From contig OX597825.1 of assembly GCA_951406725.2 (NCBI GenBank), positions 51,336,001-51,400,000 on the forward strand: 64,000 bases of DNA, given 5' to 3'. Both the position numbers and the translations under genes were made by a program. Shown one piece after another: positions 1-64,000 of this stretch; the stretch's first letter is position 1, and the number at the start of each line of letters is the position of its first letter. The notes under the pieces are model-generated. The model did not search any database and was not told the origin of the DNA. It saw only the letters and a list, made by a program, of their open reading frames with translations. The stretch is from Octopus vulgaris. Taxonomy: Eukaryota.

Positions 1-318
1 GCGTGTGACCGCGCGCGCGACTATGCCTGTTGACACTCCGGGTGTGAAGTTTGTATGTGTTTATGTGCGTGGGAGGATTGCTGTATATGTGTACATGTAC
101 GGTAACGTAGAATAATGGACAGCAGTACCAACGCTGCCGATTATTCGCCAGCCAGACTTTACGTTCACCTATCTCAGTTTAATATTTATGACAGCTATAT
201 CTTTTTCCCTTAAAAAAGGAAACTATTTGCTCCTATCCCACCCCACCCTTTCACTCGGCTCTCTTTCTCTTCATTCTTATCATCTCTATACGACTCTCAC
301 TCCCACATTTTTGACCTC

Positions 319-405
319 ATGCTTCTCTTTTGTACTGCAAAACCATTGTATTTCTTTTTGATGCTATGCTACTGGCCTCGATCTTCCTTTCAATTTATAT
401 CTGTG
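319..405 (+). CDS. Candidate first coding exon with a signal-peptide-like N-terminus (MLLFCTAKPLYFFLMLCYWPRSSFQFISV)
   Basis: ATG at 319, 29 open and mostly hydrophobic codons, then a consensus donor GTG|GTAAGT at 406 (phase 0). In-frame upstream TAA at 211-213. CpG-containing non-repetitive sequence upstream. No homology recognised. Confidence 0.4.
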
Positions 406-591
406 GTAAGTTACCTTGGAAATTTCAAACGACAATTAATTAAGGTAATCGCGGATTGATGACTAACTAAGTTTAGCACTCTTGGTTGTGTAACTATTCC
501 GTCAACGGATCAGCTAGCTAAGAAATGTAGCTTGCATGCGTTCCAATCCCTCAATTGCATGTGTGTGTGAGTGTGCGTGTGTGTGTGCGCG

Positions 592-596
<5 letters not shown>

Positions 597-655
<59 letters not shown>
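597..655. repeat. (TA)n microsatellite preceded by (TG)/(CG) dinucleotides
   Basis: Read directly from the sequence. Confidence 0.95.
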
Positions 656-657
<2 letters not shown>

Positions 658-759
658 GGAGTAAACACATAAATGTGAAACAAGGTGGAAAAAAGAGTAC
701 TCAAATACCAGTGGTAGAGTAATATGCTTTATTTTAAGTAGCAGAAAATTCAACAAAAT

Positions 760-797
760 CTGTTACTCTGAGTTTCTCGTTGCCGTTCATCAGACAG
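760..797 (-). ncRNA. Minimal type-I hammerhead ribozyme motif (core boxes intact)
   Basis: Minus strand: ctgt-CTGATGA-acggcaacga-GAAAC-tcaga-GTA-acag. Stem I ctgt/acag; weak stem II cg(gcaa)cg with an A.A base; self-complementary stem III ACTC-A-GAGT; GUA cleavage triplet. Confidence 0.65.
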
Positions 798-813
798 TTT
801 TTGCTAGCAAAAA

Positions 814-851
814 CTGTCTGATGAACGGCAACGAGAATCTCAGAGTAACAG
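814..851 (+). ncRNA. Mirror hammerhead motif with mutated core (GAATC instead of GAAAC)
   Basis: ctgt-CTGATGA-acggcaacga-GAATC-tcaga-GTA-acag. Confidence 0.55.
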
Positions 852-883
852 ATTTTGTTGAATTTTCTGCTGCTTAAAATAAA

Positions 884-930
<47 letters not shown>

Positions 931-932
<2 letters not shown>

Positions 933-1817
933 AGGTGCCTTGAATAAACTGTCATCTAAAACAAAAATAACACTGACATCTCAATTTTAACAGGTATATT
1001 TGCCACCAAAATTACAAAAAATATCTCGAAATACTAAAGAGTAAATTTTTTTTTCAAAAACATGGCACTTGGCTTCAACCACGGTCTCAAGACGACTTTG
1101 AAATCTTCTGCAACTCTTCTAGGCGGTCTCCTTGTTGATGTTATTGAATGCTACAATAACCCTTGCCTTCGGTTCATCTTTGGTGTTACAAGGAGTTTTG
1201 CTGGCCTCTCGCTCAACTGCACCCCACACATAATTATGAAGGAGGTTGCAGTCTGGGGAGTTAGGTAACCAGATGTTAGGGGTGATATGGTCGCAGAAAT
1301 GGTTCCACAGCTATGACTGCGTTCTCCTGATTGTGTGTCATTGTGCAGGGTCCTGTTGCCAGATATAGGGTCTTCCAGCAGCCACCCTCTTCACATAGGG
1401 CAGCGCTTCATCTTCCAGGCACTTGGCGTAGGCCTCCGTGTTGAGTTTGAGGCCGTGAGGGAAGATGAATGGAGGCATAACGTCGCCATCACTAGTGATC
1501 ACTCCAAAGACCATGATGTTGACCGGATGCTTGATTTTTATCACTCTCGGTACATGTCCTCAGAATGCTTTGCCCTCAAATTGAAACCCATACACTCTAA
1601 AATGTTTGCATCGGAGCTTCCGGTGCGAATGCCATGCAGTACTGCATGTCATTTCGAAACATTTGGCAGAGTGCATTGAGTCATACCTGCTGTTCTTCTC
1701 AGAGACGTTGCCCAACTGACCCTACTATACTGTGTAGTCGACAAGATCAAAAAGCAAACAAAACACATGCAGGAAATTAAAAATATAAAGTGGCGACAAT
1801 TTACTCAACACACTCTG
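931..1817 (-). mobile_element. Internally deleted Tc1/mariner-superfamily transposon (maT/DD37D-like transposase relic)
   Basis: Imperfect TIRs CAAGGTGCCTTGAATAAACTGTC and GACAATTTACTCAACACACTCTG. Minus-strand peptides IMVFGVITSDG..PFIFPHGLKLN..YIWQQD and IWLPNSPDCNLLHNYVWG. Confidence 0.8.
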
Positions 1818-1827
1818 TGTCTGTGTG

Positions 1828-1888
1828 TGTATATATATATATATAGATAGATAGACAGATAGATAATTAGATATATGGACGGACAGAC

Positions 1889-1921
<33 letters not shown>

Positions 1922-1982
1922 TAGATATATAGATAGATAGATAGATAGATATATAGATAGATAGATAGATAGATAGACAGAC

Positions 1983-2047
<65 letters not shown>
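1828..2047. repeat. (TA)n/(TAGA)n compound microsatellite
   Basis: Read directly from the sequence. Confidence 0.95.
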
Positions 2048-2048
<1 letters not shown>

Positions 2049-2508
2049 TGGTAAGCACATTCATGTACATTTGGAATGTCTTCATGAAGACAATGAGGTA
2101 AAGAACAAACTCTATGCACCATAACTGAAGTAGTAATGATATGTTAATGTGTTTCCATCAAAGTAAAGAACACAACTTGCAAGATATAAGCTTAATGACT
2201 TTGAACTTAAAGTCAGTAAGCCACATTGCTTCTATTAAGTATGTCGTTATGAAATATTGCACGTAATGTTAAAATGCTTGCAAACCTGAAAAATTTTCTT
2301 TTGATATTTTACGTCAATAAAAATCAAAATAATTGGTTGAAAAGGAAATGTAATTTCAAATATATTCTCTTGCATGAAAATAGGGTTCTCTAACTTTACC
2401 TGCGTTTTCTATACTTAGCTACATATCACTCTCTCTGCTTCCCCCTGTGATACTCTATATTACTCATTTTTACACACACACACACATATACACACATACA
2501 CACAGCGA

Positions 2509-2571
<63 letters not shown>

Positions 2572-2823
2572 TACACACAAACACACATATACACAGACAT
2601 ATATATATAATATGAGGGTTTAGTTTACTGTTGATCTAAACTAATAGATAAAATGCGTAAGTGCTATAATTGGTCATTCGTTAGGTTTCAAGCTCACGGC
2701 TGAGGCTGGAGCTAGAGACTTGTAGTAGGCTTCCGAGTTAGCAGGTATATATCAAAGGAAAAAGTAATTTAGAATATTTAATTAGAGTAAGGTGAATTGA
2801 AAAAGAGAAGTAAAAGTAATTAA

Positions 2824-2901
2824 TGTCTTACAGTTGTTTCTGGTATATCCCAGGTAATGGCTCAACAACCACATACACTGGGTATTTCATCATCAGAGAC
2901 A
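2824..2901 (-). ncRNA. Type-I hammerhead ribozyme motif, core intact, long stem II
   Basis: Minus strand: tgtct-CTGATGA-tgaaatacccag..ctgggatatacca-GAAAC-aact-GTA-agaca. Perfect 5-bp stem I tgtct/agaca. Confidence 0.75.
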
Positions 2902-3160
2902 AGGTATGTATGCAGGAAAGTTCCAGACAGAGAATTCACAGTAGACAGAAGAATAAAAGAGTAGATAAAAGAATAAATACAGAAGAATAAACTTCATAGT
3001 TCATCTTGTTCCGGAGGGTTTGGAGTAAGTATAATCCCACATAAAACCAGGCAGTAGTTTGAGCGATGCATTCAGATTGAAGTATTTATTCTTCTATCTA
3101 TAATCTTCTATCTACTGTTTAATTCTTCCATATACTGTGAGCTTTCCTGCATACACACCT

Positions 3161-3238
3161 TGTCTCTGATGACGGAATAGCCAGTGTACGAGAGCGTTGA
3201 CTCATTACCTGGGATATCTCAGAAAGAGCTATAAGACA
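3161..3238 (+). ncRNA. Degenerate mirror hammerhead motif
   Basis: tgtct-CTGATGA-cggaatagccag..ctgggatatctca-GAAAG-agct-ATA-agaca. Two stem III/cleavage-site substitutions; palindromic AGCT loop retained. Confidence 0.6.
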
Positions 3239-3514
3239 TTGATTACTTCTACTAAGCCTGGCTCGCTGAACATTCGTAAAGAAATATGTACATAATGTGT
3301 CCTCTTAAGCGCTACCTCCTACAAAATTGGGACTCTACGTCCGCTGATTAAGCTCGTAAGTGACCTTACAAAATAGATCCCCACTTCCAATTAATTGATG
3401 GTTCAGTGTAGACAACCCGTCCTCATTGTTTTTCTCTGATAGCTGTTTCACCAATTGACCTTAGCATTTCTTCGCCTCCCCGCGAAGGGAAGAGTTAATG
3501 TTATCCTTGTATGG

Positions 3515-4010
3515 AGTCTGAGCAGGAATGGGAGAAAAACTAACAACCAAATTGAATAGACGAATTTTGAGGTGGCTTGGCCACGTGGAGTGGGTGGATG
3601 AAGAGCGGATGGTAAGGAGGGTGATGAAGGCTTGAGTGGTAGGCAGCAGGACTAGAGGCAGACCTCGGTTTGTGTGGATGGATGGAGTGAGGAAAGCTTT
3701 GGTGGTTAGAGGTGTTAGAGTGAGAGAGGCAAGAGAATTTATAAATGATAGGAAAACTTGGAGAGTGTTTGCGGACAGATGAGTGAATTTTGATGTTGCT
3801 AAAATGGATACGGAACCAGCAAGATGCGGCAGGGGTAAACTAGTATATGCTGTCGGGCCCCACTGCTAATGTTGGGGGTTGCGTTTTATGCCTTGACTCG
3901 AACATAGAACGGGGCTCGCCCCTTTGAGCTGGAAAATGAATGGAATACCTGATGTGTCATGTTTTGGCTAACTCCTCCTGAAAAATGGGGAATAGCCCTG
4001 GGTATACACA
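3515..4010 (+). mobile_element. RTE-clade LINE 3' fragment (ORF C-terminus plus 3' UTR)
   Basis: Translates as RILRWLGHVEWVDEERMVRRVMKA*VVGSRTRGRPRFVWMDGVRKAL..DRKTWR, matching the LRWxGHVxR / RxRGRPR / DRxxWR C-terminal signature of RTE elements. Confidence 0.85.
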
Positions 4011-4210
4011 GTAGGAAATTTTTTCAGTGAACAGGTCATGGTCTCAAAGCGAAGAAAATATTTTGACAAATTAAATTTAAATGTTGAAGTGTAACTAACG
4101 GATGTTGTGTGTTTTTAAATAGCTTATAAACACCTTCCACGCTGCAATTGCTTTCGTTCCAGCACACGATCTCAGATCAGATCCCATGCTATGCAAGTAC
4201 ATCTCCGTAA

Positions 4211-4230
4211 TACATACATACATACATACA

Positions 4231-4318
<88 letters not shown>

Positions 4319-4425
4319 TATATATATATATATGTATATATATATTCATATATATTTTTATATATTCATAAATATACATATATATGCACCTATACATATA
4401 TATATATAAACATATGTACATATAT
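4211..4425. repeat. (TACA)n/(TA)n compound microsatellite
   Basis: Read directly from the sequence. Confidence 0.95.
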
Positions 4426-5289
4426 ACCTGTCTGTGAGTACTATATTCTTACCGGCATCTCTAGTTATTTCTGCAGTTGCCAATTTCTAGTTTACACACA
4501 TTAATACGCACAGAGACACACACAAAGGCAGACTATTGCTGTTTTCTCTTAATGAAAGAAGCGATGTACTAAAAACGATGGCCGGCGTTTTAAGTAGCAC
4601 CATTCTGAATATATTTACTTTCGATTCCTCACATTCAGCGACAGCTTATATTTCATTAATATACCAAATGCTGTTCCGTATTAGAACGAACATTATATTG
4701 AAAAACATCATTTCTATATAAATTTAAATACGTCAGATTCATAAGAGAAACCAAGGAAGCAGTCTGCAACATTTCTCGGTTAATTACAATTGAACGTCTT
4801 AGAGTTTAACACATTTAAGAAAATTAAATGATATATGAGGGTATGAAGAAGCTTCGAATTTGTTTTAGAGCTTAATTATATAGCAACCAAATCTCCTTCA
4901 GCCCACATCCGGCAAACGGAAGCATTGTACATTGTATCGTTACACTGTATCTCTGAAGAAAAGGACTGGTAACTTACAGCTGGAATGTTTTTCTTATGAT
5001 TGTCAGAATGTGCACGTCTGAGGCCAAACAGACTCTAGAAAAGACATAAATAGATATATTCCCTGTAATACTTGCATATTTTATGCGGTTTAACTGAGTT
5101 GATTCAAATAAAACATCCTTCTATCTTGTATGAGTGTGTGCTGAGACGTTCTTCACTTCTCACTGAGAATTTTTGCCTCAATCCCTTTAGTGAATTATCG
5201 AAGGAACCGAAAGTTTAAAAAAAACCCTCCTTATATTCTATATTTTGCCAATTCAGTTTAAAAATTCTAAGAAATTGTGTTCTTTATAC

Positions 5290-5324
5290 TGTTGCTAGAA
5301 AGTTAATAGAACTTTCTAGCAACA
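5290..5324. repeat. Perfect 15-bp inverted repeat with 5-nt loop
   Basis: TGTTGCTAGAAAGTT-aatag-AACTTTCTAGCAACA. Confidence 0.9.
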
Positions 5325-6149
5325 ATTAATTACTGACTTCACCGAATCCACCGGATATATACCTAAAGTAGATTTACCAAGACAACTGCTGCCTAATTGA
5401 CAAATGTTCTCTTTTGTAAAACTAATAACACCGAAATGATGAATATTCTTTCAATTTTCATTCTATCATCCTTACTGCTACTACTACTGTTACTGTTTCT
5501 TTTGCTGACAATACTGCTGCTGCTGATGATGATGCTACTGCTTCTGTTAGTGCTTCGACTTTCTGTTGCCATACGGTACATCTATCTTCTTTCTTTCATT
5601 CTTTCTTTCTCTTATATCATTATCTCCCTTTTTGTTCATTTTGGGTACCAGCAGAAAATAGTGTTGTCCAGAATTTTACCATATCAGTTTTACAAACGGG
5701 CGGCAAGCGCATATATTCCACTTTTGCAGTGTTTATGTAAAACGGATGGCTGTTTATAACTTGATACGTTCACCTCTACATCTGAAACTTTATATACAAT
5801 ACTCCATATGGCAACCGTATTTTTGTACCGGATTCTCCATAAATTTTCTTTTCTTTTTGTTTTTCGATTTCTTACGTCACTCCCTAAAACACCATCAATG
5901 CTTTTGGCTAAAACCTTGACTATATAAACTCTAATCCCAGGCAGTCCCAACTAACCCTTATTGTATCTCTCTTCTATGCTATGAATGTCAAGAAATTAAA
6001 AATTAGCCGAATAAACACGTTGTTCTTAACATAACCCCTCTTTTATGGGGTTATGTTGAAAAGATGACATTATTTACAGCTGAACAATTTTCATGTCTTC
6101 AATAACTGAACAATTGACATACATCGAAATATATTTTGATATATGTCAA

Positions 6150-6338
6150 CCAGCGGGTTTGGGGGATGGGTAAGTTGATTTCATCGACCCTAAGTGTTCA
6201 GCAGGTATTTATGTTATTGGTCCCCAGAGGATGAAAGGCAAAGTCTACCTCAGTGGAATTTGAACGCAGAACATAAAGACAGGCGAAACGCTGCATTTTG
6301 CCCGTCGTTCTGAAGATTGTGGTAGCTCGCCACCTTAA
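6150..6338 (-). mobile_element. tRNA-derived SINE, family A (core GACTTTGCCTTTCATCC..GGGGTCGAT..AGTACC)
   Basis: Reverse-complement match to the copies at 19415 and 25769; B-box-like GTTCAAATTCC. Confidence 0.8.
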
Positions 6339-6660
6339 CATTCATCGAAATATATTAACTCTTTCAGCTCTCTGACCGGCAAACTAGCGTGAAAACTAGA
6401 AACCGTCAACCAAATGATTTAAACGAATGCTATATGCTATGCAATCAACAAATTACAGATTTCCAAAAAGGGTAAGAGGGAGAGAGGCCTCATGTCAGAA
6501 TGTTGCCAGTCAAAAACTTACAAGATGCATACTTTAACCCACTAATAATGTATTTCCTATATTACATTTCTTTGGGTACCAGCGGCTTCAGAATAATCTC
6601 TTTGTGTACACAGCTATTCTAGCCTGTCTATTCGTCAAAAGTACACATTTACAGAGAAAT

Positions 6661-6877
6661 GTATAGAGTGTGAAAAATCCTGGCTTTGGGTAAAAGAAAA
6701 TACGGGAGGGTCAGTTAATTATGATTTTATTTAACATATTCCCCTCTCAGATTCACATATTTATTGCCGCCATTCTTCACTTTTTCTAAGACTAGTGAAA
6801 GAGCGCAAAAATTTGGATCTGCATCTAGACCTTTCGCGAAACCCTTAAAACCAAGAAATTTTCAACACCACCTTGTA
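6661..6877. mobile_element. Mariner-derived MITE
   Basis: Degenerate TIRs GTGTGAAAAATCCTGGCTTT and AAAACCAAGAAATTTTCAACACCACCTTG-TA. Confidence 0.6.
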
Positions 6878-7249
6878 GATAAAGGCACATACAAGTATAA
6901 CTGGATTTAGAAGTTAAAGTTATATAGACATTTTATTCTGAAGCTGTTTAATTACGACTCTTCTGTTCCACTGATTGACCAAATGTTACTCCATAATATG
7001 ACAAATAATATGTTCTAAAGCATCATTACTATGAAGCACAAACATGGCTTCTATGAATAATCAGTCAACAGAATTCACCATTTGAAGACTAAATTAGAGA
7101 TTGAAGAAATAAAAATATACGACAAATATAAATGCTAAGCAATGAAAAAGCCTCTAAGATGCCAATCTACCTGCTGGAGTTAGTACACACTCATTAAGAA
7201 AAAAAAAAGACAAAAGAAAATTACACACACCTGCAATTCTGTTTGAATT

Positions 7250-7880
7250 TCATCTACTATCACGAAAGCGTATCGCTTGAGAAAAAAATGATGTAGTTGG
7301 TGTAACTCTGAAGCAAATGCTGTTGCTTCTTATCGAGTGCCAACAGTCACAAGTCAGAGCCCACAACAACGCAAAATATTTTTCAGATTTTACGTGCGAT
7401 TTTGGGAGAACCCATCCGTAACCGTATGCAATCCCAAGAGAAAACTAATGGATTTCTCATGACAGATCTCATTTATGAGTTCACAAATTGATTTAATATG
7501 GTTGGAAATGATTGTTGAGGATGCTCAAATGCGCATCATTTAAACCGACCCTTAACCATCTATGAAAATTATGTGCTGTCGAAAATATATGTTCTACGGA
7601 TAAAATGTTTTTAAAAATCTTCACGAAGCATTTTGAAGGTCTCAGTAGCAGAGCTGCGTGCATCCTGTAAAACATAAGAGAAACATACCGCTCGAATCAT
7701 CGTTAACATCGCAGAACCGTTCTAATATAAAATTACAAATTGAATATGATTACGCTGCATGAAACTTATAGGTAGACTGACTCTATAGAGTATCAACGCT
7801 CAACAACCGTGCACGTATTTTCGTTAAGCCGGACAATCGCAGTCCGTGCATTTAAGGAAATTCTCTGATAAGTCTTCATA
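7250..7880 (-). mobile_element. Degenerate mariner relic (N-terminal HTH region)
   Basis: Minus strand ATETFKMLREDF at about 7650-7615; TIR-like TATGAAGACTTATCAGAGAAT at the right end. Boundaries approximate. Confidence 0.5.
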
Positions 7881-10872
7881 TTTTTGTCTCTGGACGCATT
7901 TTGTTACAATATAACGTGTACTTATAATGAAGTATTTCAGATTTATAATTATTTCCTAAAACAAGAATTATTTCTCTTTTAACATGCTACTTCAGATAAC
8001 AGTATAAAATGATAGTAGGCGATTTTATAGAAAATTTAATTGGATTTAAATGCGTCAGTCTGATATCATTATCAAAAATCATGACGTTTAATTTCTTTTC
8101 AAGTAACGAATTAAATTGTGTAATCTGAGTGGAAAAAGGCAATTATTATTTATGATATAACTAGTTTTGCTTTATTCTGATCATGGTGATAAAAAACAGA
8201 AATAATAATTGAGGATGTTTCAATGTCAACGAGACAATTGCAGCTGAAAACTGGAGTTTACTGAAGTGACAGTGAGAAACTGTTCTATAAAAAGATGATG
8301 CCTTGTCATTTTCAGCCACAATGACGCTTCTACCTTCCCTCTACAAATACCATTTAAATGGAAACATTGACAGCAGTGGATCTCCATTGCCCTAAGATAA
8401 GGATGCAATTGTTTGATAAACTGAATAACCTTCCTGCTCTTAAATTATTGTGTAAGTTGCTGAACGTTCAACAATTATGTGTACTCTTAACATTATTCTC
8501 TGGTAGACCAGCATGACTGTGTGTAACGTAGCTTTAACTTTTCAGTGAAAGATACAATCCACCCAAAGGCTTCTATATAGTTTCCGTTTATCCATCTTCA
8601 CTCATAAAGCATGGATCGACCTGGCATTATAATAAATGATACCTTCTAAAAGCCACGAGAAGAGGTTATCAAGTAAACAATCACTTGATCATTGCTTTTC
8701 TTTCGAATTTCAGTGAATTTAAAAAAGCTATGTTAATAGAAATGTTCACGACGCTGTCTCATATTGTTCAACTGTTATATTCAAATGCATTTATTCAGAT
8801 GTATTTTATCACTATATAAATATTGAATGAGTGACCATCATTCAATGTAAATGATATTTACAGGATGAACTCAAGTAAGAATATTATTCTACCAAATTAT
8901 TTTTGATAGCTCTCATTTTCATCAGATATGTCATTATTTTAGTTATTCCTGCTTTTATTGTTGTTGCTGTGGATTATCTACAAGTGAAGCAGACTTATGG
9001 CCAAAAACATTCCAGCCTTGACCATCCTGCCTTTTTATGTATCTTGAATTGCATTGTCCAACGTGTTCTTTCTGATGTAAGACAGCTGGGTTGATATCTG
9101 AAGGAAAATAGCTACTATATATTGTGTATCATGCGAGAAGACAGAACTTCTTCTTCGGTTCACTCTCTGACTTACCTGAGGCAATGGTACACATATAACG
9201 TGTAGCTGTGTGGTATATGTTGACGACCAAACATACTGAGTAGCTGAAGCATAAGTGACTTTGAGGAGTATAGTAGTGAGAAATTTAACACTAATCTCAA
9301 TATCGTGATTAAACATTCCATTGACTTAACAAAGTGAATAATGGTTTGAATTACTCAATATCACACTGATTGTGAATCCATACCAAATGAAACATATTTA
9401 TTAATAAGATCGTATTAAGCAAATATATTTCACTTGTACGTTATGTCATAGACAACCCCGTCTAAGTTAGTAACGAGATGTATTTATAAAATATGTATAA
9501 CATATTTCAAGGAAATTTCTCATCGCATGTTAGTGTGGCTTCTTCCTTTCTCTTTATTCGATATTTCAAGGAAGCTTAGTAATGTCTATTGAAAATAACT
9601 TTATAATTCACGTTTCATACCTGAAAATGATACATTTCTTTTTTTTTTTTTTCCTTTCTGTTTCTCTCTTAATTATATATTCTATTCAAAATGAAACAAT
9701 ATGCTGAAAATTAATTATATTTCTTTAGGCTAAGAATATAATAAGTAGTAAGTTCTTAAGAAAATTTTCGAAATATAGTTAGACAGATGTAAACTATTTC
9801 AAAGTTGCGGCAAGAAGCAAGCATGCATTATATTCAACAGACAATATGCATTTCAGATGATCTAACCATAATCTCTCTATATTTTCTAATATCTATTAAG
9901 ACGGTAATTATGGCGTAATATAATTGTACAAATATCACACAGCACATCTATCTGTTTGTATTAACGTGAAAAATCAGAAATATCTAGTTTATTCTCTGTT
10001 AGGAATTTGAGGATACCAAAGGCCGCAAACAACAACTGTTTGCCGATATTGTATAGTTCTGCCAACTGTATCGCTTTAAGAAGCAATACACAAATATTAA
10101 TTTTCACTGATAGAGTACATTCAGTTTTAAATAGATACCATAGTTAGGTAAAGTAATACGTAATGGGACGGCTGTATAATTGAAGTCAATTCATTAACTC
10201 TTGGACATGCTGAGTTCACCTCTTTGTAACGTTATAATTTGTGTGAACTGTATAAAATTATAAGTGGCTTCAATTTTAATTATCCTCCAAGATATGTAGA
10301 CACCGAAGGAATATCTAGAATGGAAACCTATACACGATCCATAACTTGTATAATAGAAAGCCATGAGAATGTAGCAACAAAAACAATTTCATAAACAAAA
10401 ATGACAAAATACGCGAAAGCAACATCCATTTAAATTTGAAACAGGCAGAACGATAGACAAATGAAAGACAGGCTAACATAGTAATCTTCAAAGTAGTAAA
10501 CGAATCTCCGGAAATAGACTGGACAATGTAGTTCTAGATACACAATGACAGAAATGTTTAAAAATGGAAGAACTTTGATGCATTATGTAGCAAACCAGTG
10601 TGAGATTGTGACACACCAAAATGAAAGATGACTACTATATCTATTATCAGCATCTGGCGGTAGGGGGACAATCGTAAATCACAATGATTTTGGTACTTGG
10701 CGAACGAATGAGGAATGTGGTTTTCCTCATCTTTGTTAAGTTTTCAGAGAAATAATTTTCTTAGTTCTGGATAACATATTTGTTGTGGGTAAAGAGGATT
10801 TGCGAAGGATATCGTCGAGTATCTCCGAGAGCATGGAGAATGTGTCCCAGTGTCTGGCAACTTTGAGAGATA

Positions 10873-11225
10873 TACGAGGTCTGATCAATAAGTATCCGGA
10901 CTTTTGACACAGTAACAAAGCTAAAGCACACAGAGTAAAGTCGTTTGGTACAGACCAAAAAGACATTCGGGTTTCAGTTGTATAAAATCACCTTGATTGT
11001 GTGAAGAACGATGAAAACATTTTGAAAACTGCGTAAGCCTCTGAACAGGTATCGCCAAGCTTTTGCAAAAATTTGATGCAGATTCTCTGATCAACTTTCT
11101 CTGTCATGCTCAAATGCGACGATTACACGCTACACACCTTCTTTCCAAGCACTGTTGTAAATAGCTAAAGTGAGCGAGGAGTCAAAACTTTGCTCATACA
11201 CAACAGATGTTGCGAACATGCAGGT
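10873..11225. mobile_element. Mariner-derived non-autonomous element, one TIR visible
   Basis: TA-CGAGGTCTGATCAATAAGTATCCGGACT mariner-type TIR at the left end. Confidence 0.6.
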
Positions 11226-11229
11226 GATG

Positions 11230-11560
11230 TTATTGCTTTTCTCATGTGCGTTTCCGGTGCTTACTACTGATGTTGAATCGATTTCGTCTGCTTCTCCTGC
11301 TGGTGCCGTTTTGGATTTGGATGCTGCTACTCTTGACAGTAATGTTGTTGGTGGTGCTGATGTTGCTTTTGGTGCTGTTGCTTTGATGGAGGTATCTGCA
11401 GCAGCGCGGAAGGATTTCGTTTCCTTTGCATGGGGTAAAGAAAATTGGTTTGACATCCCACACATGTATCATCTCAGCATTCTGCTCTCCACTGCCACGA
11501 ATAGCTGTGTTGTATTTAGAACGGGGATTAGGACAGGGATAGTGTCCATATTTCTCTAAT
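11230..11560 (-). pseudogene. Decayed LINE ORF1/gag-like fragment (broken zinc knuckle followed by an A/T/P/S-rich linker)
   Basis: Frame reads TQLFVAVESRMLR*YMCGMSNQFSLPH-AKETKSFRAAADTS.., resembling VEGR..RCYxCGxxxHxxxxC. Confidence 0.4.
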
Positions 11561-12507
11561 CGGTTTGTATCAATAATTCCACTCAGAACCCTACCGATTT
11601 TCCTTTCCTATTTTGTGCACCAGGACAATCGTTGTTCTATTCTCTGCGCCGCATAATAGGGCTGCTACCTGAAAAGAACTGTCCACATCACGTAGTAACT
11701 CTGATACTTTTGTTTTCACCACCGTCCGACTAAGCTATGTTGGAACTAGCCTCAGTTCTTCAGTTTGAGTGTTGTAGTACATTCATTGGCTAATTATTCC
11801 ATTAGTTATCTCATCTAAACACTTCTTCCTAAACATATACCACCTACGTGCCACCATTTCCCACACTGCCCACCCGTATTTAAACGAAACTGTTGTTCTT
11901 TAATCCTAACTGCCCCCATGAAATTATTTTACACCGACAACTCAGACGCCTTTGGACAATCTGTGTTGATTCAATGAAACGAGTCCACGAAAATGTACCC
12001 ATGTAGGATAATGTCAATCGTGTCTTCTGCAATGAAAAGTAAGACACTGTCAATGTACGTATGTCGAAACATTACTGCATTTTCCTGTTCCTAACCATGG
12101 AAAGTATGCAATCAGAGTACTCCGTATTTCTATGCTGCAATAACACTTAAGATATCTTGAGACGACGATTCAACTCCCCATATCTTATACTCAACACAAC
12201 TCAGGTACGACCCGCAATGAAGTACTGTTCCCACATTTAGTACAGTATTATAAATAATGTTTCCATAGGATAGATAACCTACAAAATTAACATAGAAATA
12301 CTATATGACCGAGTGCCAAATGTCAAGCCCAAGTTTATTCTATCATTTGTCTCATACTCTTCCAATCTCATGATTTTGCCTTTCCTGCCACTATTCAGCG
12401 CCTCTGCTTCTCGATAATGGTGGTGCTGTATCAATACATAGCATTTAGATTAGTAGGCCACTATATATAGACAGAACAATATATAGCATAAAGATCACTA
12501 GATCATA

Positions 12508-12508
<1 letters not shown>

Positions 12509-12575
<67 letters not shown>
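12509..12575. repeat. (TG)n microsatellite
   Basis: Read directly from the sequence. Confidence 0.95.
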
Positions 12576-12577
<2 letters not shown>

Positions 12578-14009
12578 ACGTGTGTAACACTTCACAATAC
12601 ATAGATCACTCGCTTACATAACTGGGACGTAGAAACCGACCCACCAAAAATGGCATTTGTGCTTAATACGTCTCATATAGACACACGCACATTATTATAT
12701 GTGTGTATATGTAAGTGGTGGGTTGCATGCGTGTATACAGAAATGTCTATACACATGCATATATGTGTGTACACTCATATGCAGATTTGATACGCTAGTG
12801 TGTATTCCTAGAGAGAAGCCAAATGTCAACCATACCTAGAGCGGAGACCGGCGCCGCCAAGTTATCTGCTTAATGAAATACAGCACGATTACGCAGTGAA
12901 ACTAGTTTCTCTTGTTTATGCACTTATAACCTCCCTAGGCTATGGAATTTGTTTGATATTGATTGATGTGTTTGTGAATACGTATGAATCAGTGTGCGTG
13001 CATGTATATGTGTGTGTGTGTGTATGTGGTAATAGCATAGCGCAAATTCACTGTGCTGTTGAAAAATTTATGTTACCATGGAAACTAACTCTAGTGAGGT
13101 ATGTAGGTCGGGGGTGAATACATCTGAGGGAGAAAGTTATGGAATTTGTTGTTGAAATGCAACTGAGATGATACAGAAAAAAGTGTGGAAGGCACATTTG
13201 AAACCAGAGTCAGATCAGAGGTGGTACGTCACAGAGAATTCTGCTGATACAATTGTGATAGACCAGTGTAACTGGAAGCATTATATCTAAGCAATCAAAC
13301 GTTCAGATATAGTAAACCTAATGAGGAGCTTTTATTTGTAGACATAAAGTGGTAACTTGTTCTTTCCAGAGCAATACAGCAATAATTGATACTCATGTTT
13401 TCAAATTTGAGAACACTTAAGTTTGATGTTGCAAGTCTAGTGTTAAACTATTTCAACAGAACCTTTTTACTGGAAAATAAACTTCATGAGGTTCAGCACG
13501 GTTTTCTTCAACTTTGTTGATAATTTGTTTGTTTTACAAGTCATACTTTGTCGAGGGTTCATGGGTTAGAGGTTATATAAGCAAATAGTTAATTTACATC
13601 AATACTTGAAGGAAACAGATTAAATTAGAATTAGACAATGAGATTCTACCATGGTTGAATGTCTTTTGTGAGATTTTAATTGCTAGAGATATTTTCAAAG
13701 CAGCGTCTTGCTATTGGTGGTTTGATAAATTCCACCAACCTGACTCCCACTAGATTCGCTAAAAAAAAATTAATTATTCAGTGTTGTAGAACCTGAATAT
13801 ATAAGAGACGAACTAGTAAGGGTATAGCATATATTTATCGTGCAGTGAGTGGGTGAATTGTCAATTAAGTTAAATTATTGTACTTTTAATATTCATTTTA
13901 TCAAACAGGAACAAGCGAGAGAATTAAATGAATAAAATAGATGTAAGATTATAATATATTTTAGTCGCATTTTTAGTACTCGGTTGATTTCTAATATCAA
14001 TATTTGAGC

Positions 14010-14150
14010 AAGTGTTAAATTCCGTTCAGGTCGACTTTGCTTTTCATCTTGGCGAGGTTAACAAAATAAATGCCACTTGACTCCTGGGGTCGATATATTC
14101 GACTTACCACTCCCGTGTAATTGCTAGCCTTGTGCCAAAATTTGAAAACA
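14010..14150 (+). mobile_element. SINE family A, 5'-truncated
   Basis: GGTCGACTTTGCTTTTCATC..CTGGGGTCGAT..CCTTGTGCCAAAATTTGAAA. Confidence 0.75.
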
Positions 14151-14691
14151 ATATTAAAGCAATTGTTGAAACGGGACGAAATACTTAGCTTTAAATTCCA
14201 GCAGAATTAAATAAATATATGTCTACTTCATATATTTATAATTGTTTTAGTCATCCTCATTTTGTCCCAACTTTACAAATCATGACCATACGATTAAAAT
14301 GTTGCTTCATAATAACGTGGTTTCAGGTTCGGTCTTATTACATGGCACCTTTGGAAATTATATTTTATTATACAGGGCGACCAATCAATGAAGCTATGTA
14401 AAGACGTAAACCGAATAAATTTGCTTCAGGCTCATTTCTTGCTTGTCACTCCCCATTTAACTCGTTCTGATGACAACATATATATCAACTTTTTAGTTTC
14501 GGATGAACTCACTATCTTAATCCTCTTTTCAATAGTGTAACAACCTAGTTTCTTCATCCCATCCATCTTCCTGTTTCGGTGGCATGAAAAAGACAGGTGG
14601 TTGAACGTTCTTCCATTGAAAAGAGAACAAATAAGTCGCTACAACTTCATGTAGCCTGAGATTTTCATTTCATTTGAGTTTGAGTCCATGC

Positions 14692-17600
14692 TCAGGCCAA
14701 GTCAAAGACTCCACCCTCAGAGTCTGGTGTGGTTGCCAGGTTGTATTCTCTGTTTAATTTTGACATGTGTAGGAGCGAGTTTGAGTCAGTTTGTGCTCGT
14801 TGTGTATATCCTGGGAGATGGGGCTCATCTCTAATGGTGCTTAAGTATCTATCCAGCTGCAATTTGAATGATTCCACACTGCATCCTGATAGATTTCTGA
14901 CATGTACCGGAATGGAGTTGAATAGTTGTGCTCCTCGAACCAACAGACTTGATTATCGCAGGGTTTTTGCTGCCTGGCCAGCCTTTTTGTTGATTGGTGG
15001 TAGCTGGCAGCGTCTTCCGTGGCGGAGTGAGTGGTAGGTTTTGATACCAAAGTTTGGCACCTTTTGCTCTATCATTTTCCAAATGTATATAATTCGGTAT
15101 CGCTCAAATCTTCTTTCTATTGAGTACATCCTCAAGGTTTTGAGTCTTTGCCAATAGTCCAGGTCCCTCGTTTCTGAGAAATATGAGGTAACATTTCTTT
15201 GGAGCGATTCCATCTTAGATAGTTGGCCCTTTGTTGTTGGTGACCACAACTGAGAACAGTAGTCAATCCTTGGAAGTATCATACTGTTCCAGAGGGTTTT
15301 CATTGTTGAGGTATCTCTTGATTTGAAGGTGCGCAAGATCCACCCGCTGTACTTTCTTGCAGTAAGACAGACTGAGTCAAGGTGTTCTCTGAATTTTAGG
15401 TTGGTTCCCATGTGGATGCCTAAATCTTTCACATACTGTTTTTCCATTATTTGTTGTCCTGGTGGGTTTCTGTAGTTTGTTGTATTTTTCAGATCTTGAT
15501 CAGTTCCGTAGCGAATTAGTTCAAAGTTCTTATCATTGAACAACATGTTGTTTGTTTCCTGCCATTTATATATGGTGGTCAGGTCCTTTTGTAAGGCCTC
15601 TGTATCCACCTCGTCTTTGATTTGTCTCATGACCCTGGTGTCATCAGCAAAGGATGAGACATTGCTGGTTGTATCTTCATCTATGTCAGAGATGAGGATG
15701 AGAAACAGGATTGGGCCGAGTACTGTACCCTGAGGAACACTGCTGGTCACAGGTGATGGTGTTGAATGGGTTCCATTCACAGTGACTGTTTGAGTTCTAT
15801 TTGTAAGGAACTCATGTATCCATGTACCAACTTTTCCTCCTACTCCTAGCTTTCGAAGTTTGTGACCCAGGATGCCATGATCTACCTTGTCAAATGCCTT
15901 GGCAAAGTCGAGGTAAATAACATCTGTGTTGTATCCATTCTCTAGATTTTCTAGGATTTGGTCATGGTGTGCCAGTAGTTGGGAAAGACATGATCTACCT
16001 AACCTGAATCCATGCTGGTTGCAATTCATCAGATTGTTGGATTCCAGGAACTCAACCAGTTTTCCACGAACTATTCTTTCGAAGACCTTGATAATGTGTG
16101 ATGTCAGTGAGATTGGTCGGTAGTTCTTTGGTTTTGATTTGCTGTCCCCTTTATGTATTGGAGTTATGTGTGCTTCTTTATATGTATTTGGTATTTTGCC
16201 ATTCTCCATAGATTCCCTCCATATCATGTAAAGGGGTTTCAACAATTGTACCTTGCAGTTTTTAAGTATCATGGCATTGAAACCGTCAGGCCCCGCAGCC
16301 GAGTGCATGGAGAGCTTGTCTATGGCTCTTTCTATGTCCTCTGGGTTGAAATCAATGTCGGATAGGGTAGGTTTAGTATGGTCGATATCCTTGAAGAATT
16401 TTCCTGGGTCATGGATCTTCATGGTTTTAGATGGCTCACTGAAGACACTTTCATACTGTTGACCCAACATTTCTGCCATTTCAAAAGGGTTATTCACTAC
16501 ATCCCCATTTTGTCTCTGGAGAGGTCCTATTGTTGACTTGGTATTCGAGTATTTCTTTGCAAAACTGTAGAAACATTTTGGATTTTTCTTGATGTTTTCT
16601 ATGGCTCTCTTTTCTGCATTGTTACGTTCTTCATCATAGTGTTGTTTTAGATTGTCTTCTAATCTGTATATTTGGTCAAGGACTTTCTGTAATTCATGTT
16701 TTGATGTCAGCTTAGATGTTTTGTTTCTTAGTCTTGACCTTTTGCGCATCAGGATCTTTCGCTCCCGTGGTACAGGTTTTTTTGTGGACTTGGTTTTCTT
16801 TAGAGGAATATTTTCTGCACATATTTCTTCGATCTTGTTTAAGAATTTCTTGTGTTTATCTGGCCCAGTAAGGTAGAGATCCCAGTCAATGATTTGTAAC
16901 TGGTTGTTAATAGTTTCCCAATTTGCCTGGTGATAATCATACCTGCATAGCTTTGGCATATCCTTTTGTTTAAGAGTTGTGACATTGGGCTCATTACCAA
17001 TGTGTAAATGCATTTCAATAATATTGTGGTCTGAAAGGATTGTTGGGGTTGAGTGAAGGTCAAATAGCGTGTCCTCGTTGTTGGTGAAAACCAAGTCGAT
17101 CGTATTATTATTTCTTGTTGCTTCTGTCATCATTTGTTTGAGGTATAATTTCTCTGTGACTTCCAACAGTTTGGCTGCCAGTATTTGTTCAGCTTTTGTC
17201 CCCAGTTTTAGTATGTGTCCATGTGGCCAGATGATGTTAGGGAAGTTGAAGTCACCAAGGAGGATAATGTCTGGCATTGGACTCGCCATGTTTCCCAGAA
17301 TTTGTTGGAGCTTTGTTAGTGGTTCAGTGAAGGATAATGTTGGGCTGTTTGGCGGTCTGTACATTATTGTTACAACTGTATTAAGTTGGATGATTTTTAT
17401 GCACAGCAGGTTGCAGTAGCCATTTGATTCATTGACAAGTTCTATGCATGCATAGGTATCATGGATATACATGATAACGCCCCCATGGGATCTACCTTGT
17501 CTATCACATCTGAAGATGTTGAATCTATTGATTGTGATTTCGCTGTTGCGGATGTTTTCGTTGAGATGACTTTCAGTAATTCCAATTATTTTGGAGTTGT

Positions 17601-17904
17601 TTTCTGTTGCTAATTCTTCCAAGAGAGGGACTTTACACTGTTTTGTTTTCGGATAAAGACCCTGGATATTTGCTGTTATTATGCTTGTTGTACCGGATAC
17701 ATCTGCCCTATTGTTGGCAAGACTGTTGTAGTTGCTGGGACTGTGCTGACTGGATATTCGGTCTGCTGGGCTGTCTGTATTTGTTGTATGTGCCCTGTAA
17801 GCCCAGGTGTCAGCCTTTGTATCAATGTTGCCTGGTTTTGCTGAGTCGTCTGTATGGAGTACAGCTGTTGTTGTAGTTGGTAGATTATGCCTAAAAAACT
17901 GCTT
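14692..17904 (-). CDS. LINE ORF2: APE endonuclease plus reverse transcriptase, interrupted by one premature TAA at 14955-14953
   Basis: APE motifs ANIQGL, ITESHL, YRPP, GDFN, IDLVF, SDH. RT motifs YRPISLTS, QHGFR, YLDFAKAFDKVDH, VPQGTVLGP, FADD, KDLG. The 889-aa and 83-aa track ORFs share one frame (TLR*SSLLVRGAQLFN). The frame is open upstream to a TGA at 17907-17905 with no ATG before the APE domain. Confidence 0.92.
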
Positions 17905-17987
17905 TCATTCATTACTATATCGAATTTCTGCGAGTTTGGGTTTGTTACAGCTGATGTATGCAATTGAGTAGCATGATTTTCATTCAC
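17679..17987 (-). CDS. 3' part of LINE ORF1 (Q/T-rich C-terminus), truncated by the 5' end of the insertion
   Basis: Open frame ..SSFLGIIYQLQQQL..MYPVQQA* overlapping the ORF2 frame by about 225 nt. Confidence 0.65.
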   Translation of the reverse strand: MNENHATQLHTSAVTNPNSQKFDIVMNESSFLGIIYQLQQQLYSIQTTQQNQATLIQRLTPGLTGHIQQIQTAQQTEYPVSTVPATTTVLPTIGQMYPVQQA

Positions 17988-19312
17988 TGTTGAGCCACTT
18001 ACTTTATAAATGAGATTACTTTATAAATGATAGCAATGTATCTAAGGAAGGAAAATTAATTTGTAGGGTATCTCTTCTCATTTCATCTTTTCCATTGATA
18101 ACTACTACGACATACTGATTTACTATTTACTGAATTAGCTTCTGAGCTTTGCCTACCCAGGTCTGAGACACGGAACATCACTAGAGGAGACATTGTAAAC
18201 CTTCAACACTTAACTTCGTAAACAGAAACAATTCTAAATCAATTACATATTTTTATATTTCATTAATTGTTTCGAAATATTTGTGATAAAATTATGTATT
18301 GTCATTAACATTGTATTTGGCATTCGCAGACAAAGTGAGACAAGCTGTAAGGGAAAATCCTTTGGCTTTCCATTATAGCAAACTATCTAACGTAAAACAA
18401 ATTGTTAACGCTTGATTTATATTTTTGTCACCTGACACGGAATCGTATAAAAACATTTCTCTATGTGTGTGTTTGTTTCTTTTTTTCATTTCGAAACTTC
18501 CTAAAAGCATAAAATATTCTTTGTTGTAAACCAGTTTTATTTTCGTTCATAATAGCATTCTTCTTAAATTTATTGCAAATGACTTACACACCCCTGCTTC
18601 TGTTGAAATAATTTCAATAAATTAACAAATATAACAAGTTATTTCCGAACGTTCCGACGCTCTTCTAGAAATTGTGTCGTATATAGTATTTTGTATAAAT
18701 TTTCAGTCGTTGGCTTGTGTTTCCCTTTAGCAATTGAACAGACACAAGGAATGATGGTGAATGGGTATACATGAAATTATATTATTAAAATATTGTATAA
18801 AAATGTATTATGAATAATGTGTCACCTGGCCAGTCTCTCTTTCTTTCAAATATTAGTATTTACCTGTCTGCTTATAGCTCATGCTGATTTATTTCTCAAT
18901 TTGCTCCGAGAAATATCAATGATTTAAATGCCCTATATCGCTGGGGTTGGCAAATTTACAACTGTCTACAAATGAGAAACCTCAGCCTTTCAAGCAAGCA
19001 ATATAGCAAAATATAAAAACAGAGTATTATATTTCATTTCAGATATAATTTAAAGTGACATCCGAGAAGCAAATATTTTGTAAATAAAAGTGTTTCATGT
19101 CATTTGGTATATTCCTTTTGTAGTTATAACGAAGAAATCTATGGCTGTTGGGTTGAAAAGTGAAATGGCAATTTTGGACAATTTATAAAAATATGGTCGA
19201 ATCTGACCTCGAACCATTTAAGGTTAATCAAATTTGTAATAGTTTAACATTAGTAACACTAATGTGTCATCGAAGCCTGTGCACTAAAATAATGACTTAT
19301 ACATGTGTATAT

Positions 19313-19362
<50 letters not shown>

Positions 19363-19414
19363 CCACACACATTCACACAAACGCACACACACACACACAT
19401 TCACACGTATAACG

Positions 19415-19800
19415 TTCGGTTGGCAGAAATGTTAGCACGCCGGGCGAAATGCGTAGCCGTATTTCGTCTTCCTTTACGTTCTGTGTTCAAATTCCGCCGA
19501 GGTCGACTTTGCCTTTCATCGTTTCGGGGTCGATTAAATAAGTACCAGTTACGCACTGGGGTCGATATAATCGACTTAATCCGTTTGTCTGTCTTTGTTT
19601 CTTCTCTCTGTGTTTAGCCCCTTGTGGGTAGTAAAGAAATAGGTATTTCGTCTGTCTGTTTTCAAATTCCACGGAAGTTGACGTTGCCTTACATCGTTTC
19701 GAGGTCGACAAAATAAGTGCTATTTGAACACTAGTGTTGGTAGTGGTGGTGGTGGTGGGGGGTGATGTAATCGACTTAGCTCATACCCACAAAATTTAAA
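19415..19800 (+). mobile_element. SINE family A, well-preserved copy followed by a second partial copy
   Basis: A-box-like TGGCAGAAATGTTAGC, B-box GTTCAAATTCC, core GGTCGACTTTGCCTTTCATC..GGGGTCGAT..AGTACCAG; core repeated from about 19641. Confidence 0.88.
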
Positions 19801-20339
19801 AGGACTTTTTTGTCATAGGACAAATAAAAATATATGTGACTTTTGTGTTACTGTAAAACAATATTGCAAACAGGAGATGGTAATAGCCGCAGCAAAGCAA
19901 GTATTTTAGATACTTGCTTACATATTAGCTTTGAGGACTATGGCAGATATCGTAACGATTATAATGTATGGTAGTAATAATGTATGTAGCATTGATGTAA
20001 TGGATGGCAGTGATTATAATGTATGGTATTGATTATAATACAAGAGTTGCCGTAAACCGCAGAAACAGTAGAAGACACGAATAATTATTATACTGTCCAA
20101 TTTTTGTAAACAAATATATCACCAAAGATAATTACTCAGCGACACCATCTGTTTTTAAAACAATAATTCAGTGATAATATATTTAATGTAATTAATACCC
20201 CGAAAATAATTAGAAATACAGACGTTGCAAGGACAAGACAATATTAACTAAATATCAAATATGATTAGCAGTTTATCAAGCACCATTTCGTGTAGAGTGG
20301 AGTTCCATTGCCTTCTCAGATAATTAGAGACATCGATAA

Positions 20340-21800
20340 CGTAGCCATGGCTTTAACAACTGAACTCTTTAACAAGTAAGCTCACATCTATACTTCTGAA
20401 CATAGTCATTACCTCATTTGTTAGCAGTGTGCCACATACGAATGAGGACATGTATCCCAACTCCGTAAAACTCAGATGACTGCTGACGTAGACAATTTCC
20501 TGCAGCAGCTTTGACTTCTTCATCACCACCATGACTTTCGCTTCTCACTGCTTTTTTCACTGCCTCTTGCATTGGACCAGAGAGATGAAATTCTGAGTAG
20601 AAAGCATAAAGTATAAGTATAAAGCATAAGTAAAAAGCATAAAGCAATAAAGTTGTCCACCCCAAGCACGTGCTTGGCGCCTTTTACTGAAGCTTGAGTG
20701 AGGCCGGGCGTTATCGTGTTGAAGATGTTTATTCATCTTCAAATTTGTTTTTACTCACCAGATTTTTGCTCTAAGTCTTTTAAGGGCTTTAATGTATGAT
20801 TCATAGTTAATTGTTTCTCCTCTTGGGAAGAAATCGAGAATAACACCTTAACCACCCCATAACAGTAACCGTGAATTTTTTCAGCTGACTTTTCCGCCTT
20901 TAACTTTGTATTGGGTTGGTGCATAATTTTTGCGGGTTTTTTTCAACAAATTTATTCAGCAAAAACTATAACAACATGTAACAAAAATATCTTTAATTTT
21001 TATTCCGGAGCATATTCACCACCTTCTTCGAATAATGCTTCCCATTTGCTTGGCAGACGGTCAGACCGTCATTTAAAGATGTTTTGCTAAATATTATTAT
21101 TGCTTTTGTTGAATAAATTTTGTTAAAATTTAAAAATTCCGCAATAACTATGCACCAACCTAATATATGAACTATCGGATGACGACATACCATCGACTGT
21201 ATTTTTGATTCTGATTCATAATGATGAATCAAAGTTCCATAACCAATTATGGGCCTTTGAAGGAAGACTTTGTCTCACAGAATCAAGCACTGCGCAACAG
21301 GTAGCCATTTCAGTCCTGTGATCCTCTATCCGTTCTTTTGCATCTTAGCAGATGTACTCTTTTGAATATTCAAGTAACACAATAATGTCGTCTGTAACTT
21401 CAAGCTTTGATGCCAGATCATCAGTCGTTATGCACCTACACGCTCTCATTAAAGCATCTGCCTTTTCCTTGTTAGCAGGGTTGACAGAAGTTGGGGTGGG
21501 CAGGCCCCGAGAGACGTGTCTTCTAAGCATGGATTTCTCAATTCTTCTTGGTCTTTTGAATCTGCATTCAGACGGCGGGTCCACTGCACACATCATTGAA
21601 TTCTAAAGCTTCATCATTGTAAATATCTTTCAGTGATTTGTGAATATTCACAGGAGTTTCTCATTTGGTAACAAGGAACTTAATTGTTGCTTTTTGTTTC
21701 TAGCGGAGTTTCAGCGGGGCAGCCATTTTAATATCTGCTCATTTATTTATATATGTGGAAAATAAATCGTTAAGTAAACATCTGAGTAAAGGCGTCTTTA
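20340..21800 (-). mobile_element. Degenerate mariner (DD34D-type) transposon with a nested MITE
   Basis: Minus-strand peptides IHHYESESKIQSM, LQHDNARPH, DEEVKAA..LRQQSSEFYGVGIHVLIRMW. Ends approximate. Confidence 0.85.
20911..21163. mobile_element. Mariner-type MITE nested in the older mariner
   Basis: TIRs TTGGGTTGGTGCATAATT and AACTATGCACCAACCTAA, TA duplicated at 20909-20910 and 21164-21165; the host transposase continues on both sides. Confidence 0.88.
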
Positions 21801-21823
21801 TATTTGCAACAATTATCGAATGA

Positions 21824-22875
21824 CTAGTAGTATAGCCCGGCTTTGCCTGGGATTAAGTTAGGATTATTAAGCTAATCAAGTTCTTTATTTCAAACCAAAC
21901 TAAGTAACATCGACGTCAAATCGGGGCGAAATCCGTTTAAATTGGTAAATTTTTGACTGAAAATGAGTTTCAGACTACTAGATTGGGTAATCCCATAAGG
22001 AATGGGTTTATCGATTTTTTCCACTCATCGATATTTTTTTCGCTTTTGGAGAACTTAAAGCATTCAAAGATCCCTTGAGTCCTAAGAAATGCTGGCATCA
22101 AGCTTGGACAAAATACATCAAAATTGGTTAAAAGTTATGGTTGAAAATGGGGTGTAGCCAATTTTATTGGGAAATCCTATAAGGAATCGGTTTATCGATA
22201 TTTTTTAATCCTGATGAAATAGAAAACCACATTTATTAGTTTATTGATTTTCACCCCAAATAGGACGTAACCGAACACAATATTGCTGATTCAATATTTA
22301 TACTTTAAAGTTGGTTTTCACACCCAACCCAGCTCTACAGAATCAGTGTCGCGAAGGTAGCGCATGGGTTGGGAGTTTGATAAGCAGAGGCGATCAGGTT
22401 GTACATGCCAGCCTTTGAAAACACCACCCCCATTATCTAAACCCCCTCTTTGCCCATGGCAAATTAGAAAAAGTCTACTATATATACACATGCGCACGCA
22501 CACGCAAAACGCACGCAGAAACACAGTCACACACACACAGAGTATAAAAAATGCACGCACATGCACAGACAGACGCACATATATGTGCTTACATATGTGT
22601 GTGTAATAAGCTTACACGCACACACATGCACACACACAAACACATACACGTATGATATGCATATCCACATATTCAGGCACTGAACCACCAATCCACTACA
22701 TCTTACAGCAGAGGCTGTTGTAAGCTAATAAAGTTCATAAAATAACGATCGTTTTACCTGTCATCTCCCTTTCACACCACCGCTCTATACTCATGTATCA
22801 CTTTGTTCTCAAATTCTCAAACATACGTGCATTGAGGGCTACACAAGGCTATTCGTCGCCTCGCAATGCCAAAGT

Positions 22876-22880
<5 letters not shown>
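21824..22880 (-). mobile_element. Non-autonomous Helitron-like element
   Basis: Minus-strand 3' end: hairpin CCCAGGC-aaa-GCCGGG, 8 nt, then CTAG|T. Internal ~45-bp direct repeat ATTGGG.AATCC.ATAAGGAAT.GGTTTATCGAT at ~21982 and ~22167. 5' end uncertain (runs into TA repeat). Confidence 0.65.
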
Positions 22881-22931
<51 letters not shown>

Positions 22932-23044
22932 TATACTAATAGTATCGGTAAGACAATAAAAGAATGAAAGAGACCTCGATATTATTTAAATAGAGGAATT
23001 TATCTGTAATATAATACGTGACAATTATTCGGTTGTCATAATAA

Positions 23045-23262
23045 GAGAATCGTTATCGTGCTAGAAAAATATGCTTCGCAACATTTCTTCGGACTTTACG
23101 TTCTGAATTCAAATGCCACCTCGATCGAATTTGCCTGGAATCCTTTCAGAGTCAATAAAATAAGTACCAGTTGAGCACTGGTGTCGGTGTAATGGACTTA
23201 TCGCAGACCTAAAATTGCTGACCTCATGCCAAAATGTGAAACTCGTATATTACATAGATAAC
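23045..23262 (+). mobile_element. SINE family A, diverged
   Basis: TTACGTTCTGAATTCAAAT..AATAAGTACCAGTTGAGCACTGG..TGCCAAAATGTGAAAC. Confidence 0.75.
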
Positions 23263-25609
23263 ATAGAAACTGTGTCGTGAACAACATGACGCCTGAGAAG
23301 CATATATCAGGCCAATGCTTTATGCATACCAATGATAAACGCTTTTAGCTGTTTACATTAGTATTTTGTGGTTAAGTAGTTATTTAAGTGACAACGTCAA
23401 TGAATTGCTGATTTGTATGACCGACCGTAGAATTTCAACTCTATCTAGAAACACTACTATGTGATTCAGTGTACGTCTGTAAAAAAGAAAGATTCTGATT
23501 GTCAGACCTATGTTTGATGTATAATGCTACACTGTAAGCTGTACATGTTGCAAATATTTGAATAATTGTCCTAGACTGAAGTATGTGCATTTACATTAAC
23601 AAAAAATAATTATTTTCAAATATTAAATATTAATATATATCTAAACGCGTGACATAGGAGTTCAATTTAAGGGACACGCATTATTTATATGATGTATAGG
23701 GACATGTCCTCTCGTTGACTTCGATAGAAGTGTTAACGTATTCTAAGAGCAAAGGAAAAGTAACTATTGCAGTATCAGAAAAGGAAGCAATGAGAGGATA
23801 CATTATCATTATTCAAGTTGTTGAAGTTAATCAGTTAAAACGGAGTTGATCAGACAAATAGTTTATAGTATCAATTAATTGAACCTACAATGTTTGTTTA
23901 GCAGCTGCTTTTTTCCTAGACAAGTGTGGGAAATTGTAATATGGAGGCTGCTATTTTTTCTTGTAAGTCAGAATCGAAGTGTTTTTGATAATCTGGACAC
24001 GAGCGTAAGTATGTCACGTAATTTTAGCATTGCAATGAAAGTTAGGTGCTCTGGTCTAGCTGCTATTATTCTATAACAATCAATAGTAAAAGAAAAAACT
24101 GAACGCTCCTTAAATTAGTTCAAGAAAAAAATAACTCATAGTTTGTTATTGAAAACTGAATTACTCTCAGGGTGGTTCATTCTTAGATAAACAATAAATC
24201 ACAGACTCTTACATAGACACACGCCTGGTGACGTCATTTAATGTGGTTCTGATATATTTCCGTAACACACGATTGGATTGATAGATATCGGAAAATACGA
24301 AGCGTTGTTTGAATAATCGATTTGTCCAAAAGACGTGAGTTATTTTCTCGATCCTCGAGGAATCATGAGATATTCTCGCACATCACAAAAACTGCAAGTT
24401 CCTTTAATTTACTTTAAGCAAATATAAGACCTGCAATAAAACCACGGTGTATGAGGAGAAAAAGTATTTCAATCAGATGGTCGGGTCATCTGCTAAGTAG
24501 TATTCTCTATCAAGTGGATTAACCTCCGTTAAAGTGGAGATTCGATATTGAAGCAGTAGACTCTATTAAGTCACTTGCATATGATTTTCAAACTAATCCT
24601 TAGAGCTTGACAGAGAAAATTTCAATTTTCTTTTCCCTCTATCAATCACGAATCTATTTTGGTCAAGAAGTGAACCATTCCTCGAATGCCATTTTCTTTA
24701 TTATGTTTGCTTAAGAAAATTCTGAAAGATTGAATTTTCAAAGAGCTAAGACTGAAACAGCAATGCTATTCTATTGTATATGTGTTAGTTTGAATTAATG
24801 CACATAATCTGACACACACACACTACTTTCTTTCCCCACCGCTATTGTACACATACATTTGCACACATACATATATACACGCATATAAAACCCTTCTGCG
24901 TATGTATTTGTATGTGTCTGCGTAGAAAGTAATAGTACTATGTCTGCATAAATGTGAGTACAGATATATTTACCACCAACGCCGCCTTCATGAAACTTTT
25001 AAACACTCATCGACCCGGTGTCTGTAACAAATGAAAAGTATTAGGTAATGGAGTTCAAGATTGACGGAATAATCACTGATAAAAAACTTCCGAGCTCAGG
25101 TCTGTTGGTACAACACGACGGAAATAAGATCTCTCACTCATATTCTTGTTTGTAAATCTTATTAACTGTACATGTAGTGACCCCTTCGCTTATTCCTGCA
25201 TCACTTGATGAAAAACATCGTCGAAATTCTTACATCGATCACGTTTACTCTACAAATATGTTTCCCTTTGCTTCGAAATATGCCCCTGGAGTTGTTTGTG
25301 TTAGGAATGGATTTAATATGAAGATAGCAACACAAACGGTCTCAAACACAATATCACTTATTTTAGGTGACCTATGTTGAGAACGGGGGATGACTGGGCG
25401 GGGTCTAACACATTAACGTTTCCACATTGGTTCATATTCTGTTAAATCCACTACGTTGTGGTCATAGCCAAAACAAAAGTGAAATCGATCAACGGGGTAA
25501 GACATAATTTGTGTAGCAAGAAGCAATTCGTAACCACCTAGAAATGTCATTCTTCTTGTTTTTTGAAAGAAAAAAAAAATTCTTACAGATCTTCAATGTT
25601 TACCAATTC

Positions 25610-25985
25610 TAAGCTGGTGACCTAGCAGAATCTTTAGCACGCCAAACAAAATGCTCGGTGGTATTTCGTTTGTCAGCGAAACACTAGGGTCAATATAATC
25701 AACTTAACCCCTCATCCAAATCTGTTGGCTTTGTGCCAACAATTTGTAACAAATATTTACCAATTGTAAGGCGGTGACCTGGCAGAATTATTATCGTGCC
25801 GGGTAAACTGCTCAGCGACATTTCGTCCGTCATTACGCACCGAGTTCAAATTCTGCAGGAGTCGACTTTGTCTTTCATCATTTCGGGGACGATAAAATAA
25901 GTAGCAGTTAAACATTGGAATCGATGTAATCGACCTACTTCCTTCCTCGAAGTTGCTCGGCCTTATGCCAAAATTGAAATCAATA
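25610..25985 (+). mobile_element. Two tandem family A SINEs (25610-25755 internally deleted; 25769-25985 near full length)
   Basis: Repeated head GGTGACCT.GCAGAAT; core GTCGACTTTG.CTTTCATC in the second copy. Confidence 0.82.
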
Positions 25986-26049
25986 TTTACCAATTAATTG
26001 TAGGATGCCATATATTTGTTACTAACGTTTATGGTTGTTATATTGCTGC

Positions 26050-26430
26050 TATTGTTGTACAGTATTGAAGATGTGTTGATGTTATATTTACGTCTTGATG
26101 GTGTCGGTGAGTACCAATTCTATGATTGCCCTGTATTACTGTTCCGTTGGTACTTAATGAAGTTGTGGTGTTGTGTTAATACTATGTTCTACCAGTCTTG
26201 TACTGCATGTGTATTGTGCTATGAACTTAATGTTGTATGTGTGCTGTGTTTGTCCTGTAAGTTTACTGAGTGAATAGTGTGAGTTGATAAACTGGACTTA
26301 CGTTTGTCGTATGTTGAATATATTTTCCCTATTTGTGAAATATTGATGCACATTAGGAATATATTTATAGTTTGCTGATTCTACATTTGGGCTTACGTTG
26401 TTAATAGTTGTGTTAAAGTGTCTGAAAACA
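26050..26430 (-). pseudogene. Possible highly decayed Penelope-like GIY-YIG fragment
   Basis: Strong strand bias; frameshifted minus-strand pieces SSLSTH / LQDK / YNIKF recall the PLE endonuclease C-terminal motif. Confidence 0.3.
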
Positions 26431-29400
26431 TGTGTTCTTATAAAAAAAAATCGACGCACCGGTATACTTTCACAAACATTTTAGATGAATTTCAAATATT
26501 ATTCTCGTTTCTTTCCCTAACTAAACTTCTATTTTGTTTCCGGAGAAACCTGTAATGTACGGAAACGTTACTTTCGTGTTATAGTACTGGTCACTTTAAT
26601 GAACACGCAAAGTGAATTATTGCATATTATGATCGCTGTTAATTCTCTTGAGAAACGCGTCATTAAAATTCCTTGAAATACTTCACTGTAAAGTAACCTA
26701 ATAAATGAACATCCTTCCTACTGAGAGAATCAACAATTAGAAACCAAATACAACGGATTCCTCAGTTGATTGATGGCAGCAACTTCACGAATGTAGTAAA
26801 GATGGTCGTATAACAATGGCGGTGCCATGTAGTTTCGACTTACGTGTATTTCAAAATTTTAAAATATTTATATGTCATAATGGTGCGGCATTTAGGAAGA
26901 AAAGAAATGTGCTGTTGTGATTTTCACACATCTCCAAGTATTACTTTGGCAAGCAAAGCCAATTACATTTAGCCTAGGAATTGAAACAGTGTTTTCTACT
27001 CGTCTTGATGTTAATTCAACCCGATGCGCTACGATTCTCCAAACACAATATAATAATACTGTCGTTGTTATACAGTTATAATTGTTTTCGTTGTGACACA
27101 CTGTAATTTGCTCCCAGTAACAATGTCAAAGTAATGAATTAAATGTTTATATCATTTTATTTTGTTTGTTGTCATTGTTGTTTCATTTATATTCTATTTT
27201 TGTTTAAAATATGAGCGTTAAAATGATATCACGATTTAATATTAAATATATGTTCAATGAAACAATATTTCACCCAATGAACTTGTTTCGCATTTCATCT
27301 GCACAGTGTGATTAAAATATTTCGCCTTTCACAAACCATCGTACATCGTGACAATATCAAATATTTTTCATAGATTTTATAAATAATTCCAAAATTCGTG
27401 ATGTTCACTTTCTTTGAATAGTGAATCGAAATGAAAATCAAAAATTTATCAATTGATCGTGGCAAAAATACAGAAACAAAACAAGTTTTGTTAACAGATT
27501 TTATTAAACCCAAGATAGATCATTTTTGAGTTATTATTACATCGACAAAATAGTCGTGAATGTCAGAGGTTTCTCTTACATGAAAAAAAAGTAAAAAAAT
27601 ATAACGATGCAAGAACCATTTACGTATGCACGCTTTGTCATTAGTTTCAACACTTGACCTCATCCTTTGTCCTCCAACAAAATTATTTACATTGTACATA
27701 GACACAGATGAGTGACCGTTATAATAGTTTAGAGTAACGAAACTACATTTGCATTTGGACCATTTTAGAGACACACACAATCTTACACAGATTCGTGCGA
27801 AATTAATTGCAGTTTTTGTCACTTTAAATGCAAGCTTTTTCGCAGTTAACTATATTAACGATATTCCCTTGTAATATACCATATTGCGAAGATATCAGTC
27901 TGTTTTCTTTCTTTTTTTATGATAATGGATCGAATTTCACAGTTTATTGTTGTCTATTATAAACTGTCAAATTAAAAGAAAAAAATTATTTGTAGGGAAT
28001 ATGCACCTCTGATGTCAGATAAATGATACAGCGGATATTTGATAGATACCGTGAAAATCAGAGTAACAATCAACACTTTTTTCAACTCAAATATAATAAA
28101 GCCCTTCATGCTAAGGATTCTTTTTTCATTTTCTTGTGCACTGAATTTTTTGCGCTATAGTAATATCCATACATCAAGAAACATGCATCTCCACACGCTC
28201 ATCCCACATGGACGTTTACACGCCTGCCCACACCCATATCACAGCTGTCCCTGTAAATTCTATTCAATGAAGGTTGTAAATTATATGCGATTAGTGGAAT
28301 CTACGATAATTTTGTTAATTGTCTACCAGCCCTTGTGGTCGCAAGTAGACATGGTTACTCTCCGGACCGTCTCAGAGTTAAACAAGGGTAACATTGGGAA
28401 TGTGATGGGTTGACTGGTAACTAATTCTCAGGTGAGTAAAAAGAAACAACGGGAAATAGAATACCACACTCAAACAATGTGTCACCTGGACTAGGTGTTG
28501 AACCCTCGAGCTTATGATCATAAGACCAACATTGCAAAACTTAGTCCACAGACACTCACACTTGTTCGTCTTTACTGGTATAAGTAATGTTTGTGCGTTT
28601 GTATATATAATGTATATATGTATATACATGTGCGCGTGTGTGAAATCAACTGAAGAATGCTTATGTAGTTGTTTGCGATGCATCAAATAGTAACCATATT
28701 TATCACAAATCTAGCAAGAGAGGCATTGGAAGAAATACATAGAATAATGTGGTCCTCCTCGGTGGCAAAATGGGACGGCCACAACTGGGATGGTTTTAGA
28801 TAATAGATCTACACAATCGGGAGAAAGAGATAACAACATACTTCTCATTTTATGAATACAAGTGTATGTGTGTGTGTGTGCTACACTTGCAATTCCCCAA
28901 GTGATTTTGATATTTATGTTTTACTACTCTCAAGCATTAAGTACAATAGAAAATTTATTTTTCTTCAAAGAATTTGAAGACCTAGAATATTATAGACTTC
29001 GTTTTAGTGTTCAACCTATTCTAGTCATCTTGATGACTTTAATTCTCCAAATAAATTACTCCTGTGCCGCTAATAAATAAAACAATAGTCACGTTGAAAA
29101 AAATACGCAGAGGAAACAAACAATATTTAAAGAAAAAAGTATAATACCATTAACCGGAAGATATTTTCGTAAAGGAATGTCGAATTTAGTTTAATAGATT
29201 TTATAGATCTAAAAGACTTAAGAGAACATAAGAGAAATACCACACGGAACTCCATCATCCGCTCATCACTCAAGTAAAATTTATTGCATTGAATTTCTCT
29301 AAATAGAATAAGATGCTTAATTTAAAATAAGAATGGCTTTAAAGTGGATCGTCATAATCCTTATGTGTAAGAGTATGTATGTACGTATGTACGTATGTAT

Positions 29401-31365
29401 GCATGTATGTATGTATGCATGTATGCACATGTGTGTGTATCTATACGCGTACATATAGATGTGTATGTATCTATGAGTATATGCATCTTACTATATGTAT
29501 GTATAAATGTGCGTGTGTGTACACATGTATGTATGTATACACTTGCAATTCTAAATGTGTGTGTGTTACTCAAAGTGAGTACATAGTGAGAGGTGGATGA
29601 TAGATACATAGGCCACCATAGATAGATAATTACTTGTATATGCAATTTCGCAAGTTCAGCTTTCTTCTCATCTCAAAACCGGTAACTATTCAATTATTCC
29701 ACCTGATTATAAAACATTTTACCCTTCTGTTCTTATATTCTAAATACCATACAATTAATTCAATCACCTCTCTCTCTCTCATTACTTGCTATATTTCTTC
29801 CACCATTTTCCACCTTCTAATCCAATTAAATACTCCAATCAAACTAGTTCTTCATAAAATTTTGAAACTTTCTCGTTGAAAATAAATTTAAATATTCTCA
29901 CAAATATATCTACTAATTCCAGCCAATCTTGATTTTGATGAAATTTTTGTTTCAAAGAAAATCTGAAGAAACCGTGTTCTCTCATCCCCACCCTCGTCAC
30001 TTTTCGCGTTGGCATCAAAATTACTTTAGGGTATTTCATGTCAATTATTCATAGACTGCTAGTAAGTCTAAATAAGCTTTGTTTGTACCCAGAACATTTC
30101 TTTTTATTCAGTAATGGCCTCACGCAACTTCAATAACCGAATTCTATTGTTTCTCCAATTATTTTTATATATTTTCTCTCTGTAGTTCTTATGTGCCAAT
30201 TTTTCTACTCGTGTTTCTTTTATTTTGTAAATTGTTGCAACATTTTTTCCTTTCTCTTATTGACTGTCACTTCCATATTTCTTCAGCCAATGCAATGTCT
30301 ACCAACTGAGATTAGTCTATTCATTCTTTATGATTGCACATATTTTCGTTTGTCTTTTCAATCTCGTACATTCACCTACAGAATAATAGAGAATACTTGA
30401 CAAGACTGCTATTTACGGACGTGATCATATAAGTTCTTTAGCCATTACTATTAGGATTTAACAACTGCAATGTTAGATGTTCTTTATATATTTGCGTGTG
30501 TTTGTGTGTAAGTCTGTGTATATATATGACTATATATACATATACATACACGTATGTATACATATATCTATAGAAGTATATGCGCATGTGTGTGCTCGCG
30601 CGCATGTATCAATTGCGTGCGTGAATGCTATATATACAACAGGGTCTTCTTAAATATATGAAAATAATTTTGTAAAGAATGTGTGCGACAGATTGTTACG
30701 AAATATTAAAAACAGGTCAATGTGAATGTGTGTGACATTATAGATGTAACTATTCTGGGTACCGAATTAACCCGGATAGGACAGTAAAGTTATTCTTTTA
30801 ATTAATGTGTCGCATTTGGAATGCCCTACAAATTAATGTGTCGTGTATCATGTGATGTAAGAAAATGAATATATCGACAATTGATATTCGTTTAGACAAT
30901 CTCAAAATTTGATTTTAGAATTTTAAAGAAAAGCATGGGAAGAGATATAAAGGTGGTGCGAAACATAAGATTTCTTGCTTCCTGGCCTTAGAATTTTTAG
31001 AGTGTGTGGTTGTATTGGGTGGATCAGTTGTTATAGGCTTGCGATAGTCAGTGGGGCTACCGAATGCGATTTTTGTTTTGTTTTGTTTTTGTTTTTAGAG
31101 AGTTGTTGGATCGGTGTTGACTCTTCTTAGCAACCAGAGTGATATCGATTTCAGATCGAGAGTTGGGTGCGTACTTTCGGGCGATGATTAAGGCCATCTT
31201 TAAGAGAATAAGTGATATTGAAGGATACTAATTTGAAATTTATTTTCTCTTCTCACTATCCTCTATCTGAATACCTCGCCAATTCCCCCTTTAATACACG
31301 TAGCTCTTCACAAAATCATTCCATCTTTGAACTTCTTTCTGTTAACACCTCTAATATAAGATAAC

Positions 31366-31457
31366 TTTCCTGAAGATGGAGGTTCGTCTCATCCGACGAT
31401 GGAATCAATCTACAAACATTATTACAACCACTGAGTCATCAGAAGCAGCTGTTGGAT
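31366..31457 (+). ncRNA. Degenerate hammerhead-like motif
   Basis: ttc-CTGAAGA-tggaggttc..gagtcatca-GAAGC-agct-GTT-gga. One core substitution; palindromic AGCT loop. Confidence 0.4.
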
Positions 31458-31691
31458 TTGTAATACTTTTCTTCAAACATTTAGTTCTTGATAGCATTTA
31501 TAGTCTCTGTAAGTCAGAACATTTTCTATGTAAACATACATACAATTTTTGTAAACATGTATTTAATATACATTGTATATTGACATGCCTAACTTACTTA
31601 TCTTTACATTTACAGATAACTTCATATATATATATACATTATTTACATTATTTACATTTGACGGACTTTGTCCTCATCTTGTTTGTTGTTT

Positions 31692-31735
31692 ACACAACGT
31701 TACGGCTGATATACCCTCCAGCCTTCATCAGGTGT
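31692..31735 (-). ncRNA. Minimal hammerhead-like motif inside an (ATT)n-containing repeat (~31655-31890)
   Basis: Minus strand: acac-CTGATGA-a-ggctg(gagggtatat)cagcc-GTAAC-GTT-gtgt. Stem I acac/gtgt, stem II ggctg/cagcc, palindromic AACGTT stem III; GAAAC altered to GTAAC. Confidence 0.6.
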
Positions 31736-31783
31736 CTTGAGGAAATTTCGAACCTGGGTTCTCATTCCTAAGGTATTTTTCGA

Positions 31784-31785
<2 letters not shown>

Positions 31786-31866
<81 letters not shown>
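31786..31866. repeat. (ATT)n trinucleotide microsatellite
   Basis: Read directly; source of the poly-I/L/N ORFs in the track. Confidence 0.95.
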
Positions 31867-31867
<1 letters not shown>

Positions 31868-31904
31868 TCAGGTTACTGCTTGGAATCGTATGTGTATACG
31901 TATA

Positions 31905-31937
<33 letters not shown>

Positions 31938-31971
31938 GTGTATGTATATATATATATATATATATATACAT

Positions 31972-32027
31972 ATAGGGCGAAAACGACCTGTCTCAAGCAT
32001 GCTGGAGACAGGTCGTTTTCGCGCTAT
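31972..32027. repeat. 56-bp GC-rich palindrome with 2 mismatches
   Basis: ATAGGGCGAAAACGACCTGTCTCAAGCA|TGCTGGAGACAGGTCGTTTTCGCGCTAT. Confidence 0.9.
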
Positions 32028-33399
32028 CTCCCATGATATAATTGTATATATACAGAAAAAGAGAGACAGAGAGAGAGAGAGAGATTATGTCTGTTGTCAT
32101 TTGGCTGCCATTTCTAGCCACGTCGCCGACCGTGTAGAAGGTATTTCTGTCTCTTCGCATTAAGTTAATTAACGAGAGAGAACGTGGTGAACACACCCAC
32201 TAACATACTAGCAATACACTGTCACACACACATACTGCATTAACTTCTAATTATTTTTCAGAAACAACCAAAACTAACGTTTGAGTCAAATTTTCAGCGG
32301 ATGTCAGCAACAGATGGTCCACGTAAGCTGGAAGTTTTCAGTTTTGACGGTGATTTTTTAGTTTCTTTTCACGGCGCCCTTGGAAATAATCTGGAGAATC
32401 CTTTTAACAAAAACATTTTTCAAAAAACATTTTTTTCCCTCATCGTCTCTTCCCTTCTCTGGTTGATTTTGGTCGATTTTGTGGGTACTATGCACGATGA
32501 ATGTTTTTGAGAACTACACGCTTAAAAACTATTTGAAAAGAGTTTTCGGTTAAAGAAAAAAGTATGTTCAGACGGAAAGATGTGTGATTAAATGGAGATT
32601 GGGATGTCATTTCTAGCATATCCCATGACCAGTAAGGTTTTTCAAAGATATAATTTTTAATAGTACAAATGTGTATATGCAAAATGTCCATACTTGTTTT
32701 CAGACTTTTATTTGTTGGACATTCATGTGTTTTACTTGGCCTGTTTTTAAGCGGTCATATAATGTTTCACATGCAGTAAAATCATAGTTATCCTGTGTAA
32801 CCCATAAAGCGCAGCATCAGTAATTGGTAACACAACTGGTGAGTTTATAACCAGTTTTTATTTTGTGTGTGTTATATTCTGCGTTCAACACGTTACCACC
32901 GACTAAACCGAATTAATCTCTAATAACAAGAAGTCTGAAAACAAGCATGGCCGTTGGGGACAAACTTACGAAAATGCTTTGGACAGCAATAATTATATTT
33001 TGATTACTTGATAGGTACAGGAAGATAAGTGCATGTCTTGTCTAAATTATAAAATGTCACAAAATATTATGAATTACATATCGGAATAATAGAAATGGAG
33101 ATAAATACATTTAATGGAAAACGGGCTCGAATAGCTAGTGATAACAACACTGGTACAACTTTTAAATCATTGCCGGTTACAGCGAATATGATTTTATACT
33201 GATGATATAAATCTTCAAATGAATGTTTCAAAGCACAATCTGATCCTGGTTCATGATATCTGGAATACGAACTCTCTATTTGCACTAATACGCAACAATT
33301 AGAAAGACAAAATCTATCAGAGTGGTAGTAAGATGTTACTAGACCAGATCGCCTTTCCGGATGACGATTGACTAAAATTTATTACACATAATGAGAATA

Positions 33400-34760
33400 G
33401 TGCTGTAAAGTTAATTGAACTCCTCAACATCTAAAACTACCATTGATTTAGTGTTCGTCGAAACCAACAGATATGCTCAGGAGTATATGGGATCATCCCA
33501 TCAAGTTCATCGTACATCAACAATCGCTAGATGGTGTACTGACATCACAAAAGAAGAGATGAAAATTCTTCTTGGGTTCATTCTTGCTACATGACTATCA
33601 AATTATCCTACGCTATAGATTACTGGGTAGAAAATGCTTTATTCAATCATCCACTATTCCATTTAATTGGCATAAGTTATAGTGGATTTGACCCTTCTAA
33701 AATCATAACATTTTACGGACTATCCAGATTTTCAACACAAGGAAAACTGCATAGACTATATTTCGTAGAAGCGCTTATTTCTAATATTCAATAAGTATAT
33801 GTGCCCGATTAAGAAATTTCCGTAAATAAGACTGTGATCCCTTGTGGGGGTAGGATTCTATTTTGACAATATATTCCAAGAAAAGCACATATATGTAGAA
33901 TAAAATTGTTCAAGTTTGGGTGAGATGAAAGTTTGCAGTATATTGTGGGAAAGAGAAAATATAACTGGCTTGGACTATGCCAGGTCAGTTGTTACATTGC
34001 CTGAATCCCTGTTTAGTGAAGGAAGACGTTTGGTAGCTGGTAAAGTATACAGTAGTATTCATTTTGCAAATCATCTAAGAGGCAAAAATACTGATTACTG
34101 TGGAATGATGACGTCCAATAGAATATGCATACATATTTCAGTAAAAGATGCTAAAATGAGAAGTAGAAATTAAAAAATGGTAGTAAACAAAGAAGAACAA
34201 TGAACAATGAACATATAGGGAAGCAAAGCAAGTGTTTCTGATTTCAAATTTCTCTGATCACATCAGAGATAATGGTAAAATCAACTGCACAGTTAATATT
34301 ATCTTTAAATTCCAGGTTATTTTAGATTATGTAAGAGCAATGGAAGGTATCGATCTTTCAGATCAGATAATCTCGTATGAAAAAGTGTAAAGTGATATCG
34401 AAATATTTTATTTGTATCTCATAGGTATTGCACTACAAAACGATTTTATTCTATACAAGTTTTCTACTTCACAACAACCTATCAAGTTAGGACTTTGCAT
34501 ATTATTCTGTACTTCAAGAATCAAAAAGCGTGATAGCTTACAAGAAAAACGCGGACACTTGCCAAAATTCCGAGAAAATATTACAGTAAAATTTCTAGAG
34601 ACTTATGAAATAGATTTTATGAAAAATTACTCGCATTTCTGGTTGCAAGGAAGTTGTAGCTAAAGCAAAGCCAGTTTCTACAGAATATACTACAAATTTA
34701 CATTCAAGAGAATGTGCCACAAACCATATTGCTTGGGATATTTGAATATTGCACTCGAAA
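33400..34760 (+). pseudogene. piggyBac transposase relic (many stops and frameshifts)
   Basis: Recognisable blocks ETNRYAQ, TDITKEEMKILLGFIL, DYW, GRILF*QYIPRKAH..IKLFK, EGIDLSDQIISY. TIRs not confidently located. Confidence 0.85.
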
Positions 34761-34934
34761 ATAAGTGTTATTTTAACACAGAATAATCCAATTTATAGAC
34801 AAGTCGGAGAAGTATAAGGAACATTCTAGGAGCAAAGGATAGTGGAGTTATGCTATGATGTAATCTATGAATACGTCAATAAAATAAAATTCTACTGAAA
34901 CAGCTGCAGTAAATTTCACACCAATTTCTGTTAT

Positions 34935-35127
<193 letters not shown>

Positions 35128-36167
35128 ACGTATATATATGTTGCAATATACGTGATTCACAGGAAACGTCACTGATAATCTGACATTCTTCTTAACTTTT
35201 CTGTATAGAGAATAGCTACATTTGAGCAAAATGAATTACTTTATGAATTCGTTTTTCAATTTGATATAATTGAATAAATCTTGAAATAAATTTCTTCTGA
35301 AATCAATAGACGCGTAAATTAAGTATACCCTTGCATATAAAATTGATAATGGAAGCTAAAAAGGATAATTGTAAATAAAGAAACAACAAATTTTACATTT
35401 CCTCCTTTGTGAAAAAACGTTTTACACCTCTTTTCTCATTACATTTGAAATACTGAATAATGCAATCTATGATTACATCAGTAAAAGTCCACCGAAACAG
35501 CTGCACTAAATTTTAAAACCCTATCTATGTTATTCCTTTTATATTTACGTCAGACCTAGCACAACCATGAGTTGGATCTCCGGTTTACATTGAATTCCAT
35601 GCTTCTGTATATATACACTTGCTGTATATAGGAGATATAATGTCTGCTTTTATCTCACTGTGGTCTCAATGTAACTGTAACTAGCTAGTCCATGTACCTA
35701 GCTATTGATGCACCTAGATTCTAAATTCTAGTGAATATTGAAGCTAATCTATCTCGCTGTCTATATCTATATTTATGATATATTTGTGTGCGTGAGAAAG
35801 AGAGAGCGTGTGTGTATGTGTGTGTAAATGTGTGGGGGTGGTGTATGTGTGTATGTGTGTGTGTATGTAGCCACTTGTGATTTAGGCTCTTTCTAATATA
35901 AAGCTTTCCTCTCATTAGTCACAAGTGCGAGAAAAAATTGCAAGTGCATCATATATGATGCATGGAAAGTAGGGGAAACCTGTCCTGTGTATCACATCTG
36001 ATACCCAGAACCAGAAATGACCCACGTTGTTATTTTACCTCTTTTATAGAAAATCAAGAACTATTCTTCCTCATGGAATGTACTATACAGTGCATCGTAT
36101 AACAACAATTTGATCAGTGTCGATTGCCAATATAAACGATAGCTGCATGTCCTGTTTCTTTTTTCAG

Positions 36168-36200
36168 GCAACTAGTTAAAGAACTTAACAAATTACAATG
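36168..36200 (+). CDS. Candidate 33-nt frame-preserving microexon (phase 2-2; QLVKELNKLQ)
   Basis: Acceptor CCTGTTTCTTTTTTCAG| and donor TG|GTATGT; only one of three frames is open; surrounding sequence not recognisably repetitive. Confidence 0.35.
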
Positions 36201-36814
36201 GTATGTCTATGAAAACGAATTAGTTTCACTTGCAGAGAAATGCCCAAACAAAGTTATAACACTTAAGGGCATTTCGCTCGGGTGGAATATAATGCAGATA
36301 AGGACATTTCATTCTGGTGGCAGGAAAATTTGGCAAAATCTTTGTTTATTGAAAGAAATTATTATTTCAGTGGCCCACATCTGAAATTACTTACACAGAA
36401 CAGGTCATTCTAGCTTTAAGGAGCCACTCAAAGAGGTACAAAATGACAGTTCCATTTGCAATGTTGTTAAAGGGTCTGAGCATCAATAGTTCTCAATCCA
36501 ACCGAGTTGAAAGCCTGACATGAATGCTCAATATCTGTTTTTATTTCTGACTCTTCATCGGGCTTTTCAAGAACTCATATTGCAACTCGAATGCAATCAC
36601 AGTCTTGCTCTTTGGTGATTTGAAGCAAACTCTTGCTGTCATTATAAAGAGAATGGGTGTCTCTACAGTAAAGTTTAGAAAAGTATTAGTACTTCAACTG
36701 GTCAACGATTGGCTAGTAGTTGATATTTCGGATTAAGATGTCAAATTACAAATCAAAAATATAGAACAATTCTCAATATTTCAAGAAATGCTTTTGAATG
36801 TTTAATTTATCCTA

Positions 36815-37995
36815 ATTACATCCAACACCTCCACCATTCTCCGTCTAGCAAGTGCTTTGCGTCCACCGGGGAAATTTACCAATAGATGTCTGGGTCGCTG
36901 TGGAAATGAGAATGTGCCCTAATTTCGCCAACCTATTTGGTGGTCATATTGAGGCCTTAGTATTTTCCCAGTTTTCCGAACCGACACTAGAGCTATACGG
37001 CCGCTATATAGATGACTGTATAGGCGCTACCTCCCTCTTCCGCGAGCAACACTGTCATTTCATCCCTTTCCTCTCTAACTTTTACTCTTCTCACCAATTT
37101 ACCTCTACCATCTCTAACACCTCGATTCACTTCCTAGATATCTCTCTTACCATTGACCTCCACCTCTCACCAACTCCGCCTTCGTCACATCCCTCTCACA
37201 CCAAACGGGCCATCCCCTATTCCCAGTTCCTCCGCCTCCGACGCTTGTGCAGCCGGGACCAGGATTTCGAGACCCAGCCCCAATACCTTGCCCACCTTTT
37301 CATGCATCGAGGATGCTCTCAACCCTTGTCCAAACCGCCCTTGTCCGCGCTCGTCTAATCAATCGCACCACCTCTCCTTCCTCACACCAATCTCCTAACT
37401 TCACCCTTCCCCTCATTTTCCACCCCTCCACCCTACCCCTTCGTTGGAGGATCCTACAGGCTTTCCGTTGTCTCCAGCTAAACCCCACCACCCACACCAT
37501 TTTCCCTACCCACCCTTGTCCTCCTTTAACTGCGCCCGTAACTGACGCGATCTTCTGATCAGTAGCACCTTCTTTTCTTCCCCCCAGCCCCACCCGGATC
37601 ATTCTCTTGCTCTAGATCCCGCTTCCACACTTGCCCTTTTGTCAACAACACTTCCCGCACTGAATCCAACCAACACACTCTCCACATTAGAAACTCCTTC
37701 TCCTCACCTCTTCAAGCCTTATCTATTGCGTTAGACGTAATATCTGCAATAAACTCTACGTTGGTCAAACGGGCCGCCAGCTGGCCGACCGGTTCACTAA
37801 ACATCTACAAGATGAACATTCCCATCACTTGTCATTTCCGCTTGACCAAACAATCCACCTCTAATATCACAGTTTTTGGCCTCGCCCTGCACCATCGATC
37901 CACAAAAATCTCGACTCCGCCTGGAACAGCTTTACATTTTCAGTCTACAAACACAAACTCCTTCGGACTCAACACAACACCCTCCTCTTAACGAT
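36815..37995 (+). mobile_element. Penelope-like element relic (RT plus GIY-YIG endonuclease), 5'-truncated and frameshifted
   Basis: PNFANLF, YGRYIDDCIGA, FLDI, SHPSHTKRAIPYSQFLRLRRLCS, LPLIFHP, LIYCVR..CNKLYVGQTGRQLADRFTKHL. Confidence 0.92.
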
Positions 37996-38279
37996 TGTCT
38001 CGACGTCCTCCTTAAAAAAACAACTTGTTATTTTATTTTTTACCGTATTTTATTGTCTATTATACCTACTTATTTATTTACAGTGTTAACTTTTTCGATT
38101 TTTTATCGTTTTTTTCTGTCGAAGTAAAAAAAATTTTGAATTGTATCAATTGTTTTTATAATTGTATTAATTTCTATTTTATCCCTTTTTTATTCATTTT
38201 TTATTTTTACATCTAGTACCCTTTACCCCATTTTCCTCTCTTTTATCGATTATATTTTATATTTTATTACTGTATACAA

Positions 38280-39300
38280 GCACCCATACATAAACACACG
38301 TACATATATACACACACACTCACAAGTATACACACGAGCAATCACATGAGCGCACATATGCCTCCCACACATACAACACACATGCACACAACACACATAC
38401 ATGCACTCACACACACATACACATGCACACACACACATACGCGCAGACACACACGCTCGCACACAGCAACGTACATATACCTCCACACACACAACCCCAC
38501 GCATACACTCACATACACACGCGCTCCTACATACACACCACACATGCAAGCACGCGCGCACACATGAATGCACATATACCTCCCCCACACACACACACAA
38601 CACGCACACGCACACACACACGAACATATACACACACGCACAGGAATGTACACATAACCAACGCACACAAGCCACACATACATACACACGTCTACATACA
38701 CACACACACGCACATATACACGCACGCACGTGCACACAACTACACGCATATACACACATTCGCACACACACTTACGCTCGTATATGCACAAAAACGCACA
38801 TAATTCCAAACAGAACCCCACGTACACACACATATACACACGCACACACACACAAGCACACAGACATATACACACGCATATACATACACACACGCACACA
38901 CATATACATACGCACCACACACAACCCAACGTACACACGCACATACACACACACACTTGCGAATAGACATATACACATGCACACACATACACACATACGC
39001 ACATGAACGCACACGTACCTCCCACACACAACTCACACTCATACATACAAGCACACTTACATGGGCATGCACACACGCACATACACACACGCACATACAC
39101 GCACACAACTGCACGCACACATGTGCACACAGACAGGAACGCACATATAACTCCACACACACACACCCACGCACACACATATAGACACACACGCACATAC
39201 ACAAACATACACGCACATACACGCACACACTCACACATGCACACACACGCACACACTACACTCAAAACACACATACAACATATACATACACGCACACATA
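38280..39300. repeat. ~1-kb degenerate (CA)-rich simple-sequence tract
   Basis: Imperfect CA/CG/TA dinucleotide mosaic; source of the C/V- and H/T-rich ORFs. Confidence 0.95.
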
Positions 39301-41569
39301 CTTCAAACTGCCTGTCAAACACCTTTCTACTGACCATTTCTCTACGCACAAATGAAGAGACACTGCTGCCGAAATTCCTACAACATTAAGAAACACAAGC
39401 TTCACTCACACATATAAACACCCAACACCATAGAAACACTACACACAGAACACATACATACACATGCACACGTACATGCTCTTACACACACACACAGACT
39501 TGCGCGCACGCGCATACCGACACACATTCACGCATGCCTCCTTCTCTTACACTCTCCTGTCTTTCTTCATCCATTCCCTTCCGGTCATTTCAAAATGTAA
39601 CCGCATGTGAATCGTTGTCGATTTCTTTTTCCTTCGTCTTCATTTTCTATTGGAATTTCTTTTGTCTCCTGTTTCTCAAAAAGAGCTCTGCTCGAATCGT
39701 AAAACCACCTTGGGCGTCTGCTAATGCTTTACATCTACCACGTCCTGGCGTTTTTTTTTGCGCTTTCTCTTCGTATTTCGGGATTTACTTTCTCTCTCTC
39801 TCTCTCTCTCCATATATATATAAATGAAAAAATGCATTGTAAATATACAACAACAGATAAAAAACGTATACATATAAGACTCAGAGAGTCCCTAATTCTT
39901 CCTCAGTTATCAACCAGAATGGTAATAGGCAGTTTGGCATCTCTAGTGATAAGGCTGTGATGCTTCCCATCTTGGCGGTAAATTACATATTTTTCTACTT
40001 TCGTATGTCCACTGTATCGTTTCGTCTTGTTTGCTTGAGGCCCGATTCTCTTCATCTTTCACATGTATATTATATAGTAGTCATGGAAGAGTTGTTCGAA
40101 AAGAGGAAGGTGAGGATTTCCATGTAATGAAAGAATTAAATAAACTGCAGATTTAGAAATTAAAGATGATGAAGTTGAGGAAGTTCGAAGATATTTAGGG
40201 CGTAGAGTTATAATAGTGGGAGGAATTTGTAAGAAAATTGATATTCTGATTAACTCTATGTTCCTTTCCTGCCATTTTCTGTATATTTCCCCCATTATTG
40301 TACTTCCCCGTATCACAAAACTGACCTACCCCACCTGTCTTTTATTCCAACAAATCCTATAGTCCATTAATCCTTTCATTACCTACAATTCTTTATCTTT
40401 TCTTTAATATGCACCCTTCTGTTTCCGGGTCTTTAACGTAAAAAATCAGTTAAGTATTGGCTTCGATTTAATCGAACAAATCCCCATTTCAAATTTCTGG
40501 TCATGTTCCTATGTTAGAAAGTTATATATAATCCGCACGTGCATACGTACATGATGTAATTGCTTGAAAGTCGTAAACAAGCTTCCAAGAATCATATATC
40601 ATGGAATATATTTTATTCTCTATATCTAGTTGACAGGAAAAGAACACGAATATGATTAAATACCTTTTGAAGATCTCTTTGTTACAAAAGATGGGTTTTC
40701 AATTTTATTAACTAAATTTCAATTGCTAATTCCATAGTGAATGCTTGTGCGTGTGTGTTTAGGCCGATTAAAATCTAAACCCCATTTCAAGGAACGATAT
40801 AAAATTTGCTGGCGAATATATTTCTTCAGTAGTAGGATTTCTGTTTAAGTTTAATCATTTCTACTTTGAGAATGTTATCTGCACATGCGCTCTCGTAGCG
40901 TTTATACTCTTTCCGATGTGTAGGCACACGTACACACACGCGCGCATTCACACACACATACACACACATGCATTCACACACACACATGCATTCACACACA
41001 CATACACACACAAACACCCATACACACACTTACACACACGCAAACATACACACACATACACTCACGCACACGCACACACATACACACACGCACACACACA
41101 CGTATAATGTATAAATCTTTACTTTCGACTGTTACTATAATTCCCAATTCTTAGCGGTACAATAAACCATTAGAATGGCCTCCTACATAGTTTGAATCTA
41201 CCAAATTTCATTCAAAAGGTTCGGGTCAAGCAATGACCAGGTTATAAAATACATGTCCAATATACCAAACACTAGAACTGAACGTTGTACTAGAATTGAA
41301 CACATTGTGTTTGCCAAGAGACTTGACCCGCTCGATTATGACTTTGTCCATTTTCGATTATTTTCTCTCCATTGTCACACGTGCATATATGTTTACATAC
41401 GCAAAATCACACTTTGTTTCTGACATGTATGCATCTCTGGATATAGCAGCATGGACTGCATATGTGTGCATGCATAATACGTAGTAGGCAACAGCATTAG
41501 AAGTACGCCTACATTAATATTCGTCGTACTCGTAAATCGCTTTCCTAGAGAAATTCTTACTTTCATACA

Positions 41570-41770
41570 ACAGGGTGTCTTTAAGGAGCCACTTTCTTCA
41601 GAGAATATTTCATCAAAGAGCTACAAGATGGATAACTTTTAGAACACCTTTGGCACAGATCTAATGGTGGAATATCAAAGCTTCCAAAGATATGAGAGAA
41701 TGCTTCTCTCACGGAACAGAGATTATATCAAAAACATAATCCTTAAATGGCTCTCTTAAGAAAGGTTATA
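41570..41770. mobile_element. Possible Tc1-type MITE
   Basis: CAGGGTGTCTTTAAGGAGCCACTTT partly complementary to AAATGGCTCTCTTAAG. Confidence 0.35.
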
Positions 41771-41869
41771 CACATAGACAGCGAATGCGCAATGCACCTG
41801 CACACATACGTATATAAGTTACTTGCGTGTATACAACATAAGCAGTGTATATATGAATGTGTGTGAGTG

Positions 41870-41931
<62 letters not shown>

Positions 41932-43124
41932 GAATATATAGAATATTTATGTACTTATACATACCTATATACATATATATATCAGTCATTTCTTTAAGCA
42001 CGTTTTATGTACATTTTGCTCATATATTATTTTTACCTCCATATTTGCACACGCTCCATTATAGCTACTGGCTCACAATTTTTGTTTCTCCGTTTCTGTC
42101 TCTCGATTTTTCTGTCTGTCCCCCTCTCTCTCACTCTTCTTCACACACGCATGTATAATGATATAAGGAAGAAAAGTCGAAGAAGACAGAAGTGAGAGGG
42201 GGTGCGGCTAGTGAAACAAAACTACGTTCAGCATGTACGAATATATGCATATATAAATATTGACTTATCGACTGATATAGACATAGACGTTTATGTGCGT
42301 TTCTCCAAATGTGTACGCTCAAACACACAAAGGTAACTTTGTGTGCATGTTCGCTTGTGTATACTTGTATGAAGACACAGAACTAAACGTTTACAAATTT
42401 CCTTCGCGGCTATGAAATACCAGTTTCGAACCGACTGCGGTAACCCTTCAGTCAGGCCACGGAATACTACATGAGAGTAATTTTGAGAGCATTCAACGCA
42501 TTGGGATACTTACACGCCACTTCACTAATTGGAGGGTTCTAGTGAAGGATGTTATATTAGAAAGCGAATTTGAAATCATGCTGACAGCCATAAATGTATG
42601 TATGTATGTCAGTGTTTTTGTTGCTAAGAGACAAAGAAGCGATGATTTTTATACAAAAGCCGTAGGTCTATCGAGCTCCTGTGGGGAAAACAGGTCTTAC
42701 GGAAAATCTGGACGTCCATCTGAGGCAATTTCAATTCCTCCTTGCTAAACTGTGTAAGTTTGTTCTGCTTGAGGATTACTAATTTGGGTTATGTGAGTTG
42801 ATAAACGGTCTCTCTCTCTCTCTCTCTTTATCTTTCCCCGTCCCATGGATTTAACACCTGTGCTTAGGACTCCAGTAAGCTGGACGACTTGAGCAAAGAG
42901 AAAAAGCGCCAGATAAGACATTGCAAAGTTTCTTTTTCTAAACTTTGTCGAGTCCAGGAAAATGACCTTTCCAATATTTGAAATCATATCTCTCAGAGAG
43001 GAAACAAATTCTTCGATGTATTCTACTCCATGTCTTGTGGAATTTGCCAGTCCTTTGTCATGTATGTAATTAACCATGGTGCTATATATAACAACATAAT
43101 TAGTGTGTGTATGTATCAGGACTT

Positions 43125-43256
43125 AGTTTTCGTAAGCCTTGTACTTATTCTATAGGTATCTTTTGCCAAAACGCTAAGTTACGAGTACATGAATACACCA
43201 ACATTGGTTGTCAAGCAACGGTGGAGGGGCAAACACAAACACACACAGAAATACAT

Positions 43257-43291
<35 letters not shown>

Positions 43292-43455
43292 CGATGGGCT
43301 TCTTTCAGTTTCTGTCTACCAAATCCACTTACAAGGCTTTGGTTGGCCTGAGGTTATAGTAGAAGACGCTTGTCCAAGGTGCCACACAGTGGGACTGAAT
43401 CCGAAAGCCTGTGGCTGGGAAGCAAGCTTCTTACCACTCAGCCACGCCTGCGCCT
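43125..43455 (-). mobile_element. tRNA-derived SINE, family B (CORE-like), with internal (CA)/(TA) microsatellite
   Basis: Minus-strand head GGCGCAGGCGTGGCTGAGTGGTAAGAAGCTTGCTTCCC..TTCAGTCCCACTG, then GGCACCTTGGACAAG..CTTCTACTATA; matches the copy at 54975. Confidence 0.88.
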
Positions 43456-43498
43456 ATATATATATATGTGTGTGTGTGTGTAAAGAAAGAGTGTTGCG

Positions 43499-43538
<40 letters not shown>

Positions 43539-44184
43539 AAGTAAGAGTGATAGATAAATTGATAGTCATAAATCTTGATGCATACAATAACAAACACGTT
43601 ACTGTACTTTCTTTGTTTATCGGCATTATTCGAAGATTGTCTACATCAAGTGATTTCTTTTTAATTTTTGCTCAGTGCAGGTGATTCTTTAGAATATTTC
43701 GACTACAACCGTTATACGCTTTTAACTGTCTCACTCGATGTGACCGCTTTGTCTTTGAAGAATTGGGAACTGTTCAAAAATAGTCTGAAAATCTCTATCA
43801 TTTCACAATATAGAATAGATTTCTGACTGTAGCTAAGTAATATTTGGCAAATCTTGAAATGTTATTTAAACTTATCTAATGCTGTCTTTAATTACATTTT
43901 CCTTTTATTGCCGCAAACTGATTCTCCCTTCTAATCTATTTCACATGTATACATTCACCCTTAGGTGAATTCTTCCAGAATATCATCTTTACCTACATTT
44001 CCTACTTAACTCATTTCTTTGCAAATATATACATACATACATGCGCACATATATATAAGTACGTGCACACACACACATATTTATTGATAAAGGGATAAAT
44101 CTTACAAACAACTGAGAAAAGCGTTTGGAGATTGGGCTGATTAGCTTTTAATTAACACTTTGATGTTATGGGTTCAGTGATATA

Positions 44185-44330
44185 GTAGGAATTTTCAGTT
44201 TGGCTGAATTACAAGATTGCATTAAATTCTGTTCCTTAATTAAGGATGGTAGAGGCTTTTCGACTTGCTAAATTTCCAGATGCCTTAATCAAAGCCAGTG
44301 AAGATAAGTGCAGAAAGTTATTGCCCTCTC
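44185..44330 (-). pseudogene. Possible Penelope-like endonuclease C-terminal remnant
   Basis: Minus-strand pieces ILN/LIKEQNL..SCNSAKLKI resemble the PLE terminal LIKxxxPxLNxQxxSxxLKI motif. Confidence 0.35.
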
Positions 44331-47300
44331 TCTCCGAAACGCCCGGGTGTACATTCCAAATAGCTATTCTCCTGGTAATGCTGCTTTTCCTCGTATAAAA
44401 CCTATATTGCTGATGAAACTTGAAGAATACGCTATTTGATCACCAGAAGAGAAAAGCAAGACTTCATTGTTGGAGATCTAATGAATGTGCGTCCGAAAAT
44501 ATGAATGATATGAAAGAGAGCTTTCACCAAGTCACTATATATATTCAAAGCATATAAAAAGTAAGATTAATCAAGGTGAAAATTCGTGTCTCAGCGTAAA
44601 ACAAAAGCGTTCAAAGGACAGATTAACAACATGTCGATTTGCCTTACTTTTTCTCTTGTATGATAATATCAGATCCACTGAAACTCTATCCAAAAGACTT
44701 GAAGCAGTTCTTGTCAGTGGCAGTAATTCAGTGAAAATATCTGGAAGATTACCAAGAAGTAAGAATGAGTTTCATGTTTCGACAGCCGTCGAAATATGAT
44801 CGGTAACAGATCCGTGGAATTTTATGAGATACATGGAATTGAAGAAAAACGGTGGTGGGTGTACGTTGGTAATATATTGAAAATAAATAATAAGAGAGAG
44901 TTCTAGAATACTGTGTATGCGTAGGGCATTTTTATGTGATGATACCTACTTATGTTCGAGGTTCATTCTAGAAGATTTGAAACTTTCTCGAGAAAGGTAT
45001 TTATTAATTTCAAAGTACAAAATTCTAATAGCATTCAAAGAATGGTCTTCTGACATCAATGTATTTGCTGTAGTGCACCAGTCACCTCTTCAACGCCATA
45101 TGGAGGCCCTCTTAAGTCAAGATATGCAGAACCCTTGTCACAGTGATCGATCATTTGAAGTAATACATTCTAATTTCTGGCTGCAAATTTGGGCTGGTAT
45201 GACTGGAAGTTCATTAAATATTTTAACTTCCCCGCTACAATTTTATGCCTTTACGATATTCTGGAAAGAACTTATATGACTCGAACTGATGATAGCTTTT
45301 CTTTTGTAGTTGGTATGAATTTGGTTTACTCTTTTCGTCTATCGATTGTCTATGAGGTTATGTCTCTTCATTGAACATTTTCGCGGCTTCAGGTTTCCTT
45401 TCTTCAAGTTTGTTGACGAACTTGTTTATTTCGTGTTTTTATTAGATTGTTTCTTTACTTCATGTTCTCCTCAAATTTGGATTAAATGGTTTGTGTGTGT
45501 CATATGTAAATATTCCTCATTAGAATGGTATGATTTGGCAGATGAGAAGTGTAATTTGGTCAAAGTTAGAAGATATAAATACTGAATGTTCATATATTTG
45601 GATGCTGTCGGGAGGCGGGTATTTAGAGTACTTTATTTGTTTACGTGTTTTATTTATTCGTGCTATGAATACTTGTGAGTTAGCTTAACACATGTCCCGC
45701 CTCCTATCATCAGGGAACAACAAAAATTGATACGGCTAGGAAATCATTAAGCAAGTGCCTAATTATTTTAGCTGATCACTCTGAAATGTTAGCTTACATA
45801 TGTACATATTTAAGTATACATGTATCCAAATGTGTGTCTATGTGTGTGTATGTGTATATGTATGTGTATAATACAGACGTTCCAACACTGTGACCACTGC
45901 GTTTCCATAAACGTTGTACTCCCTTATGTTTATTACTGAATAAATTTTGCCTCCAAAAACGGTCGCACAATAAACGATTTGCTGATAAAGATTAGCCATA
46001 TTCTAGCAGTAGGTATAAATGTATTGCATTTTTTAACATTTTCTTTCTTTAGACTACTACTATCACTAAATCGGAAATCTCGTCTCTTTTCCTCACTTCG
46101 TAATTCATGTGTGTTTGCATGTTTGTGTATGTGCGTGTAGTATGTGTGTGTTTGTGTGTGTGTGTGTCTTTATGTGAGATAGAGACACACACCAATAGAG
46201 AGTGTGAAAGAGAGATATACATTTCGATATACTGGTGGAAAAATATGATATATAATTTATATTCTCTATCAATATATCAATGTATAGGTAGAGGCACCAG
46301 CATTCTCTTTATGAGTCCATTCCTTTCATGTATTTAGCGATGTTATTAACAAAAGTTTATGGCAGAGGTTTCAATAACGAGCGTCTTATCTCGATAAAAT
46401 GATAACCGATGATATATCTCAACATAATCTCTTAATCCGTTTACGCTTTCATAATATTTGGCACGACAATAGAAAGGATTAAGTCATTCAAACGATAGGT
46501 ACTGTCGTAAACAGATAATATCACCATAATACGGAAATATTTCGATTAACTTATTATTGTGCCCGCTCTATCCCACCCCAATAAGTATCATATATTATTG
46601 TACAGGTTTCTACACTTTATTTACATGCACGCACATACGCAGACATACGTATGTGTAATTCCTACGATACATATTTTCCAAATACATAAGAAATATATGG
46701 AGCACACATACATACATCTATACAAATACAACACACACGCACGCAAGTACGTGCACACACACACACACACATTAATACATATATACCATTATATAATTAT
46801 GTATGTATGTGATGGCTAATACTGATAAACTAAGACTTAGTTGTAAGTTTTGAAATTTCAATCAGATTGTTTCTATATATTTGAATGTGTGTTTGGCCCC
46901 TGTGTATGACGATATGCGTCTGTGTTAACATATCTCAGGTAAGAAATTCAGTGTAACCATCTATTTCAAGTCGTTTGAAAGTTGAATGCCATGTTTCTCA
47001 ATCCCACTATACTTAGTTCAAATTGTCTTTGTGGTTAGTAGAATCGATCCGTCGCTAGTTTTAACAGTACCACCTAACTCTTGTGAGCCTTTGCAAAACT
47101 TCCATCCCGGTTTCCAGTTTGAGGACTTTTCACTCTTATTCTCAATACTCTGACAGGACCCGTGGTGAGTGATCGACCATGTGTTACACCCTTGAATAAA
47201 ATAATGAATAATGGCGTTCCATTAAAATTCTGATTTTGAAATATATGTATCTTTCTACTAATCATATATATTATATATTCTGTATCGACAGAAATACAAG

Positions 47301-47990
47301 TGTGCACAAATGATCGCTTGATGAGATGCACAAACAGAGCACTTGACGAGATACGCCACTTAGACATCAAGAGCAAGGAGACACAAAGTCTCACTTCCAA
47401 CGACCCTATCAATCTTGACACTAACTGTTTTTATGTTAAATGGAATGGCGGAGGCAGAGATATAACCCTAACACTAATCCTAACCGTAAATTAAACAGCA
47501 TTTGAGAGCTGAATAGTACCAGGCAGACAACACTTACTAAACAATAGAGAAGGAAATAAGATTATCATATGTGCACACAGCAGGAAAAAATAACAGTTTG
47601 TGATTAGGCGAAGAATAACTGTATATAAACTGCATTGAAAAAGAGAATAACCTCTCTCGGACTAGTCTTAAATATATCACCTACTACCTAGGTGATATCT
47701 ATTAAATACTATATAAATTATTGTTGCATTTTGGTCCAATGCTATATAGTCACATATTTTTATATTTTTGACCAACCCCTCATGTATAAACACATAGAAA
47801 TGCTGAATATATCGGTGATATTTAGCCTACACGGTATGTATAAAGGATTTTAACACGTTTTATATATAAATGTTTATATATTTGTATAGGATCCTTTAGA
47901 TTTAACAAAATCTATGGATATATGTTGTGAGTGGGAACTGCAAAGATTTTCCTGGAATTAGTTGTGAGATATGAACCTAAATATCTAGAT

Positions 47991-48073
47991 CAGTGGTTTC
48001 CACCCTATATACAGTGGTTCCCAACCTTTTTATTTAAATAATATTTCTCAAGGACGCAGTTTAATATGCATAT

Positions 48074-48124
<51 letters not shown>

Positions 48125-48246
48125 GATGCATTAGAATACTGCTTAAGAATGGCCCAACTTCAAGAATAGCATATACTACATTGAACCAAATACAAATAGA
48201 CCAAGAAGACACAGACAGAGGAAAATCTTATGGTTCAAACCACCTT
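47991..48246. mobile_element. hAT (Charlie-like) MITE relic with a duplicated left TIR
   Basis: CAGTGGTTTCCACCCT followed by CAGTGGTTCCCAACCTTTTT; degenerate right end GGTTCAAACCACC. Confidence 0.5.
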
Positions 48247-50451
48247 AGTGTATGAATGTAGCTAGTAACATAGCCGGGAAATTCTTTAAATACGTCTTTC
48301 CTTGTCTTTAAAGTAATGACAGTATCACACTCAATAGCAACATTGAATGTTTTAACGAATTCTAAGCTATTTCGGATCGTTGATATAGAAAATTATTAGG
48401 CAATATTCCTTTGTGTTTAAATACTGACTCGCCAATATACTTTGTTTTCTATGCTACACAACCTCTGTTAATTGCAACCCTGATGCACTCTCGATGCAAT
48501 AATTTCGTGACGTTTCTCAACTGTGTGGTTAAGGGAGTCGATATTGATTGCTTGCTTCAAGTGGTTGTTTGTCTACACTACCTTGTTGATAGTTGTTTAG
48601 GCCTACTTGTCTGTATTTTAGAAGGAAGGAAAATATGTTATCCAAAGGTAATATATTGACTGAGTGTGGAAAATATCTAATTCGGTATTGATATGAATCT
48701 ACGGACGACTAGGTAACCACCAACGCCACCTTCGAAGATAACTGGTAATTGGCACTTTACAGAGTATCAGTCGTCCACAACTGAATTCCTGTCATCTCCA
48801 TGATATGAGAAAAAGAAACTTACTCTTTCTACAGGAACGCCAAAAGTTATCTGTGAACAATGAGTCTGCAGCATATTGCCATATGATTTAGCGACTGCCC
48901 TAGGCTCAACTAGAAAAACTAAATGATTGCACCAAATTCACATATTCTATTCCTCACTAGATCAATGTATATTGAGAGAATTGTGTGCAACGACGGATAA
49001 ACTTGTCTCTTTCATAATGATAAGCAGGAACTGATACATCCATTACGTACTTTCCTTCCCATTTGTAAACAAAAGAGAAACTAAGAGAAGGGAAATAAAT
49101 TGAGTAATGCTGTAGGAATGATATAGATTAAAATTAATTCTTTAAAAGTATTTCCTACATCTACTTATTCCCAAGAACAGTTCATTTTGGAATTAGGTAG
49201 TGTATTTCACGTCGTTATGTATTTGAATTAGGAGAAATGGTTTGTGGAGGTCGAGGCCTTACGTTTTTATAATGAACGTTTCATAATTAAATATAAGTTT
49301 CGGAATGAGAAATATAATACCAGTCGTCGTATACTTAGAGAAATATCGTTTTGCTATTTTAGCTCCGAGTTAAACACATGGGAATCACTTATCAAAAACC
49401 ATTGAGACCGCAGTTAACGAGCTAAATTCTGTGTTTTACTCTAATGATATTACATCACTGTATTGCAGATCAATGTAGAAATAATGCAACTTTGAAACCA
49501 GTGGAATATGTAAAAGGAGAAACTGGGGTTAAATTTCGGTCAACTTTCCTTCAGTAAATTGGTTCAAGCTGAAAATAGTTTTATACTTTGCTGAAATTGG
49601 ATAGTCTCTGACCACTTGACTACATGTTTTGCAAAAAGAAACCAACAGAAGTCGTGCAAGATATCATTAATAGTTTTTCTCATTATTTTCTCTAAAAACC
49701 CTAGTCTGAAGATCTGTAATAGAAAGCGTTATCGAATATCTTATAAACCGAAGCTTTAGGATTTTTTCTCTTGACCTCTGTCAGGGTGAGGAAAGATGGC
49801 TTACGCAGTAGAGAAGTAATTTGAAGGTGTGAAAATATATGGTTTCATTCTGCTATATTTAAAATTCAAATCCTTGTCACGTTTACACTAATTCGCAATT
49901 CAACATCTCAATAACCTAAAAAAATACCTGTAATACACTAATTTGTTACAATCGAATATATCAGCTTTAATAATCCATACAAAAATTTCCTCCTGAACAT
50001 GTCAATCGTCTACGTATCTGCATTTTACACACCTGATCTGTAGATGGAAACAAGGTCTTGACATATACGCTCCGTATGAATGCCGGCTCTATAAATTTAT
50101 ATCACTTACATATACAGGCAGATGCGTGACTGTGTGGTAAGATGTTTGCTTCCTTTTTATTAATATACAACGTGTACACCACTTCAAACACGCCACACAC
50201 ACGTATATGTGTGTAAGTGTGTGTGTGGATATATTCATGTGTATGCAGAAATGTTTTGTATATGCACATGTTTGTATGGCTATATTAATGGTACCTAAAT
50301 TGAGGGGTGGAAATAACGCATAGTGGAAATACCGTTAAACTAAATTTATATACAGGTGTATGAGCTAAATGTATATAGAGGTGTGAGTATCTGTCGGGAA
50401 CTATATATATATATATATAGTTTTTAATTTTATATTTGCATTTTATATATA

Positions 50452-50684
50452 CAGTAATCCCTCGCCGTATTGCGGTTCACCTATCGCGGTTCACATATCG
50501 CGGTTTATTATTTAAGCTTACGTCGATTCCTCCGTGGTGTCGTTTGCGTTTATGGTATAATAAATATATACAAATTATAAAAATAATAAAATAATATACA
50601 GTACAGCACTGTTTCTACTTCGCGGATTTTCACCTATCACGTGGTGTTTTGGAACGTAACACACCCGATAATCGGAGATTACTG
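50452..50684 (+). mobile_element. Tigger/pogo-type MITE
   Basis: TA-CAGTAATCCCTCG..CGGAGATTACTG-TA; same family as 57929-58149 in opposite orientation (strand label arbitrary). Confidence 0.88.
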
Positions 50685-50972
50685 TACACATACATACGTA
50701 TGTTTGTGTGTGTAATTGTCACTAAGTATCATTAGGGTGTTAGAACACCAACATTGCTAGATATAAGAGCTAAAAAGCAGTAATGCTGTAGTTTAAGCAC
50801 GTAATTTTTGACATGTGTACTGACAGAGACTGCAATCGCCTGAAACACACGGCTGTCTATATTAAGTTTTGGTATTCACCTTAGCCATTCACTAAATCAT
50901 CCATAGATTTTTTATGATGTATACATATGTACTGATAGAGAATTATGTCCGGAATCAAGCGAGTCGAGCAGT

Positions 50973-51022
50973 CCCTTCTGATGAGGCTACGGAATTAACC
51001 GAAACTGACCGATGAGTATAGG
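50973..51022 (+). ncRNA. Hammerhead-like motif with intact core boxes and decayed stems
   Basis: ccctt-CTGATGA-ggcta(cggaat)taacc-GAAAC-tgaccgatga-GTA-tagg. Stem III region is two changes from the palindrome ACTCATCGATGAGT. Confidence 0.5.
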
Positions 51023-51279
51023 AAAGTCTCGATCGGTGGTTTCGGGCGATTGAATATAATTATATGTTTCAACTACAACATTAAAGCTTTTCAGCTCTCA
51101 TTTCTAGCAATCTAGGTATTCTAAAACGCTAATGATATTTAGTGGCAATTATAGTTTTCCTTTTTGGCAAAGCATTGCACACGGCTGTACATATTTATTT
51201 TGTGTGTGTGTGTGTACATACGCATACACAGACATACATTCATATACATGTCCGCATACATGTGTTTATATATGTAGGT

Positions 51280-51282
51280 GTA

Positions 51283-51364
<82 letters not shown>
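51280..51364. repeat. (TA)n microsatellite
   Basis: Read directly from the sequence. Confidence 0.95.
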
Positions 51365-51369
<5 letters not shown>

Positions 51370-52212
51370 GCTTGTATGTATGCATGTACAAATGTATTTG
51401 CATGTATATGTATGTAAATGTTTATGTGTGACTGTAGTTGACTCTCTGTATGCATACTTATGTATACACGCATGTGTACCTACGTATAGATAGAATTTTA
51501 GATGTATATATTTCCGCGCATGAGATATAAGTTAATGCTTTGTTGAAACTTGTATGAGTGTATGTAAGTGTGTGTGATATCGTACGCAATAATTGTAGCA
51601 AGTGCTTGAGTTGTTGCAGAGTTTATGAAGCCAGATTGAACTTTGGTTATCTGATTTTGTAAAGACAATTCCTTATACATTTTCTCCCTTGTAGTACTTA
51701 TTTATTTTTCTTTCTATGTATCCTCATCTTCTCTTGCCGTCATTAGTTTTGTTTGGAAACATAAATAATTATGACAGAGATCTATGAAACTTTATTATAT
51801 GTGATCTATGCCCTAAGCGCATCACTTACAGCCTGAAAATTTATTTCAGCGTTTCTTCTAAGAGGTTTAGTATCAATTTTATTTTACTACCTATATTTAA
51901 AGTCACCTGACGATAGTAGATTTTTTTCATGATGTTATCGTAATAATCAAACTCTTCACTAATAAAAGAAATACTGCGAGAACAGATGTTGTAAATTATT
52001 AAGCTCCATTTCTTTCTTTTTTCCTGTTATACAAACAGCACACCTGAAACCATCCCTTGGTTGGATCTATCAATATATTTATCTCTGTCCTACTATCTAT
52101 CTCTTTCTCTCTCTTTCTTCCTCCTTCTCACTCTCTCTCTCTCTCTCTCTGTATATATATATTTGTATATATGAATCGAATTAAATGCACGTGTTATTCA
52201 AATCTTTATATT

Positions 52213-52296
52213 TCCGACAAATGTTTCGAAGAAACCATGGGTATTATTCCAGAAAGAATAAAATGATGTAAAACAATGCAATCTTCTCATCAGGGA
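52213..52296 (-). ncRNA. Type-I hammerhead ribozyme motif, core intact
   Basis: Minus strand: tcc-CTGATGA-gaaga..tcttc-GAAAC-attt-GTC-gga. Stem I tcc/gga, stem II gaaga/tcttc with the canonical G-C first pair, GUC triplet. Confidence 0.7.
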
Positions 52297-52925
52297 TTTC
52301 TATTTTCACTCCTTTAATCTTTATTCCTATTCACCTATCGCACTATATTTCTCCTGGTGCTGGCTGCTGAGGCCCACCGGAAAGTATTTAAAGGGAAATT
52401 TAGCAGGATGGTCAATCGCCCGCTGACATTCGTTGACGCTGCATCGAAGAAAGCAAAGAACAAAACAAAAAAAGAAGAAAGAAAAAGCGCACGCAATACC
52501 AGAGCTGAAGACACCTTCGAAAGTAAGGGGTCCCGACACGATGAAAACGGCAGAGGATTAGGGGCCAAAATCGGACGTGTTTCCTCCTGATGATGTCTTA
52601 ACCACTGGATCCTATAAAGGAGCGTTTGTGGTAGCGAACCACAAAACGTGGCTGGAATTCCTAATATTAATATATATAGTAAAAATAGTAAGAATGTAAG
52701 TTACAAGTGTAAATGACCAATATAAATAGATATATGTGTATATATATTCAATATTACACATGTCTGAATATATATACTTATATACTGTTGTGTCTGGGGA
52801 GAGTCACTCTCTTTTAGTGCCTTATCATTTAACACACTCATCGGTAAAATTTCCACCTACTTCTTATTTTCATTTTCTAAAATTTTCGAAAATATATATA
52901 TATATATATATATATACACGCACAC

Positions 52926-53005
<80 letters not shown>

Positions 53006-53093
53006 TATAGTTTCTTTTATCTAACTTTATCACATTGTATTATCTAGTTTCGTTCTTAAAAATAATAAAAATGGATGTAAGAAGTGTGTTTGT

Positions 53094-53143
<50 letters not shown>

Positions 53144-54026
53144 ATGCATATATATAGATATATGCATGTATTTTTATTCATTCCTTTATTTCTGTTTTCA
53201 ATAATGTAAATATATACGTTAGAATTGTATACGAGAATGCGCACATATATAAATAGATATGTATATGTATTTCCTTTTATTATATTTTACTGGTTTTGTC
53301 TTGGCTTTATAGTAATAAGAATGTAGGTAACGAGTATATATATATACGTGCATATAAAAATAGACACTTGAGTCTACATATAAAAACATAGACACTACAT
53401 TGTACGTAGGTTGTATTTAAGCTATAGTAATACTGGTATAAATAGTAAACATAGTAAGAACATATGTACTAAGTATGTATGTCTGTATATATAAATAGAT
53501 ATGTGCGCAGATATACAAAACTATATATGCACTACTTTGTAGGTGGGTATATGGAAGAATATATATGTATATGGGGTGGGTAAAGATACCTACCAACTTA
53601 TTTTATTTTTGATGTTGTTTCAAAAAAGGGATATACAAGATAGGCGGTAATGAATCAATTTTATTTAGAGGTTGTTTCGGGGTGGATTGAAGCCAGTTAG
53701 CCTTTCGAGAATGAAAGCAGGTAATTTAGACCCTTCAAAGAACAACAAAAACAGTTGATAGACAGAGAAAAGGTCAATCTATAACAGTTTATCATCTTAT
53801 TATCTCTAAACACTTAATATTATTTTTCATTCTATTTTACATTCTACTCCGTAATCTTATCATGAAGATAGTATTGTAAATTATAGCCAGCCTGACCCTT
53901 TCTTTGTCTTTTACTTTTTACAACAGTGAGTTTAGTTTTGTTTGTAAACTGATGAAATAGTACACTATTTTCGGTATGCATTCTCACACTGAGTGAAATG
54001 ACATCAACCGACAGAATTATTTGAAC

Positions 54027-54135
54027 AATCCCCTGAGGAGGCGAATTTTGCATCTTGGATGGATAATAATGAATGATTACACCTCACACCAGTGTAATAT
54101 AGGTGTAAGAATGCGTCAAAACAGTTGTAGTGATT
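54027..54135 (+). ncRNA. Hammerhead motif with one core substitution (AAAAC)
   Basis: aatccc-CTGAGGA-ggcgaatt..aatgcgtc-AAAAC-agtt-GTA-gtgatt. Stem I 5 of 6 pairs, stem II 7 of 8 pairs including one G.U; the G>A change is at a CpG. Confidence 0.6.
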
Positions 54136-54329
54136 TTAAAGTAAAGAATGTCTTTCATTCCATTTTCAGTCGATTAGTTATTTATATATATATGTATATA
54201 TATATATATATATGAATACATACGTATATAAATATATGCATATAAGTATTATATGTATATATGCATATATGTATGTATATCTATCTATCTCTCTATATAT
54301 AGATATGTATCTATATATCCGTACACACA

Positions 54330-54407
<78 letters not shown>

Positions 54408-54456
54408 ATATATATGCATTTTTTTCTTTAGTTTCACCTCAGATCTGCGGCCATGC

Positions 54457-54499
<43 letters not shown>

Positions 54500-54500
<1 letters not shown>

Positions 54501-54810
54501 TCTTTACATTTTCAATCACTAAACGGAGGCCATGCTGGGGTATCGTCTTGAAAATTTTAGTCAAATGAATCAACCTCACTACTCAGTTATGAAACCTAAT
54601 ACTTATTCCATCGATTTCTTTTGCCGAACCGCTAATTTAGGGGAAGGTAAACACCGCAGCACTGGTTGACAATTAGTGGTGAGGAACAAACAGAAACGCA
54701 CAAACACACGCACATACACACAATCACACACATATACGACGGGATTCATTCAGTTTCGGTCAACCATATCCACTCATAAGGCTTTGGTCGGCCCGAGGCT
54801 ATATTACAGG
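54500..54810 (-). mobile_element. SINE family B, head-truncated diverged copy
   Basis: GGCCATGCTGG..TTTGCCGAACCGCTAA..TACGACGGG..AAGGCTTTGGTCGGCCCGAGGCTATA. Confidence 0.8.
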
Positions 54811-54974
54811 AGACATACACAAGGTATACGCAGATACAAATGCAAACATAGATCTATAAACATATATACATACATATACAGATTTTATGTAAACACATAG
54901 ATCATATATATTTGTGAGTATATACACATAAATGCTTACACATTTTAATATTAATCGATATATATTGACGTACA

Positions 54975-55362
54975 TACTCTTTTACTTGTTTCAGTCATTT
55001 GACTGTGGCCATGCTGGAGCACCGCCTTTAGTCGAGCAAATCGAACCCAGTACTTATTCGATCGGTCTCTTAGGCCGAACCGCTAAGTTACGGCGACGTA
55101 AACATACCAGCATCGGTTGTCAAGCGATGTTGGGGGGACGAACACAGACACACAAACATACACATGCACATACATATATATATATATATATACATATATA
55201 CGACGGGCTTCTTACAGTTTCCCTCTACCAAATCCACTCACAAGGCTTTAGTTGGCCCGAAGCTATAGTAGAAAACACTTGCCCAATATACCACGCAGTG
55301 GGACTGAACCCGAACCCATGTGGTTGGTAAGCAAGCTACTTACCACACAGTCGCCACTCCTG
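54975..55362 (-). mobile_element. SINE family B, near full length
   Basis: Head CAGGAGTGGCGACTGTGTGGTAAGTAGCTTGC..GGGTTCAGTCCC, CORE-like body, internal microsatellite, tail ..GACTGAAACAAGTAAAAGAGT. Confidence 0.9.
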
Positions 55363-55903
55363 ATATATATTTATAATATATAAATATATAGAGAAATAGG
55401 CATACGGTATACATATACATAAACAGGCATATAAAAGCATATACAAACATACACACACATATTTGCATATATGGATGCATATAAACACACAAACAAATTT
55501 TTTTATTTATAGATGCATATATAGTTAAGATTCGGTTAAAATATTTTAGTATGTTACACAAAACTTATCTAATTATTGGCAAGAGAATTTTCATTATATG
55601 ATGATACAGTGGAAATACTCTTGTTGCTTGGGTTAAATCAGGAATTCCATAATATACGTAGAGTTTATATAAATAGTTAAACGAGAGAAAATGGAATGAT
55701 CATTCTTTATTCAAGATCACTAAAATTGTTTCAACTCATTTTTACACAAGTAGTTGATTGGCCAGATGTGATGTAGTCATTATCATCCATCGAATATATA
55801 AAATGCGCTTCCTCAAGTGATTAAGAAAAGTTCTTTCTTATATATCTCACTGTCATTCCACTCAATGTGAGACTGCATTTTATTCTCTATCATTTTACAT
55901 AGA

Positions 55904-57040
55904 CTAGCTTAAGGTTACCCGCTCTACGCGCGGTTGAGGGTGTGGTTGTTACTTTCTGTTGCTTCATTTCTGTTTCTTATCGCCACATTCTCCTTCTTTG
56001 TTTCTCTTTCCTCTCTCTCTCATTTTCCCACTCTCTTACTCTTCCTTTCTCTCGGACTCTTCCTCGCTTTCTCTTACTCTCTATCTTTCTCTCTCTATCT
56101 CTCTCCCATTTATAAAGTAGAAAAGATCTTGAGTAAGTTGAGAAAGAAAATATTTTGAAAGATCAATCATAAATATCAGGCAGTGACAACGGAAAGGTCT
56201 GTTTCAATGCGGACAGCAAAACACTAACATTTAAATTGGACAGACGAGCCTGCGAGCTGAATAATAATATAAAAAATATTGCAAACCAAAGTTTGAAGGG
56301 ATAGCATTCAAAACTTCTTAACAACGGACAGCAACGTACTGGCAGTTTAACGGCTGGCGCAAAATTTTGAACTTGAAAGTTCTTAAACGCTAAGTTTTGA
56401 AGGGATTCTTTCTCACGACAATAGACTCACTATGGCAGGCATTCAAAACTTCTTCATGATGGACGGCAACACATTTACGATTTAAAGGCAGGTGCAAATT
56501 ATTTAGCTTGATGTAACAGAGAATTCCTAAACAACCACTCCTGTAAATTTTAATCCCCTTCCATCCCCATTTAGATCCCTTTTCACGTAAAAATCCAATT
56601 TGTATCAACGTAATAATTCACCGTTCTAAAAGATCCGTGGCAGGAATATTTAAACTTTTGCGGCTGTCAACGCTTTCTCTCTATAGATACAGACAGACGT
56701 ACAGTGAGAGAGGTGGTGGAAGAAAGAGTGACAGAGAGATGGCGAAGCTGCCAAAAGTCGTTGTAAATAGAACGTGAAGGGAAGGAAGGAAAGAGAGGGA
56801 TGAAGACAGTGTGATATACAAAATGGAGAAACGACAAACACTTGTCAAAATGTGGGTTTTGTTGCCCTAGTAACCACAGCTTTTGAGATAGGGATTTCTA
56901 ACCTAGTCCGCTCACTTACTCGCCTCTTTTTACATATTCCTGTAAATTTTGGAACCAATCCGATCCCATCTAGTGCCCCTTAACCCGTTCCAATCCCAAA
57001 ATGAGACAAACTTTTCGCATTTCAGTTTTATAGATATTGA
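55904..57040 (-). mobile_element. Non-autonomous Helitron-like element with both termini
   Basis: Minus strand starts A|TC at 57041/57040 and ends with hairpin CCGC..GCGG about 10 nt before CTAG|T at 55904/55903. A^T target, no TSD. Confidence 0.7.
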
Positions 57041-57224
57041 TGCATACACACACACACACACTCACGCTTATGTAATTGATATATAATTTATATCAACAAG
57101 AACTCCCAAATCGAATGGGACATGATACCATAAAATTTAACTTAAAAATGATTTAGTAAATCCTACCATTAGATATGGCCTGGGTGAATTTTTGGTCGAA
57201 AAATATCGAAGTTAAAATTTTTAT

Positions 57225-57305
<81 letters not shown>

Positions 57306-57928
57306 ACACATATATATAGATATATATATCAACTGGAGTCTTGGTTGGGATTGTGAATTTCTTTCTGTTCGAAAAACTGCGTCATCGATATAATGGATTT
57401 CTTATGTTCTCACTGTTATTCTTGTGTATTGATTCTCATTATATTTTGCTGCGTCTTGTCTTTCTACTTATTCTTATCATAAGCATCCTTATACATTCAC
57501 ACCTATATCTCCATCTCCTCTACACTGTTGTCCATCATGTTTCCGTCTGATGGGTGTGAACGCCGCTATTAAGTGAAATAACAGTACAGATGTAACCTCA
57601 ACTTACAATAGCAACAACATCCACAGCTACAACTGAATTGGCAATAGCTTCTTTGTTATTTAATCCCAGTTCAGCTGTGAAACAAGCACCTTTATAATTG
57701 AATGCATTCAAACTGCGAACATACCGCTTTGCAATAGGATTTGATTTGAATGAGATTTGATAGCACCTTCTGGCAGATCGAGTGACCAATAGCTTGTTAT
57801 TTCTACTGTTACAGCTGATACTTCTATCTGCTTTTACTACTACTTCTACAAACATCACTAACGCCATTTAGTACGGCTAACACTGTTACAACTTATATTA
57901 CTGTTGCTGCCCTTACTGTTTCGCTATG

Positions 57929-58149
57929 CAGTATTCCCTCGACGATCGCGGGCATTACGTTGCAAAACTCCCCGCGAATGGTGAAAATCCGCGAAGTAGA
58001 AACAGTACTACACTGTATATTTTTCTATTATTTTTTAAATTTATATATATTTATTTTATCATAAATGCAAAACAACACCACGGAGGAATCGATGTAAGCT
58101 TAAATAATAAACCGCGATAGGTGAACCATGATATGGCGAAGGATTACTG
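57929..58149 (-). mobile_element. Tigger/pogo-type MITE, second copy
   Basis: CAGTATTCCCTCG..CGAAGGATTACTG-TA; body is the reverse complement of 50452-50684 (AAGCTTAAATAATAAACCGCGATA, GAAAATCCGCGAAGTAGAAACAGT). Confidence 0.88.
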
Positions 58150-58296
58150 TACAGCGATAATATCATAGAAACACATACCTACCGAACCTTATAATATAGC
58201 CTACACGCATACACTTGTACAAACACAAGTACATACGAGCAACATACCCTTACACAGAAACAAGTACACAAATATGTACAAATGAAAGTTGATAAT

Positions 58297-58500
58297 TTTA
58301 AATTTGGCACAAGACCAGCAGGGATATGTAAGTCGACTACAGCGACCACAGTGCTCAAGTAGTATTTATATTATCGGCGTCTAAATAATGAAAGGCAAAT
58401 TCGACCTCGGTGACATTTCGTTTCAAAACGTAGAGTCTGTGGAAATGCCTCTAGGCATTTTGTCCTGTTCAGTAACGATTCTGGCAGCTCGCCGCCTTCA
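58297..58500 (-). mobile_element. SINE family A
   Basis: AAATTTGGCACAAG..ATGAAAGGCAAATTCGACCTCGG..TAACGATTCTGGCAGCTCGCCGCCTT. Confidence 0.8.
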
Positions 58501-59182
58501 CTTAAGTAAATGATGCTGATCGGTGGTTCATCGACATCTTTATTCAGGAAGTATGACACAAACAACTATATAGTGTAATGGAGGATATGTATGACAGCGG
58601 TGTGCAGTCGAGACATGCTAGTGATGCACTGCATGTCCGTTGATTTTTATATAACTCAAAAATCAATTTAAGAACGTAATGTATTCATAACCACATTGAA
58701 AAGTTGTCCAAATCATTGGAAACTGAGCTAAAATAGTTACTTTGTTACAAAGGAAACCCGTCCAAATTGATACTTCGCTGTGTTCTCCTTTTTACTTCAT
58801 ACTAGGCAAGCTTAACGAAAAACGCATATGAAATCTTTTGTCCTCCCCTTCCTATCTTTTTACTCAGCTATCATTTCAATTGCCTGTAAGATTCCTTTTT
58901 ATCTCGATAAAAATAACTACGAAAGGCATGCTTTCAGAAAAAAACGCTTCCCTTCCCTTCAAGTCAACAAATTCCTTGTCGCTGATGTTGCTAACGCAAC
59001 AAGTTAAGTGGCTGAATGGGTTTGACTTTTTGACCTGTAAAACTTCTGACTAAAATATATCAACAATCACGCCGTGATTTTGGAATATCTATTTCACTCT
59101 GTCGTAAGATTTGAAATGTTTTTCATTAATCATCTTCTATGTGTTGAACAAAAAATAATTCTGAAAGCAGAAATATGATATA

Positions 59183-60236
59183 CAGGAGTTGGACAAAATA
59201 ATGGAAACACCTTCAAATTTCAAACATATTTTAACATAGACTAGCACCGCCTTTAGCAGTAATTACAGTTCGAATTCTATGATGTATGGACTCGTACAAA
59301 GTTTGAATTGTTTCCAAAGGAATTTTTGTCCATTCTTTAGCTAAGACAGTCTCCAGTTCTTGTAGAGATGATGGTGGAGGATATCGACTTCCTACTTGTT
59401 TTTTCTAAAATGCACCACAGATGTTTAATAATATTGAGATCTGGGGACTGTGGTGGCCAAATAAGATGTTCAACTTCACTAGAATGTTCCTTTTGCCATT
59501 CATTACCAACTTTAGCTGTGTGAATTGATACATTATCATCCTGAAAGATTACGTTTCCCCTTGGAAACAGTTTCGCAATCATATGATGAATTTGATCAGA
59601 GAAACTGCTCAAATAGTCTCGACTATTAATTCTGCCACGAAGGGAAACCATTGGGCAGGCGAATTTCCAAGATATAGCCCCTCAGATCATCACAGATCCT
59701 CCTCCATGTTTAACAGTCGGAAGAAGGTAGAGTGGGTCAAATGCTTCTTTTGGCTGTCTTCACACGTATACTCGACCGGTGGTAGGAAATAAAGTAAATG
59801 ATGACTCATCCGAGAAAATAACATTCTTCTACTGCTCCAGGGACTAATTCTATAGGTTTTTACTCCACCGTAAATGCTTTACAACGTTTGTCTTGGAAAG
59901 TAGTAGTTTTCTGATTGCAGTCCTCCCATGAAATTTGTGCAGCTCTCGGTGAACAGTTTATGAGTTCTCGAGGTGGTCATTACGCTAGCGCCTGCCATCG
60001 GAGCACCAACAATTTGACTTCTTTGAAAGTCTGACAGATCTGTCACTTTAATGAATTTCAATTACCTTTTTCTGATGTTATCTGAAGAGAAACAGCAATT
60101 TTAGCAAAACATATTAATCAACACTAATATATAAATCAAAAGACATAAAAATAAACAAGCATTCGATGGTTTTATAAATATTTCAAATTTATGATGCTAT
60201 AATGCTGGGTGTTTCCATTATTTTGCCCAACACCTG
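59183..60236 (-). mobile_element. Tc1 (DD34E-type) transposon, internally deleted, both TIRs present
   Basis: TA-CAGGAGTTGGACAAAATAATGGAAACACC and GGTGTTTCCATTATTTTGCCCAACACCTG-TA. Peptides DLSDFQRSQIVGA, IFSDESSF, FQDDNVSIHTAK, WPPQSPDLNIIKHLW. Confidence 0.93.
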
Positions 60237-61151
60237 TAGCTAATTAATCTTTCGTTCATCTACTAAAATTATCTTCCCGTTTTGCTGAAACTGATTTACA
60301 ATTCACGATCGCAGTAACATGGAGTATACAACTGAAATTGATTTTTTCTACAAAATATAACTTGAAAGTTGCAGAAATAACAGCCAATTCCCCAACAAAC
60401 TCTTTTTAAAAACTTTCTCACAGTATTCCTCATTTCAGTGCGGGAAATTTCTCTGAAAGAAATCTTTGCAGAAAGGTGAGTAGATTGATTATGTATTTCT
60501 TTCATTATTTTATCGCAGTTCTTTGTTTTGCCCAACAAATTCGTGTGGTAGATGGCTGTTATTTCTAGCATGTGGATAGGCTGCTTGAAACCGTATAATC
60601 GGGATGGTTGGGGTAATATTTTTTTTCTTTTGAAACATTGAAATTTCAAAATCAGTTTTTTTTTCAGAATCATAATCTCCGTATTTTTCTATTTCCCCAT
60701 AAAAAAAAAATTCTGAAAAAAGTGAAAAATGAAGAAAATTAATTGAAATTTTAAAGTTGTGATTTACGCCAATTTTTTTCTTTTTTTTTTTTTTCAGAAT
60801 CTCCATAGCCGAAAACATAGGTTTCCATATACAAGAAATTAAAGGAGGGAGAGGTTGGGTTACGTCTCCGCCATGTGTGCCAAATATTTATTAAATGACC
60901 AACCTCAGAATCCACCGCACGACACTGATGTATGGCTGCGTTGTTTGGGGAGCAGACAACCTGCTGAAAGGTCGTTGATTCGTATTGTCCTTTGCGTTCC
61001 CTTGGATAATAACAGTGATGTGGAGAGGGGAGCGTGGTATGCATGGGCGACTGCAGGCCTTCTACAAACAACCTTGCTTGACTTGAGGGTAACTTTCTAG
61101 GTGCAATCCTATGTTCTTTCATGACCGAAGGGAGTCTCCTCTTATATGTTT

Positions 61152-61736
61152 TACGAGGGGTACCCTAAAGAAACCTGAATTATGCAATATTATTTTATTC
61201 TTTTATTCATTTAGTTTTACATGTTTGCAATTTTTATCGCCTTCATATTATTTTCCATTTGAAGCCATGCATCGGTCTAGACGCGTTTTCCTCTGTTCGA
61301 AGCAGTACTGAAACTCTTGGAAAGTGATACCTTTTAACGCCTCCGTCGTTTTTTCTTCACGTCTATACCTACCAATTCTATAGCACCAGCTTTCCTCACT
61401 AGTGATGACCTTCGAAGGAAGTCCGGATCAATTTGCAGGTGTTCTTTCACCTCACGACACGCATTCAGTCGGGTATTTATTTGTTCTTCCGTGAGCAAGC
61501 GAGGCACACATTTTTCATTCATCTCTTTTCATTCGCAATTCCTCGCTCAAAATTCGTTTGTTGGAGCTCAAGGACAAACTAATCCTATCAACAAGTTCGT
61601 CATTTGTTCGGTGATGTGCCTTCAAGATCACTTCACGAATGTCCATGGTGTTTTCATTCGTTTAGGTGGTCGACGGTCGCCCTGAACGAGGGTGATCTTC
61701 AAACGACAATTGGCCATCATGAAAATCGACGAACAG
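61152..61736 (-). mobile_element. Mariner relic, truncated and internally deleted
   Basis: TIR-like TA-CGAGGGGTACCCTAAAGAAACC; peptides FEDHPRSGRPSTT, KCVPRLLTEEQ..RLNACRE, KVITSEESWCY. Confidence 0.85.
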
Positions 61737-61990
61737 GGGAGAAGAACTGCAATGGTTATGTCTGGTATTGGGACGTTGGTGGTGTGTTCTGTTCTTGATG
61801 TGTGGGTGATCTTTAGATTTGGTGTAATCTCTTTCATAAATGTGTTCTCTGTTAGCTTTTTCCCTGCTAAGTCTTGCGTGGTTCAAAAATGGTGGTTGTA
61901 GGTGATTTCTATCTATGGTGTATGGAGGATTATGAGGGGGTTGTTGTTGATTAAGTGGTTGAAATTAGGGGTGGTTTGTGCGTTGTTCAG
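61737..61990 (-). pseudogene. Possible Penelope-like endonuclease 3' remnant
   Basis: Minus strand KKLTENTFMKEITPNLK resembles RxxxExxFIxxxxPxLN. Confidence 0.4.
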
Positions 61991-62030
61991 TTTTGTTTGT
62001 TATTTATAATTTATTCGTTAGATATACTAA

Positions 62031-63200
62031 TTAGATATACTAATTAAAAATAGAAATGGACATATTTTACAAAACCACAGACGCAAAACAATATCCACTT
62101 TTTGAGTTATTCCACCCAAGACACGCTAAAATAAACATCCCCTTCAACCTTGTAAGAAGGATATGTACAATAGTGTCAGAACAAAATACAAGAAGCTTTA
62201 GACCGCAAGAACTCAGAAACACCCTAATTGACAGGCACTACCCAGTTCAACTCATAGAAGATTGAATCAGACGTGCAACACAAATGACATAGAAACCTTA
62301 AGAAAAAAGTTCAACACAGCAACACACCTACCCCGAAAATATTGCCGTATATATCCACATACAACCCCAAAAACAAAGAAGCCTTCACTATCGTCACCCA
62401 GAATTTACCAATGCTACATAAGGACCTCAAATTAAAGGAAATTTTAAACATACATAAAATCATTAAAAGCTACAAACAACAGAACTCACTAAAAAAGATC
62501 CTCACAAAGTCAAACTTATTTTCTAAAATAACAGATGCAAAAGTAAAAAAAAATGTGGTAGACCAAATTGCGCAACATGCCCAAACCTTCTACAAGGATC
62601 AGAATTCTTCTTCAAAGGACAAAAATTCAAAATCAAATCTAATTTTACTTGTGCTTCAGAAAATCTAAGTTATGTCATAAGATGCTCGGGCTGCCACCAA
62701 AACTACATAGGGTCCACGGGATTATCGCTCAGATGCAGAAGCACTCTGCATCGACAACATATTGCATTCCCAGAATACAGAATGATACCCTTTAGTGAAC
62801 ATATTGAGAAACTACTACCACATTTTATAATCTTTCCATTCTATCAATGTGCTATTGGAATACAAACACAAGTTAGATTAAACAAGGAAACCTTCTTCAT
62901 TGAAAAATATCAGCCAAACTTTAACCATTTTTAACATTTTAAATAAGGAAACTCATCTCATTGAAAATATATAAAGGAAAACCTAAACACTTGTAACATT
63001 CTATTCCTTCTAAACTAAATCCTATTTAATTAGTCATTCCCAACATGTTTGATTATCTCCCTTATACCTGGAAAACTTCTTGATTACCTTCTCTTGCCTT
63101 GAACTCCATATTTCAGAACATAGTGAAGGCATGACACGATCTAGGTAAAGAAATTTGAAAAGAAAATACGAAACCGGTTATTTCTCCAAAAACTATGATA
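62031..63200 (+). mobile_element. Penelope-like element, 5'-truncated (RT thumb, GIY-YIG, pseudo-LTR remnant)
   Basis: DIFYKTTDAKQY..HPRHAKINIPFNLVRRICTIVS, PYISTYNP, FTCASENLSYVIRCSGCHQNYIGSTG, KETFFIEKYQPNFN; downstream GAAACCGGTT hammerhead 3' half near 63170. Confidence 0.92.
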
Positions 63201-64000
63201 CTATACGCAAAATTTTATAACATTTTTCTAACATAACGACTTAAATATATTCTTAAACCATATACCACAAGCCTTCTGTACTTTTTTCAGTCCTTTTTAT
63301 TTTATATATATATATATATACATATATATAAATATATATACATATATATATATATATGTATATATATATACACGGATATATATTATTCATGCGCACACAG
63401 ACACACACACATAATTATAGGTGCATATATGTGCGAACAGGAAACTATACAGAAGCACAAACGCGCACGCAGATACACTCAAACCATTCCATTGCTGAAG
63501 CACACTTTCTGTGTTTCCCTTGAGGTTATCTCACGTTTAATCGTAAATAACGCATTAATAATTGTTTAATTTGTGAAAAGAATTTCACTCTGAGATAAAC
63601 GTTAAAATTCATTGAAGGAAGCACTTGAAACCTGGAAACTGAAGTGATTACGTGTGAACAATGACGAAAGCTACGAGGATATCTTGTTATTTAAATGACG
63701 ATGTACAAGATAGTTGCCTAATGCATTAATCTTTGGACGCGAGAACATAAATCTGATGGGCATATAAATTATAGCTTATTCAACAGGATAAAGGATTTGT
63801 TTGCAACAGAAGGCTTTTCAAAAAAACGCAAATTCTGCGGTTCAATATCGCAGAATTAGCTGTCAACATCTAAATGCTAATTAGTCTTCTCAATATATTA
63901 TTTATATAAGTCTGCGTGTATGTATATAACGCTGAAACCCAGGATATGCCTTTGCGTTATATATATATATATGATCATTATTATCAAAGCCACAGAAACC

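What the first reader, a model, noticed from the sequence alone, without database searches (positions are those of the whole stretch)
722..889. Loopless 168-bp palindrome built from two back-to-back hammerhead ribozymes
Seen: a near-perfect dyad (3 mismatches, two of them G.U-compatible on the + strand transcript). Each arm reads stem I-CUGAUGA-stem II-GAAAC-self-complementary stem III-GUA-stem I; the minus-arm core is intact and the plus arm has GAAUC. Known: Penelope-like elements and retrozymes carry minimal type-I hammerheads whose palindromic stem III lets them cleave as dimers. Inference: this is a tiny non-coding fold-back element derived from a PLE pseudo-LTR. A transcript from either strand holds one sense ribozyme and its own antisense, so it could switch between self-cleavage and an 84-bp dsRNA hairpin (a potential ADAR or Dicer substrate). 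It lies about 320 nt downstream of the candidate first exon. Caveat: stem II is only 2 bp with a non-canonical A.A base.
Basis: partly seen in the sequence, partly recalled or inferred. Interest (0 to 1): 0.85.

Follow-up and report, generated by a model that had tools for sequence, protein, structure and literature searches.

The report
Penelope retroelement stub with inverted ribozymes
The palindrome is the leftover end of a very common Penelope-type jumping gene, present as two short head-to-head copies that each carry a hammerhead ribozyme motif; it is likely an ordinary by-product of how these elements insert, repeated many hundreds of times in this genome, rather than an RNA switch.

Summary
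The dyad and both hammerhead motifs are real, but the boundaries are wrong. The insertion spans 655-884 inside (TA)n: a 153-bp minus arm with a 72-bp tail, joined at CTAG to an 81-bp tail-less plus arm. Both arms match the pseudo-LTR of a full-length Penelope-like element found elsewhere in the genome, with a 727-aa RT/GIY-YIG ORF bearing Hydra-clade motifs. The family is large: 4,960 exact tail matches and 519 similar palindrome centres. Of 91 position-ordered copies, 61 have a tail-less inverted arm with fixed outer ends and 52 different inner junctions. This is the published PLE architecture, arising repeatedly. The switch idea fails on folding: the antisense arm is transcribed first on either strand, and the hairpin (-131 kcal/mol) excludes the ribozyme fold (about -5.6). 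The plus-arm GAAUC is private decay (9 versus 4,066). One feature I did not find in print: inner ends stop sharply four bases before CTAG's AG (721 versus 71), possibly marking the RNA 5' end. Verdict: new family of a known kind; low interest.

The parts
597..654 (.). (TA)n microsatellite, left side of the insertion target
   Evidence: sequence; tails are followed by ATATAT in 72 of 91 copies
655..807 (-). tailed arm: 5'-truncated PLE pseudo-LTR plus tail (unit positions -1 to 151)
   Evidence: 0 of 153 mismatches to the 5' pLTR and 1 of 153 to the 3' pLTR of the full-length copy at G000:C1:63,048,405-63,052,002
655..726 (-). 72-bp tail, present on one arm only; in the full-length element it runs to 19 nt before the ORF's first ATG
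   Evidence: tail concept in PMC8557442, PMC11167929, PMC3846280
760..797 (-). minimal type-I hammerhead motif, core intact (CUGAUGA at 793-787; predicted cut between 764 and 763); stem I can extend to 805/752
   Evidence: descriptor hit; near-identical to the Hydra-2_aMil HHR row in File S2 of PMC8557442
804..807 (.). CTAG: self-complementary junction shared by both arms
804..884 (+). inverted, tail-less arm (unit positions -1 to 79)
   Evidence: 1 of 81 mismatches to the 3' pLTR of the full-length copy; outer end fixed in the family
814..851 (+). second hammerhead motif, decayed: A15.1 to U at 838 (GAAUC)
   Evidence: 9 genomic matches with GAATC against 4,066 with GAAAC
885..930 (.). (TA)n microsatellite, right side of the insertion target
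   Evidence: sequence

Best explanation
The feature is a 230-bp insertion in a (TA)n tract made of two head-to-head, 5'-truncated copies of the pseudo-LTR of a young, high-copy Penelope-like retroelement with Hydra-clade motifs, and it is likely a dead-on-arrival by-product of the element's reverse transcription. Shown: identity to the pLTR of an ORF-intact element; (TA)n targeting; one arm with tail and one without; fixed outer ends and variable inner ends; both arms of a copy share the same subfamily haplotype. Inferred mechanism (about 0.6): the element's RT/GIY-YIG protein cuts both strands of (TA)n and primes two cDNAs at two fixed internal RNA sites (unit 79/80 and 151), as shown in vitro for the anole PAc element. 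Each cDNA runs toward the RNA 5' end, and the two are joined at their inner ends by microhomology, here CTAG. Inferred more weakly (about 0.4): the pile-up of inner ends at -4 to 0 is run-off at the 5' end of an RNA starting at the A of CCATTCT. The hammerhead is the parent element's cis motif, predicted to cut as a dimer in element RNA. In this palindromic copy it is predicted to be silenced by its own antisense arm, and the copies are decaying.
For: Full-length parent: pLTR, 727-aa ORF, 3'UTR, pLTR with tail, plus a 2.1-kb inverted arm. 150 of 150 scored matches to the ORF's C-terminal 213 aa are 99-100% identical, and 24 of them lie in 727-aa open frames. 4,960 exact tail matches, control 0. 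In 91 position-ordered copies, 61 have an adjacent tail-less inverted arm; its outer end aligns to 84 in 53 of 61 (79 plus target ATAT) and to 78-83 in 7 more. 52 distinct junctions of 61. Arms are concordant at diagnostic sites: 32/33, 35/37, 46/49 and 53/54. The tail-less arm reaches further 5' in 26 of 61 and the tailed arm in 12 of 61, so neither is a plain fold-back copy of the other. Only 2 of 91 tailed and 0 of 61 inverted arms end at the ribozyme cut site. 45 of 78 related elements carry a sense-strand type-I HHR, 0 antisense, 0 in two controls. The same architecture is described in PMC8557442, PMC3846280, PMC2377424; opposite-strand HHR pairs 100-700 bp apart in PMC4209133.
Against: The short form is the commonest product (56 of 61 inverted-arm copies are 250 bp or less), and one exact junction recurs (6 of 61; 519 genome-wide for two centre variants), as a replicating short family would also give. 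The simple promoter model predicts that full-length copies also start at -4, but 0 of 14 that reach that point do, against 20 of 41 at the first pLTR (Fisher p=8e-4; two of the 14 are halves of one insertion). Pfam and PDB gave no significant match for the ORF; clade assignment rests on motifs and by-eye comparison with published alignments, with no tree. The linker reads CxFx5C, not CxCx5C, in 20 of 20 young copies. Central deletions after insertion could mimic independent inner ends.
Confidence: 0.88

Rival explanations
1. One reading: a dedicated non-coding fold-back element whose transcript switches between hammerhead self-cleavage and a dsRNA hairpin.
For: The minus-arm core is intact; the ribozyme motif is real and under constraint in the parent family; the hairpin is very stable.
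Against: The antisense arm precedes the sense ribozyme on both strands (sequence geometry). Stem I probability is about 1e-45, with -5.6 against -147/-139 kcal/mol. The plus arm has A15.1U; changes at 15.1/16.1 cost at least 10-fold per PMC3088659. Min-HHRs are inactive as monomers and weak as dimers per PMC4209133. Arm mismatches in 50 palindromes fall in the core as readily as elsewhere (15 of 61 at 12 of 76 positions). No host exon is shown.
Confidence: 0.03
2. A non-autonomous short family (MITE- or SINE-like) with a fixed CTAG centre that is itself transcribed and re-mobilised in trans by the PLE protein.
For: 519 near-identical centres; about 1,400 short two-ribozyme palindromes extrapolated from 25 of 91 times 4,960; non-autonomous pLTR-derived elements are known (retrozymes).
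Against: Most junctions are unique (52 of 61). CTAG-centred copies span at least five haplotypes with matching arms, and arm mismatches are mostly singletons. The asymmetric centre variant occurs in both orientations relative to the tail (16 versus 8). Both outer ends are precise, whereas copying a palindromic transcript should truncate one outer end (inference).
Confidence: 0.07
3. Same identity, different chemistry: one cDNA folds back at CTAG or another microhomology and copies itself (self-priming, as proposed in PMC3846280), and later central deletions reshape the junction.
For: The self-complementary CTAG sits at the commonest junction; arms share haplotypes; PMC3846280 argues for self-priming from junction palindromes; ATAT at 81-84 offers microhomology to (TA)n.
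Against: In 26 of 61 copies the tail-less arm holds 5' sequence that the tailed arm lacks, while only the tailed arm has the tail. Copies with no inverted arm also end at -4, 0 and 0. PAc cuts and extends both strands in vitro.
Confidence: 0.3

Closest known systems
Hydra clade of C-terminal EN+ Penelope-like elements (Craig et al. 2021, PMC8557442), e.g. Hydra-2_Amil and Hydra-1_Obim
   Same: Single ORF of about 700 aa with RWK, DKT, YRDD, C-terminal GIY-YIG-like region, CxxC and CxH; (TA)n target; HHR in pLTR. Hydra-2_aMil HHR has the same stem I, core, stem III arms and cut site.
   Different: Not Hydra-1_Obim: its HHR differs, and three exact HHR words of this family are absent from the supplement. 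Unit is 3,352 bp (they report generally under 3 kb). Linker is CxFx5C. Stem II is 2 bp with A.A at its base. Copy number is in the thousands.
PLE inverted-pLTR insertions with a one-sided tail (D. virilis Penelope, A. vaga Pen2a/Pen3a, Naiads)
   Same: Head-to-head inverted 5'-truncated copy, palindrome at the junction, tail on one end only.
   Different: Here both copies are cut down to the pLTR alone, the tail is 72 bp rather than 30-40, and inner ends pile up at one base.
Opposite-strand dual min-HHRs of Schistosoma PLEs (Cervera and de la Pena 2014, PMC4209133)
   Same: Two minimal HHRs close together on opposite strands, attributed to truncated PLEs.
   Different: Theirs lie about 100-700 bp apart; here the cores are about 24 bp apart and form a loopless palindrome.
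Non-LTR retrozymes (PMC7229834; bioRxiv 10.64898/2026.07.22.740005)
   Same: Short, non-coding, type-I HHR, related to PLE pLTRs.
   Different: Retrozymes are head-to-tail tandem repeats with same-strand HHRs and circular RNAs; this is head-to-head with one HHR per strand.

Membership tests
Penelope-like elements (EN+) | pLTR identical to the terminal repeats of an element with one RT + GIY-YIG ORF | tested here: met
   YRDD at 360 and a GVVY...YTG motif at 596. Pfam gave no hit on this ORF; homolog P0002 hits GIY-YIG at E 1e-5
Penelope-like elements (EN+) | partial tandem and inverted 5'-truncated arrangement, tail at one end | tested here: met
Hydra clade | RWK motif and DKT in place of DKG | tested here: met
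   RWK at 53, DKT at 129; criteria from PMC8557442 section 11
Hydra clade | CxxC and CxH around the conserved E and N of the endonuclease | tested here: met
   CRLC at 683, CRH at 711
Hydra clade | CxCX5C linker | tested here: not met
   CNFKNESSC in 20 of 20 young copies, which were selected for identity to the query; a CxCx4-6C pattern is present in 115 of 120 homologs. A one-residue lineage change; I therefore call the family Hydra-like by motifs
Hydra clade | (TA)n insertion preference and HHR in the pLTR | tested here: met
Hydra clade | phylogenetic placement with reference Hydra RTs | not testable with these tools
   reference proteins were visible only as supplement text; compared by eye only
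Minimal type-I hammerhead ribozyme | CUGANGA / GAAA / UH core, stem I, palindromic stem III | tested here: met
   minus arm meets all; predicted dimer pairs through stem III; plus arm fails at A15.1
Minimal type-I hammerhead ribozyme | base pair at 10.1-11.1 (usually G-C) | tested here: not met
   A.A here; some older copies have A-U or A.G; many related elements have U.U; natural U.U cases are noted in PMC3088659
Minimal type-I hammerhead ribozyme | self-cleavage after GUA | not testable with these tools
   needs an in vitro assay
Non-LTR retrozymes | head-to-tail tandem units with same-strand HHRs | tested here: not met
   one head-to-head pair only
MITE / fold-back element | uniform structure with TIRs at both termini, propagated as a unit | tested here: not met
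   termini differ (tail on one side); 52 junctions of 61; several haplotypes

The most novel reading that the evidence does not exclude
Most new insertions of this family are abortive double-primed products: the PLE protein primes twice near the 5' end of its own RNA and both cDNAs run off at the transcription start, seeding the genome with over a thousand ~80-bp perfect palindromes. They would record the start site and both priming sites in vivo at base resolution, and when transcribed they would yield dsRNA aimed at the element's ribozyme region, a built-in brake on amplification. Long copies would come from a different template (circular or read-through RNA), since they do not stop at that base.
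Probability: 0.3. Interest if true: 0.55.

Novelty: new member of a known kind. Interest (0 to 1): 0.25.

Why it matters
As a single locus it matters little: it is one decayed copy among thousands. The family is a useful natural data set for an open question, how PLEs make inverted repeats and one-sided tails. Thousands of young copies fix two priming sites, a sharp inner stop and an absence of ends at the ribozyme cut site, and ORF-intact copies exist for biochemistry. The palindromes could also contribute to dsRNA and A-to-I editing load, which is untested here.

Tried and rejected
Rfam scan of 400-1200: no hammerhead family among 74 matches at E<=10. Pfam and PDB sequence searches of the parent ORF: 0 families at E<=1 and 6 non-significant chains. 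Apparent arm asymmetry at unit 67 (A in tailed arms, G in inverted arms among the 30 loci) was a search artefact: G in 74 of 74 and 61 of 61 arms of the position-ordered sample. My first HHR scanner took only the first parse and missed the window's own motif (12 of 78); the corrected one is. One search was uninformative because the query was the C-terminal part of the ORF; redone on 20 of the 24 loci with 727-aa frames. Ribozyme cleavage as the cause of the 5' ends: rejected (2 of 152 arm ends at 41-45). A G before the -4 A (41 of the 100 listed rows, counted by eye) could suggest cap copying but is explained by the inverted arm's sequence; not claimed. TTCCATTCTAG also looks like a splice acceptor (PMC4209133 notes an intron end at helix I in D. 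virilis); no spliced joint appeared, which cannot exclude it. Sequencing runs: no RNA holder on record, contigs only; four runs laid cover the pLTR and ORF start but cannot show expression, starts or editing. Earlier scan findings: three look-ups returned nothing. No structure prediction, covariance model or tree was run.

Full report
Observation. The dyad is centred between 805 and 806 and has three mismatches over 722-889. The minus arm carries a complete minimal type-I hammerhead: stem I CTGT/ACAG, CTGATGA, a 2-bp stem II with a GCAA loop and A.A at its base, GAAA, the self-complementary ACTCAGAGT and GTA. It is the only hit of my descriptor in the window, with none in 20 shuffles. The plus arm has GAATC. 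Rfam has no hammerhead match here. The minus arm continues to 655 and the plus arm stops at 884; both ends abut (TA)n. Below, unit position 1 is the A of CTAG read along either arm.

Parent element. A search of the own genome (2.8 Gb, 227 contigs) gave 68 matches among 40 of 127 candidates scored. One copy continues past the tail into a 727-aa ORF. It lies at G000:C1:63,048,405-63,052,002 (minus strand) as pLTR, ORF, 3'UTR, pLTR plus tail, period 3,352 bp, with a 2.1-kb inverted copy at its 5' side. The window's tailed arm differs from its pLTRs at 0 and 1 of 153 bases, the inverted arm at 2 and 1 of 81. The ORF has RWK, DKT, YRDD, a GVVY...YTG motif, CxxC and CxH, which PMC8557442 section 11 lists for the Hydra clade; the linker reads CxFx5C instead of CxCx5C. 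Pfam and PDB did not recognise it. 1,765 of 8,000 scored candidates are homologs at E<=0.001. By eye it aligns with the Hydra blocks in that paper's supplement but is not Hydra-1_Obim. All 150 scored matches to its C-terminal 213 aa are 99-100% identical and 24 lie in 727-aa frames, so the family is young.

Family anatomy. The exact 34-nt tail end occurs 4,960 times (control 0) and the palindromic centre, in two variants, 519 times. I took the first 91 tail matches on contig C1 in position order. 61 have an adjacent inverted arm without tail, 23 have no inverted arm detected, and 7 have other arrangements or arms too long for the stretch fetched. The inverted arm's outer end aligns to position 84 in 53 of 61; position 80 is T in 52 of 55, so the element ends at 79 and the rest is target. 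Inner ends vary: 52 distinct junctions among 61, the window's own type in 6. Total lengths run from 114 to 1,338 bp in this sample and to kilobases elsewhere. The two arms of a copy share subfamily-diagnostic bases (32/33, 35/37, 46/49, 53/54). In 50 of the 519 CTAG-centred copies there are at least five haplotypes and 61 arm mismatches in 3,408 positions, mostly singletons, many at CpG, with no sparing of the ribozyme core. This points to repeated origin followed by decay.

Is the ribozyme real? In the parent family, likely yes. Six sites in positions 3-53 have a minor letter in at least three arms of both sets. Five fall on positions the fold leaves free (N7, the GNRA loop N, 11.1, the stem III axis, the stem I mismatch) and one is U4C; p=3e-4 with my post-hoc choice of 9 free positions of 51. 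U4C is a weaker but viable natural variant per PMC3088659. Among 78 related loci from metagenomes, 45 have a sense-strand type-I motif with palindromic stem III, 0 have one antisense, and both controls give 0; because the descriptor demands pairing, the controls carry the evidence. Many have a U.U mismatch where this one has A.A. The published Hydra-2_aMil motif has the same stem I, core and stem III arms. Two minus arms are predicted to pair through stem III (-24.0 kcal/mol for the dimer, -7.4 for the duplex). GAAUC occurs 9 times against 4,066 for GAAAC: private decay.

Can it switch? Each strand holds one sense ribozyme, always downstream of its antisense. The full transcripts fold at -147 and -139 kcal/mol against -5.6 for the ribozyme fold; stem I probability is about 1e-45. 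Published min-HHRs were inactive as monomers and weak as dimers (PMC4209133), and the PAc ribozyme needed protein and was dispensable for insertion in vitro (PMC11167929). The supposed first exon lies in sequence with 39 other genomic matches at 64-81%. A dsRNA substrate is possible if the locus is transcribed; no usable RNA data were available.

Mechanism. PAc cuts and extends both strands and starts reverse transcription at two internal RNA sites that bracket the tail. Two fixed outer ends and two variable inner ends fit two primings joined in the middle. In 26 of 61 copies the tail-less arm reaches further 5', in 12 the tailed arm, and in 23 they are within 5 nt, which argues against a plain fold-back, though later central deletions could blur this; PMC3846280 favours self-priming. 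Ends avoid the cut site (2 of 152) and pile up at -5 to 0 (47 of 152). Genome-wide, 721 arms stop matching at -4 and 71 at -5, while 1,883 run through to -9 (some of the 721 may be subfamily variants). The A at -4 sits in CCATTCT, which fits the initiator consensus YYANWYY (recalled), with a CCAAT about 80 nt upstream. Against a simple promoter model, 0 of 14 full-length copies that reach the upstream pLTR stop there, against 20 of 41 at the first pLTR (p=8e-4). The stop therefore is not a barrier met on every pass; long copies may come from read-through or circular RNA (inference).

Prior art and novelty. Inverted 5'-truncated copies with a one-sided tail (PMC8557442, PMC2377424), head-to-head junction palindromes (PMC3846280) and opposite-strand HHR pairs from truncated PLEs (PMC4209133) are published. 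I did not find this family, or a sharp inner stop of this kind, in nine searches; the library lacks most subscription papers and Repbase. Papers seen: PMC8557442 passages, section 11 and supplement look-ups; PMC11167929 and PMC4209133 parts 1-2 of 4; bioRxiv 10.64898/2026.07.22.740005 part 1 of 5 and passages (its supplements are closed); PMC2377424, PMC3088659, PMC7229834, PMC3846280 and PMC8969392 passages only. Verdict: a new family of a known kind; interest 0.25.

Noticed in passing
window 2809-2923 (-) and 3139-3253 (+): A second, older head-to-head pair (83% complementary, 215 nt apart) carrying a different hammerhead-like motif with a long stem II (TGTCT-CTGATGA...GAAA-CAACTG-TA-AGACA); both arms look decayed. 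Probably another PLE family's inverted pLTRs.
   Followed up: partly
window 931-1700 (-): Fragments that resemble a Tc1/mariner transposase by eye begin right after the right-hand (TA)n; no Pfam hit at E<=0.01 for two short frames.
   Followed up: partly
window 14956-17904 (-): 983-aa open frame with endonuclease and RVT_1 domains: a LINE ORF.
   Followed up: partly
window 36849-37861 (+) and 62044-62931 (+): Fragments resembling other PLE ORFs; 37691-37861 hits GIY-YIG at E 7e-5, the other three frames tested gave no Pfam hit.
   Followed up: partly
window 59340-59681 (-): DDE_3 transposase fragment (E 3e-10).
   Followed up: no
   Followed up: partly
older copies, e.g. L007, L009, L015, L023: An older subfamily has CCGAUGA or CCGACGA (U4C) in the core in about a third of arms (17 of 55 tailed, 18 of 45 inverted) yet amplified widely.
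   Followed up: partly
L031:7559-9742 and L035-L054: The linker's second cysteine is phenylalanine in 20 of 20 young copies examined, yet (TA)n targeting persists; relevant to the proposal that this linker guides microsatellite targeting.
   Followed up: partly
L160-L237: 42 distinct type-I hammerhead motifs from related elements in metagenome contigs, many with a U.U mismatch at the base of stem II.
   Followed up: partly

Follow-up and report, generated by a model that had tools for sequence, protein, structure and literature searches.

An invariant U UUU UUA heptamer at the ORF1–ORF2 junction of an octopus LINE lineage points to −1 frameshifting into an AUG-less ORF2

How the second open reading frame (ORF2) of a two-ORF LINE comes to be translated is a long-standing question, and the few experimental answers, those for L1, SART1 and Zorro3, all involve initiation. 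The Dictyostelium elements TRE5-A and TRE3-A are APE-type LINEs of the L1-like lineage. A figure legend in a review states that both need a −1 frameshift for ORF2 (PMC5911963). According to PMC2881922, ORF2 translation in SART1 and L1 depends on ORF1, and PMC1965478 states that Zorro3 ORF2 requires its ATG. SART1 uses UAAUG coupling and L1 AUG-independent reinitiation. Among viruses, U_UUU_UUA is given as the HIV shift site in PMC5009743, where the G residues 3′ of it are said to matter; the earlier note had named it as the HIV-1 gag-pol heptamer, and had given reinitiation or translational coupling as the route to ORF2 in well-studied LINEs. The same review describes alphavirus stimulators as diverse, with Semliki Forest virus lacking intra-mRNA pairing, and its 6K/TF is thus a precedent for a shift site without a hairpin.

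The LINE described here, from Octopus vulgaris, shares with HIV-1 gag-pol the heptamer, a downstream frame in −1 and the missing AUG. It differs from HIV-1 and the alphaviruses in that the host is a non-LTR retrotransposon (APE plus reverse transcriptase), in having no conserved hairpin and in an ORF1 that continues for 64–222 codons beyond the shift site. It resembles TRE5-A and TRE3-A as an APE-type LINE with a −1 ORF2, but belongs to a different host kingdom, and its site is kept across deeply diverged families, whereas the legend gives no heptamer for the Dictyostelium elements. SART1 and L1 are also two-ORF LINEs with ORF1-dependent ORF2 translation, but make a separate ORF2 protein near the ORF1 stop, whereas the long overlap and invariant slippery site here point to a fusion. 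Types III and V of Metcalfe and Casane, within the CR1 group, are alike in carrying a PHD in ORF1, APE and reverse transcriptase domains and a tandem-repeat tail; in their main text, neither PMC4120745 nor PMC13343379 mentions a frameshift, an overlap or CCCH fingers for such elements, nor the PHD plus three-CCCH type of ORF1 found here. The single-ORF RTE element from octopus brain, described in PMC9115989, is a different element. Our search of published full texts, a scope that mostly leaves out subscription and older papers and the Repbase reports, where overlaps may be mentioned, returned no −1 frameshifting for CR1-group elements; the recoding mechanism proposed here is a known one, in a LINE lineage for which we could not find an earlier description of it.

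The window is the whole 64-kb stretch of DNA that was analysed. The LINE and its parts, all on the minus strand, are as follows.

18011..18017, minus strand: candidate target-site duplication AATCTCA, 5′ copy (tentative)
17679..17997, minus strand: 3′ end of ORF1, with the F-L motif, a short helix-like stretch and a Q/T/P-rich tail; stop TAA at 17681-17679
17905..17907, minus strand: TGA bounding the −1 frame upstream
17892..17898, minus strand: U UUU UUA, the slippery heptamer, in phase with ORF1; the next base is a G (17891)
17671..17898, minus strand: −1-frame linker of 76 codons, rich in T/S/N/P/A (55%), without Met, overlapping the ORF1 tail
17017..17679, minus strand: APE endonuclease domain of ORF2 (Pfam PF03372, aa 76-293; PF14529, aa 178-296)
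15529..16152, minus strand: reverse transcriptase domain of ORF2 (Pfam PF00078, aa 585-792, E 1.3e-28)
14953..14955, minus strand: stop inside ORF2, where the related loci L004, L006, L009 and L010 are open; outside read coverage
14664..14691, minus strand: very short 3′ end with a tandem-repeat tail (CTCAAA x2, TGAAA x2) and no poly(A)
14657..14663, minus strand: candidate target-site duplication AATCTCA, 3′ copy (by eye, tentative)

The element, at ~17997-14664 on the minus strand, is a young LINE copy whose 5′ truncation point, by comparison with read contigs, is 17997; there is no second copy in the 64-kb window, and its proteins are 98–99% identical to Octopus vulgaris records. Its ORF2 frame comprises 983 codons (17904-14956) and spans the APE and reverse transcriptase domains, and a Pfam search of ORF2 found no protease, RNase H or integrase. 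The homologous C-terminus extends to a TGA at 14694-14692, and the stop at 14955-14953 is probably specific to this copy; because of that stop and the 5′ truncation at 17997, the copy in the window could not itself make the fusion proposed below. Tandem-repeat tails, not poly(A), also end L004, L006 and L010. A tail of short tandem repeats in place of poly(A) is a feature of the CR1 group, to which the element probably belongs by its motifs. Within that group, poly(A) is described as unique to Zenon in PMC13343379. Thirteen extra bases (18010-17998) at the 5′ junction (17998-18030, minus strand) repeat adjacent flank, and this junction recurs in the contigs from three of four runs, which carry the labels of three organisms. 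Elsewhere in the window lie repeats (~19420-19700 and 14010-14110) that resemble octopus SINE copies, a 169-codon frame on the plus strand (36849-37358) that, by eye, resembles a decayed Penelope/DIRS-type reverse transcriptase fragment, and a long degenerate (CA)n array (38366-39298), which accounts for a GC-skew step in the window.

Full-length ORF1 is represented by the 407-residue protein P0001, with a PHD-like cysteine pattern and three CCCH motifs. The Pfam matches for both types of domain fall below the cut-off (PF00628, PHD, at E 0.031, with a weak match in 12 of 17 relatives), and the PHD-like cysteine pattern is nearly invariant among relatives, which number 2,250 clusters at E ≤ 0.001. 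Residues ~270-306 form a 17-residue tandem repeat whose copy number varies among O. vulgaris records.

At the junction the minus strand reads AGC AGT TTT TTA GGC, so that the heptamer T TTT TTA (17898-17892) stands in the X XXY YYZ phase with respect to ORF1, which is open from 18020 to 17682 and ends in the TAA. The −1 frame is that of ORF2; it opens after the TGA at 17907-17905 and reaches the endonuclease, whose ANIQGL motif has its Asn at 17670-17668, with no stop and with no ATG between 17904 and 17500, the ATG at 17702 belonging to the ORF1 frame. The heptamer, its phase, the TGA and the open, ATG-less −1 frame are as the earlier note had described them, and the ~225-nt stretch open in both frames is likewise present, but as evidence in this copy it is weak: when the Q/T-rich ORF1 tail was shuffled synonymously 20,000 times, the −1 frame stayed open for at least 75 codons in 65% of cases, and the overlap, being expected by chance, was dropped as an argument by itself for the window copy. 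A second in-phase heptamer, C CCA AAC at 17940-17934, lies upstream of the TGA and was rejected as a shift site because a slipped ribosome would terminate at 17905.

Contigs assembled from reads of four DNA-type runs agree with 17550-17997 except at four substitution sites and show no indel there; they are much deeper than the flank and continue upstream past the truncation of the window copy. Those of four RNA-type runs are also free of indels over the junction, where their RNA-type status is a guess and contigs drop rare forms and do not show expression. Because the contigs of all eight runs show substitutions only, the heptamer, its phase and the lack of an AUG are features of the family, and no in-frame AUG stands before the APE domain in the family read contigs. 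The idea that a TAATG stop-start had been masked by mutation in the window copy was rejected, the family contigs being unchanged at that place.

Related loci were gathered by scanning metagenomes once for a peptide pattern of the ORF1 N-terminus, the junction playing no part in the selection. Of the 15 loci obtained, 12 reach the site (L002, L013 and L015 either fall short of it or do not show it) and 11 of these 12 carry xxT TTT TTA G, in answer to the earlier note's call for conservation of the heptamer and its phase. Together with the window this gives 12 sites, each with exactly six T and encoding F-L. The sole miss, L014, is without the heptamer and is not followed by an ORF2, and we read both it and L012 as decayed copies from their appearance. 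ORF1 identity among the heptamer-bearing loci is 28–60%, and the ORF2 proteins of L004, L006, L009 and L010, which fall on a branch separate from the window in a quick tree of unlabelled relatives only, are 40–43% identical to that of the window.

The conservation is of nucleotides beyond what the protein would need. The joint chance of the heptamer codons in 11 sequences, given their own codon usage, is 10^-18, a figure that assumes independence and is weakened by shared ancestry, and these ORFs contain 31 other F-L pairs, none of which uses the same codons. As controls, TTA accounts for two of the 30 codons at the invariant Leu-Leu in RIQNLLP, and FHPK has its Phe encoded by TTC in three cases and by TTT in two. 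At the protein level, 147 ORF1 tails were examined and 129 scored, 18 being dropped for want of a CCCH anchor or a 60-residue tail; an F-L pair was present in 124 of the 129, compared with 28 (maximum 39) in shuffled tails, at a median of 78 residues before the ORF1 stop. Residues that have no U-ending codon (E, K, Q, M or W) precede the F in one of the 124, compared with 25% nearby, and hydrophobic columns near the F-L vary freely among L/I/V/M/F.

Downstream of the heptamer, the −1 frame is open as far as the APE motif in nine of 11 relatives, over 72–223 codons, and synonymous shuffles keep it open at P = 0.0007–0.25 in those nine; 5′ of the heptamer it meets a stop every 8–17 codons on average. 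Of the other two, L011 is open to the contig end and has an ORF1 stop upstream, and L012 is broken. The window and six of the nine relatives have no in-frame Met on the way from the heptamer to the APE motif; L003, L004 (as UAAUG) and L005 have one. The −1 stop close upstream, whose conservation the earlier note had proposed to check, did not hold up: it lies 0 codons upstream in three of 11 and 2–48 in the rest, with a background of 11–21% for ≤1 codon, and a stop hugging the heptamer was accordingly dropped as a conserved feature.

Two protein clusters touch on the fused form. P0192 runs D-F-F-R-S-T-T-P-P and is compatible with the −1 reading of the P0174 tail at 41 of 60 positions, where shuffles average 17.5 and reach 29 at most; it gives an independent view of another family in which the −1 frame is open from this site. 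A fused architecture does occur, since P0023 (1160 residues, three members) has CCCH, APE and reverse transcriptase in one frame, and it is possibly a natural single-ORF form. P0021-P0024 and P0026 make up a related branch, in which P0023 has its CCCH in frame with the endonuclease and lacks the F-L motif. A search for long fused ORF1 forms, which is a weak test, returned only the gene model P0003, and scans of viral contigs and bacterial genomes contained no relatives.

The conserved junction is thus confirmed as real, and is probably functional to judge from its pattern of conservation. Frameshifting is the simplest account because an invariant in-phase heptamer heads a long open −1 frame into an AUG-less enzyme, and we think it very probable, from these comparisons, that the AUG-less ORF2 is translated by programmed −1 frameshifting at the conserved U UUU UUA to give an ORF1–ORF2 fusion. 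The retroviral-style fusion proposed in the earlier note is supported in this respect by the heptamer and phase in 11 of 12 loci and by the AUG-less family contigs. Most ribosomes would stay in frame 0 and complete an ORF1 protein with its helix-like stretch and Q/P-rich tail, and a minority would slip at the Phe-Leu pair, the tRNAs re-pairing from UUU UUA to UUU UUU, and continue as S-F-L-R-H-N-L-P... through a 76-residue, presumably flexible, linker into the endonuclease. The predicted fusion would join the PHD and CCCH fingers of ORF1 to endonuclease and reverse transcriptase, and the ORF1 protein would be kept in excess over it, as Gag is over Gag-Pol. The comparisons show the sequence, its phase, its conservation and the missing AUG; the slippage by ribosomes, its frequency and the role of the fusion as the active enzyme are what we infer from them.

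What might stimulate such a shift was sought both near the site and at the 3′ end. The window has no strong local hairpin at the usual spacing, as previously noted, only the short stem CTGTA/TACAG at about +28, and its 3′ structure is unexceptional (z = 1.02, −0.07 and 0.00 for 92, 122 and 57 nt). Stems begin at +7 to +9 after the heptamer in seven of ten relatives, four with a CCGCC/GGCGG hairpin 7–8 nt downstream and three with other stems; the window, L007, L008 and L012 have no downstream stem, and across the 11 there is no hairpin covariation (151 of 500 shuffles score as high). A CCGCCUC-like motif is present at +8 to +15 after the heptamer in L001, L003-L006 and L009-L011, with its synonymous codons fixed (Arg as CGC/CGT in eight of eight, the next Leu as CTC in seven of eight), and could be a sequence-level stimulator or a protein-binding site.

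With regard to the 3′ end, L004 gives the clearest result: the 25 nt that directly follow the heptamer (1923-1947) pair with 5635-5667, in the last 55 nt of ORF2, in a duplex of −32.7 kcal/mol that none of 300 shuffles equalled, that was best in both scan directions and that ranked 1 of 95 in the reverse control, or ninth by net energy. This duplex competes with the local hairpin of L004. L009 (23 of 300 shuffles as good, rank 6) and L010 (7 of 300, rank 16) came first in one scan direction only, the pairing in L006 is not beyond chance (66 of 300, rank 17 of 95) and L012 has none near its 3′ end. For the window, the shift-site flank and 3′ end give −11.3 kcal/mol, not among the top five windows, with 34 of 300 shuffles as good, and the reverse control places it 40th of 63; a long-range 3′-end stimulator is not supported for its family. 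A broader proposal is that throughout the PHD-CCCH lineage of animal LINEs (the 2,250 clusters) the enzyme arises solely as an ORF1–ORF2 fusion of the Gag-Pol kind. The stimulus for the slip would then come from 3′-end pairing 3.5 kb away, clear in L004, or from the CCCH fingers of the ORF1 protein on the RNA, and not from a hairpin nearby; this we put forward tentatively, regarding it as unlikely on the present comparisons.

The main rival to frameshifting is splicing, with T6-AG as the 3′ splice site of an intron in phase 2, 146 or 197 nt long to judge from protein sequences, whose removal would join ORF1 in frame to ORF2. The AG is a real alternative, as the earlier note suspected, for it is used by two O. 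vulgaris gene models, P0003 (CAI9731129.1) and P0044 (CAI9714779.1), which pass from the ORF1 repeat directly into HNLPTT; gene models take the 17-residue ORF1 repeat as the splice donor. A G follows the heptamer in 12 of 12 DNA sites, all of which end in AG, and in 108 of the 124 proteins the residue after F-L is of the class with G-starting codons. Against this stand 14 proteins in which the residue after F-L has a codon that cannot begin with G, a run that is always exactly six T and never C, where T6-AG occurs at one of 52 other Y6-AG sites, and a fixed ORF1 phase that splicing leaves unexplained. Of the features of a U2-type 3′ splice site, a pyrimidine tract is missing upstream (0.25–0.55 in 20 nt) and spliced contigs were not found, where contigs can hide rare forms: those of the four RNA-type runs (three studies, RNA being a guess), two of them ~3 kb long across the junction, are unspliced, with neither a joint nor a loose end at the site. 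LINEs mostly copy the RNA that made their ORF2 protein, and intron-less copies would therefore be expected under splicing; the DNA contigs keep even low-depth truncation junctions, at 17871, 17844 and 17701, and none at 17891. Splicing fits worse than frameshifting on these grounds, and we regard it as highly improbable.

Termination–reinitiation, as in L1 or SART1, would have the ribosome finish ORF1 and begin again close to its stop in the frame of ORF2, using a non-AUG codon in elements that lack an AUG. The ORF1 stop does lie close to the APE motif, 1–9 codons ahead of it in the window and in eight of nine relatives (23 in L001), L004 has its UAAUG stop-start, L003 and L005 have an in-frame Met, and PMC2881922 describes SART1 and L1 as translating ORF2 in dependence on ORF1, with the L1 ORF2 AUG dispensable according to PMC1965478 and PMC5009743. 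The position of the stop, however, stems partly from linker composition, frame 0 being open in 2–44% of synonymous linker shuffles in nine of ten sequences (0.07% in L004), and seven of the ten, counting the window, lack a Met. A restart explains neither why the heptamer is invariant nor why the −1 frame is kept open over 72–223 codons upstream, and we hold it to be very unlikely in place of frameshifting, with which it may coexist, adding to ORF2 output. That the F-L is kept for protein function, as the start of an amphipathic helix, with a slippery look due to chance, fits the helix-like pattern after it, the S/D/N before it, which are typical helix caps, and the chance expectation of the window overlap, but is largely refuted, and has next to no probability, in view of synonymous codons fixed at 12 of 12 for TTT, for TTA and for the preceding T, mixed codons at other invariant Leu and Phe residues and the 0/31 of the control pairs. 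Slippage by RNA polymerase II, adding a U in the T run to give a fused mRNA, would suit P0192, which resembles a copy with an extra base in that run, but is scarcely credible when the run is exactly six T, never extended, in 12 of 12 sites and the contigs of eight runs show no indel, since an enzyme made from such RNA should presumably have led T7 copies to spread.

A slippery site of retroviral type that stays invariant throughout a large lineage of invertebrate LINEs offers a different, and directly testable, answer to the question of ORF2 translation. If it is correct, the predicted enzyme changes to one of ORF1 zinc fingers, endonuclease and reverse transcriptase together, the ratio of ORF1 to ORF2 protein would have a mechanism, and the tendency of gene callers to miss the ORF2 start or to place an intron at the junction would be explained; the lineage would also provide many natural, diverged cassettes for the study of frameshift stimulators. 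Should the more tentative proposal of fusion-only synthesis stimulated from the 3′ end or by the fingers also hold, only intact RNAs would yield reverse transcriptase, and the fused fingers would tether the reverse transcriptase to its own template.
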